Source: a plasmid. Taken from it: a stretch of 41,714 nucleotides of DNA. The stretch lies in assembly GCF_055900595.2 (NCBI RefSeq), contig NZ_JBVWEU010000004.1; one strand, given 5' to 3'. The notes under the pieces are model-generated. The model was not told the DNA's origin, searched no databases, and worked only from the letters and a program-made list of their open reading frames with translations. Shown here one piece after another: positions 1 through 41,714 of the stretch. Both the position numbers and the translations under genes were made by a program. Every line of letters starts with the position of its first letter. Positions within the stretch are counted from its first letter, which is position 1.

Positions 1-867
1 ATGGGAAAGAGGTCAAGTTCAGTTCTCAATTATCCACTTGTGGATAAAGTGCAGATTTTTCCGGTGGATAAGTATCGCGATAGCTTGCAATTTCTGTTTT
101 CACTGTCATTATGGGTGGGTAAAAATTTACCCATAGGCATTGAAATGGATACTCAAGCACTCTTGCCAGCTACTAAAACGTTTAAAAAACGCGCCAGTAT
201 AAAGCAATCTAACGAATTGACCGAAGCTGCATATTACCTGCCTCTTCAGGCAAAACGTGTGCTGTGGTTATGCCTCATGCAGGCCTATTTTAATGACAGC
301 CAGGAAGATGACTCTGACGTATTGCCGCTCTTCAAAATCAGCGTTTCCGATTACGTCAAATACTTCAATGTCGCTACGTCTGTCGCCAGTCGTGATGTGA
401 AGGCTGGGGTAAATGCTCTGGGCGAATCAACGGTTACCTTTTATCCAAAAGAAGGTGAGTTTGAAGAAGTTAAACGTCCGTGGCTGGCTGAAGCAGGAAT
501 GAAGCGAGGCCGGGGTTCCTGGCAGATTGAATTTAACTACAAGGTCATGCCATTCCTGGTCGGCTTAACCTCCCAGTTCACTACCTATTCTCTCTATGAC
601 TGTGGCCAGCTTAATAGTGTTCGTGTCATCCGGCTTTATGAAAGCCTGTGTCAGTTCCGGAGCACTGGTGTCTGGATCACCACACATGACTGGTTATGTG
701 AAAGGTTTATGCTCCCTGCCTCGCAGAAAAACAATATTGCTGAAATGAAGCGTACCTTCCTGGAACCTGCTCTGAAGAAAATTAATGAGAAGACGCCATT
801 AAAGGTAACATATACCACTGAAGAAGATGGTCGCTTGCTGTTTAATTTTCTTGATAAAAAACAATAG
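1..867 (+). CDS. repA: RepE/RepA-family iteron-binding replication initiator (F RepFIA RepE-like)
   Basis: 288-aa ORF; KKRASIKQSNELTEAAYYL and RLYESLCQFR segments match my recollection of F RepE; followed by an iteron array. The true start may be the internal Met at 145 (240 aa, closer to RepE length), since 1-144 carries DnaA-box-like and iteron-like sequence. Confidence 0.8.
   Translation: MGKRSSSVLNYPLVDKVQIFPVDKYRDSLQFLFSLSLWVGKNLPIGIEMDTQALLPATKTFKKRASIKQSNELTEAAYYLPLQAKRVLWLCLMQAYFNDSQEDDSDVLPLFKISVSDYVKYFNVATSVASRDVKAGVNALGESTVTFYPKEGEFEEVKRPWLAEAGMKRGRGSWQIEFNYKVMPFLVGLTSQFTTYSLYDCGQLNSVRVIRLYESLCQFRSTGVWITTHDWLCERFMLPASQKNNIAEMKRTFLEPALKKINEKTPLKVTYTTEEDGRLLFNFLDKKQ
30..72. promoter_or_regulatory. 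DnaA-box-like palindrome TTATCCAC-TT-GTGGATAA (30-47) plus GTGGATAAG (64-72) in the rep leader; candidate rep operator
   Basis: Seen directly in sequence; an operator overlapping the rep promoter is typical of RepE-type replicons. Confidence 0.4.
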
Positions 868-929
868 TCTGTAATTTTTATTTCCTCCCCCCTTAGTTTG
901 TTGCTGACATATGGGGGGATACTGAACTT

Positions 930-1337
930 GCTGTGTTTCCCATAGTGCTTGCCTAACTTGACCTGTTTCCCACACTCCCGACCGTCCGAGAAGTTGACCT
1001 GTTTCCCATAGTCCGGGCCGTCCGAGAAGCTGACCTGTTTCCCTTAGTCCGGGCCGTCCGCGAAGTTGACCTGTTCCCCACACTCCCGGCCGCCCGCGAA
1101 GTTGACCTGTTTCCCACAGTCCGGGCCGTCTGCAAAGTTGACCTGTTTCCCACAGTCCCGGCCGCCCGCGAAGTTGACCTGTTTCCCATAATCCGGGCCG
1201 TCCGCGAAGTTGACCTGTTCCCCACACTCCCGGCCGCCCGTGAAGTTGACCTGTTTCCCATAGTCCGGGCCGTCCGCGAAGTTGACCTGTTTCCCATAGT
1301 CCGGAGCGTCCATTAAAGTTGACCTGTTTCCCACAGA
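930..1337. repeat. Eleven direct 36-bp iterons (AAGTTGACCTGTTTCCCA core) downstream of rep; incC-like copy-control/incompatibility array
   Basis: Exact 36-bp periodicity (core at 955, 991, 1027 ... 1315), with two alternating unit variants. Confidence 0.85.
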
Positions 1338-1681
1338 GGATGGAAAACTCTTCTTGTGCTGAGCGTAAGAGCTATCTGCCGGAACGGTTCCTCTTCGCTT
1401 CCTCGCCAGTTCGCTCGCTACGCTCGGTTACATGGCTGCGGCGAGCGCTGATACATAAGGCTCAGCATTGCACTGGTCGTAACTAAAATCAGAATCCTTC
1501 TGAATGACTCTCCTGTCTTGCAAGTTGAATACCTTTCTCAAAGCCCTTTTGTATGAGTTGCTGTTGATGGTCAAAAGTGCGTCTGCGTGTTGCTGCAGTG
1601 TGATTTAGTAGCACGCCCGTCGAGCTTCATCCCCCTTCTGTTGAGAGCGAAATCAAAACAATATGATTTTTTTTCTTGCAA

Positions 1682-1719
1682 CATGACACTTTTTGTTCAA
1701 AATGACAAAAAACGTCATG
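1682..1719. promoter_or_regulatory. 38-bp imperfect palindrome just upstream of parA; candidate autoregulatory operator
   Basis: CATGACACTTTTTGTTCAAAATGACAAAAAACGTCATG is close to its own reverse complement and ends 10 bp before the parA ATG. Confidence 0.4.
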
Positions 1720-1728
1720 AGGTGATAA

Positions 1729-2934
1729 ATGGACAATATTGAGCAGTTACGGAAAGTCGCTACACGTGCAGGTAAGCTTCTGACATCTTTGAGCGAAAGT
1801 ATCCGACAGCAAAAAGAGGAATTGAAGCTTACCGAGTTCTATCAGGAATACAGCAAAGCCGCTCTGTATAAGCTGCCTAAGCTCAGTAAAGGCAGTGTTG
1901 AGTATGCTGTGTCCGAAATGGAAGCCGGTGGCTACATTTTTAAAAAGAAACCTTCTGGTAATACGATGAAATACGCGATGACGATTCAGAATGTCATCGA
2001 TCTGTATAACCATCGTAAAGTACCGAAGTACAGGGATCGCTTCGATAAAGCCTTTACGATTTTTGTATGTAATCTTAAAGGTGGTGGTTCCAAGACAGTT
2101 TCTACCGCTTCATTATCACATGCTTTTCGAGCTCATCCTCAGCTTCTGTTCGAAGACCTGCGTATTCTGGCCATCGATTTCGATCCGCAGGCATCTCTGA
2201 CAATGTTCCTGAGCCATGAGAATTCAGTGGGCTTGGTTGAAAATACGGCTGCTCAGGCCATGCTCCAGAACGTGTCTCGTGAAGAATTACTTTCCGATTT
2301 TATAGTACCGTCTATTATCCCTGGTGTTGATGTAATCCCCGCTTCCATTGACGATGCATTCCTTGCTGAAGGCTGGAAGGGATTGTGTGAAGAACATCTG
2401 CCAGGGAAAAATATTCATGCGGTGCTTAAAGAGAACATTATCGACAAGCTCCAGCATGACTACGACTTTATTTTCCTTGATAGTGGTCCTCACCTTGATG
2501 CGTTCCTGAAAAACTGCATTGGGGCGGCAGACCTGATGTTGACCCCTCTTCCACCGGCGACGGTTGATTTTCATTCTTCCCTGAAGTTTGTGGCCAGCCT
2601 CCCTGCCCTCATAGATTCCATCGAAATGGATGGGCACACCTGCAATCTCATCGGTAATGTCGGCTTCATGTCCAAGATCCTGAACAAGTCTGATCACAAA
2701 ATTTGCCATAGTCAGGCCAAAGAGGTTTTCGGTGCCGATATGCTAGACATGGTTCTGCCAAGACTGGATGGTTTCGAACGTTGTGGGGAGACTTTTGACA
2801 CAGTTATTTCAGCAAATCCAGCAACCTATGATGGAAGTACAGAGGCACTAAAAAGCGCAAAATCAGCAGCGGAAGACTTTGCGAAGGCAGTCTTTGATCG
2901 CATCGAGTTCATTCGTACTAACGGAGGTATGTGA
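1729..2934 (+). CDS. parA: Type Ia partition ATPase ParA (P1 ParA / F SopA family)
   Basis: 401 aa; deviant Walker A KGGGSKT; long N-terminal extension typical of type Ia ParA; overlaps parB by 4 bp. Confidence 0.9.
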   Translation: MDNIEQLRKVATRAGKLLTSLSESIRQQKEELKLTEFYQEYSKAALYKLPKLSKGSVEYAVSEMEAGGYIFKKKPSGNTMKYAMTIQNVIDLYNHRKVPKYRDRFDKAFTIFVCNLKGGGSKTVSTASLSHAFRAHPQLLFEDLRILAIDFDPQASLTMFLSHENSVGLVENTAAQAMLQNVSREELLSDFIVPSIIPGVDVIPASIDDAFLAEGWKGLCEEHLPGKNIHAVLKENIIDKLQHDYDFIFLDSGPHLDAFLKNCIGAADLMLTPLPPATVDFHSSLKFVASLPALIDSIEMDGHTCNLIGNVGFMSKILNKSDHKICHSQAKEVFGADMLDMVLPRLDGFERCGETFDTVISANPATYDGSTEALKSAKSAAEDFAKAVFDRIEFIRTNGGM

Positions 2935-3908
2935 TGTCGAATGAGAAAAGAAAAACCATCGGCAGACAGTTAAATACCCAGGCGTCAATTGCGGAAATGA
3001 CGGACACCGGTAGAAGCCAGGTATTTACCTTAAAAACCGGCAGGAAGGTAACGTTCAGGTTTGTTCGGGTGCCTGCATCTGAAGTTGAAAGTAAGACCTT
3101 CGTAAACCAGGAAAACAACGGAAGAGATCAACTTGCACTGACCAGGGAATCCCTGAAATCCATTATCCAGACGATTAAGTTTCAGCAGTTCTTTCCCTGT
3201 ATTGGTATTAAGCAAAGTGAAAGGATTGAGATACTGGATGGTTCAAGACGGCGAGCCTCAGCAATTTTTGTCCGTACAGGCCTTGATGTAATGGTTACCG
3301 AAGAGCATTTATCAGCTGATGAAGCTCGCCAACTGGCTAAAGATATCCAGACAGCTAAAGAACATAATCTTCGGGAGATTGGCCTGAGATTGATCGCTCT
3401 TAAAGAGTCCGGATTTAATCAAAAGGAAATTGCTGAACTGGAGGGGTTATCTCAAGCTAAAGTTACCAGGGCGCTGCAGGCGGCGGCCGTACCGCAAGAC
3501 TTGATTTCTCTGTTCCCGGTTCAGTCGGAGCTATCGTTTAGTGACTATAAACTTCTTTTAGAAGTTAATGAAAAACTCAGTGAAAAGGGATTAACGCCTG
3601 AAGAACTCATTCAGTCTGTATCAGCTCAGCTCGATGCAATTTTGAGTGAAGGCGAGCGACCAGAAGACGAACAGAAAGCCAGTATACTGAAGCTGATTTC
3701 TCAGGCATCTCAGGCATTGATAGATCCATCTCCCAAGGAAAAGTCAGTGGTTTCCCCACTCTGGTCTTTTGAAGAAAAGGACAAGTTCGCGCGTAAGCGT
3801 GTGAAAGGGCGTACGCTGACTTATGAGTTTAGCCGTATGTCAAAAGTGATTCAGGATGAACTGGACAAGGCTATCAACGAGGTCCTTGACAGAAATTTGA
3901 GTCAATAA
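2931..3908 (+). CDS. parB: Partition centromere-binding protein ParB
   Basis: 325 aa; GSRR motif (ILDGSRRRAS) characteristic of ParB/SopB; translationally coupled to parA. Confidence 0.85.
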   Translation: MMSNEKRKTIGRQLNTQASIAEMTDTGRSQVFTLKTGRKVTFRFVRVPASEVESKTFVNQENNGRDQLALTRESLKSIIQTIKFQQFFPCIGIKQSERIEILDGSRRRASAIFVRTGLDVMVTEEHLSADEARQLAKDIQTAKEHNLREIGLRLIALKESGFNQKEIAELEGLSQAKVTRALQAAAVPQDLISLFPVQSELSFSDYKLLLEVNEKLSEKGLTPEELIQSVSAQLDAILSEGERPEDEQKASILKLISQASQALIDPSPKEKSVVSPLWSFEEKDKFARKRVKGRTLTYEFSRMSKVIQDELDKAINEVLDRNLSQ

Positions 3909-3985
3909 TTTCGCCATGGCGATTTCACATCTAACTTATTGTAATTAGGCAGTTTAGGCTGAGAATTTCAAGGTGAAATCGCCAA
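3909..3985. promoter_or_regulatory. parS: P1-type parS centromere (heptamer box A ATTTCAC and hexamer box B TCGCCA in inverted arrangement)
   Basis: TCGCCA at 3912-3917 and ATTTCAC at 3922-3928; GTGAAATCGCCA at 3973-3984; the 11-bp arms GGCGATTTCAC / GTGAAATCGCC flank an AT-rich 44-bp spacer. Matches my recollection of P1 parS. Confidence 0.6.
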
Positions 3986-3989
3986 AGTT

Positions 3990-5261
3990 TTACGCCAGTT
4001 TCGCTGAAGGAATATCTGACCATCGTGTCGTATAAGCAGGAGAAAGCATCTCCCGTTTCATCTGCCATTCCGGGGCAATACCCCGCCCCGCAAACCATAC
4101 TTTACCCAGCCCTGAGTTGTTGATCCCGTCCAGAACCTTCATCAGCTCAGCACTGTAAGGGCGTGGCGGGCGTTCGTCGAACAGCTGCAGCTGCGAAACG
4201 CCGGAGCCGGTGAAGTCATTCAGCATAACTCCGGCTTTGGCATACCGGTGCCCATCCCTCCAGATACGCTCCAGAGCCGTTGTAGCGGCTGCAATGATGT
4301 CCCTGGTGTCCTGAGTGGGTGTAAGAAGTTTTTCCGTAGCCACGTTGCCGTAGTAAGGCTCTTTAATGGCGAACGGAGACGTTTTGATGAAAACGGAAAT
4401 ATGCCGGCAATACTGGTGCTCTTTACGCAGTTTTTCAGAGGCCCGCTCTGCGTGCTGACAGATAGCCTGACGGAGTGACTCGTACTCCGTGATCTTCACG
4501 CCAAAACTGCGGCTGCAGACAATTTGCTGTTTCGTCGGAGGGGCTTCCTCAAGCGAAAGGCAGCTTTCCCCGTTCAGTTCCCGTACCGTTCGCTCAAGGA
4601 CCACAGAAAAATTTTTGCGGATGAAGGCCGGGTTCGTCAGGGCGAGATCGAGCGCGGTCTTAATGCCCAGTACATTCAGCTTGCGTGCAATACGGTTACC
4701 CACCCCCCAGATTTCTTCAACCGGCTGCAGTGAAAGCAGTTTCCGCGTTCTCTGCGGATTTCCCCTGGTCAGAGCAAGTACGCCACGAAACTGTTTCCAC
4801 TCTTTTGAGGCCCACTGGGCTGATTTTGCGAGGGTCTTCGTTGGTCCGGCGCCCACGCCAATGGTCAGGTGGGTACAGTCATACACGTGCTGACGCAGCT
4901 GCCGGCCGAAGTCCTCAAGCTCCATACAGTGCTCCACGCCGGTCAAATCGAGGAACATCTCATCAATTGAATACTGTTCCACTCTGGGGGCCAGTTCCTC
5001 CAGGCTGTTCATCACGCGCGCCAACATCGAGGCATAAAGTTCATAGTTACTTGAAAACGCATATATTTTTTCCGGGTATCTTTCGTTTTTTATCTGAAAC
5101 CACGGAGTTTCCATTTTGATCCAGGGCTTCGCCTCGGCACTGCGAGCGATTACATTCCCGTCGTTGTTGCTCAGGACGACTATCGGCTTTCCTTTCAAAT
5201 CCGGGCGGAAAACACGTTCACAGCTGGCATAGAAGCTGTTCACATCGGCCAGGGCAAACAT
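3990..5261 (-). CDS. umuC: Error-prone translesion polymerase subunit UmuC (Pol V catalytic subunit, Y-family)
   Basis: 423 aa; N-terminus [22 protein letters not shown] is typical of UmuC/MucB; start overlaps the umuD stop. Confidence 0.9.
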
Positions 5262-5692
5262 CAGTACATCTCCCTCGGGCGGTGGATGATATGCGTGACG
5301 ACGCCAAAGATATCCAGCTCGTCGGGATCAGGATAAATCGGCGACCAGGAGGCATTCATGGGCTGCAGCGTCAGTCGCGGCGTCAGCAGAAGCCGTTTCA
5401 CCGTAAACTCCCCCTGCATGCTGGCGACAACGATATCGCCGTGCCGCGGCTTTTCAGCACTGTCCACAACCAGCAGATCGCCATTGTACAGACTGCCGTC
5501 GGCCATGCTGTCTCCGCTGGCACGCAGGTAGTACGTCGCGCTCGGATGCCGTATGCAGTAATCATGGAGATCCAGATCGGACTCGACATAGTCAGCAGCA
5601 GGGCTGGGAAAACCGCAGCTGGCCAGATCGGCAAACAATGGATGGGCCTGTGGCGGGAGTTCTTTCCCGGTGCTGAAAAGTTGTAGTTTCAT
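5261..5692 (-). CDS. umuD: UmuD (S24 LexA-like self-cleaving protein, Pol V accessory subunit)
   Basis: 143 aa from MKLQLF; [12 protein letters not shown] and the GDSM Ser/Lys dyad region; Shine-Dalgarno AGGAGG upstream. The ORF track over-extends it to 270 aa. Confidence 0.85.
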
Positions 5693-5716
5693 CTTTCCTC
5701 CTGACACTCTAATTTT

Positions 5717-5734
5717 ACTGGTTATACATACAGT
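5717..5734. promoter_or_regulatory. LexA (SOS) box upstream of umuD
   Basis: ACTGGTTATACATACAGT contains CTG-N10-CAG matching the CTGT-N8-ACAG consensus, 25 bp upstream of the umuD start. Confidence 0.6.
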
Positions 5735-5739
5735 GCTCA

Positions 5740-7680
5740 CCGGGAGACCGGTAGAGATCAAGGGGTGAAAGTCCCCGACCATTGAAGGACCAGCAATCCA
5801 CAAGGTCCCCGAGTCATGCGTTGCATACCGCGAGGTATGGGGCGAAGCGTTGACAGGGGTGTTGACAGGCCAGCCATTGAGCCACGAAATGTATATTAAA
5901 TTACCGGGTGCCGACGTTGTACTGTTAACGGAAGGCAACATCATAGGGTGCGATACTGCGAGTGCCACATGGACCCGGCGGGGTCTGAGACCCTGGCATG
6001 TCAATACGATCTCTACGCGGGAACCGGGAGATCTCCCCTCTGACCATCTGCCAGTGTCGGAGACGGCCCGCACCGGGAAGACGAGGAGTCATAGCCGGTG
6101 ATGTACGGAGAGGAGAAGTCGGACTCGCTCATAGTAGCGGCGAAGCAGGCGAACAACCCGAAAGGAGCGGAGTCAGTGGAGCGAAGGAGCGGGGCCAAGG
6201 GGAACGCGGAACAGCCACACATGCGCCGGACACAGAGCCGGGAAAGCATGTCACAGAGGCTGTCACGCGTGCGGGAAGCTGCGAAGCAGCGGAAGAAAGA
6301 ACGGTTTACAGCATTGTTCCACCTGCTGACAGTCGAAGCACTGGAAGCCGCATTCCTCTCCCTGAGCAGGAAAGCGGCCGCCGGAGTGGATGGCATCAGG
6401 TGGATGGACTACGCCGGAAACATGAAGAACAACATAACAGATCTGCACCGGAGGCTACATTAGGGCAGCTACAGGGCGCAGCCCGGCAGGCGTCACTACA
6501 TCCCAAAAGCGGATGGAAAACAACGCCCGCTCGGCATCGCCTCGCTGGAGGACAAGATCGTCCAGTATGCGCTGGTGAAAATCCTGAACGCAGTCTATGA
6601 AAACGACTTTATGGGGTTCTCATACGGGTTCAGACCCGGGCGAAGCCAGCACGATGCACTGGACGCACTGGCCACAGGGCTGGTACGCACTAACGTAAAC
6701 TGGGTACTGGATGCCGACATCAGTCAGTTCTTCGACAGGGTGAGCCACGAATGGCTGATCAGGTTCACAGAGCATCGGATCGGCGACCGGAGCGTAATCA
6801 GGCTCATACGTAAGTGGCTCACAGCCGGGACGTTGGAGGAGGGTCAATGGCGAGCAACGGAGGAAGGCACCCCACAGGGTGCGGTCATCTCACCGCTGCT
6901 GGCAAACATATACCTCCACTACGTCTTCGATCTGTGGGCGCATCAGTGGCGACGTCGCTATGCCACAGGCAATGTGGTAATGGTCAGATACGCCGATGAC
7001 ATCGTCATCGGGTTCGACAAACGATACGATGCCCGGCGCTTCCGTATAGCCATGCAGCGCAGACTGAGGGAGTTCGGACTCACGGTTCACCCGGAGAAAA
7101 CCCGTCTGATGGAGTTCGGCCGCTTCGCTGCCGAAAACCGTGCCATCAGGGGAAAAGGCAAACCAGAAACGTTCAACTTCCTCGGGTTCACGCACATCAG
7201 CGGGAAAGATCGCAACGGCAGGTTCATGCTGATACGAAAGACCCGCCGGGATCGGATGACGGCAACTCTGAAAGCCATCAAAGACGGTCTGCGAAGGCGC
7301 TGGCATTACTCAATCCCCGAACAGGGAAAATGGCTCAGGAGAGTGGTTCAGGGATACCTGAACTATCACTCGGTACCGGGCAACTTCCCCACCATGCAGA
7401 AGTTCAGGACACACGTAACAAACCTCTGGCGCCGGGCGCTCAGGCGCAGGAGCCAGAAGGATGATACGACCTGGACGAAAGCAAACAAACTGGCAGCCGC
7501 ATGGCTACCAAGGGTTCGGGTTCTTCATCCATGGCCTGTGGAGCGGTTCACCGCCAGACACCCGAGGCAGGAGCCCGGTGCGTAAATCGCGCACGCCGGG
7601 ATCTGTGCGGGGGGTATCCGGTAACGGGTATCCCTACCGCGACATATTTAACAGCGTGACGATAATCCAGATCGCCTGCC
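5740..7680 (+). mobile_element. Group II intron remnant (maturase-encoding; 5' RNA domains probably truncated, 3' end abuts IS1)
   Basis: Reverse transcriptase/maturase ORF with structured GC-rich RNA-like sequence on both sides; only about 360 nt lie between the LexA box and the ORF start, less than a typical domain I-III. Confidence 0.6.
6098..7588 (+). pseudogene. Group II intron reverse transcriptase/maturase interrupted by an in-frame TAG at 6464-6466
   Basis: ORFs 6098-6463 and 6575-7585 are in the same frame; translation across the gap reads ...[38 protein letters not shown]..., i.e. one stop codon inside a contiguous RT domain; YADD motif present downstream. Confidence 0.75.
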
Positions 7681-7736
7681 GGATAATGGTGCCAACTTAC
7701 TGATTTAGTGTACGATGGTGTCTTTGAGGTGCTCCA

Positions 7737-8012
7737 GTGGCTTCCATCTCCATCAGTTGTCCCTCCTGCTCAGCTACTGAAGGCGTGGTGCGTAACGGTA
7801 AAAGTACTGCCGGACATCAGCGCTATCTCTGCTCTCACTGCCGTAAAACATGGCAGCTACAGTTCACTTACACCGCCTCTCAGCCCGGTACGCACCAGAA
7901 AATCATTGATATGGCCATGAATGGCGTTGGATGCCGGGCAACCGCCCGCATTATGGGCGTTGGCCTCAACACGATTTTACGTCACTTAAAAAACTCAGAC
8001 CGCAGTCGGTAA
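7737..8012 (+). CDS. insA: IS1 InsA
   Basis: 91 aa, [40 protein letters not shown] zinc-finger N-terminus. Confidence 0.9.
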
Positions 8013-8434
8013 CCTCACGCATACAACCGGGCAGTGACGTCATTGTCTGCGCGGAAATGGACGAACAGTGGGGCTACGTCGGGGCTAAATCACGTCAGCG
8101 CTGGTTATTTTACGCCTATGGCAGGATGTGCAGGACGGTGGTGGCACGCGTCTTTGGTGAGCGTACTCTGGCCACGCTGGAGCGTCTTCCGGGCCTGCTG
8201 TCGGCCTTTGAGGTCGTGGTATGGATGACGGATGGCTGGCCGCTTTATGAATCCCGCCTGAAGGGAGAACTGCACGTTATCAGCAAGCGATATACGCAGC
8301 GAATTGAGCGGCATAACCAGAATCTGAGGCAGCATCTGGCAAGGCTGGGCAGGAAGTCACTGTCGTTCTCAAAATCGGTGGCGCTGCATGACAAAGTCAT
8401 CGGGCATTATCTGAACATAAAACACTATCAGTAA
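7931..8434 (+). CDS. insB: IS1 InsB' frame (expressed as an InsAB' transposase fusion by -1 frameshift)
   Basis: 167-aa ORF overlapping the insA 3' end in the -1 frame, standard IS1 organisation. Confidence 0.8.
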
Positions 8435-8448
8435 GTTGGAGTCATTAC

Positions 8449-8752
8449 CAACCAGTTCACCACCTACTCGCTCCGCGATTGTGGCAGTCTTCGAAATCCC
8501 CGGACGATCCGCCTTTATGAAAGTCTTGCTCAATTCAAATCTTCAGGCTTATGGGTTACTACTCATGCTTGGTTAAATGACCGTTTCGTCTTACCGGAAT
8601 CCCAGCAGAAGAACTTGGCAGAGTTGAAACGATCTTTCCTTGATCCTGCACTCAAGCAGATAAATGAGAAAACACCTTTACTTGCTAAGTATAGTATTGA
8701 TGATTCAGGAAAATTTCTGTTCTCAATAATTGATAAGCAAAATCCCGTCTGA
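8449..8752 (+). pseudogene. 3' fragment (about 97 codons) of a second RepE-family rep gene, truncated by IS1
   Basis: Frame starting at 8462 translates ...TYSLRDCGSLRNPRTIRLYESLAQFKSSGLWVTTHAWLNDRFVLPESQQKNLAELKRSFLDPALKQINEKTPL..., paralogous to the C-terminus of the rep at 1-867; no start codon, begins at the IS1 end. Confidence 0.7.
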
Positions 8753-8799
8753 CATAAATCAGCACACATGAGCCTGTCATTTGACAAATTTTTGTCATG

Positions 8800-9160
8800 A
8801 AGATGGGCGGATTTCCACACAGCACCGGCGCCCGGTAAGGTGGGCGGATTCCCACACGGCACCGGCGCCCGGCAAGATGGGCGGATTTCCACACAGCACC
8901 GGCGCCCGGTAAGGTGGGCGGATTTCCACACAGCACCGGCGCCCGGCAAGGTGGGCGGATTCCCACACGGCACCGGCGCCCGGCAAGATGGGCGGATTTC
9001 CACACAGCACCGGCGCCCGGTAAGGTGGGCGGATTTCCACACAGCACCGGCGCCCGGCAAGGTGGGCGGATTCCCACACGGCACCGGCGCGCGGCAAGGT
9101 GGGCGGATTTCCACACGGCACCGGCGCCCGGCAAGGTGGGCCGATTCCCATATCGACATG
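8800..9160. repeat. About ten direct 37-bp iterons (GGGCGGATTTCCACACAGCACCGGCGCCCGG) of the disrupted second replicon
   Basis: Exact 37-bp periodicity from about 8801 to 9134, immediately downstream of the rep fragment. Confidence 0.8.
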
Positions 9161-9641
9161 TATGTAGCTTGTGTTATCTGTGGATTGTGCAGCTCAGCGG
9201 GTCGCTGGTCGTATGGCGGAGTGTCCCCCGTAACCGGCCGCGTGCGGCCGCTAACGCGCAGTACGGCGCCGCGTCCCGCAGACGGGCCGCCGTTCCCGCG
9301 CGCAGCACTGCGCACCCCCGTGGGGGACGTACGGCAGCTGCGTGGCGGTGAGCGGGATTAGGGCTTTGCAGCTACCGTGTTAAGTTCCCTGGTGTCGCTG
9401 AAATAGTTGATGAACATCCCCCTAAGCGTCAGCAGCAAGCTGCCGCCGCTTAGGCCCCGGAAATCACGCCCTTTACGTCGTAAACGCCGTAAAGCCCGCT
9501 CACCGGGGTTAAAAGGGATTACTTTGACTTCTTCATTGCTGTTCGCGAGTTAAGGCTAATCAGGGCAGGGGGTAGGGTGGCAGAATTTATAGCCCGGCAA
9601 CCGGCTACGCCGGGCTTTCGGCGCCATTTTACAACACAGAC

Positions 9642-19743: not shown

Positions 19744-22700
19744 ATGCCCGTTGACTTTCTGACCACTGAGCAGACTGAAAGCTATGGCAGATTCACCGGT
19801 GAACCGGATGAGCTTCAGCTGGCACGATATTTTCACCTTGATGAAGCAGACAAGGAATTTATCGGAAAAAGCAGAGGTGATCACAACCGTCTGGGCATTG
19901 CCCTGCAAATTGGATGTGTCCGTTTTCTGGGCACCTTCCTCACCGATATGAATCATATTCCTTCCGGCGTCCGGCATTTTACCGCCAGACAGCTCGGGAT
20001 TCGTGATATCACCGTTCTTGCAGAATACGGTCAGAGGGAAAATACCCGCCGTGAGCATGCAGCGCTGATACGTCAGCACTATCAGTATCGTGAATTTGCC
20101 TGGCCCTGGACATTTCGCCTTACCCGTCTTTTATATACCCGGAGCTGGATAAGCAACGAACGTCCTGGCCTGCTTTTCGATCTGGCGACAGGGTGGCTTA
20201 TGCAACATCGTATTATTCTCCCCGGAGCCACTACGCTGACCCGGTTGATTTCAGAGGTAAGGGAAAAGGCGACGTTGCGCCTGTGGAACAAACTGGCACT
20301 GATACCGTCAGCCGAACAGCGTTCACAGCTGGAGATGCTGCTGGGGCCAACTGATTGCAGCCGCCTGTCTTTACTGGAATCACTGAAAAAGGGCCCTGTG
20401 ACCATCAGTGGTCCGGCGTTTAATGAAGCAATTGAACGCTGGAAAACTCTGAACGATTTTGGCCTGCATGCTGAAAACCTGAGTACACTCCCGGCTGTGC
20501 GCCTGAAAAATCTCGCACGTTATGCTGGTATGACTTCGGTGTTCAATATTGCCAGGATGTCACCGCAGAAAAGGATGGCGGTTCTGGTTGCCTTTGTCCT
20601 TGCATGGGAAACGCTGGCGCTGGATGATGCATTGGACGTTCTGGACGCCATGCTGGCCGTTATCATCCGTGACGCCAGAAAGATTGGGCAGAAAAAACGG
20701 CTCCGCTCGCTGAAGGATCTGGATAAATCTGCATTGGCGCTCGCCAGCGCATGTTCGTACCTGCTGAAAGAAGAAACACCGGACGAATCGATTCGTGCTG
20801 AGGTGTTCAGCTACATCCCAAGGCAAAAGCTGGCTGAAATCATCACGCTTGTCCGTGAAATTGCCCGGCCCTCAGACGATAATTTTCATGAAGAAATGGT
20901 GGAGCAGTACGGGCGCGTTCGTCGTTTCCTGCCCCATCTGCTGAATACCGTTAAATTTTCATCCGCACCTGCCGGGGTTACCACTCTGAATGCCTGTGAC
21001 TACCTCAGCCGGGAGTTCAGCTCACGGCGGCAGTTTTTTGACGACGCACCAACGGAAATTATCAGTCGGTCATGGAAACGGCTGGTGATTAACAAGGAAA
21101 AACATATCACCCGCAGGGGATACACGCTCTGCTTTCTCAGTAAACTGCAGGATAGTCTGAGGCGGAGGGATGTCTACGTTACCGGCAGTAACCGGTGGGG
21201 AGATCCTCGTGCAAGATTACTACAGGGTGCTGACTGGCAGGCAAACCGGATTAAGGTTTATCGTTCTTTGGGGCACCCGACAGACCCGCAGGAAGCAATA
21301 AAATCTCTGGGTCATCAGCTTGATAGTCGTTACAGACAGGTTGCTGCACGTCTTTGCGAAAATGAGGCTGTCGAACTCGATGTTTCTGGCCCGAAGCCCC
21401 GGTTGACAATTTCTCCCCTCGCCAGTCTTGATGAGCCGGACAGTCTGAAACGACTGAGCAAAATGATCAGTGATCTACTCCCTCCGGTGGATTTAACGGA
21501 GTTGCTGCTCGAAATTAACGCCCATACCGGATTTGCTGATGAGTTTTTCCATGCTAGTGAAGCCAGTGCCAGAGTTGATGATCTGCCCGTCAGCATCAGC
21601 GCCGTGCTGATGGCTGAAGCCTGCAATATCGGTCTGGAACCACTGATCAGATCAAATGTTCCTGCACTGACCCGACACCGGCTGAACTGGACAAAAGCGA
21701 ACTATCTGCGGGCTGAAACTATCACCAGCGCTAATGCCAGACTGGTTGATTTTCAGGCAACGCTGCCACTGGCACAGATATGGGGTGGAGGAGAAGTGGC
21801 ATCTGCAGATGGAATGCGCTTTGTTACGCCAGTCAGAACAATCAATGCCGGACCGAACCGCAAATACTTTGGTAATAACAGAGGGATCACCTGGTACAAC
21901 TTTGTGTCCGATCAGTATTCCGGCTTTCATGGCATCGTTATACCGGGGACGCTGAGGGACTCTATCTTTGTGCTGGAAGGTCTTCTGGAACAGGAGACCG
22001 GGCTGAATCCAACCGAAATTATGACCGATACAGCAGGTGCCAGCGAACTTGTCTTTGGCCTTTTCTGGCTGCTGGGATACCAGTTTTCTCCACGCCTGGC
22101 TGATGCCGGTGCTTCGGTTTTCTGGCGAATGGACCATGATGCCGACTATGGCGTGCTGAATGATATTGCCAGAGGGCAATCAGATCCCCGAAAAATAGTC
22201 CTTCAGTGGGACGAAATGATCCGGACCGCTGGCTCCCTGAAGCTGGGCAAAGTACAGGTTTCAGTGCTGGTCCGTTCATTGCTGAAAAGTGAACGTCCTT
22301 CCGGACTGACTCAGGCAATCATTGAAGTGGGGCGCATCAACAAAACGCTGTATCTGCTTAATTATATTGATGATGAAGATTACCGCCGGCGCATTCTGAC
22401 CCAGCTTAATCGGGGAGAAAGTCGCCATGCCGTTGCCAGAGCCATCTGTCACGGTCAAAAAGGTGAGATAAGAAAACGATATACCGACGGTCAGGAAGAT
22501 CAACTGGGCACACTGGGGCTGGTCACTAACGCCGTCGTGTTATGGAACACTATTTATATGCAGGCAGCCCTGGATCATCTCCGGGCGCAGGGTGAAACAC
22601 TGAATGATGAAGATATCGCACGCCTCTCCCCGCTTTGCCACGGACATATCAATATGCTCGGCCATTATTCCTTCACGCTGGCAGAACTGGTGACCAAAGG

Positions 22701-22749
22701 ACATCTGAGACCATTAAAAGAGGCGTCAGAGGCAGAAAACGTTGCTTAA
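19744..22749 (+). CDS. tnpA: Tn3 transposase TnpA
   Basis: 1001 aa from [17 protein letters not shown]; the stop abuts the Tn3 inverted repeat. Confidence 0.95.
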
Positions 22750-22782
22750 CGTGAGTTTTCGTTCCACTGAGCGTCAGACCCC

Positions 22783-25424
22783 TTGTTCAGGCCGGCATGC
22801 ACGCGGCGGCGCAGTTCAACACTTTGCAGCCAGTCCAGGATGAACAGCGTGCGCTCGATCCGGCCCAGCTCGCGCAGGGCCACGGCCAGTCCGTTCTGGC
22901 GCGGGTAGCTGCCGAGCTTGCGCAGCATCAGCGAGGCGGTGACGGTGCCCTGCTTGATCGAGCTGGCCAGGCGCAGGATGTCGTCCCAGTGGGCACGCAC
23001 GTGCTTGATGTTCAGGGTGCCGCCGATCAGCGGGCGCAACGTCGGGTAGGCTTGCACGCCCTGCGGCACGTACAGTTTGGTTTCGCCGAGGTCGCGGATG
23101 CGCGGCGCGAAGCGGAAGCCTAGCAGGTGCATCAGGGCAAAGACGTGATCGGTGAAGCCGGCCGTGTCGGTGTAGTGCTCCTCGATCCGCAGGTCGGACT
23201 CGTGGTACAGCAGGCCGTCGAGCACATAGGTGGAATCGCGGACGCCGACATTCACCACGCGGGTGCTGAACGGCGCGTACTGGTCGGAGATATGGGTATA
23301 GAACAGCCGTCCCGGCTCGCTACCGTACTTCGGGTTGACGTGCCCGGTGCTCTCGCCCCGGCCACCCGCGCGGAAGCGCTGGCCATCGGAGGATGAGGTC
23401 GTGCCGTCGCCCCAGTGGGCGGCAAAGGCGTGGCGATACTGGTGGTTGACCAGCTCGGCCAAGGCCGCCGAATAGGTTTCGTCGCGGATGTGCCAGGCTT
23501 GCAGCCAGGACAGCTTGGCGTAGGTCAGGCCGGGGCTCGACTCGGCCATCTTGGTCAGCCCGAGGTTGATCGCATCACCGAGGATTGCGGACAGCAGCAA
23601 CGTCCTGTCTTTGGCCTCGGCCCCGTCCTTCAAGTGGGTGAAGTGGCGGCTGAAGCCCGTCCAGTCGTCCACGTCCATCAGCAGTTCGGTGATCTTGATG
23701 CGCGGCAGTAACTGGCTGGTTTGGTCGATCAGCGCCTGCGCCCGATCCGGCACCGCCGCATCCAGCGGGGTGATTTTCAGCCCTGACTCGGTGAGGATGG
23801 CATCGGGCAGCTCGTTGTCCTTGGCCAGGCGGGTGACGGTGGCCAACTGCTCGTCCAGCAGCTGCAAACGCTCTTCCAGGTACTGGTCGCTGTTCGGGTT
23901 GATCGCCAGGGGCAGGGCCTGCTCGCGCTTGAGTGCGGCGAACTTCTCGGCCGGCAGCAGGTAGTCGTCGAAGTCGCGGAACTGCCGCGAGCCCTTGACC
24001 CAGATGTCGCCGGAGCGCAGGGCGTTCTTCAGCTCGGACAGGGCGCAGATTTCGTAGAATTTCCGGTCGAGGCCTTCCGGGGTGATCACCAGCGGCTTCC
24101 AGCGCGGCTTGATGAAGGCCGTGGGTGCATCGGCCGGCACCTTGCGCAGGTTGTCGGCGTTCATCTCACGCAGGGTCTGCACGGCTGCCAGCACGCCTTG
24201 CGCGGCCGGCGCGGCGCGCAGTTCCAGCACCTCCAGCAAGGCCGGCGTGTAACGGCGCAGGGTGGCGAAGTTCTCGCCGACCAGGTGCAGGTGGTCGAAG
24301 CCTTCCGGCCGGGCCAGCAGCTCGGCCTCGCTGACGCTCTCGGTGAACTCGTCCCAGGGAATCACCGCCTCGATGGCGGCATAGGGGTCGCTGCCGCTTT
24401 CCTTCGCTTCCAGCAGCGCCTGGCCGATCCTGGAGTACAGGCGCACCTTGTCGTTGATCGCCTTGCCCTGCTTCTGGAACTGCTGCTGATGCTTGTGCTT
24501 CGCGCCGCTGAACAGCTTGACCAGGATGCGGTCATGCAGATCGACCAGCTCATCGATCACGGTCGCGGTGCTCTCCAGCACCACGGCGGCCAGGGTCGCG
24601 TAGCGGCGCTGCGGCTCGAACTTACCGAGGTCTTTGGGCGTCATCTGCCCACCCTCGCGGGCCAGCTTGAGCAGGCGGTTCTGGTGGATGTGCCGGCCCA
24701 GGCCTTCGGGCAAGTCCACCAACTGAAATGTCTTCAGCCGCTCGATGTGTTCCAGCATGTGCCGAGAGTTGGGTTTCAGCGGTGCCTGGCGCAGCCAGGT
24801 CAACCAGGTGATGCTGCTGCCGGCCTTGAGCTTCAACAGCTCGTCCAGCTTGGCCCGATGCGAGTCCGTGAGTGGTTCGACCAGGGCGCGGTAGACCCGC
24901 CGATTGGCTCGCGCAATGGCTTCCGAGCAGGCCCGGTCAATCACGCTCAGCGCCGGCAGGATGCGTCGTTTCTGCCGTAGGCTCTCCAGGGCCTGACCGG
25001 CCAGCAGCAAGCCTTTGTCGGTCTGCTGGGCCAGCTCGGTTAGCTCGCGCACCAGGGCGCGGAAGTCGGACAGGCCGAACGGGGCCAGTTGCAGGTAGGT
25101 GCGCAGTTCCTGGGCATGCTCGCGACGGGTCACGTCGCGCTCGCCGTACTTTGCCCAGCTCGCCGGCTCGGCCTGGACTTGCTTCGCCACCCACAGGATG
25201 ACCGGCTCGGGCAGCTCGCTGTCGGTTCCCAGCGCGTAACCGGGGTAGCGCAGCAGGCAGAGCTGCACGGCGAAGCCGAGGCGGTTGGCGTCGCCGCGTC
25301 GCTGGCGGATCAGCGACAGGTCGGAGTCGTTGAAGGTGTAGTAGCGGATCAGGTCATCCTGGCTTTCCGGCAGCGCAAGCAGGGTGTCCCGCTCCGTGGC
25401 CGAGAGGATCAAGCGACGCGGCAT
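22783..25424 (-). pseudogene. tnpA: Tn1721-type tnpA, 5' 2.6 kb, gene disrupted by the Tn3 insertion
   Basis: N-terminus [31 protein letters not shown] (Tn21-subgroup transposase); the frame runs into the Tn3 IR. Confidence 0.85.
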
Positions 25425-25427
25425 GTG

Positions 25428-25988
25428 TCAGTCGTCCGTGCGGAGGTACTGGTAGAGGGTTTCCCGGCTGATGTTGAACTCGCGGGCAAGCTGCGCCTTG
25501 GGCTCGCCGGCCGTCGCTCGCTGCCGCAGGGTAGCAGCCTGCTCATCGGACAGGGCTTTCTTGCGGCCCCGGTACGCGCCACGCTGCTTGGCCAAGGCGA
25601 TGCCCTCACGCTGCCGCTCGCGGATCAGGGCGCGCTCGAACTCAGCGAAGGCCCCCATCACCGACAGCATCAGGTTGGCCATCGGCGAGTCCTCGCCAGT
25701 GAACACCAGGCCCTCCTTCAGGAACTCGATGCGCACGCCGCGCTGAGTCAGCTTCTGTACCAAGCGACGCAGGTCATCGAGGTTGCGGGCCAGCCGATCC
25801 ATGCTGTGCACCACCACTGTATCGCCTTCGCGGACGAAGCTCAGCAGCGCTTCGAGCTGGGGGCGCTGGGTGTCCTTGCCCGATGCCTTGTCGGTGAACA
25901 CCTTGCTCACCTGGGTTTGTTCCAGCTGGCGTTCCGGGTTCTGGTCAAAGCTGCTGACCCGGACGTAGCCGATGCGGTGCCCCTGCAC
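25428..25988 (-). CDS. tnpR: Tn21/Tn1721-type resolvase TnpR
   Basis: 186 aa, MQGHRIGYVRVSSFDQNPERQ serine recombinase. Confidence 0.9.
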   Translation of the reverse strand: MQGHRIGYVRVSSFDQNPERQLEQTQVSKVFTDKASGKDTQRPQLEALLSFVREGDTVVVHSMDRLARNLDDLRRLVQKLTQRGVRIEFLKEGLVFTGEDSPMANLMLSVMGAFAEFERALIRERQREGIALAKQRGAYRGRKKALSDEQAATLRQRATAGEPKAQLAREFNISRETLYQYLRTDD

Positions 25989-26160
25989 GATGTCTCCTTG
26001 GTTGAAGGCGGCTTAAGTGCACTTTCTGTTCCGTTGTGCCTCAAAGCCCATTTCTGTCAGGCTGAAATCTATAACCTTCGCGGGCATGTGTCAAAAAATG
26101 GGAAAGCAGACTCTATTCTGACGAAGCGGCGCGGCCCTGCCTGACATCAAGTTAGGGTAT
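25989..26160. promoter_or_regulatory. Tn21-subgroup res site region
   Basis: Intergenic segment upstream of tnpR with TGTCAGG-type repeats; likely the junction between the Tn1721-like and Tn21-like segments. Confidence 0.5.
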
Positions 26161-26163
26161 GCC

Positions 26164-26514
26164 TCAACCTGACGGCGGCGAATCACAAGCGTCCGGTTTG
26201 ACGCTGGTTTCGGTCGCAGTGCTGGCCCGCGCCTGGAAGCGCTGATAGCACTCCAGCCCGCAGAAATGCTCCACGTACTCGGCCCCTTCCGGCGTGAAGG
26301 CGGCATCGAGCGGGATTTCCTTGCAGCACACGCAGCAACTGGTGCTCGGTTCATTGGCGTTCATGGTGGTGTTCCTCCATTGGTTGACGAAGCCGACGAA
26401 GGCCGCCGCCGGCATCGGCCTGGCGAACAGGAAACCCTGCACCGTGTCGCAACCCGCCTGCCGCAACCACGCAAGGCAGTCGGGTGTTTCCACACCCTCG
26501 GCTACCACCTCCAT
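26164..26514 (-). pseudogene. urf2/tnpM remnant (EAL-domain C-terminal fragment) truncated by the integron IRi
   Basis: Translation ...[30 protein letters not shown]... begins at the integron boundary. Confidence 0.5.
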
Positions 26515-26539
26515 TGTCGTTTTCAGAAGACGGCTGCAC
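26515..26539. repeat. Class 1 integron IRi (25 bp)
   Basis: TGTCGTTTTCAGAAGACGGCTGCAC. Confidence 0.8.
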
Positions 26540-26716
26540 TGAACGTCAGAAGCCGACTGCACTATAGCAGCGGAGGGGTTGGATCCATCAGGCAACGACG
26601 GGCTGCTGCCGGCCATCAGCGGACGCAGGGAGGACTTTCCGCAACCGGCCGTTCGATGCGGCACCGATGGCCTTCGCGCAGGGGTAGTGAATCCGCCAGG
26701 ATTGACTTGCGCTGCC

Positions 26717-27730
26717 CTACCTCTCACTAGTGAGGGGCGGCAGCGCATCAAGCGGTGAGCGCACTCCGGCACCGCCAACTTTCAGCACATGCGTGTAAAT
26801 CATCGTCGTAGAGACGTCGGAATGGCCGAGCAGATCCTGCACGGTTCGAATGTCGTAACCGCTGCGGAGCAAGGCCGTCGCGAACGAGTGGCGGAGGGTG
26901 TGCGGTGTGGCGGGCTTCGTGATGCCTGCTTGTTCTACGGCACGTTTGAAGGCGCGCTGAAAGGTCTGGTCATACATGTGATGGCGACGCACGACACCGC
27001 TCCGTGGATCGGTCGAATGCGTGTGCTGCGCAAAAACCCAGAACCACGGCCAGGAATGCCCGGCGCGCGGATACTTCCGCTCAAGGGCGTCGGGAAGCGC
27101 AACGCCGCTGCGGCCCTCGGCCTGGTCCTTCAGCCACCATGCCCGTGCACGCGACAGCTGCTCGCGCAGGCTGGGTGCCAAGCTCTCGGGTAACATCAAG
27201 GCCCGATCCTTGGAGCCCTTGCCCTCCCGCACGATGATCGTGCCGTGATCGAAATCCAGATCCTTGACCCGCAGTTGCAAACCCTCACTGATCCGCATGC
27301 CCGTTCCATACAGAAGCTGGGCGAACAAACGATGCTCGCCTTCCAGAAAACCGAGGATGCGAACCACTTCATCCGGGGTCAGCACCACCGGCAAGCGCCG
27401 CGACGGCCGAGGTCTTCCGATCTCCTGAAGCCAGGGCAGATCCGTGCACAGCACCTTGCCGTAGAAGAACAGCAAGGCCGCCAATGCCTGACGATGCGTG
27501 GAGACCGAAACCTTGCGCTCGTTCGCCAGCCAGGACAGAAATGCCTCGACTTCGCTGCTGCCCAAGGTTGCCGGGTGACGCACACCGTGGAAACGGATGA
27601 AGGCACGAACCCAGTTGACATAAGCCTGTTCGGTTCGTAAACTGTAATGCAAGTAGCGTATGCGCTCACGCAACTGGTCCAGAACCTTGACCGAACGCAG
27701 CGGTGGTAACGGCGCAGTGGCGGTTTTCAT
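26717..27730 (-). CDS. intI1: Class 1 integron integrase IntI1
   Basis: 337 aa full length; tyrosine recombinase motifs; Arg32/Asn39 variant. Confidence 0.95.
27615..27643 (+). promoter_or_regulatory. Integron cassette promoter Pc, strong variant (TTGACA-N17-TAAACT)
   Basis: -35 at 27615-27620 and -10 at 27638-27643, inside intI1 on the cassette strand. Confidence 0.7.
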
Positions 27731-27874
27731 GGCTTGTTATGACTGTTTTTTTGTACAGTCTATGCCTCGGGCATCCAAGCAGCAAGCGCGTTACGCCGTG
27801 GGTCGATGTTTGATGTTATGGAGCAGCAACGATGTTACGCAGCAGGGCAGACGCCCTAAAACAAAGTTAGCCAT

Positions 27875-28372
27875 ATGAACTCGGAATCAGTACGCATTTA
27901 TCTCGTTGCTGCGATGGGAGCCAATCGGGTTATTGGCAATGGTCCTAATATCCCCTGGAAAATTCCGGGTGAGCAGAAGATTTTTCGCAGACTCACTGAG
28001 GGAAAAGTCGTTGTCATGGGGCGAAAGACCTTTGAGTCTATCGGCAAGCCTCTACCGAACCGTCACACATTGGTAATCTCACGCCAAGCTAACTACCGCG
28101 CCACTGGCTGCGTAGTTGTTTCAACGCTGTCGCACGCTATCGCTTTGGCATCCGAACTCGGCAATGAACTCTACGTCGCGGGCGGAGCTGAGATATACAC
28201 TCTGGCACTACCTCACGCCCACGGCGTGTTTCTATCTGAGGTACATCAAACCTTCGAGGGTGACGCCTTCTTCCCAATGCTCAACGAAACAGAATTCGAG
28301 CTTGTCTCAACCGAAACCATTCAAGCTGTAATTCCGTACACCCACTCCGTTTATGCGCGTCGAAACGGCTAA
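27875..28372 (+). CDS. dfrA12: Trimethoprim-resistant dihydrofolate reductase, dfrA12-like
   Basis: 165 aa, MNSESVRIYLVAAMGANRVIGNGPNIPWKIPGEQ; first cassette after attI1. Confidence 0.9.
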   Translation: MNSESVRIYLVAAMGANRVIGNGPNIPWKIPGEQKIFRRLTEGKVVVMGRKTFESIGKPLPNRHTLVISRQANYRATGCVVVSTLSHAIALASELGNELYVAGGAEIYTLALPHAHGVFLSEVHQTFEGDAFFPMLNETEFELVSTETIQAVIPYTHSVYARRNG

Positions 28373-28470
28373 CCATTCCGTCAACGGGACGCCAAAATGC
28401 TGCGCATTTTGGTTCCCTCCGCTGCGCTCCGGCTCTCGTTACGTCCAACGTTAGCACCACTGAAACCCAG
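28373..28470 (+). other. attC recombination site of the dfrA12 cassette
   Basis: Imperfect inverted-repeat structure ending in GTTAGC-type core after the dfrA12 stop. Confidence 0.5.
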
Positions 28471-28483
28471 CTTTATTTAGCTC

Positions 28484-28774
28484 ATGTTTATTCAAACGGC
28501 ATTTAGCTTTTCAGGCGTTATTCAGTGCCTGTTTTGCCTTTTTTCCGGGCTTCGCCTGCATGGGCTGCGCAGGTTTTCAGTCTTTTTGGCCTCTAGCCCT
28601 TGCGTAGCAAGCGCAAGCAGCTATCGTTTTTGCAGTGCTGTGCCGCCTCGGTGGCGCAGCGTTTTTTCACGGTTAGCGCCCGTCGCCAAATTCAAGTTAT
28701 CCGTTTTGGCTTCTGGTTCTAACATTTCGGTCAAGCCGACCCGCATTCTGCGGTCGGCTTACCTCGCCCGTTAG
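28484..28774 (+). CDS. Cassette ORF of unknown function (orfF/gcuF)
   Basis: 96-aa ORF between dfrA12 and aadA, in the position of the known dfrA12-orfF-aadA2 array. Confidence 0.6.
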   Translation: MFIQTAFSFSGVIQCLFCLFSGLRLHGLRRFSVFLASSPCVASASSYRFCSAVPPRWRSVFSRLAPVAKFKLSVLASGSNISVKPTRILRSAYLAR

Positions 28775-28779
28775 ACATC

Positions 28780-29571
28780 ATGAGGGAAGCGGTGACCATC
28801 GAAATTTCGAACCAACTATCAGAGGTGCTAAGCGTCATTGAGCGCCATCTGGAATCAACGTTGCTGGCCGTGCATTTGTACGGCTCCGCAGTGGATGGCG
28901 GCCTGAAGCCATACAGCGATATTGATTTGTTGGTTACTGTGGCCGTAAAGCTTGATGAAACAACGCGGCGAGCTTTGATCAACGACCTTTTGGAAACTTC
29001 GGCTTCCCCTGGAGAGAGCGAGATTCTCCGCGCTGTAGAAGTCACCATTGTTGTGCACGACGACATCATTCCGTGGCGTTATCCAGCTAAGCGCGAACTG
29101 CAATTTGGAGAATGGCAGCGCAATGACATTCTTGCAGGTATCTTCGAGCCAGCCACGATCGACATTGATCTGGCTATCTTGCTGACAAAAGCAAGAGAAC
29201 ATAGCGTTGCCTTGGTAGGTCCAGCGGCGGAGGAACTCTTTGATCCGGTTCCTGAACAGGATCTATTTGAGGCGCTAAATGAAACCTTAACGCTATGGAA
29301 CTCGCCGCCCGACTGGGCTGGCGATGAGCGAAATGTAGTGCTTACGTTGTCCCGCATTTGGTACAGCGCAGTAACCGGCAAAATCGCGCCGAAGGATGTC
29401 GCTGCCGACTGGGCAATGGAGCGCCTGCCGGCCCAGTATCAGCCCGTCATACTTGAAGCTAGACAGGCTTATCTTGGACAAGAAGAAGATCGCTTGGCCT
29501 CCCGCGCAGATCAGTTGGAAGAATTTGTTCACTACGTGAAAGGCGAGATCACCAAGGTAGTCGGCAAATAA
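28780..29571 (+). CDS. aadA: Aminoglycoside (3'')(9) adenylyltransferase AadA, apparently mosaic (aadA2-like 5' end, aadA1-like remainder)
   Basis: 263 aa; residues about 1-65 (TIEISNQLSEVLSV...VAVKLDETTRR) resemble aadA2, the remaining about 200 aa match my recollection of aadA1 (RLASRADQLEEFVHYVKGEITKVVGK). Confidence 0.9.
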   Translation: MREAVTIEISNQLSEVLSVIERHLESTLLAVHLYGSAVDGGLKPYSDIDLLVTVAVKLDETTRRALINDLLETSASPGESEILRAVEVTIVVHDDIIPWRYPAKRELQFGEWQRNDILAGIFEPATIDIDLAILLTKAREHSVALVGPAAEELFDPVPEQDLFEALNETLTLWNSPPDWAGDERNVVLTLSRIWYSAVTGKIAPKDVAADWAMERLPAQYQPVILEARQAYLGQEEDRLASRADQLEEFVHYVKGEITKVVGK

Positions 29572-29632
29572 TGTCTAACAATTCGTTCAAGCCGACGCCG
29601 CTTCGCGGCGCGGCTTAACTCAAGCGTTAGAT
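29572..29632 (+). other. attC site, aadA1-type (60 bp)
   Basis: TCTAACAATTCGTTCAAGCCGACGCCGCTTCGCGGCGCGGCTTAACTCAAGCGTTAGAT. Confidence 0.6.
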
Positions 29633-29740
29633 GCCAGATTTGGCGTTGCGTATGCTCACAGAAAATCGACAGCCGCAAGACTGTTTTTGGCAACTCATAG
29701 CCACCACTATTTATCCTTCATACCGTAGAGGAGATTGCAC

Positions 29741-30073
29741 GTGAAGAACTGGCTCTTTCTGGCTATTGCAATATTTGGTGAGGTCGTCGCAACTTCCGCA
29801 CTGAAGTCCAGCCATGGATTCACCAAGTTAGTTCCTTCTGTTGTAGTTGTGGCTGGCTACGGGCTTGCGTTCTATTTCCTCTCTCTCGCACTCAAGTCCA
29901 TCCCGGTCGGCATTGCTTATGCTGTTTGGGCTGGCCTCGGCATCGTACTTGTGGCAGCTATCGCTTGGATCTTCCATGGCCAGAAACTAGACTTGTGGGC
30001 GTTCGTTGGCATGGGACTTATCGTTAGTGGCGTCGCCGTTCTAAATCTGCTATCCAAGGTCAGCGCACATTGA
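29741..30073 (+). CDS. qacH: SMR-family quaternary ammonium compound efflux protein (qacH/qacF-like cassette)
   Basis: 110 aa from a GTG start, four-TM SMR fold ([23 protein letters not shown]); not qacEdelta1. Confidence 0.8.
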
Positions 30074-30140
30074 TCGGGCTGGCATCTAACAGTTCATTCA
30101 AGCCGACGCCGCTTCGCGGCGCGGCTTAATTCAGGTGTTA
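30074..30140 (+). other. attC-like site after the qac cassette
   Basis: Sequence similar to the aadA attC (CAAGCCGACGCCGCTTCGCGGCGCGGCTTAA). Confidence 0.4.
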
Positions 30141-30319
30141 GTCGGACGCCTACGGCGCCGAGGAAAAAAGAAACCAAACCATTCTTGCTGCCAAAGAGAA
30201 AAACCCCTTACGGTGGCGTACTGGGAAAGTGCGTATCTACGACGCCTTGCCGGTCTCAATGTCATGCCGTCCTCTTTCGAAGGCTGCTTGATGCAAACCT
30301 CTCAAAAATCTGGCATAAA

Positions 30320-31006
30320 CTATCTTGACATATTCCGATTGAACACCTTCCGAATATCAGCGGCTATCAGCGGGATCTCATCTTTTTTCGTGACGTAGGA
30401 GTGGGCATTCTGCTGCAGATGAAACTGGCAGCGTTGCCACAGAATTCCAGGGAAGACAGCATCGATTGCCGCGCGCAGTCCTGAGTGGTCATCACTGGTG
30501 ATCATTCGCAGGCCGTGCATCCCTCGTCGTACGAGACCCTCGAGAAAGGAACGCCAGTTTACCTCTGCCTCACTGTTCGCGACTTCGGCGTCAAGAATAT
30601 GCCGATTCCCGCTGTAATCAACGCCAATAGCCACTAGAAGCGCCTGCTTGACCACATGGGAACCGACGCGAACCGATTCATAGGTCGCATCAAGTACCAA
30701 GTATTGAATCTGTCCGACAGGCTGCGCCTTCCAAGACGTAATCTCTTCATCGAGCTCCTTTGCCAGCCTGCTGACCTGGGACGAGCTGACTTCGGTGCCA
30801 CAAAGAATTTCGACGATATCCGAGACCCTGCGGGTACTTACTCCTTTGACATACATTTCGGCGATGGCGAGCTTGAGAGCACGCTCACTGCGCATGCCTT
30901 TCTCGATGCAGCTGGGATAAAACTCCATCCCGCGAACTTGTGGTACTTTCAAGAGGACTTTCCCGGTCGCAAGATTGAATATTGGATTATTTGGATTTAC
31001 CAACAA
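30320..31006 (-). pseudogene. Internal fragment of an IS256-family transposase (IS440-like element reported next to sul3)
   Basis: 228 aa aligning to the middle of IS256-family transposases (YPSCIEKGMRSERALKLAIAEMY...WQRCQFHLQQNA); both the N- and C-terminal parts are absent. Confidence 0.7.
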
Positions 31007-31250
31007 ACACTACTATTTAGCTACGAAAACTCAAGAGAAGTACACAAAACCTTTTGGAAGTGATGGAAGTTTAAGTCCTCTTGATTATAGTGTAGGTATT
31101 GGAACAGGTTTAGAATTAGGACATTTCCAGTTTATGTTTGGCTATGATTACCCTCTTAGTAACAGTTCGAAAGATCCAGACCTAAGTCAAGTACGCCAAC
31201 ACAACTTCAGAGCAAGTATAGCATATTCATTTAGAAAGCTAAAAAAATAA
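30975..31250 (+). pseudogene. Possible C-terminal fragment of an outer-membrane beta-barrel protein
   Basis: 91-aa ORF with alternating hydrophobic pattern in low-GC DNA; weak. Confidence 0.3.
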
Positions 31251-31252
31251 AA

Positions 31253-32044
31253 CTAACCAAGGGCTTTGGATATTTTCAAGGCATCTGATAAAGACTTAAC
31301 ATCATGGGTGCGGAGATAATCTGCACCTTTTTTGTATGCATACATTTCTGCTGCAAGAGTTGGTGCTAAACGAGATTTCACATCGGTTCCAGTTATTTTA
31401 CCTAAGAATGATTTCCGTGACACTGCAATCATTACTTGCAAATTAAAAGCTTCTTGAATTTCAGGGAAACGCTTCAAAACAAGAATAGATGTTTCTGGAT
31501 TAGAGCCTAAAAAGAAGCCCATACCCGGATCAAGAATAATTCGTTCACGCTTTACACCAGCCTCAACTAAAGCAGCAATTCTTTCTTTAAAAAATTCCAT
31601 CATGGAAGTAAAAACCTCTTCCGGATTCGTTTCAACTTTAGTAGCTGCACCAATTCGCTGAACGGAGTGCATCAACACAAGTTTGCAATCTGACTTTGCC
31701 AAGCCTGAATAAATCTCAGGATAAGGAAAACCTTGAATATCATTAATAAAATCAACCTTTTGTTCTATGCAAAAACTCTGAACCTCAGGTTTAAATGTAT
31801 CAACAGAAATAGAAATGCCTTTTTCTTTTAAAGCCTTAATGACAGGTTTGAGTCTTTTGATTTCTTCCACAACGCCCACTTCAGTTGTATCAGGATTACT
31901 GGAAGCGGCTCCCAAATCAATCACATCTGCTCCATCTTCAACCAAATGCAGAGCATGCTCAATTGCCTTATCTGTATCTAAATAAAGTCCTCCATCGGAA
32001 AAACTATCGGTGGTTATATTTACGATTCCAAAAATCTTGCTCAT
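31253..32044 (-). CDS. sul3: Sulfonamide-resistant dihydropteroate synthase Sul3
   Basis: 263 aa, MSKIFGIVNITTDSFSDGG; low-GC context. Confidence 0.9.
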   Translation of the reverse strand: MSKIFGIVNITTDSFSDGGLYLDTDKAIEHALHLVEDGADVIDLGAASSNPDTTEVGVVEEIKRLKPVIKALKEKGISISVDTFKPEVQSFCIEQKVDFINDIQGFPYPEIYSGLAKSDCKLVLMHSVQRIGAATKVETNPEEVFTSMMEFFKERIAALVEAGVKRERIILDPGMGFFLGSNPETSILVLKRFPEIQEAFNLQVMIAVSRKSFLGKITGTDVKSRLAPTLAAEMYAYKKGADYLRTHDVKSLSDALKISKALG

Positions 32045-32795
32045 ATCATTTTGCTTTGATTACAAAAGTAGCATTTATCTTAATTGACTAATTATCACTT
32101 ACGCAAATTGACACATTTTCCCTATCTTTGCAGCCTAATTTTTTTGTTTTAATTCATTATGAAAACTGATAGGAACTGTCATTTCGAGTTTTTCGCGGTT
32201 TTGGGTCAAAATTCGGTTTTTTCCCCGAACTACGACTGTTTTCGCACCCCGAACAACTAATCCAATCAGAATTTTCCGGCAACGCCGACTCCAAGAAGTG
32301 TAATTCCAGTCTATTTCTGCCGTCAACCCCTGATTCGCGTTAATGCGACAAAGCTCAAACACATAACTCCCCCACGAAGCCATATAAACTCCGATTTCGA
32401 GGTGTTATCCTGTTCCGCATAAACTTCGTTTTTGGGTATTATACCTACACCAAAGCAAGAAGATTATGGGTCCAAACTTCATTTGTATATTTTGCAAACA
32501 AATATCTGCCTGTCATATCTGTCGGAGTGTGGTGATACTCCTTTGCATTAAAAATGCGCTGATAAAAGGTAGTTCAGCAAAAGGCGAAACGCCAATAAAT
32601 ATATCTATAACCGGTTTCGCCCGTTGATTGGGTATCGCCGTGCTTCCGATATGTTCAATGGCTACGGCATGAGAACCGAAAAAATGGAGCAATTTTATTT
32701 TCTCTTCTTCAAAATTCTTTGTCTAATCCGGGTTATATTCCATAATTTCAATTTTCATGATAGTTTCGTCCTTGCCTCAAAAACCATGTTTGGTA

Positions 32796-33659
32796 TTATA
32801 CTCCATATCTCTCCGGTGCAGGAATAGCCTTTTCTGATGCACGGCTAACAGCTTCCCATTCTTCCCAGGTAGCCATCCGTGCTTTTAAGGTATCCATCGC
32901 CAAATCGTATACCATGCTGCCAAGGATAAGCCTCAAAGGCGGATTATTGCTGGCTACTAATTTCATAAGGGCTTCCGCTGCCAAGGAAGGATCACTATCG
33001 ACCGAATCTTCGGAATACTGTTTCGCCAGCTCATCGCGCAGTGTACCGTATGAATCTAATGGATTGCTGTAACTCATCGAAGTGTATAAATCTGTCCAAT
33101 ATCCTCCTGGTTCCACCATAGTGAGTTTCACTCCGAAATGTTCCGCTTCTTTTGCTAAGGCTTCACTCATTCCTTCCAGCGCAAATTTACTTGCACTGTA
33201 AATACCAGACATCGGACCCGAGATAATAGCGCCAATGCTTGTAATCTGTATGATATGTCCAGAACGCTGCGACCTCAAATAGGGCATCACTGCCTGACAA
33301 ACCCAAAGAGCTCCAAAAAAGTTTGTGTCCATTAGTTTCCGAGCATCGGATTCGTTTAGTTCTTCAATCATACCCATAGTCATGATACCCGCATTATTAA
33401 CAACAATATCAAGCCTACCGAAATGTTTAACTGCTGTTTCAACCGTAGAAAAAACAGCCTCCCTATCTGTAACATCGAGGTTTAATGGCAGTAAGCTCTC
33501 TTGATATGTTTCTTCTAGCTTCGCCAAATTATCGATAGTCCTTGCAACTGCAACAACTTTATCCCCGGCTTTCAAGGCGGCGCATGTAAAAGCATAGCCA
33601 AGCCCCTTGCTTGCTCCGGTAATAAACCATACTCTTTTATTTTCGCTATTAGGTATCAT
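32796..33659 (-). CDS. Short-chain dehydrogenase/reductase (SDR) family oxidoreductase
   Basis: 287 aa; TGASKGLG Rossmann motif and YSASK catalytic motif. Confidence 0.8.
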   Translation of the reverse strand: MIPNSENKRVWFITGASKGLGYAFTCAALKAGDKVVAVARTIDNLAKLEETYQESLLPLNLDVTDREAVFSTVETAVKHFGRLDIVVNNAGIMTMGMIEELNESDARKLMDTNFFGALWVCQAVMPYLRSQRSGHIIQITSIGAIISGPMSGIYSASKFALEGMSEALAKEAEHFGVKLTMVEPGGYWTDLYTSMSYSNPLDSYGTLRDELAKQYSEDSVDSDPSLAAEALMKLVASNNPPLRLILGSMVYDLAMDTLKARMATWEEWEAVSRASEKAIPAPERYGV

Positions 33660-33804
33660 AGATATTCTCCTTTAGGCTATTATAGAAAGATTATTATAAG
33701 CGAAATTAATACCGTTAAACGCCATGAGCCCGACAATTTTGAGCACTTTGTTTTGTACTCCCAGAAGCTCACCACTACAAATTATCATCAACCCGGTCCT
33801 TTTT

Positions 33805-34064
33805 TCAGTCCACTTGCGGTTTCATTGTTACTTTGTCATAGCGTCGTGTCAGAATGCGGCAGAGAACAGCGTTTACTATCAACGCAACACCAGACCAGAA
33901 AAACCATGTATTAACACCTATAACCTCAACAACCGGACCTGCAACAAGTAAGCCTATCGGCATAGAAAGAGTCATGGCGGTCATCAAAAGGGAAAACACC
34001 TTGCCCATCATTTCAGGGGCAATGCTTTCTTGAACATAAGCCATAACAGGAACATTCATAAATG
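33805..34064 (-). pseudogene. mef(B): C-terminal fragment of an MFS efflux transporter, probably truncated mef(B), cut by IS26
   Basis: About 85 codons of transmembrane C-terminus ending at the IS26 inverted repeat. Confidence 0.6.
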
Positions 34065-34884
34065 GGCACTGTTGCAAAGTTAGCGATGAGGCAGCCTTTT
34101 GTCTTATTCAAAGGCCTTACATTTCAAAAACTCTGCTTACCAGGCGCATTTCGCCCAGGGGATCACCATAATAAAATGCTGAGGCCTGGCCTTTGCGTAG
34201 TGCACGCATCACCTCAATACCTTTGATGGTGGCGTAAGCCGTCTTCATGGATTTAAATCCCAGCGTGGCGCCGATTATCCGTTTCAGTTTGCCATGATCG
34301 CATTCAATCACGTTGTTCCGGTACTTAATCTGTCGGTGTTCAACGTCAGACGGGCACCGGCCTTCGCGTTTGAGCAGAGCAAGCGCGCGACCATAGGCGG
34401 GCGCTTTATCCGTGTTGATGAATCGCGGGATCTGCCACTTCTTCACGTTGTTGAGGATTTTACCCAGAAACCGGTATGCAGCTTTGCTGTTACGACGGGA
34501 GGAGAGATAAAAATCGACAGTGCGGCCCCGGCTGTCGACGGCCCGGTACAGATACGCCCAGCGGCCATTGACCTTCACGTAGGTTTCATCCATGTGCCAC
34601 GGGCAAAGATCGGAAGGGTTACGCCAGTACCAGCGCAGCCGTTTTTCCATTTCAGGCGCATAACGCTGAACCCAGCGGTAAATCGTGGAGTGATCGACAT
34701 TCACTCCGCGTTCAGCCAGCATCTCCTGCAGCTCACGGTAACTGATGCCGTATTTGCAGTACCAGCGTACGGCCCACAGAATGATGTCACGCTGAAAATG
34801 CCGGCCTTTGAATGGGTTCATGTGCAGCTCCATCAGCAAAAGGGGATGATAAGTTTATCACCACCGACTATTTGCAACAGTGCC
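34065..34884 (-). mobile_element. IS26 (820 bp)
   Basis: 14-bp terminal inverted repeats GGCACTGTTGCAAA; no 8-bp target duplication. Confidence 0.95.
34117..34821 (-). CDS. tnpA: IS26 transposase Tnp26
   Basis: 234 aa from MNPFKGRHFQRDIILWAVRWYCKYGISYRE. Confidence 0.95.
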   Translation of the reverse strand: MNPFKGRHFQRDIILWAVRWYCKYGISYRELQEMLAERGVNVDHSTIYRWVQRYAPEMEKRLRWYWRNPSDLCPWHMDETYVKVNGRWAYLYRAVDSRGRTVDFYLSSRRNSKAAYRFLGKILNNVKKWQIPRFINTDKAPAYGRALALLKREGRCPSDVEHRQIKYRNNVIECDHGKLKRIIGATLGFKSMKTAYATIKGIEVMRALRKGQASAFYYGDPLGEMRLVSRVFEM

Positions 34885-35916
34885 ATAACGACTGCGTTTG
34901 CGAATGATCCTGTGCCCCAGAAAGATAAAGCCGTCATTAACATGGGTGATTTTAGTCTTATCCATGTTCAGCCTGAGTTTCAGACTGCCTTCGAGCACAC
35001 CCCGACACTCCTCCCTGATGGCTTCCGCCTGTGCTTTGGTGCCTTTGACGATGGGGACAAAATCATCGGCATAGCGGCAGTACGCCACCGCGGGTTTCCA
35101 CTGCCAGTTTTCTCTGACCGCCGTACTTCGGCCCCGTTGGATACTGTTATTCCAGTACCACCGATCTTTTCTGGCTTTCCCGCTCAGGTAGCGCTCATGC
35201 AGGTATTGATCGAACTCATTCAGCATGATGTTCGATAATAGCGGCGATATAACACCGCCCTGTGGCACACCTTCACTGGCCGCCCGAAAGAGACCGACAT
35301 CGATATGTCCCGCCTTGATGGTTTTCCACAGCAGAGTCATGAAACGTGCGTCACTGATCCTGCGGCGTACAGCCTTCATCAGCAGTCGATGATGTACGGT
35401 GTCGAAGTAACTGGACAGGTCGCCTTCAATCACCCAGCGTCCCCGGGTTTCACCGCAGTCTGTGAGCTGTAATTTCACCGTGCGGATCGCGTGGTGGACA
35501 CTGCGCTCAGGCCGGAAGCCATATGAGAGCGTATGAAAATCACTCTCCCATATCGGCTCCATCGCCATCAGCATGGCCCGCTGAACAATACGATCCCGCA
35601 ACGCGGGGATACCCAGTGGTCGCAGTTTGCCGTTGCTTTTAGGGATGTAAACCCGTCTGGCGGGCAAGGGCTGGTAGTGGCCTGAGAGTAATTCATCCCT
35701 GAGGATTTGCAGCTCAACAGCCAGTCTGGCCTGTAGCATTGTTTTGTTCACGCCATCAACGCCGGGGGTATGCGCCCCCTTTGATGAAAGCGTGATCCGC
35801 GCCGCTTCAGCCAGCCATTCTGGTTGTGTTATCAGACGCAGCAGCCGTTGAATCCGTAGGGACGGATCGGTGGCTGCCCATGTGGCAAGCTTGCGTTGCA
35901 TTTCGCTGATTATCAA
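34885..35916 (-). pseudogene. Group II intron reverse transcriptase/maturase, C-terminally truncated by IS26
   Basis: RT domains 0-7 with YADD motif (CRYADDFV); the frame runs into the IS26 end. Confidence 0.8.
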
Positions 35917-36572
35917 AGGTCTTCACCTCGTTAGGTCAGTTAATTCACGTCGCAAACACATTCAAACTGCTTCCCTTCGCCATGTAATGGGCTTTCCCCA
36001 TCGCGGACTACTACGGAAGCTCCGCCAGCCAGCGCGTCATCGGAGCCATGCCCCCTTAACATCCGTCGCTGACCTTCCCCGGTTTACCTGCCTGGACTCA
36101 GGCATACTGAGGAGGCTGCCCGTCGCACTCTTTATCCTTGCTTGCCGCAAGTTGGCAGAAGTCAGCAACGCAAGCGTGATAGACGCTGCTGCCCCGGTGT
36201 TTCGCATACATGTCAAAACACCTTCGACCGGCAGTGCTTACGTATCACTGCCAGTTCCTCCTGCACGGCCTGTCAGATCACGTAGGCCGTGGTGACGTTT
36301 TCAACCCACAGAGGCGGATTAACGGGTTCATGTTCTTCAGCCTTTCAGTACTTAACCTTGAGGATCATCTCGGCTTAGTGATCTCGCCTCAATCCCCGTT
36401 GTCAGCGGGTTACATCACCCTGCGGGCATGCCGCAGGTCACTGCCGCTCAGGTTCTCCACCGTCACACCCGGTGGGATTGTTGGGTTTCTCATCGTGAGT
36501 TACCGGTTCAATATTCCAGACAGACTCGCGGTTCATTTAAGCATCCATGCCCGCCCTGAACTCCGGGCACAC
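34885..36572 (-). mobile_element. Group II intron, 5' end intact (GUGUG), 3' part removed by IS26
   Basis: Minus-strand sequence begins GTGTGCCCGGAG exactly where IS3-family orfB homology stops; about 656 nt of structured RNA, then the maturase ORF; ends abruptly at the IS26 IR. Confidence 0.7.
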
Positions 36573-36927
36573 TGTAGGTGATGTCGGTGACCCACACCTG
36601 ATTGGGCTTCACTACAGTAAATTCACGCCGCACGTGATTAGGCGCTATCAGTGACGGTCGTCCCCGGCTCCCGCGTGGCACTTTATAACCATGTATAGCC
36701 TGAATCCTGTTTTTCCTCATGATTTTGGCAACCCGGTTTCTGCTGCACACTTCGCCAATTTCGCGAAGATCGCCATGAACCCTGCGATAACCGTAAACTC
36801 CACCACTCAGCGTATAGGAGTCGCGGATGAGTTCCAGCAGTCGCTGGTTATCCTTTTCTCCGGCAGATACAGGGTTATGGAGCCAGACATAAAATCCGGC
36901 ACGGGCAACCTTAAGGACCCGACACAT
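36573..36927 (-). pseudogene. IS3-family transposase OrfB N-terminal fragment interrupted by group II intron insertion
   Basis: Frame matches IS3-family OrfB up to ...VWVTDITY, then reads into intron sequence. Confidence 0.75.
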
Positions 36928-36974
36928 TGTAACGATCGACCAGATTTCACGGTGATCGTTGATAAAGCGATACT

Positions 36975-37259
36975 TCAGTCGGGCTCCCTTGCAAAGTACC
37001 GCGCTGCCTTTTTCAGAATATCCCGCTCTTCCTCAGTGCGTTTAAGCTGTGCTTTCAGCCTGAGAATTTCTGTTCTGGCATCCAGTAAATCCTGTGCCTG
37101 CTGTCCACTGTTGTCAGGCTTAACAGCCCGGAGCCATTTATATAGGCTGTGCGCCGACACGCCGAGCCGTTCAGATACTTCAGCAATAGAATAGCCCCGC
37201 TCGGTGATCTGGCGGACGGCCTCTTCCTTAAATTCAGGGGTAAAACGTGATGTGCCCAT
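36975..37259 (-). CDS. IS3-family transposase OrfA (HTH)
   Basis: 94 aa, MGTSRFTPEFKEEAVRQITERGYSIAEVSERLGVS. Confidence 0.85.
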   Translation of the reverse strand: MGTSRFTPEFKEEAVRQITERGYSIAEVSERLGVSAHSLYKWLRAVKPDNSGQQAQDLLDARTEILRLKAQLKRTEEERDILKKAARYFAREPD

Positions 37260-37278
37260 AGACTCCTCCTATGCTCAA

Positions 37279-37358
37279 ACTATAGGGCAGATTTGTCTAC
37301 GGGCTCGGGGTCACTCCAACTATAGGGCAGATTTGTCTACGGGCTCGGGGTCACTCCA
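37279..37358. repeat. Perfect 40-bp tandem duplication between the IS3-family IR and orfA
   Basis: ACTATAGGGCAGATTTGTCTACGGGCTCGGGGTCACTCCA occurs twice back-to-back (37279-37318, 37319-37358). Confidence 0.9.
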
Positions 37359-37399
37359 TTAAGTGATAACAGGTGTCTGGAAATATAGGGGCAAATCCA

Positions 37400-37461
37400 G
37401 TCGGGAGGATGCGTGATCTGATCCTTCAACTCAGCAAAAGTTCGATTTATTCAACAAAGCC
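37400..37461 (-). mobile_element. IS903-family left-end fragment (62 bp), inverted relative to 11717-11981
   Basis: Reverse complement matches the first 62 bp of the IS903 copy, with one mismatch. Confidence 0.75.
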
Positions 37462-37502
37462 CATTCATGTCTGTCGTCTCCGTCACGGAAATTATTACGG
37501 GA

Positions 37503-37919
37503 TTATTTCACCCAGTCTTCCAGCACCAGGCCCGGGACCCGCGCAAACTCTCTCACATTGTTCGTCACCAGGATGGCGCCCGCCGCGATGGCGTGCCCGG
37601 CAATGGCCGTGTCATTCGGGCCGATCGGCGTCCCGGCTAGGCGCAGCGCCACCCGGATGTCCGTCGTGGCGTCCACCGCGGCGCGGTCCCAGGGCAGGAC
37701 GGCATCGAGGCGCGCGCAGAACGCGTCGACCAGCTGAATATGGCGCGGCGAGGCCTTCGGGCCGGTGGCGCCGAAGCGCATCTCGGCATATGTCACGGCC
37801 GAGACCACGATGCGATCACCGCGCAGCACCGCCTGCTCCAGGCGCTTCAGCACCGCTGCCGGCTGCTCGCGCATGATGAACGAGCAGATGTTAGTATCGA
37901 GCATCCAGGTTTTCTTCAT
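37503..37919 (-). CDS. vapC: VapC PIN-domain toxin
   Basis: 138 aa; PIN acidic residues (MLDTNI...); overlaps vapB by 4 bp. Confidence 0.85.
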   Translation of the reverse strand: MKKTWMLDTNICSFIMREQPAAVLKRLEQAVLRGDRIVVSAVTYAEMRFGATGPKASPRHIQLVDAFCARLDAVLPWDRAAVDATTDIRVALRLAGTPIGPNDTAIAGHAIAAGAILVTNNVREFARVPGLVLEDWVK

Positions 37920-38146
37920 GGCTCAAAACGTCCTTCATCGCTGACCACATCCTCACGCTCCGCCATAAAGTCCGGATCGGCCCTGTCCAGCTGCGCGAAC
38001 GAGCCCCAGGTCGGCCGGACGGGACGCAGAATGATGCTGTCCCCTTCCCGGACGATCTCCAGCTCGCTGACGCCGTCAAAATCCAGGTCCCGGGGCAGAC
38101 GGATGGCGCGGTTATTGCCGTTTTTAAATATCGAAACTGTGCGCAT
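37916..38146 (-). CDS. vapB: VapB antitoxin (AbrB/SpoVT family)
   Basis: 76 aa, MRTVSIFKNGNNRAIRLPRDL; closely resembles plasmid VagC/MvpT antitoxins as I recall them. Confidence 0.85.
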   Translation of the reverse strand: MRTVSIFKNGNNRAIRLPRDLDFDGVSELEIVREGDSIILRPVRPTWGSFAQLDRADPDFMAEREDVVSDEGRFEP

Positions 38147-38719
38147 GGTTTTTCCTCATATGCTGAGTGTGCCAGGGAGTATTCCCGCATAGGTGAAGTA
38201 TATGCCTGCAAGCCCGGCTTGTATAGGTGTTACATATGCAGATGGTAGGTATATGCGTATGCTTTGCCTATGCAGATGCCCGGCATATGGATATGTTACA
38301 CCTATGTTGGTTTCTCACTTTTCCCGCTCAGATCCGAAAAAAGGCAGTTCCGGATCTGATTCAGCCCCGCCGGCGCGCAGCGGCCCGGAAACACAAGATG
38401 TAGCGGTGTTTCCAGCTGTCAGTGACCATATATGTTGTGTCCCTCCCCTGCCCCGTGACCGGCCGCTCACCACCCTGAAAGGGCGCTGTGGTTATTCCGT
38501 GTGCGTGGTACACTTCCGGAAACTGTGGAATAACATAAAAGTCGGATCCGGCCAGAGCGGCCGTCAGGTAATTTAATTACGTTGTTATATGGCTGCTTAT
38601 TATTTTAGTATGTGAAAATCACTCTAGTGAAAGTCACTGTCACGACAGAGTGGCACTCATCTGACGATGATTGAGGTGTGGTAAAATTGCACGGCTAACT
38701 ATTCAACTGAGGAAAGGAC

Positions 38720-39070
38720 ATGTTTACTGCATTCAATGAGAGAAATGATTTCAGTTATGCTTTTGAAAAAATCCGTAATGCGATTTCCGCGCCAGGAGAA
38801 AATAATCTTTATGCTGCAACAGAATTAGGTCTTGGCATTCTGCTCCGTAAATACGAGCAGTTTCGCCAGGAACTGGATGCGGCCGGTGAGCTGGGAAACT
38901 GGGAATATGATCTCGATACCTACAATCACTGTATTGCGGTGCTGCAACGTTACTTCACCGGCAATCCATCCGGACTGACAGAACGTGATGCCCGGATTTA
39001 CAGCCATTACCTGCAGACTGAGCACAAAAGGTTTGTGAAACTGGCTGAAGAGCTGGCTGCCGGCCGCTGA
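38720..39070 (+). CDS. Hypothetical protein (116 aa), first gene of an uncharacterised operon
   Basis: Clean ORF; no recognisable motif; acidic, predicted soluble. Confidence 0.5.
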   Translation: MFTAFNERNDFSYAFEKIRNAISAPGENNLYAATELGLGILLRKYEQFRQELDAAGELGNWEYDLDTYNHCIAVLQRYFTGNPSGLTERDARIYSHYLQTEHKRFVKLAEELAAGR

Positions 39071-39120
39071 CTACGGACAGAGGGCGGGATTTCTCAGGAA
39101 TATAAAGGGGTAAATGATCA

Positions 39121-39864
39121 ATGACTGATATACAGGCCGCAACTGAGAGTATAGTTGCTGCGACATCCCATCCGGTTTCCGTACAGCTGATTAATCAAGG
39201 GGCGGGGATCTGGGGAAACGTGGCAACCGGGCTTATCACTGGCCTGCTTACTGGGGGTATAACACTCACTGGCATCTGGCTGACACATTATTTCACGCTT
39301 AAGCGTGAGAGACAGGCGTCAGAAGATAAAATGAAAAAGGAACTGCATTACATTGCCACCGAGTTGGTATTCATGCTTGAACGGTATGCTGAGGGTTGTT
39401 TCCGGGTTGTGACGGATGACGGCCAGGATGATGATGCCCCCCAGCCTGAGAGAAAAGCTGTCACGAATTACCCTGAACTGAATCTGATCGATGTCTCCGG
39501 TGACTGGCGGACTTTAGAGCCACGTCTTATGTATCGCATCCGTGAACTGCCGGTGCTCCAGGATGAGGCCCACAGGGCAATTGCATATGCCGCCGAATAC
39601 TCCGACCCTCCTTGGCATAAGGACTATTTCAGGGAACGGCAGTATCAGTTCACGCGCTTGGGCATCAACGCTGTCATTCTTGCCGTCCGTCTGCGCAAGG
39701 CAACCGGGATGCCCGAAACACGTCTTACAGGTCATGATGAATGGTCTGCAGTTTCCGTGTTTCGTAAAGTCTGGAGGCGCGAAAGAGCCCTGCGCGCTGC
39801 TGAAGCTACCCGCAACAGGGAGTGGAATCAATTAGTGATACCTGATGGAATGTCAAACCAATGA
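39121..39864 (+). CDS. Hypothetical membrane-anchored protein (247 aa)
   Basis: One predicted transmembrane helix (GNVATGLITGLLTGGITLTGIWLTHYF) followed by a charged domain; stop overlaps the recombinase start (ATGA). Confidence 0.55.
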   Translation: MTDIQAATESIVAATSHPVSVQLINQGAGIWGNVATGLITGLLTGGITLTGIWLTHYFTLKRERQASEDKMKKELHYIATELVFMLERYAEGCFRVVTDDGQDDDAPQPERKAVTNYPELNLIDVSGDWRTLEPRLMYRIRELPVLQDEAHRAIAYAAEYSDPPWHKDYFRERQYQFTRLGINAVILAVRLRKATGMPETRLTGHDEWSAVSVFRKVWRRERALRAAEATRNREWNQLVIPDGMSNQ

Positions 39865-40637
39865 GCGGCCTCTTATCATATTCTCACCCGCAGCAGCCGG
39901 CGCAAATGCCGGTGGCCATTGACTATCCCGCCGCGCTGGCCCTGCGCCAGATGGCGCTCGTTCAAGATGAACTACCGAAATACCTGCTGGCACCGGAAGT
40001 CAGCGCCCTGCTCCATTATGTGCCCGATTTGCACCGCAAGATGCTGCTGGCAACCCTCTGGAACACCGGCGCACGTATCAACGAGGCGCTGGCGCTGACC
40101 CGGGGGGATTTTTCGCTGGTGCCACCGTATCCGTTCGTGCAGCTGGCCACGCTTAAGCAGCGCACCGAAAAAGCGGCCAGGACAGCCGGCCGAGCTCCCG
40201 CCGGTAGCCAGGCTCATCGTCTGGTTCCGCTTTCCGATCACCACTACGTCAGCCAGCTGCAGATGATGGTGGCCACCCTGAAAATTCCGCTGGAAAGACG
40301 CAACAAGCGTACCGGCAGAACAGAGAAAGCCCGCATCTGGGACATCACCGACCGGACAGTACGGACCTGGATTGGCGAAGCGGTTGAAGCGGCCGCCGTC
40401 GACGGGGTGACATTCTCGGTGCCGGTCACCCCGCATACGTTCCGCCACTCCTACGCGATGCATATGCTGTATGCCGGCATACCACTGAAGGTTTTGCAGA
40501 GCCTGATGGGCCACAAATCGATTAGCTCGACGGAAGTCTATACGAAGGTGTTCGCACTTGATGTTGCTGCGCGGCATCGAGTTCAGTTTCAGATGCCCGA
40601 AGCGGATGCGGTAGCCATGCTGAAAGGGAATATTTAA
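39861..40637 (+). CDS. Tyrosine site-specific recombinase (Xer/ResD-like; possible plasmid multimer resolvase)
   Basis: 258 aa; conserved C-terminal catalytic region HTFRHSYAMHML ... LMGHKSISSTEVYTKV (R-H-R-Y family). Confidence 0.8.
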   Translation: MSGLLSYSHPQQPAQMPVAIDYPAALALRQMALVQDELPKYLLAPEVSALLHYVPDLHRKMLLATLWNTGARINEALALTRGDFSLVPPYPFVQLATLKQRTEKAARTAGRAPAGSQAHRLVPLSDHHYVSQLQMMVATLKIPLERRNKRTGRTEKARIWDITDRTVRTWIGEAVEAAAVDGVTFSVPVTPHTFRHSYAMHMLYAGIPLKVLQSLMGHKSISSTEVYTKVFALDVAARHRVQFQMPEADAVAMLKGNI

Positions 40638-40694
40638 GTACTTAGGAGAATGATGCTGGCGAACGTCCTGCTCGCCGGGGAGGTCTGTCAGACG

Positions 40695-40952
40695 TTATCT
40701 GGACCAGCTGACGGGAATATCTGCTCTGTATTCTTCATACTGCTCATAGATCGCATGCTGAAGCATCGTAATACGTTCTGACAACCTGTTGGCGTCCGAC
40801 ATATGCCGCCATTCCCCCTCAATAGTGGTTTTCTGTCCATCCGGGAGATTGAGCGTGATCAATACCTTTGTATCACGAATAATCACCCCGTCAGTGAAAG
40901 AATTAAGACCACTCCTTACGGTATTATCTATCTGTATAGTTTCAAGTTTCAT
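40695..40952 (-). CDS. Hypothetical small protein (85 aa)
   Basis: Strong Shine-Dalgarno (AGGAGGTAACAAG) 7 bp upstream of ATG; no recognisable domain. Confidence 0.45.
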   Translation of the reverse strand: MKLETIQIDNTVRSGLNSFTDGVIIRDTKVLITLNLPDGQKTTIEGEWRHMSDANRLSERITMLQHAIYEQYEEYRADIPVSWSR

Positions 40953-41510
40953 CTTGTTACCTCCTGTTGACCGGATCCCAAGCATAGATATCTGAATTCA
41001 AATTGCCTAGTGAAATGTCTGGATATGCCGCATTTTTCCCCTTATACAGCGAAGCTGGCCAAAGGCCAGCCCGCTTGGATTTATCGCTTTTGCCAGTAAA
41101 TCAGCATGGCAAGGAACAGGATTGTTGCCCCCTGAGAAGCGGTCAGGAAAGTTTCCAGCAATGACATTATCGTAAAACTCCGCATTATTCAGGTGTGTGA
41201 TTCAGGGGCCTTAGTCCCCCTTTTACAGGACGTAGTGTTCTGTCACGACGGAAGCCAGGGTTAATAAAAACGATTCGAATATGTCTGCAGGGACGATAGA
41301 AATCTTCGTGCGGGTTGTCTCGCTGTAGCCGGCTCTGGAGAGCGACTCGGGGGAGGAGTAGTATCTTCCGGCCACGGATATGATCGAGCCAGCAGTGCTC
41401 GCCGCAGTCGAGCGACAGGGCGAAGCCCCGAGTGAGCGAGGAAGCACCAGGGAACAAAACTTATAAATTCTGCTTACGCTCAATGCCTGAAAAATCACCT
41501 CCCCTCGGGG

Positions 41511-41528
41511 TTATCCACTTATCCACGG
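41511..41528. promoter_or_regulatory. Two tandem DnaA boxes (TTATCCACT, TATCCACGG)
   Basis: Seen directly; followed by an AT-rich tract, as in RepE-type origins. Confidence 0.55.
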
Positions 41529-41590
41529 GCATATTTTTATAAAGTACTTTTTTATTCTTTTTCTTTATTTTACATCTTTTAGGGAGCCTG
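41529..41590. promoter_or_regulatory. AT-rich tract (candidate DNA-unwinding element of the origin)
   Basis: About 60 bp of more than 80 percent A+T immediately after the DnaA boxes. Confidence 0.4.
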
Positions 41591-41626
41591 AAAGCCGCGT
41601 ACAGTGCGGCCTGAGAGGGGGCCTGT

Positions 41627-41714
41627 ATGGGCAACTGGTAAACATAATATGGGAAATTAATCACGTATCAGTGGGTTTTGTGTCAACAAGCTATGGGATA
41701 TGCATCAACAAGCT
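41627..41714. repeat. Four 22-bp iteron-like units each starting (A/G)TGGG; a fifth unit would be 1-22 if the sequence is circular
   Basis: ATGGG/GTGGG at 41627, 41649, 41671, 41693, and the window starts ATGGG exactly 22 bp after the last; units 3 and 4 share TCAACAAGCT. Confidence 0.45.

Follow-up and report, generated by a model that had tools for sequence, protein, structure and literature searches.

The DNA analysed here, referred to below as the window, is a 41,714-nucleotide stretch of a plasmid (NCBI RefSeq assembly GCF_055900595.2, contig NZ_JBVWEU010000004.1). On its minus strand lie two short genes: vagC (vapB, 37916–38146), encoding a 76-amino-acid antitoxin of the AbrB/SpoVT/MazE type (Pfam MazE_antitoxin, E = 4.5e-9), and vagD (vapC, 37503–37919), encoding a PIN-domain toxin of 138 amino acids (Pfam PIN, E = 1.3e-14). 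The antitoxin gene comes first in this two-gene operon, and the two reading frames have 4 bp in common, the ATGA at 37916–37919, in which the stop codon of vagC overlaps the start codon of vagD. The original prediction, made from the letters alone, had described an overlapping vapB/vapC pair of the VapBC type. The overlap is as it was described, and the assignment to the VapBC-type type II toxin-antitoxin systems is borne out by Pfam, NCBIfam and matches to solved structures.

The closest solved structures to VagD are the enteric tRNA(fMet)-specific VapC proteins (9h6a, E = 1.7e-29; 3tnd). The acidic residues D8, E46, D103 and E124 of VagD align with D7, E42, D98 and E119 of Shigella/Salmonella VapC, in which the D7A replacement yields a non-toxic variant (PMC3378870). 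The scores of VagD with the NCBIfam models of tRNA(fMet) VapC lie below the curated cut-offs (120.3 vs 140 for NF047863 and 110.3 vs 143 for NF010285), which makes it a close relative of the enteric VapC equivalog rather than a member; these scores notwithstanding, tRNA(fMet) is a likely candidate for the RNA target of VagD. VagC scores 92.5 with the NCBIfam model TA_anti_VapB, above the cut-off of 60, matches the solved VapB chains 6ifm_B and 5k8j_A, and is weakly similar to Shigella VapB (E = 4e-4). All the hallmarks of the VapBC family that can be read from sequence are present: operon order with overlap, the PIN active site and the N-terminal AbrB-type DNA-binding domain. The enteric VapBC systems (Shigella MvpAT and S. 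enterica LT2 VapBC) likewise combine a PIN toxin carrying the same four acidic residues with an AbrB-type antitoxin.

Over 1.3 kb the DNA of this region is 99.3–99.4% identical to many IncR plasmids, including E. fergusonii pEFER and pTRE-1611, the latter of which annotates both vagC and vagD. The window genes combine high identity to named vagC and vagD with placement upstream of resD, a position in the IncR backbone that agrees with an earlier description (PMC7707992). Judged by its sequence, the locus is the vagCD (VapBC-family) module of the IncR backbone, which is already known and annotated. The S. Dublin virulence plasmid (pSDL2) encodes proteins 96% (VagC) and 87% (VagD) identical to those of the window. 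It was on this plasmid that vagC and vagD were named.

The original prediction placed multiple TATGC-containing repeats and an imperfect inverted repeat next to the gene pair, in the segment 38147–38310, and both are found there. TATGC or GCATA occurs eight times, against 0.32 expected from the whole-window frequency; at about 25-fold enrichment, this is the densest of all 164-bp segments in the 41.7 kb. Base self-identity within the segment peaks at lag 17 (0.43) and at lag 34 (0.535), and Tandem Repeats Finder reports a period of 17 at 38233–38289. The arms of the inverted repeat (38223–38262 and 38266–38305) are 40 nt long, 75% complementary and 3 nt apart. As a single strand the inverted repeat (38223–38305) folds at -20.8 kcal/mol (z = -4.8), a value equalled by none of 200 shuffles. 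Since CATATG is itself palindromic, an array of 17-bp units built on it reads as a direct and as an inverted repeat at the same time, which explains the inverted repeat noticed at the outset.

The array (38188–38306) comprises six intact contiguous 17-bp units of the form CAKATG-N5-YATATG, which start at 38188, 38222, 38239, 38256, 38273 and 38290, and one degenerate unit. In each unit, two CATATG-like hexamers are spaced by 11 bp, close to one turn of the helix. The units were scored with a position weight matrix (PWM) whose refinement drew on 287 units in 85 non-identical regions upstream of vagC; it was seeded from the window's own units, so unit counts made with it lean towards the operator model. 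Its information content is concentrated in the hexamers (0.7–1.9 bits at positions 1–6 and 12–17) and is low in the spacer core (0.06–0.27 bits at positions 8–10). The unit nearest to vagC, U1 (CATAGG-tgaag-TATATG, 38188–38204), scores 21.3 bits. It is followed by the degenerate unit (CCTGCA-agccc-GGCTTG, 38205–38221), which falls below 8 bits and serves as the spacer of the promoter predicted below; the 17-bp register is held across it between U1 and U3 (TATAGG-tgtta-CATATG, 38222–38238, 16.7 bits). The four distal units, U4–U7 (38239–38306), score 20.1, 17.2, 22.0 and 16.6 bits. They are spaced by exactly 17 bp, and their hexamers are conserved, with all of the five-base spacers different.

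Scanning of the whole window with the matrix returned the six sites of 16.6–22 bits at 38188–38306 and, elsewhere in the 41.7 kb, three weak sites of 9–12.5 bits. A second cluster of TATGC/GCATA at 40433–40481 was dismissed as coding-driven chance, as it lies inside the conserved catalytic region of resD and reaches 12 bits as a unit. An open reading frame on the plus strand (38193–38576), which some records list as a hypothetical protein, spans the array and the adjoining recombination site. We rejected it as a gene because array length differs between plasmids in 17-bp steps, which shift the frame. No RNA element emerged from an Rfam scan of 37300–38800, whose one hit, between the palindromic array and a microRNA model, is at chance level (23 bits, gathering threshold 95, E = 0.12).

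A consensus scan predicted a vagCD promoter, PvagCD, on the minus strand at 38197–38225, with the -10 hexamer TATACT (38202–38197), a 17-nt spacer and the -35 hexamer TATACA (38225–38220), matching the consensus at 9 of 12 positions. It is the sole sigma-70-like match on the vagC strand within the intergenic array. Transcription would start at a position derived from the predicted -10 hexamer, leaving a putative 5′ leader of vagC at 38147–38187 with the Shine-Dalgarno sequence GAGGA (complement of 38153–38157). The predicted -10 hexamer and the putative start site fall inside U1, the predicted -35 hexamer is overlapped by U3, and U4–U7 lie upstream of the promoter.

Beyond the array's far end, a pyrimidine-rich tract (38307–38327, about 20 bp, CT-rich) leads to an rfsF-type recombination site (38328–38359), which starts twenty-one bases past the last unit. 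Its 28-bp core, AGATCCGAAAAAAGGCAGTTCCGGATCT (38330–38357), has inverted arms and a variable centre and is homologous to the rfsF core of F, AGATCCGAAAACCCCAAGTTACGGATCT; the inverted repeat has 12-nt arms that are 92% complementary and 8 nt apart. The arms were conserved and the centres variable among the 23 distinct rfsF cores of the compared set, and a CT-rich tract left of the core is common to most of the compared rfsF sites, including those of F and pSLT, which carry no units. To the right of rfsF there is a conserved non-coding block (38360–38603), which travels with the resD operon and is 78–85% identical in the sampled IncFIB, IncFII and IncR plasmids. The sequences upstream of ccdA in pSLT and F are homologous to this block, which contains a conserved inverted repeat (38391–38402 and 38429–38440).

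The divergent operon occupies 38720–40637 on the plus strand and consists of reading frames for 116 amino acids (38720–39070) and 247 amino acids (39121–39864), followed by resD (39861–40637). The resD product is a tyrosine recombinase (Pfam Phage_integrase, E = 2.3e-18), 92% identical to F ResD over residues 12–255. In its recombinase and in its 28-bp core arms the window resembles the rfsF-ResD system of F and the crs-Rsd system of pSDL2. The Pfam and NCBIfam scans gave no matches for the 116-aa and 247-aa proteins; the former matches only a PHROG of unknown function, the latter matches PADLOC PDC-S67 (E = 3.6e-45). The cargo of the operon varies between plasmids, with the recombinase gene at the operon end. 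The operon treated as unknown in the original prediction can be recognized as the rfsF-cargo-resD multimer-resolution operon of the IncR backbone (PMC9412624).

The original prediction had also suggested that the repeats might be regulatory DNA shared with this divergent operon, and this part did not hold. Between the array and the first reading frame lie rfsF and approximately 360 bp in which no unit of at least 8 bits was found (38307 to 38720), which argues against sharing. The operon has weak promoter candidates of its own and a pair of direct repeats at 38612–38638. In plasmids devoid of vagCD and of the repeats it keeps its upstream region from rfsF onward, and BLAST homology to such plasmids begins at rfsF, at window positions 38318–38330. 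One IncR plasmid is 97% identical from rfsF onward and has a SIR2/ATPase pair in place of vagCD. The rfsF-resD region has been named in IncR plasmids by Oliva et al., and in plasmids without vagCD homology stops at rfsF (PMC9412624); module exchange at rfsF is on record for IncR plasmids (PMC9412624) and for IncI1 plasmids (PMC8004404). By these comparisons the repeats belong to the toxin-antitoxin module and not to the recombinase operon.

The repeats had originally been proposed to serve as the antitoxin operator, and comparison of homologous loci backs this proposal. The comparison set comprised 80 vagCD loci from species-representative genomes, plus plasmid loci. In 84 of 85 non-identical upstream regions at least one unit lay no further than about 100 bp from the start codon of vagC. 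The motif, usually as one or two near-perfect copies of CATATG-N5-CATATG, is kept at homologues with 61–70% VagC identity and unrelated flanks, which come from Pseudomonas, Azotobacter, Xenorhabdus, Photorhabdus, Endozoicomonas and Alcaligenaceae (two Alcaligenaceae loci in the set). In Pseudomonas-type loci one unit is located just 5′ of the ribosome-binding site and a second one 38–40 bp further out. No unit was present within 400 bp to the left of ten rfsF sites that lack vagCD, those of F, pSLT and eight other plasmids. The motif thus follows vagC homologues and is absent at the ten rfsF sites without vagCD, and must be regarded as a property of vagC rather than of the neighbourhood. On sequence evidence, which could hardly be stronger, the 17-bp units are very likely to be binding sites of VagC or of the VagC-VagD complex. 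As a separate observation, the hexamers TATACT and TRTACA, read by eye, hold the same unit-relative positions in two-unit chromosomal vagCD loci.

Short repeats in tandem, in a region concerned with plasmid maintenance, call to mind iterons of replication or the centromere of a partition system, and oriV1 of F adjoins rfsF. The units, however, accompany chromosomal vagCD homologues in many genera, and are missing from IncR plasmids that have no vagCD and nevertheless keep repB. The iterons that go with repB in IncR plasmids are tandem repeats of 36 bp (PMC7707992, PMC9412624), whereas the period here is 17 bp. We therefore consider an iteron or centromere function extremely improbable.

Array length, the unusual feature of the locus, varied with the neighbourhood. 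When VagC homologues of at least 85% identity were compared, the median was 6 units (range 1–11, n = 36) at loci with an rfsF left arm within 300 bp and 2 units (n = 13) at loci without such an arm, a difference with a Mann-Whitney p of 1e-6 when related loci are treated as independent. More distant VagC homologues had 0–2 units. Successive units were exactly 17 bp apart in 161 of 207 pairs and 34 bp apart in 26, and in 33 of the 36 rfsF-adjacent loci the distance from the rfsF arm to the start of the last unit was 39–41 bp.

The greater number of units beside rfsF and the fixed distance of the last unit could also mean that the rfsF/crs multimer-resolution site uses the distal units, or the entire array, as accessory DNA. 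Bound by protein next to the crossover core, the array would help ResD to build a synapse that is productive or selective for resolution. The S. Dublin virulence plasmid, on which vagCD, a 17-bp array, an rfsF-like inverted repeat and a divergent operon ending in rsd/resD follow each other in the same order as in the window, with ccdAB ahead of rsd, lends itself to the same reading. In 1991 Krause and Guiney reportedly described the cis-acting crs of this plasmid as a site in which inverted repeats come after eight incomplete direct repeats of 17 bp. The S. Dublin locus differs from the window in having eight scored units and a different vagC leader, in the cargo of its operon (ccdAB and two reading frames vs the 116-aa and 247-aa frames) and in the rfsF centre, ATTTCTGGTGG vs AAAAAAGGCAG. 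If the repeats were part of the recombination site they should accompany the core everywhere, but none of the ten rfsF sites without vagCD has units within 400 bp; the ResD/rfsF system therefore needs no array in general, and in F, pSLT and other plasmids, unlike in the window, rfsF is not joined to a 17-bp array. The identical motif is found at chromosomal vagCD loci without rfsF, the units are unlike the rfsF arms that the recombinase would recognize, and arrays could be longer beside rfsF because the loci concerned descend from one plasmid lineage. On balance, a role as accessory DNA appears quite improbable. Still, the near-restriction of long arrays to rfsF neighbourhoods and the fixed distance of about 40 bp leave room for a role linked to recombination instead of repression.

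Another reading is that the promoter-proximal units alone are functional operators, and that slippage or unequal crossing-over between repeats produced the distal ones, which would be neutral. Two units suffice in every chromosomal homologue, and nearly all rfsF-adjacent loci have between 4 and 11, the arrays differing in steps of 17 or 34 bp with their ends fixed. At one locus the 34-bp copies are near-identical (lag-34 identity 0.82), which points to recent amplification. In the window, however, the scores of distal and proximal units are equally high (16.6–22 bits), and the distal spacers have all diverged. That the hexamers were kept while the five-base spacers changed suggests selection on the hexamers rather than recent neutral copying, and we regard neutral expansion as unlikely.

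We consider it probable that the locus is a vagCD module in which a six-unit array of VagC-type operators autorepresses PvagCD, the distal units extending the bound region. VagD would act as a PIN-domain RNase, closely related to the initiator-tRNA-cleaving VapC toxins of enteric bacteria, and would be neutralized by VagC, the AbrB-type antitoxin. By homology with AbrB-type VapBC systems, VagC dimers would read the hexamers. The two hexamers of a unit, 11 bp apart, lie on the same helical face; VagD dimers would bridge them within a VagC4-VagD4 hetero-octamer, and the two AbrB DNA-binding domains of one octamer would dock into adjacent major grooves. As U1 lies over the predicted -10 hexamer and start site and U3 over the predicted -35 hexamer, binding would autorepress PvagCD. 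U4–U7 would extend the bound region to about -115; their most likely effect is higher occupancy and tighter repression, or retention of additional complex on the plasmid. At a spacing of 17 bp, adjacent units may not leave enough room for octamers to fill every one simultaneously, and the stronger 34-bp periodicity hints that alternate units are the working set. Loss of VagC, for instance after loss of the plasmid, would derepress the operon and free VagD. Post-segregational killing, which the original prediction took to be typical of such modules, is plausible for vagCD by homology.

The geometry assumed for the units resembles that of operators in solved complexes. In the DNA-bound structures of C. 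crescentus VapBC1 and R. felis VapBC2 each VapB dimer reads a short pseudo-palindromic half-site; in C. crescentus VapBC1 about 10 nt separate the two half-sites, which lie in neighbouring major grooves (PMC5389673), and the half-sequence of R. felis VapBC2 is A(A/G)TAT. CATATG-N5-CATATG of the window units fits this half-site geometry. Both of these systems, however, have single operators, and the papers describe no contiguous tandem units. In the vapBC loci of Shigella and Salmonella two operators, vapO1 and vapO2, cover the -10 and -35 elements and are bound by the VapB4C4 octamer (PMC3378870, PMC3384007), in Salmonella with one octamer per operator (PMC3378870). The pSLT vapBC2 promoter has two bipartite sites of the GGATATG type, rich in ATATG. 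In contrast to the two operators of the enteric loci, the window has six intact units in a strict 17-bp tandem that reaches approximately 115 bp upstream. In the open-access literature we found no study of the VagC operator or of VagC autoregulation.

A toxin-antitoxin operator with many antitoxin sites over about 100 bp is known from ccdAB of F. The ccdAB genes of F and pSLT sit in the rfsF-resD neighbourhood, as vagCD does here, but to the right of rfsF and inside the resD operon, whereas vagCD lies to the left. The protein families are also different, CcdA being a ribbon-helix-helix protein and CcdB a gyrase poison. CcdA and CcdB form open alternating chains, whereas VapBC complexes are closed octamers.

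In other plasmids the position left of rfsF is taken by pifC/pifA (F), by SIR2 and an ATPase, or by an anti-phage ATPase, a RES-domain protein, an Abi protein or a CAAX protease. It is conceivable, though we hold it to be doubtful, that this side of rfsF is a slot in which toxin-antitoxin and anti-phage cassettes, vagCD among them, are swapped between plasmids by ResD, and that the expanded VagCD array, about 40 bp away, is adapted to this position. If so, a large toxin-antitoxin-protein-DNA complex could insulate the cassette promoter or influence recombination at rfsF.

The definition of the operator unit and the relation of array length to rfsF add modestly to what is otherwise an ordinary locus. 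In Klebsiella, E. coli and Salmonella, vagCD is among the modules by which resistance and virulence plasmids of the IncR and IncF groups are maintained. The CATATG-N5-CATATG unit offers a concrete target for footprinting, and allows VagC-type operators to be recognized across Gammaproteobacteria and beyond. The growth of the array beside rfsF, from two to as many as eleven units, bears on the regulation of toxin-antitoxin systems on mosaic plasmids.

The mosaic boundary between the vagCD toxin-antitoxin module and the divergent resD operon falls exactly at an rfsF-type tyrosine-recombinase site (38328-38359, core 38330-38357); the inverted arms of its 28-bp core are conserved, and the centre varies. 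In some of the compared loci that carry vagCD, namely in L006 and at the first site of L007, only the left arm of rfsF is present, fused to unrelated DNA, as if recombination had occurred at a secondary site.

On its resD side, rfsF is followed by a conserved non-coding block of approximately 250 bp (38360-38603), which is common to F, pSLT and the sampled IncFIB/IncFII plasmids. The block contains the inverted repeat ACACAAGATGTA/TATATGTTGTGT (38391-38402 and 38429-38440), also found in F and pSLT. It might act as an accessory sequence in resolution or be an element related to oriV1. The interval 38582-38638 holds a weak candidate promoter on the plus strand, TTGTTA and TAGTAT separated by 18 nt. 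Immediately after it, in the same interval and upstream of the 116-aa ORF of the resD operon, come two direct repeats, GTGAAAATCACT and GTGAAAGTCACT, with 15 bp between them, which could be the operator of this operon.

The 247-aa ORF preceding resD (39121-39864, plus strand) overlaps the start of resD by 4 bp at its end. Pfam and NCBIfam scans of this ORF gave no match; it matches the PADLOC phage-defence candidate PDC-S67 (E=3.6e-45). Inside resD, a second, small cluster of five TATGC/GCATA motifs was found at 40433-40481. It is located in the conserved catalytic region and reached no more than 12 bits when scored as an operator unit; it was judged to be a chance occurrence driven by the coding sequence.

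A 127-aa ORF on the plus strand (38193-38576) spans both rfsF and the array of 17-bp putative VagC operator units, and some plasmid records list the corresponding ORF as a hypothetical protein. Because the length of the array differs among plasmids in 17-bp steps, this ORF is probably a false gene call.

The complement of 37440-37461, 41 bp past the vagD stop codon, reads GGCTTTGTTGAATAAATCGAAC, which resembles a terminal inverted repeat of IS903/IS102. Such an end fits the truncated IS102 described beside vagCD (PMC9412624). Further out, two copies of CTATAGGGCAGATTTGTCTACGGGCTCGGGGTCACTCCAA form an almost perfect 40-bp tandem duplication (37280-37359; 39 of the 40 bases are alike). An IS3-family-like transposase ORF on the minus strand (36975-37259) starts just beside this duplication, which has the appearance of an IS terminal repeat present twice. 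A 352-aa ORF on the minus strand (34858-35916) resembles in sequence a group II intron reverse transcriptase, and this putative enzyme would correspond to retA, one of the genes listed for IncR backbones (PMC7707992).

In a small, non-systematic sample of rfsF sites lacking vagCD (loci L007, L009, L010, L012 and L094-L097), the position left of the site was occupied by other toxin-antitoxin or defence-like genes. Among these left-flank genes were pifC/pifA (in F), SIR2 with an ATPase, an 'anti-phage transmembrane ATPase', a RES-family NAD+ phosphorylase, an Abi protein with a TrlF ATPase, a CAAX protease, and DUF3800/korC.

Follow-up and report, generated by a model that had tools for sequence, protein, structure and literature searches.

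The stretch of DNA analysed here, hereafter the window, comprises 41,714 nucleotides of plasmid contig NZ_JBVWEU010000004.1 (assembly GCF_055900595.2), and the locus of interest occupies positions 38,147 to 40,637. Three co-oriented open reading frames of 116, 247 and 258 amino acids were all present at the coordinates given in the original prediction, and the overlap that it reported between the stop codon of the membrane-protein gene and the start codon of the recombinase gene (ATGA) was seen in the sequence. These genes, termed orf116, orf247 and resD, and the features upstream of them are as follows.

38187-38306, no strand assigned: seven-unit 17-bp array including an inverted pair (TRF period 17; repeat families D1-D3; inverted repeat I1)
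38328-38359, no strand assigned: candidate rfsF crossover core, TCAGATCCGAAA-AAAGGCAG-TTCCGGATCTGA, of the conserved form AGATCCG-N14-CGGATCT
38360-38603, plus strand: conserved rfsF-proximal block, common to the F oriV1/ccd upstream DNA
38612-38637, plus strand: two 11-bp palindromes, GTGAAAATCAC and GTGAAAGTCAC, 15 bp apart (family D4), in a cargo-specific leader
38679-38687, plus strand: extended -10 candidate TGgTAAAAT, read from the sequence, 33 nt upstream of orf116
38720-39070, plus strand: orf116, 116 aa, an acidic (pI 5.35), cytoplasmic protein predicted as a four-helix bundle
39121-39864, plus strand: orf247, 247 aa, a single-pass membrane protein of PADLOC candidate family PDC-S67
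39861-40637, plus strand: resD, 258 aa, a catalytic-domain-only tyrosine recombinase and plasmid multimer resolvase

The whole segment matched the IncR plasmid backbone at 99.9% identity and recurs in hundreds of plasmids, so the feature exceeds chance; at least 890 plasmid records contained the entire region. The IncR gene order is vapBC, two hypothetical genes, the resolvase gene, a further hypothetical gene, repB, parAB and umuCD. The locus had been put forward as a previously undescribed system, but rfsF-resD of IncR plasmids is already annotated (PMC9412624), as is its position next to vagCD (PMC9412624, PMC7707992), and the locus thus represents an already known dimer-resolution system, rfsF-ResD, on an IncR resistance plasmid. 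Its base composition is heterogeneous, with GC contents of 47% for orf116, 52% for orf247, 59% for resD and 64% for vapBC, the last of which is already present on the plasmid and adjoins the locus.

As had been expected, the recombinase belongs to the small plasmid resolvases; its identity to F ResD and to pSLT RsdB was 92% and 90%, respectively, over 244 aa. Pfam Phage_integrase (PF00589) covered residues 41-230 only (E 1.7e-17), the protein aligned to XerD profile positions 95-279, and its TGARINE, HTFRHS and GHKSISSTEVYTKV motifs aligned with the active-site regions of XerC/XerD, with only 40 residues preceding the catalytic domain. No obvious Shine-Dalgarno motif was seen upstream of the resD start, and the 4-nt overlap taken as a sign of coupling between the last two genes was also found in 11 of 17 related loci. 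We considered whether orf116, whose AlphaFold2 model is a four-helix bundle (pLDDT 95; no hydrophobic segment), might supply in trans the N-terminal core-binding (SAM-like) domain that ResD lacks, a notion favoured by a faint Pfam Phage_int_SAM_4 match at residues 66-103 (E 0.047). This match is not significant, unrelated small proteins replace orf116 beside equally conserved ResD, and F carries no homologue of it, so that the notion is largely refuted and very improbable.

The repeats at 38200-38310 had been proposed as a possible target of the recombinase. The cluster and its inverted pair are real, with ATAGGTGTTACATAT at 38223-38237 and ATATGTTACACCTAT at 38291-38305 both belonging to a longer inverted repeat of 40 nt that is imperfect (75% complementary). 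The pattern GNRKAKGNNNNNNMTAT was in register in six of the seven array units and matched the window 10 times on both strands against 0.55 expected, a count that is not independent because the pattern was drawn from these very units. They are found on the vapBC side of the core, and comparison among loci suggests that they travel with vapBC and are probably not the crossover site: Pantoea and Mixta loci retained both vapBC and, with its register unchanged, the array (~82% identity), and the array was absent from a Kluyvera locus that is without vapBC. A sigma-70-like site for vapB was found within the array on the minus strand (38225-38197), and the array may function as promoter/operator region for vapBC or else belong to the resolution site as accessory DNA. 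The crs site of pSDL2 may carry 17-bp direct repeats, but TRF found no such array upstream of the pSLT core, and we place no weight on this parallel. A structured RNA in the intergenic region was also considered and rejected, Rfam having given only a chance miRNA match over the inverted repeat.

The likely ResD target, rfsF, is instead the conserved core at 38328-38359, which had a single occurrence in the window (0.01 expected) and was common to F (nt 45922 onward), pSLT and most related loci (~15 besides F and pSLT). The RepFIA region of F starts at nt 45922, and rfsF sites were placed first in the matching pEC958 region (Phan 2015). Inter-plasmid homology breakpoints fell inside the core: among 60 plasmid records spread across the ranking, homology ended at 38340-38346 in 10 and started at 38319-38330 in 7. 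To the right of the core, an alignment of 11 sequences, including F and pSLT, revealed a block with the invariant motifs CGTGGTACACTTCCGGAAA (38504-38522), AAAGTCGGATC (38537-38548), GGTAATTTAA (38567-38576) and CTGCTTATTAT (38593-38603), over which blastn homology was 68-98% and ended sharply at 38603 in many loci. The last of these motifs is a possible -10 element. In the leader beyond the block, the two palindromes, which may serve as an operator, were both present in an identical Kluyvera copy, one was kept in pLP50, and they were absent from the remaining orf116-family loci. GATAAT or GACTAT elements stood in related loci at the same distance as the extended -10 candidate; because a strict consensus sigma-70 scan found no promoter for orf116, the promoter calls here are manual ones.

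Between the conserved block and resD lies a variable cargo slot, in which blastn homology stopped at 38603 and resumed at resD codon 13-16 (~39900). The earlier view that the uncharacterised genes sit where an addiction module would be expected held up, as F has ccdAB at this position; pSLT has ccdAB plus two further genes, R64 a 137-aa gene, and the present plasmid orf116 plus orf247. The F arrangement (rfsF-ccdA-ccdB-resD) resembles that of IncR in sharing the AGATCCG-N14-CGGATCT core and the motifs between the core and the first gene, and in having resD distal and abutting the preceding gene, and the F ResD/rfsF pair has been described as a dimer-resolution system. Its cargo, however, is CcdAB, a toxin-antitoxin pair with a gyrase poison, whereas the IncR cargo is a four-helix protein and a membrane protein, and a profile search of F found no homologue of either. 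The ccdAB-PSLT029-PSLT030-rsdB-PSLT032 cluster (crs/rsd) of pSLT/pSDL2 likewise has the same core and conserved block and two uncharacterised genes before the resolvase, and it is expressed as one polycistronic transcript by RT-PCR, regulated by CcdAB (PMC5065971). PSLT029/PSLT030 are nevertheless not homologous to orf116/orf247 (hhalign probability <1%), ccdAB is also there, and vapBC is not adjacent. IncI1 R64 (rfsF-orf137-resD) is similar to IncR in that a small gene downstream of an annotated rfsF ends 1 nt before resD, but its product of 137 aa showed no relationship to orf247 (hhalign probability 0.2%), and the R64 gene is not homologous to orf116 either; for pSLT and R64, the comparison covered the slot directly upstream of resD. 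In a neighbour-joining tree, ResD of F and ResD of pSLT, both linked to ccdAB, nested inside the orf247-linked ResD proteins. The pEC958 gene EC958_A0140 is described as essential by TraDIS. An integron-like cassette array was discarded as an account of the slot, each locus having a single rfsF-like core and none at the orf247/resD boundary.

The original prediction had been unable to assign either cargo protein to a family. Residues 47-236 of orf247 matched positions 6-195 of the 203-position PADLOC model PDC-S67 (E 3.6e-45), as did 10 of 10 distant relatives (down to E 4.5e-74), and the protein also matched PHROG 33426, both families being uncharacterised. PADLOC describes its PDC entries as candidates, and our literature search returned nothing on PDC-S67 and no published test of it. 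PDC-S67 is a single-gene candidate, whereas IncR-type members add an N-terminal extension of ~40 residues and sit in a resD operon. One hydrophobic Gly/Thr-rich segment was found at about residues 30-55 (TM sequence VATGLITGLLTGGITLTGI), the AlphaFold2 model (mean pLDDT 83) contained a helix from residue 33 to 97, and the C-terminal tail is basic; the predicted topology is N-out/C-in, with an N-terminal small-residue-rich (glycine-zipper-like) TM helix and a cytoplasmic helical bundle. No enzyme-like or DNA-binding fold was detected in the model. A holin assignment was rejected, the matches being weak and confined to the TM segment. The family comprised 1039 clusters at 50% identity, with a member in about 2000 of 72,556 plasmid records, and the orf247 frames were intact across many genera.

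Within the Enterobacterales, orf247 keeps to resD: in 20 of 24 loci it was followed immediately by a resD gene or remnant, the two usually overlapping by 4 nt, and the pairing was retained where ResD was 62-70% and orf247 ~40% identical. This depth of linkage would suit a rather unlikely alternative in which orf247, alone or together with the small protein, assists or regulates recombination by ResD. With just 40 residues ahead of its catalytic domain, ResD might have its missing core-binding domain offset by orf247, whose basic tail would be in keeping with such a role, or orf247 might anchor dimer resolution to the membrane or septum, or set its timing there. Against this stand the absence of both homologues from F, where ResD/rfsF is nonetheless regarded as the dimer-resolution system, the unrelated genes directly upstream of resD in pSLT and R64, and the lack of a detected DNA-binding fold. 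Most of the PDC-S67 family, moreover, was found far from any tyrosine recombinase, in prophages and integrative elements, the distant members being two-gene prophage morons or lying at the edges of mobile elements.

The first gene of the slot behaved differently. orf116 matched PHROG 36524 and no Pfam, NCBIfam or PADLOC family, and was present in 1608 plasmid records. To the question raised earlier of whether the two genes are conserved with the recombinase as a pair, the gene neighbourhoods gave a split answer: orf247 stays with resD, and the small gene ahead of it varies between loci, coming from at least five unrelated families that are scattered over the orf247 tree. Because these families are swapped with no co-phylogeny, orf116 and orf247 are not a co-evolving pair, and orf116 is independent of its neighbour. 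In pLP50, orf116 was 97% identical and orf247 only 36%, which is therefore unlike a cognate toxin-antitoxin pair, and a homology breakpoint was located at 39114, in the spacer between the two genes. The layout itself has a toxin-antitoxin format (orf116 before orf247, co-oriented, 50-nt spacer), but searches against known toxin and antitoxin families gave no significant Pfam, NCBIfam or PDB sequence match for either protein, and the two did not co-vary as a cognate pair would. For the small protein of the Raoultella locus, assignment as PADLOC HamC (DUF3223) was set aside, the match being weak (E 2e-4) and unconfirmed by Pfam.

Such shuffling bears on whether the slot genes have any joint function. 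Each could be an accessory or selfish gene in its own right, encoding for instance a protein of exclusion or anti-defence, and persist through homologous exchange between the conserved flanks (the rfsF block and resD), an explanation that we consider rather unlikely. The independent exchange of the small gene and orf247, the spacer breakpoint, the heterogeneous base composition and the frameshifted or truncated copies found in several related loci all agree with it. It accounts less well for the intact orf247 frames across genera and for the gene of ~100 aa found immediately ahead of orf247-family genes in almost every resD-linked locus, and ahead of distant prophage and metagenomic members too, a recurrence that suggests a two-gene format.

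We favour a joint reading, to which we give an even chance, of the locus as an rfsF-ResD multimer-resolution module with lineage-variable cargo in which orf247 is a membrane effector. ResD presumably acts at the core at 38328-38359 and turns plasmid dimers into monomers. The transcription unit would start in the conserved block just to the right of rfsF, with resD always as its last gene, and the IncR genes would be co-transcribed. The long-term partner of resD in Enterobacterales, orf247 might oligomerise through its small-residue-rich TM helix and damage or gate the inner membrane, with either plasmid stabilisation (by post-segregational or dimer-linked killing) or abortive-infection defence as the outcome, a role that would be of the same kind as that of ccdAB in this slot; the small first gene could modulate the effector or be cargo in its own right. 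That the slot holds a membrane-acting stability or abortive-infection cargo is a proposal we make with low confidence, as any toxic or defence activity of orf247 lacks support from homology and PDC-S67 is an unvalidated candidate family. The membrane-effector reading is further weakened by a small gene that does not co-vary with orf247, by the vapBC pair already next door and by the deep orf247-resD linkage, which could instead mean a recombination-related role.

A bolder version of the membrane-effector reading, which we judge quite unlikely, is that orf247 and the small partner ahead of it, whichever that is, constitute a novel type of module that kills or arrests cells by acting on the membrane, with an rfsF/ResD-controlled promoter tying its expression to the state of the plasmid. 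The orf247-resD arrangement would then be the ancestral form of such a checkpoint, which ccdAB replaced afterwards in the F/pSLT lineage. If this were true, the module would resemble the "coupled cell division" system ccd in function, penalising cells that lose the plasmid, fail to resolve dimers or become infected by phage.

In Klebsiella and E. coli, plasmids of the IncR and IncF groups rank among the major vehicles of antibiotic resistance, and orf116 and orf247 sit in the core maintenance region, usually translationally coupled to the resolvase. The comparison yields a sequence-level position of rfsF for IncR plasmids and identifies the rfsF-to-resD interval as a cargo slot that recurs, a finding that helps to account for the mosaic structure of such plasmids. 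If orf247 proves to be a stability or abortive-infection determinant, this would bear on plasmid curing and on the host range of phage therapy, and would validate a PADLOC candidate family of ~1000 clusters.

All three open reading frames of the original prediction were found exactly where it had placed them on the plus strand, namely orf116 (encoding a predicted soluble protein), orf247 (encoding a predicted single-pass membrane protein) and the recombinase gene, with the orf247 stop overlapping the recombinase start as ATGA. The repeat cluster claimed upstream is likewise real, consisting of an inverted repeat and a periodic array. The features of the locus are as follows:

37503-37919, divergent, left of orf116-orf247-resD: vapC
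37916-38146, divergent, left of orf116-orf247-resD: vapB
38187-38306, left of the core: 17-bp periodic array, seven units
spanning 38223-38305: 40-nt imperfect inverted repeat
38328-38359: candidate rfsF core, reading TCAGATCCGAAA-AAAGGCAG-TTCCGGATCTGA
38720-39070, plus strand: orf116
39121-39864, plus strand: orf247
39861-40637, plus strand: resD, 258-aa tyrosine recombinase

IS3-family transposase fragments adjoin vapC (36508-37259, minus strand; orfA of 94 aa, orfB truncated), consistent with the degraded cluster of insertion sequences reported by Oliva et al. beside vagCD in IncR plasmids. Just 3' of resD lies a convergent 96-aa ORF (40695-40985, minus strand; annotated as an 85-aa hypothetical protein), whose product matches PHROG 31850 and which stands next to resD at 100% identity in pSTB20-1T, pEcl2-3 and a Kluyvera contig.

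By sequence, the recombinase is ResD, with 92% identity to ResD of F and 90% to RsdB of pSLT. The ResD/rfsF pair of F has been described as a dimer-resolution system, reviews of IncR plasmids assign multimer resolution to resD, and 'rfsF-resD' beside vagCD is an annotation of Oliva et al. In ResD, Pfam PF00589 spans residues 41-230, and the alignment to the XerD profile covers its positions 95-279, so that ResD is predicted to comprise the catalytic domain only; a role of orf116 as its absent core-binding domain was not supported. Another small tyrosine recombinase of F (246 aa; 35618-36358 in locus L046) is encoded beside the RepFIB repB gene, which recalls the way resD adjoins repB in IncR plasmids.

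A conserved core, AGATCCG-N14-CGGATCT, emerged when the window was compared with F, pSLT and some 20 further loci; the window has a single copy of it. The core of F starts at nt 45922, exactly where the RepFIA region starts according to Phan et al., who put the rfsF sites at the start of the corresponding pEC958 region. Sixty plasmid records were sampled evenly from the whole ranking: in ten, which retain the left arm as well as the repeats and vapBC, homology to the window stopped at 38340-38346, and in seven others it started at 38319-38330; breakpoints within the core are the trace expected from crossover at a site-specific recombination site. We are confident that rfsF and ResD would function in resolution at this locus. 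The block to the right of the core, up to 38603, is common to F and pSLT and has four invariant motifs, and 38603 is a sharp homology end in many lineages. Because a strict scan found no consensus promoter, we only infer that the last of these motifs, CTGCTTATTAT, may hold a -10 element. The differing leaders before the first gene (38604-38720 in the window; compared loci L003, L007, L017 and L019) share the short motifs GTGAnnnT(C/T)AC, GATGATT(T/G) and GG(T/G)(A/G)ATAATT, which may point to shared regulatory input even though the cargo differs.

The possibility that the repeats are the recombinase target site probably does not hold, as the array (consensus about GCAKATG-N6-ATAT) lies left of the core and on the vapBC side: Pantoea and Mixta have kept it, in the same register, along with vapBC, an IncR-type locus without vapBC lacks it, and a vapB promoter-like site lies inside it. 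Given that the array co-occurs with vapBC adjacent to rfsF in the loci examined, and that several records have vapBC at ~85% identity with no detectable homology past the vapB start, it could be either the vapBC operator or resolution-accessory DNA.

From 38603 to ~39900 (resD codon 13-16) the DNA is unrelated between lineages, with both flanks 70-98% identical, and we are confident that this is a variable cargo slot. In F, ccdAB fills the slot and directly abuts resD, in line with the claim that a toxin-antitoxin module sits in this position there. pSLT has the order ccdAB-PSLT029-PSLT030-rsdB-PSLT032, one transcript by RT-PCR (PMC5065971), and no homology of PSLT029 or PSLT030 to orf116 or orf247 was found; in R64 the slot holds yet another gene, of 137 aa, which ends 1 nt short of resD. 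On a Kosakonia chromosome island (L007), the orf247 homologue is preceded by two small genes, of 108 aa and 102 aa, and resD is followed after 19 nt by a gene of 384 aa in the same orientation (7536-8690), which has a weak Pfam match to Endonuc-like_C.

The statement that neither cargo protein could be assigned to a family failed for orf247, which matches the PADLOC phage-defence candidate PDC-S67 (E 3.6e-45) and PHROG 33426, with no match in Pfam, NCBIfam or PDB sequences; for orf116 it largely stood, since no family apart from PHROG 36524 was found. The orf247 family comprises 1039 clusters at 50% identity, and PDC-S67 was matched by 10/10 distant members. These do not adjoin tyrosine recombinases: one belongs to a prophage two-gene moron (126 aa + 231 aa), one lies at an element edge beside a large serine recombinase, and one is in a pair of 99 aa + 203 aa. 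Across 24 Enterobacterales loci with an orf247 homologue at 30-54% identity, a resD gene or remnant lay directly downstream in 20, and 11 of the 17 intact orf247-resD junctions had the 4-nt overlap.

orf116 is predicted with confidence to fold as a four-helix bundle (pLDDT 95), for which only generic structural matches were found. The first slot position is almost always occupied by a ~100-aa gene; these genes form at least five families unrelated to one another, whose members are dispersed across the orf247 tree. In pLP50, orf116 is 97% identical versus 36% for orf247, and DNA homology to the window stops at 39114, in the orf116-orf247 spacer. Comparison thus marks orf116 and orf247 as separable modules rather than co-evolving partners, and the conservation of the pair with the recombinase held for orf247 but not for orf116. 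The 119-aa first-slot protein of a Raoultella IncFII plasmid (L003, 2985-3344) weakly matches HamC in PADLOC (DUF3223; E 2e-4), as does that of Pantoea rodasii (L025), which Pfam does not confirm; certain Hachiman defence loci include HamC as an accessory gene.

For orf247 we favour a membrane-acting role in stability or abortive infection. It occupies the position that ccdAB has in F, ccdAB appears to have displaced it in one lineage, its family spreads on mobile elements as gene pairs of one small and one large member, and small residues are abundant in its predicted TM helix, as in oligomerising pore-formers. The lack of partner co-variation weakens this proposal. The ccdAB-linked ResD proteins of F and pSLT nest within orf247-linked ResD diversity in an NJ tree (midpoint root, no bootstrap support), which suggests that the orf247-resD arrangement is the older one. 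The main rival is that orf247 assists ResD, which would fit their deep linkage; against it, a profile search found neither the orf116 nor the orf247 family in F, and unrelated genes fill the slot directly before resD in pSLT and R64.

This segment is 99.9% identical to hundreds of IncR plasmids, pEFER and pCAV1417-67 among them, and the whole region is present in at least 890 plasmid records; the annotated order in IncR relatives is vapC-vapB, two hypothetical genes, a 'site-specific integrase' or 'resolvase', a hypothetical gene, repB, parAB and umuCD. The window appears to be a whole IncR plasmid starting with repB-parAB-umuCD, and seems to hold it complete and circularly permuted. Its first 5700 nt (1-5700) carry an 867-nt repB-sized ORF, then ORFs sized like parA, parB, umuC and umuD, and short repeats at its end (41650-41714; GTCAACAAGCT / ATCAACAAGCT) resemble repB iterons.

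The locus is therefore not the previously undescribed system for which it had been a candidate: the DNA, the recombinase and the recombination site are already known, and the orf247 family is catalogued, as a candidate only. It represents a variant of the ccd-resD type of operon, itself known, in which the cargo differs. New here are the position of rfsF at sequence level, the finding that the cargo slot is a recurrent one, and the linkage of orf247 to resD.

Follow-up and report, generated by a model that had tools for sequence, protein, structure and literature searches.

The window analysed here is the whole 41,714-nucleotide stretch of contig NZ_JBVWEU010000004.1 (NCBI RefSeq assembly GCF_055900595.2). 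It is a circular resistance plasmid of the IncR type, cut open where repB is annotated to begin, and near-identical records are typed as IncR. The repB gene (1-867) encodes a 288-aa initiator with Rep3_N and Rep3_C domains. At the other end of the window, the backbone runs in the order vapC, vapB, a 116-aa ORF, a 247-aa ORF, ResD, the interval under study (40638-41510), DnaA boxes, AT-rich DNA, direct repeats and then repB. The interval is ordinary plasmid backbone, in which an orphan small gene is followed by DNA of F type that flanks an iteron origin on its left. Relative to the F plasmid, IncR carries an insertion at 40638-41075 that comprises the small gene, referred to here as orf85, the DNA upstream of it and a hairpin. 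The interval probably holds two unrelated things, namely a genuine mobile gene, orf85, and the left flank of the IncR origin with an ssiA or n'-type primosome assembly site as its core.

ResD, encoded at 39861-40637, is a 258-aa tyrosine recombinase with a Phage_integrase domain. The protein shares 88% amino acid identity with ResD of F, while the third codon positions of the two genes are just 51% identical. The resD and orf85 genes are convergent and are separated by a 57-nt spacer (40638-40694) lying between the resD stop at 40637 and the orf85 stop at 40695. Stable hairpins are predicted in this spacer, with a minus-strand RNA fold of -19.9 kcal/mol (z = -2.65); a terminator scan detected no canonical T-tract terminator within 40638-40694. 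On the strength of the predicted folds, the spacer may be a terminator region.

The orf85 gene occupies 40695-40952 on the minus strand and encodes the 85-aa RefSeq hypothetical protein WP_000764642.1. A sequence-only reading of this DNA had described an 85-aa minus-strand ORF with a strong ribosome-binding site and no recognisable domain, and both parts of the description hold. The Shine-Dalgarno sequence AGGAGG is read at 40960-40965 on the minus strand, 7 nt before the ATG. ORF lists also contain an alternative 96-aa version starting from an upstream in-frame ATG; the extension is interrupted by a stop codon in the related plasmid L008, and the 85-aa start is therefore the conserved one. 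Searches against Pfam, NCBIfam and PADLOC gave zero matches. The sole match in PHROGs is phrog_31850 (E = 1.9e-61), of which orf85 is a full-length member; this family has no assigned function, so membership explains nothing about orf85. A total of 68 database proteins match orf85. Relatives occur in Klebsiella, Enterobacter and Serratia, and the full-length ones, down to 68% identity, are all exactly 85 aa long. When 1.8 billion cluster representatives were searched with an HMM, the small family of orf85 itself was recovered and nothing else credible; four giant repetitive proteins that appeared in this search were discounted. With a pI of 5.25 the protein is acidic; it is also hydrophilic and soluble and has no membrane segment. 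The AlphaFold2 model (pLDDT 75) has an alpha-beta3-alpha-alpha layout, and a fold search with this model returned no specific match.

The missing domain and fold assignments are what one would expect if orf85 were a chance ORF and the whole interval non-coding. The evolutionary record of the gene argues strongly the other way. Pairwise dN/dS values of 0.23-0.56, at dS up to 0.9, indicate purifying selection, the length is constant over 68-99% identity, the ribosome-binding site is strong, and orf85 is found as a discrete gene in unrelated contexts. We consider a chance ORF exceedingly improbable. Three neighbourhoods of orf85 were observed: between resD and the origin, between parM/stbB and umuDC on an Enterobacter plasmid, and among other small genes in Serratia. 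The position between resD and the origin is confined to the IncR and L008 types. The DNA upstream of orf85 is unconserved across these contexts, the sole element kept in distant homologues being a GGAGG/GAGGA motif. As judged by these comparisons, orf85 is a genuine protein-coding gene that moves independently between plasmid contexts, and it stands outside the recombinase and origin machinery. Our best guess is that its product could be an accessory factor working via protein-protein contacts.

Upstream of orf85, a GC-rich hairpin (AGCG-AA-GCTGGCC-AAA-GGCCAGC-C-CGCT) occupies 41048-41075, contains a perfect 7-bp stem at 41054-41070, and marks the left end of the homology to F. Its predicted folds have energies of -19.1 and -21.7 kcal/mol (z about -2), and no T-run follows it; the hairpin may be a transcription insulator or terminator. 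It is conserved together with its surroundings. The segment 41053-41119 is 95-97% identical in the related plasmids L008 and L012, whose resD genes are only 84-89% identical; 41053-41200 is conserved at 95-100% in L008, L012 and L003; and 41053-41320 shows 92-100% identity between IncR and L008/L012, compared with just 84-89% for the flanking genes. A second dyad, the mini-hairpin GGGC-GAA-GCCC (GGGCGAAGCCC), lies at 41418-41428. The GC-rich dyads that had been pointed out in this region are thus present, at 41054-41070 (extendable to 41048-41075) and at 41418-41428. Perfect-stem hairpins of at least 6 bp number one (counted under two loop sizes) versus 0.95 ± 1.15 in shuffled sequences, so they are not above chance, and the dyads are notable for their conservation, not for their number.

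The DNA that follows the hairpin, at 41076-41320, is homologous to the resD-ori2 intergenic DNA of F, with about 74% identity to F-type plasmids (measured across 41165-41313) and a conserved core from about 41165. Conserved blocks shared with F within this segment are CATTATCGTAAAACTCCGCATTAT, GTAGTGTTCTGTCACGA, AAAACGATTCGAATATG and ATAGAAATCTTCGTGCGG. A variable linker that is unalignable with F then extends over 41321-41386. Taken as a whole, the alignments indicate that the stretch from about 41076 to 41545 is an F-type module of the same descent as the resD-ori2 spacer of F, a kinship that the sequence-only reading had not seen.

The region 41000-41460 had been described as holding only weak or repeat-driven ORFs; in agreement with this, no domain match was found for any ORF between 40953 and 41510, and RefSeq annotates just a 34-aa ORF. 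Two others, at 90 and 91 aa longer than this one, overlap the conserved non-coding block; in the DNA that they cover, the F homologue differs by indels of 2, 17 and 1 nt. The annotated ORF (41081-41185, minus strand; RefSeq hypothetical protein) encodes the hydrophobic peptide MRSFTIMSLLETFLTASQGATILFLAMLIYWQKR and persists across the IncR family, where a 9-nt indel leaves its frame intact. The homologous DNA of F encodes an unrelated peptide past residue 7, and in plasmids L011 and L028 the peptide is truncated after residue 7. The DNA motif CATTATCGTAAAACTCCGCATTAT at the start of the ORF is kept in L011 and L028 despite this truncation. Loss of the peptide with retention of the motif shows that it is the DNA or RNA that is constrained rather than the peptide, and by this comparison the product is probably not a conserved protein. 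No good ribosome-binding site can be read before the first ATG. The 34-aa ORF was also considered as a membrane peptide or type I toxin-like gene; this candidate was rejected on account of the unconserved peptide in F and L011/L028 and the missing ribosome-binding site.

A rival reading is a minus-strand transcript that would start from about 41200 and run toward orf85, acting as a small RNA or as a leader with the 34-aa ORF and the hairpin, and regulating orf85 or protecting the origin. The layout lends itself to such a transcript, since the minus strand presents, in order, a small ORF, a strong conserved hairpin and orf85. The RefSeq annotation of the 34-aa ORF, its retention in the IncR family with an in-frame indel, and the 95-100% conservation of 41053-41200 in L008, L012 and L003 point in the same direction. 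Searches for the expected signals were discouraging, however. No Rfam match (Rfam 15) was obtained within 40638-41714, even at E <= 10; promoter-like sites number 3 versus 1.5 ± 1.3 expected, with no terminator-like site; and the hairpin has no T-run. Moreover, conservation of the 34-aa peptide does not extend to F, and in L011/L028 the peptide is cut short while the DNA motif at the beginning of the ORF survives; the upstream DNA does not accompany orf85 in other contexts. A consensus fold of the homologues of 41076-41400 gave no convincing structure. We find such a transcript improbable, and the small RNA that had been offered as one option for 41000-41460 gains no support from the Rfam, promoter, terminator or folding results. 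RNA structure and covariance analysis had been proposed as a check; the folding half yielded this unconvincing consensus, and the most conserved part of the region, described below, is too invariant for covariation.

Between the linker and the origin lies a 69-nt block at 41387-41455 on the plus strand (AGCCAGCAGTGCTCGCCGCAGTCGAGCGACAGGGCGAAGCCCCGAGTGAGCGAGGAAGCACCAGGGAAC), which appears to be a homologue of the PriA-type primosome assembly sites of F ori2 and ColE1/pMB1. The mini-hairpin GGGCGAAGCCC is within this block. Sixty-eight of the 69 positions are identical in F (NC_002483, around 48018-48087); at a per-site identity of 74%, the chance of such a match is 2e-8. When the IncFIB(K) and ColE1-type versions are compared, homology reaches further, to about 41482. 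The block is also found beside IncFIA, FIA(HI1)-type, IncFIB(K) and rep_cluster_1418 replicons, where 64-68 of 66-69 aligned positions agree. The flanks of the block in these four replicon types are unalignable, and the block boundaries are sharp and constant. The corresponding initiators share no more than 33% identity with IncR RepB, or do not align with it at all. In an alignment of eight replicons, the block is invariant at 57 of its 69 positions, compared with 10 invariant positions in the 17-nt tandem DnaA boxes. These alignments mark the block as the most strongly conserved non-coding element of the IncR, IncFIA, IncFIB(K) and rep_cluster_1418 iteron replicons.

The block is abundant in sequence databases. 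A 71-nt query found it in at least 5000 plasmid records, many of which contain two or three copies, and a 156-nt query spanning the block and the DnaA boxes matched 1807 of 5426 complete E. coli genomes. Among the plasmid and E. coli matches listed, no annotated feature covers the block. When each species was represented by a single genome and scanned with a pattern, which fixed the central 24 nt so that only the block flanks count there as independent evidence, the block was confined to Enterobacterales, apart from tiny contigs resembling vector contamination. A search of a phage collection, made for the non-coding DNA, returned no match. Folded as a single strand, the block forms a long imperfect hairpin with GGGC-GAA-GCCC at its tip (-12.3 kcal/mol, z = -1.2); the F and ColE1 versions have z values of -1.7 and +0.4, respectively. 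The fold test does not discriminate, because the proven ColE1 site is also unremarkable. The hexanucleotide AAGCGG is typical of n' sites in the factor Y literature. It is absent from the block, which has AAGCAC and GAAGCC, and occurs only at 41137-41142.

In IncFIB(K) plasmids, the block follows umuC at a distance of 18 nt, and no recombinase lies close by. Its presence beside origins that lack a recombinase shows that it belongs to the origin, not to ResD. This bears on the resolution site that the sequence-only reading had listed among its options. A multimer resolution site for the adjoining ResD could in principle be sought in the non-coding stretch, given that the recombinase gene is adjacent and that dyad symmetries lie within the stretch. 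Such a site is better placed elsewhere, as DNA homologous to F oriV1/rfsF is found at 38310-38570, upstream of the recombinase operon, and is preceded by an array of 3.4 copies of a 17-bp repeat with a palindrome at 38221-38309. An earlier description of IncR likewise located rfsF between vagCD and resD (PMC9412624). The rfsF-like DNA (38221-38570) has no significant similarity to 40953-41510; when the region 38140-38725 was compared with that stretch, the score was 12, against 11.5 ± 1.1 for shuffled sequences. A resolution site within the interval is very unlikely.

The origin proper starts just past the interval, with two tandem overlapping DnaA boxes (TTATCCACT / TTATCCACG) at 41511-41527 on the plus strand that are identical to the boxes of F ori2. 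The distance from the block to the DnaA boxes is about 56-60 nt. The intervening spacer (41456-41510) is 77-86% identical to that of L008/L012, and from 41455 through the DnaA boxes IncR and F share about 90% identity. AT-rich DNA follows the boxes at 41528-41600, and direct repeats are found at 41638-41707 as two 26-nt copies that are 73% identical; downstream of repB, a 36-bp unit is repeated 10.5 times. DnaA boxes, AT-rich DNA, direct repeats and a Rep3 initiator, the components of an iteron-type (Rep3) origin, are thus all present, at or past the right edge of the studied interval.

The closest counterpart of this arrangement is the RepFIA replicon of F, in which an ssiA site lies beside ori2 (also called oriV-2 or oriS). 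A primosome assembly site at mini-F ori2 is reportedly the subject of a 1983 paper by Imber, Low and Ray, according to its title. In addition to the 68/69-nt match and the same tandem DnaA boxes downstream, the two plasmids have in common a resD orthologue on the left (88% amino acid identity) and, on the right, an iteron origin with a Rep3-family initiator. They differ in the specificity of the initiator and iterons, RepB being 32% identical to RepE, and in the presence of orf85 and the hairpin between resD and the spacer in IncR. In PLSDB, the features of the F plasmid between 45000 and 50500 are CDS only. For F-type RepFIA, the literature puts ssiA directly before the DnaA boxes of oriV-2 (PMC4398462). 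The probable identity of the block with the mapped F site draws on its position and on the ColE1 homology.

The second counterpart is the ssiA or n'-pas site of ColE1/pMB1 plasmids such as pBR322, a site for PriA (factor Y). A query of pBR322 sequence downstream of the origin was 100% present in many ColE1/pMB1-type plasmids. In one of these, L018, RNAI maps to 555-656 on the minus strand, and RNAII would hence run rightwards with the RNA/DNA switch near 1100. When 40638-41714 of the window was aligned with a 2.5-kb ColE1-type origin region, the best local alignment fell at L018 1216-1265 on the RNAII-sense strand, with a score of 28 compared with 13.7 ± 1.3 for shuffles. This segment lies some 110-165 nt past the inferred RNA/DNA switch on its downstream side; in pBR322 numbering, ssiA is at 130-177 nt. 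The IncFIB(K) copy aligned with the ColE1-type region over 100 columns with a score of 42. The match to IncR is colinear and covers 49 window bases with one gap; the common stretches are GCTCGCCGCAG..CGA.CGAC and AGTGAGCGAGGAAGC, and in both systems the origin adjoins. The central segment differs, being GAGCGCAGCGAG in pMB1 and GGGCGAAGCCC in IncR, and the AAGCGG motif is found in ColE1/pMB1 whereas the IncR block has AAGCAC. The orientation also differs. In ColE1/pMB1 the homologous strand has its 5' end toward the origin, but in IncR and F it is the 3' end. In ColE1 the strand is displaced by leading-strand synthesis by Pol I, whereas opening in IncR depends on Rep and DnaA. A lagging-strand ssiA, or n'-pas, is known downstream of the pMB1 RNA/DNA switch (PMC3167613).

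Taken together, the alignments make it highly probable that the IncR block is the same element as the ssiA sites of ColE1 and F. Single-strand initiation signals, a resolution site and a small RNA had been the three options raised for 41000-41460. The first is favoured by homology, through the 68/69 identity of 41387-41455 to F DNA upstream of the ori2 DnaA boxes and through the alignment with ColE1/pMB1 ssiA, and the other two fall away. Lack of conservation in related plasmids had been named as the outcome that would speak against a functional region; the region is strongly conserved in them.

From the homology, extreme conservation and position of the block, we infer a dependence on PriA, an active strand and a direction of synthesis in IncR. 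In this model, RepB and DnaA at 41511-41527 would open the adjoining AT-rich DNA, and leftward unwinding would render the plus strand of the block single-stranded. PriA would recognise the folded plus strand, upon which PriB, DnaT, DnaB/DnaC and DnaG would be assembled. Primers laid down on the plus strand would be extended leftwards, away from the origin, and would start or reinforce synthesis on the left side, comparable to the ssi near R1 oriR or downstream of the ColE1 origin. A G4-type ssiA is said to have been found downstream of oriR in plasmid R1 by Masai and Arai in 1989. The R1 site resembles the proposed arrangement in lying beside an origin opened by Rep and DnaA, on a strand that serves as template for synthesis directed away from the origin; it differs in needing primase alone and in having a sequence unrelated to the IncR block. 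A second reading with the same orientation is that DnaB loaded on the plus strand would move rightwards, which would reload helicase for forks that come from the left toward the Rep-bound iterons.

A reconstituted mini-F replication system reportedly works in vitro without PriA. The ssiA site may therefore be dispensable, which fits awkwardly with the extreme conservation of the block. This tension leaves some room for a reason other than PriA behind the conservation, in that the block could be a platform for another host factor that aids origin opening, or a hinge that frequent recombination between co-resident replicons keeps identical. Besides PriA reportedly being unneeded for mini-F replication in vitro, there are hybrids of the L008 type in which an IncR-like left arm is fused, just past the DnaA boxes, to iterons and RepE resembling those of F, and many records carry two or three copies of the block. 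On the other hand, the block has sharp, constant boundaries amid unalignable flanks, whereas gene conversion is expected to drag along flanks of variable length, and the relationship with the ColE1 ssiA region suggests a single-strand signal that is both ancient and functional. We rate an explanation of this type as unlikely. We likewise attach a low probability to a related and more far-reaching proposal, in which the block would carry an unrecognised near-essential function in vivo, at the first fork after plasmid entry or in restart at Rep-bound iterons, or would act as a recombination hinge for swaps of initiator-iteron cassettes. A PriA-type primosome assembly site is the reading we prefer.

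On this reading, the core of the left flank of the IncR origin appears to be an unannotated copy of a kind of primosome assembly site known since the 1980s. Current concepts are unchanged by these findings, and orf85 joins the conserved small plasmid proteins that lack an assigned function. What the identification supplies is a name for a 69-nt element that at least 5000 sequenced plasmids and one third of complete E. coli genomes contain, and that bears no annotated feature in the records listed. Naming the block as an ssiA of the F/ColE1 type labels the left-hand flank of the origins of IncR and IncFIB(K) plasmids, which are carriers of much clinical antibiotic resistance. The ssiA-like block also defines content to be expected of a minimal IncR replicon, and it flags priming by PriA as a host-dependent step that may be a weak point of these plasmids.

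The stretch 38221-38570 consists of a long palindrome and a tandem repeat, CATATGCAGATGCTAGG (17 bp x 3.4, 38233-38289), and then a homologue of F's oriV1/rfsF region, which in F lies upstream of ccdA; this stretch is probably the true target site of the IncR tyrosine recombinase ResD. Directly 5' of resD (39861-40637), and overlapping it by 4 nt, lies a plus-strand gene for a 247-aa protein (39121-39864), which PADLOC matched to PDC-S67, a candidate phage-defence family (E = 3.6e-45). In F, this slot is held by ccdAB.

The profile of the orf85 family, named for the 85-aa minus-strand gene at 40695-40952, also matched four very large proteins of 1299-5178 aa (P0069, P0074, P0077 and P0082). 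Each match is made up of many short, repeated segments and probably reflects coiled-coil or low-complexity sequence. An exact copy of F-type ssiA/ori2 was found on very short contigs in assemblies of Streptomyces marokkonensis, Nitrolancea hollandica and Aquimarina agarivorans, and a Haemophilus sputorum assembly contains a 2.7-kb contig identical to IncR. The most likely source of these contigs, recorded as loci L023, L025, L031 and L021 from genome_contigs, is contamination with a BAC/fosmid vector or a plasmid.

Three DnaA-box-like sites lie within the 5' end of annotated repB (30-71): positions 30-47 hold two of them in inverted orientation, TTATCCACTTGTGGATAA, and the third is at 63-71. 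In addition, the annotated RepB has 66 residues ahead of its Rep3_N domain, which starts at residue 67, and is 37 aa longer than F RepE. The true start of repB may therefore lie downstream of the annotated one, and the origin may continue beyond position 1. The 22-bp repeats TCAACAAGCTATGGGATATGCA at 41683-41714 continue into the repB start. They are separate from a 36-bp x 10.5 array downstream of repB (958-1336), which is what the IncR papers call 'iterons'.

Among the related loci, L008-L010, L011 and L013 are hybrid plasmids, in which an IncR-like left arm (resD, orf85, the non-coding spacer, the primosome assembly site homologue ssiA and the DnaA boxes) is joined to an F-like right part, which comprises AT-rich DNA, iterons and the gene for a RepE of 251 aa. 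The two parts meet just past the DnaA boxes, which suggests that modules are exchanged at this conserved segment.

Follow-up and report, generated by a model that had tools for sequence, protein, structure and literature searches.

Our analysis of a 41,714-nt plasmid sequence (here called the window, by which we mean the whole stretch of DNA that was analyzed) indicates that the region running from about position 41397, across the end of the window and on to about position 1446, is very probably the basic replicon of an IncR plasmid, and that the 288-residue product annotated from its first base is an over-extended form of the replication initiator. Comparison with other plasmids puts it beyond reasonable doubt that the ends of the window adjoin each other and that the window is a circular IncR plasmid opened at the annotated rep start. 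The IncR replicon seen here is already known; it belongs to a very common, named plasmid group and follows the textbook design of an iteron plasmid. In the accessible literature we found no description of the IncR origin, only of 36-bp repeats in IncR genome papers. When the junction is closed, the elements of the replicon are read in the following order, with positions given as those of the window.

41397-41445, plus strand: left copy of the flanking element, GCTCGCCGCAG-N-GCGAGGAAGC, 49 nt
41511-41519, plus strand: first left DnaA box, TTATCCACT
41519-41527, plus strand: second left DnaA box, TTATCCACG, overlapping the first by 1 nt
41529-41582, no strand assigned: AT-rich tract, 54 bp, 83% A+T against 46% in the whole window
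41583-41626, no strand assigned: spacer between the AT tract and iteron 1, 68% G+C
41627-41714, plus strand: origin iterons 1-4, with an (A/G)TGGG head and a TCAAC-like tail
41627, plus strand: start of iteron 1, ATGGGCAACTGGTAAACATAAT, 22 bp
41649, plus strand: start of iteron 2, ATGGGAAATTAATCACGTATCA, 22 bp
41671, plus strand: start of iteron 3, GTGGGTTTTGTGTCAACAAGCT, 22 bp, opening with GTGGG
41693, plus strand: start of iteron 4, ATGGGATATGCATCAACAAGCT, 22 bp
1-22, plus strand: iteron 5, ATGGGAAAGAGGTCAAGTTCAG, the best match to the downstream consensus (18 of 22 positions); its ATG is the apparently mis-called rep start
30-38, plus strand: right DnaA box, convergent with the box at 39-47
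39-47, minus strand: right DnaA box, a perfect TTATCCACA
63-71, minus strand: third right-hand DnaA box
85-112, plus strand: putative rep promoter, with TTGCAA as -35 (85-90) and, after a spacer of 16 nt, TGtCATTAT as extended -10 (104-112)
110-135, no strand assigned: predicted operator, an inverted repeat TATGGG-N14-CCCATA with the core TGGGTAAA/TTTACCCA at 116-133
145-867, plus strand: rep (IncR RepB), encoding an initiator of the Rep_3 family of 240 aa with the domains WH1 and WH2
927-1336, minus strand: inverted iteron array, 12 cores TGGGAAACAGGTCAAC, mostly at 36-bp spacing
1397-1446, minus strand: right, inverted copy of the flanking element, 50 nt

The left part of the origin carries two tandem DnaA boxes at 41511-41527, as a preliminary description of this DNA had proposed, and these are kept in the relatives L005 and L006. 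The AT-rich tract that the same description had placed beside them was recovered at 83% A+T over 54 bp; AT tracts that align with it are present in F itself and in the IncN, Pantoea and F-like relatives, and it is presumed to be the DNA unwinding element. Three more DnaA boxes, which the preliminary description did not include, lie to the right of the iterons (30-71), inside the supposed coding sequence. The convergent pair among them (30-47) is kept in the closer relatives L006, L007 and L009 and is absent from the IncN and L005 origins. Five of the 11 DnaA-box matches in the 41.7-kb window thus fall within 275 bp, a degree of clustering with a Poisson P of ~1.6e-8.

The five origin iterons follow one another at a period of exactly 22 bp, and as 41693 + 22 = 41715, the unit that follows iteron 4 begins at position 1. 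All five positions given earlier for ATGGG-headed units proved exact; the third unit, however, starts with GTGGG, so that the ATGGG head is found in four of the five. A run of five TGGG heads at this period occurs only once in the circularized window, and the longest such run in 200 composition-preserving block shuffles was at most three. The origin iterons are degenerate, with a mean pairwise identity of 55%, and units 1 to 5 agree with the 22-nt consensus of the downstream repeats, which lie in the opposite orientation, at 15, 12, 10, 12 and 18 positions, respectively. When compared one by one with the 16-nt core, units 2 to 4 do not stand out from background hits with up to 6 mismatches, and their significance therefore rests on their exact phasing and on their register with relatives. 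The TGGG heads form invariant alignment columns, in register, in four related replicons, and the IncN, Pantoea and F-like relatives, which have five or six iterons, share this register. This register, together with the exact 22-bp phasing, led us to reject the view that the units are chance matches, and from sequence comparison the upstream units are the motif of the downstream array in inverted orientation. The head and tail of the origin iterons are kept while the middle is free, a pattern that would fit bipartite recognition by two winged-helix domains; their degeneracy also means that occupancy of every unit is not certain.

The initiator belongs to the Rep_3 family, with scores of 109.8 bits for Rep3_N (cut-off 22.4) and 50.6 bits for Rep3_C (cut-off 21.1) when the domains are assigned by the Pfam gathering cut-offs (PF01051 and PF21205). 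It is of the same fold family as F RepE (251 aa, PDB 1REP), and the 240-aa Rep is colinear with it from end to end (RepE residues 12-235, E 9e-34), but the two share 32% identity. Against the NCBIfam RepE equivalog NF010305 Rep scores 141.8 bits, under the cut-off of 342, and we rejected it as a RepE orthologue; the earlier label of a RepE-type origin is refined in that the initiator is a member of the Rep_3 family without being an orthologue of RepE. Its nearest studied relative is the RepA of IncN (239 aa), at 57% identity; identity is 70% to the Rep of an F-like E. coli plasmid (243 aa) and 59% to that of a Pantoea plasmid (228 aa). The closer relatives came from the protein search; they are a contig of Klebsiella aerogenes, one from a metagenome, with 94% identity at the protein level, and Pantoea. 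A common layout is seen in the relatives: one or more DnaA boxes, an alignable T-rich tract ending in TTTTAG and five to six 22-bp iterons, followed by a promoter with an inverted repeat, the rep ATG and, after rep, an inverted iteron array. The closer relatives and IncR have further features in common, namely heterogeneous origin iterons in which only an (A/G)TGGG head and a TCAA(C/G) tail are kept, the right-hand convergent DnaA pair, the TATGGG-N14-CCCATA inverted repeat, a promoter of the form TTGCA(A)-16-TGnCATTAT, and the sequence CCCATAGG...ATG that leads into rep.

A comparison with the studied systems places this replicon between two of them. The F ori2 (oriS)/RepE/incC system (IncFIA) likewise consists of tandem DnaA boxes, an AT tract, direct iterons, a promoter with its operator, rep and inverted iterons (PMC13028717). 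Our own reading of F gave two DnaA boxes, an AT tract and four plus-strand iterons, with minus-strand incC iterons after repE, and bears out the order of DnaA boxes, AT tract, iterons, rep and downstream iterons that had been likened to F ori2. The IncR replicon has the features of an ori2-type origin: tandem DnaA boxes, an AT tract and direct iterons stand upstream of rep, the predicted inverted-repeat operator shares bases with the iterons and overlaps the putative rep promoter, and iterons in the opposite orientation, like those of incC, lie downstream of rep. The two DnaA boxes of F are contained in GGGGTTATCCACTTATCCACGGGG, and the IncR module GGGGTTATCCACTTATCCACGGG is identical to that of F; the spacers between AT tract and iterons are of similar length. 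In pairwise BLAST, the left flank, DnaA boxes and most of the AT tract (41165-41562) match F upstream of ori2 at 72%, the segment at 1327-1449 matches F just beyond incC at 87%, and the resD-like integrase matches F resD at 80%. By the same method rep and both iteron sets have no DNA match to F, and they match IncN at 64-78% in segments.

The differences from F lie in and around the iterons. The F iteron is the reverse complement of TGTGACAAATTGCCCTCAG, as against TGGGAAACAGGTCAAC in IncR; its four origin iterons are spaced at 21, 33 and 22 bp, whereas the five of IncR are evenly spaced; incC is reported to hold five iterons (PMC13028717; four in our scan), in contrast to twelve at 36 bp in IncR; and F has no DnaA boxes between its iterons and the promoter, where IncR has three. 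The IncN basic replicon (pCU1/R46 type), which supplies the closest studied initiator, resembles IncR in its five 22-bp upstream iterons headed TGGGAA and in register with those of IncR, in an AT tract that aligns, in an inverted-repeat operator just before the ATG, and in a long downstream inverted array at 37-bp spacing. It differs from IncR in its iteron core (TGGGAATCCGCCCACC against TGGGAAACAGGTCAAC), in origin iterons that are nearly identical to each other where those of IncR are degenerate, and in its DnaA boxes, of which there is a single imperfect one to the left and none to the right. With 57% identity to the IncN RepA, another iteron core and IncR typing, the replicon is not an IncN replicon; from these alignments, IncN shares the architecture of IncR and the specificity determinants of the two differ. 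The IncR replicon is thus, as far as sequence homology can define it, a mosaic of an F ori2-homologous frame of DnaA boxes and AT tract with an initiator and iterons nearest to those of IncN. The statement in the preliminary description that the arrangement is the same as F ori2 is accordingly correct for the frame, while the specificity core is like that of IncN.

P1 oriR/RepA/incA offers a further point of reference, with five origin iterons, DnaA boxes on both sides, rep downstream and control iterons after rep; it differs in that its initiator is not known to be related in sequence, its AT-rich part contains GATC-containing heptamers and its rep promoter lies inside the iterons. A replicon of the Klebsiella pneumoniae plasmid pGSH5000 was reportedly described by da Silva-Tatley and Steyn in Molecular Microbiology in 1993, under a title said to include the words 'features of both the mini-replicon of pCU1 and the ori-2 of F'. 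This title matches the mosaic found here, and we take the paper to be probably the first description of this replicon type. Those accessible papers that name pGSH500 concern its IncFII alpha replicon.

The replicon is bracketed by an inverted pair of elements of about 50 nt, the pattern of which is found exactly twice in the window and in none of the shuffles. The same pair flanks F ori2-repE-incC, and single copies are found upstream of four related replicons. The element appears to resemble the ssiA (n' primosome assembly) sequence of ColE1/pBR322, and it may be a primosome-assembly (ssi/PAS-like) site. Our search of the literature on primosome sites near F ori2 returned general statements about ColE1 only. 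Single-stranded DNA folding gave the flanking elements and the spacer no support against shuffles (Z-scores of -0.2 to -1.1), and the small hairpin predicted in the spacer (41583-41626) was no better than in shuffled sequences.

In an F-like E. coli plasmid (L003; CP077244.1, 49418-53612) an IncR-like rep (70%) with six upstream iterons lies between sopA and resD, and, with F and IncR as the reference, this rep core runs the opposite way relative to those flanks. The inversion points to an exchange or flipping of replicon cores inside a frame that is itself conserved. A more far-reaching reading, which we regard as possible though doubtful, is that the origin of the IncR clade is a little-documented hybrid, with an IncN-like core of rep and iterons set in an F-type frame and with heterogeneous iterons, two-sided DnaA boxes and bracketing elements. 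On its left side the frame may in this case comprise resD, a first PAS-like element and the AT tract with the double DnaA box, and on its right side a second PAS-like element together with parA; the combination of heterogeneous origin iterons with a near-perfect 12-copy array, two-sided DnaA boxes and the bracketing pair may be one that does not occur together in F or IncN. The bracketing pair of about 50 nt could serve as strand-specific primosome loading sites and also as recombination handles for swapping or inverting cores.

Downstream of rep, 12 minus-strand cores of the form TGGGAAACAGGTCAAC lie at 927-1334, each with 0-4 mismatches, and tandem-repeat detection returned a period of 36 with 10.5 copies. 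Inverted arrays of the same kind are found after rep in IncN, L005, L003 and F, and by analogy with these systems the array at 927-1336 is presumed to be the copy-control and incompatibility array. The incC-like iterons that had been proposed after rep are present as an inverted array; with 12 copies at 36 bp, however, it is nearer to the 37-bp array of IncN than to the five iterons of F. In IncR genome papers 'the iterons' are these downstream 36-bp repeats only, and this usage, together with the near-perfect downstream copies and the degenerate upstream ones, speaks for a reading in which the working origin is the downstream array and the five upstream units serve only the autoregulation of rep. 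The IncN plasmid pCU1 lends this reading a further point, in that titles on it, as cited, speak of 'replication origins' in the plural. Functional studies of pCU1 are said to be those of Krishnan and Iyer in 1990, Papp and Iyer in 1995 and Zoueva et al. in 2003, and three origins have reportedly been named. We nevertheless consider it improbable that the array is the origin in IncR, as it is without a DnaA box within 1 kb and without an adjoining AT-rich tract, whereas both accompany the upstream set, in a module with homology to F ori2, an origin defined by experiment (PMC13028717), and a dedicated inverted-repeat operator is already present for autoregulation. While the upstream region is thus the preferred origin, initiation may also take place at a further site beyond it, by analogy with the plural origins of pCU1.

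The putative rep promoter, which matches 8 of 12 consensus positions, is kept in L006-L009. A promoter and terminator scan across the junction gave no plus-strand promoter above threshold, the rep promoter included, and it was therefore identified by its conservation in relatives. The predicted operator overlaps the conserved -10 and its arms carry the iteron head; its TATGGG...CCCATA layout is also kept in L006-L009, with similar inverted repeats in IncN and L005. Alignment with homologues indicates that translation of rep almost certainly starts at the ATG at 145, giving 240 aa, and supports the assignment of nucleotides 1-144 to origin, promoter and operator DNA rather than to coding sequence. 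This agrees with the earlier suspicion that the first 144 nt of the ORF at 1-867 are origin or operator, which is now backed by colinearity, closed frames, a 1-nt shift and the position of the promoter. Residue 13 of the 240-aa form aligns to residue 12 of RepE, and along its whole length this form is colinear with both RepE and the IncN RepA. Of the homologues in the range of 50-89% identity, most have 228-251 aa and cover ~80% of the 288-aa query. In three relatives with proteins of 228-243 aa the upstream frame is closed by TAA within 4-11 codons, as compared with 66 open codons here. The distance from the ATGGG of iteron 5 to the rep ATG is 145 nt in a 94%-identical relative, against 144 nt in the window, and the reading frame is therefore not kept. 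The promoter and operator that are kept across relatives (85-135) both lie downstream of position 1.

In some relatives a longer N-terminus has been called; it mostly begins with MGK or MGN, which is the translation of ATGGGAA, and is without conservation at the protein level. Over-long N-termini of this kind are seen among the homologues P0025, P0028, P0032, P0051 and P0080, and in P0028 and P0080 the MGK/MGN motif recurs after 22 aa, equal to three 22-bp iterons. As MGK/MGN corresponds to ATGGGAA and recurs at 3 x 22 bp, these N-termini are translated iterons. It would accordingly be most surprising if the 288-aa ORF were the true product, with nucleotides 1-144 also encoding an N-terminal extension of Rep. 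Its frame is open from position 1 and the NCBI pipeline annotates WP_004118283.1 with 288 aa in most records (at least 1000 contigs), but the extension has no counterpart in RepE, in the IncN RepA or in the other homologues, its frame does not stay open in relatives and is off by 1 nt in the 94%-identical one, and similar 'extensions' elsewhere are the translated iterons just described. Moreover, the conserved promoter lies downstream of position 1, the scan found no promoter-like plus-strand site upstream in the origin, and no Shine-Dalgarno sequence precedes position 1; the one before the ATG at 145 is weak (AGG). The 288-aa and the 240-aa forms are each found on at least 1000 public contigs, and the shorter form is already used by other submitters, with at least one record (H49) written from base 145.

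Position 1 is the first base of the rep CDS called by the NCBI pipeline (WP_004118283.1, 288 aa), and other records, H35 among them, are likewise written from this base, which shows that the window was opened at the annotated start codon. The joined sequence of 41214-41714 and 1-1400 (1,901 nt) gives a single ungapped match of 99.9-100% in the plasmid-collection records listed, and more than 1,400 records reach at least 80% coverage of this query. The two junction matches that were examined (records H2 and H24) are IncR by PLSDB/MOB-suite typing. At least 99% identity to rep is found in 1,556 records, and the near-identity of rep and its flanks to IncR-typed plasmids makes the window a member of the IncR group. 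NZ_CP042971, an IncR plasmid and one of the two examined matches, is collinear with the window over 7.7 kb (99.2%), in a single alignment that begins at 38413, passes over the junction and ends at 4400. These single-piece junction matches and the alignment across the junction confirm the contiguity of the window ends that had been proposed earlier. PLSDB yielded no record with at least 80% coverage of the first 25 kb of the window and none identical to the whole window, which by its sequence is a mosaic resistance plasmid; the case for circularity therefore rests on the collinearity of the backbone and not on an identical record. We rejected as practically without probability the notion that the periodicity runs across the ends by chance or that the window is a linear fragment with unjoined ends, since nothing favors it beyond the fact that raw sequence carries no topology information, and it is opposed by the more than 1,400 records matched by the joined ends as one ungapped piece, by the 7.7-kb collinear alignment that spans the junction, and by shuffles in which no TGGG run exceeded three.

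The arrangement suggests a model for the replication of the plasmid, drawn by analogy with the F RepE/ori2 model as summarized in PMC13028717. Rep monomers would bind the five phased iterons and, with 22 bp corresponding to about two helical turns, would come to lie on one face of the DNA, while host DnaA would occupy the boxes at both sides of the iterons. Together, Rep and DnaA would open the AT tract and allow the loading of the DnaB helicase. Rep dimers would bind the inverted-repeat operator over the -10 and so repress the rep promoter. The downstream array would titrate Rep and pair with the origin iterons, by handcuffing or looping, resulting in low copy number and incompatibility. The binding of Rep, the dependence on DnaA, the site of melting and the start of transcription are all predictions made by the same analogy.

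Several other features of the window touch on its replication and maintenance. Directly after the replicon (1729-3908) lie genes for a 401-aa ParA, with an N-terminal HTH and SopA-like, and a 325-aa ParB; the start of ParB overlaps the stop of ParA, and the arrangement is ordinary and mirrors F sopAB. At 8444-9361 there is an IncN remnant, in which the last third of repA (98% identity to RepA residues 138-239) precedes an array of 9.5 IncN iterons of 37 bp; this remnant contains no intact initiator or origin. Its iterons could titrate incoming IncN RepA. The IncN segment is a frequent passenger of IncR backbones (PMC9412624). Two further repeats were observed, at 11228-11377, where two adjacent blocks contain ~11 copies of an 11-bp unit (TTTGTAGTTTA), and at 37274-37358, with 2.1 copies of a 40-bp unit. 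Two minus-strand ORFs annotated by RefSeq as 'hypothetical protein' overlie the replicon. WP_159373846.1 (41461-41664) extends over the DnaA boxes, the AT tract and iterons 1 and 2, and WP_000339857.1 (1044-1313) lies within the 36-bp array and has a 12-aa sequence repeat; both are probably spurious ORFs on origin or control DNA.

The value of these results lies in a correction of annotation and in a map of coordinates, and they leave the understanding of iteron plasmids unchanged. Coordinate 1 of the window is an artefact of gene calling, and analyses that treat the two ends as separate split the origin. In the 288-aa RefSeq IncR rep, 48 residues appear to be translated origin DNA. The start artefact by which ATGGGAA iterons are called as MGK or MGN recurs in gene calls across this Rep family, with iterons as the apparent cause of a systematic error in the choice of start codon. 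For the design of IncR mini-replicons, for typing probes and for copy-number models, the map proposed here consists of an origin at 41511-144, rep at 145-867 and a control array at 927-1336. The hybrid features of the IncR-clade origin, if they are real and undescribed, would bear on the modular exchange of iteron replicons.
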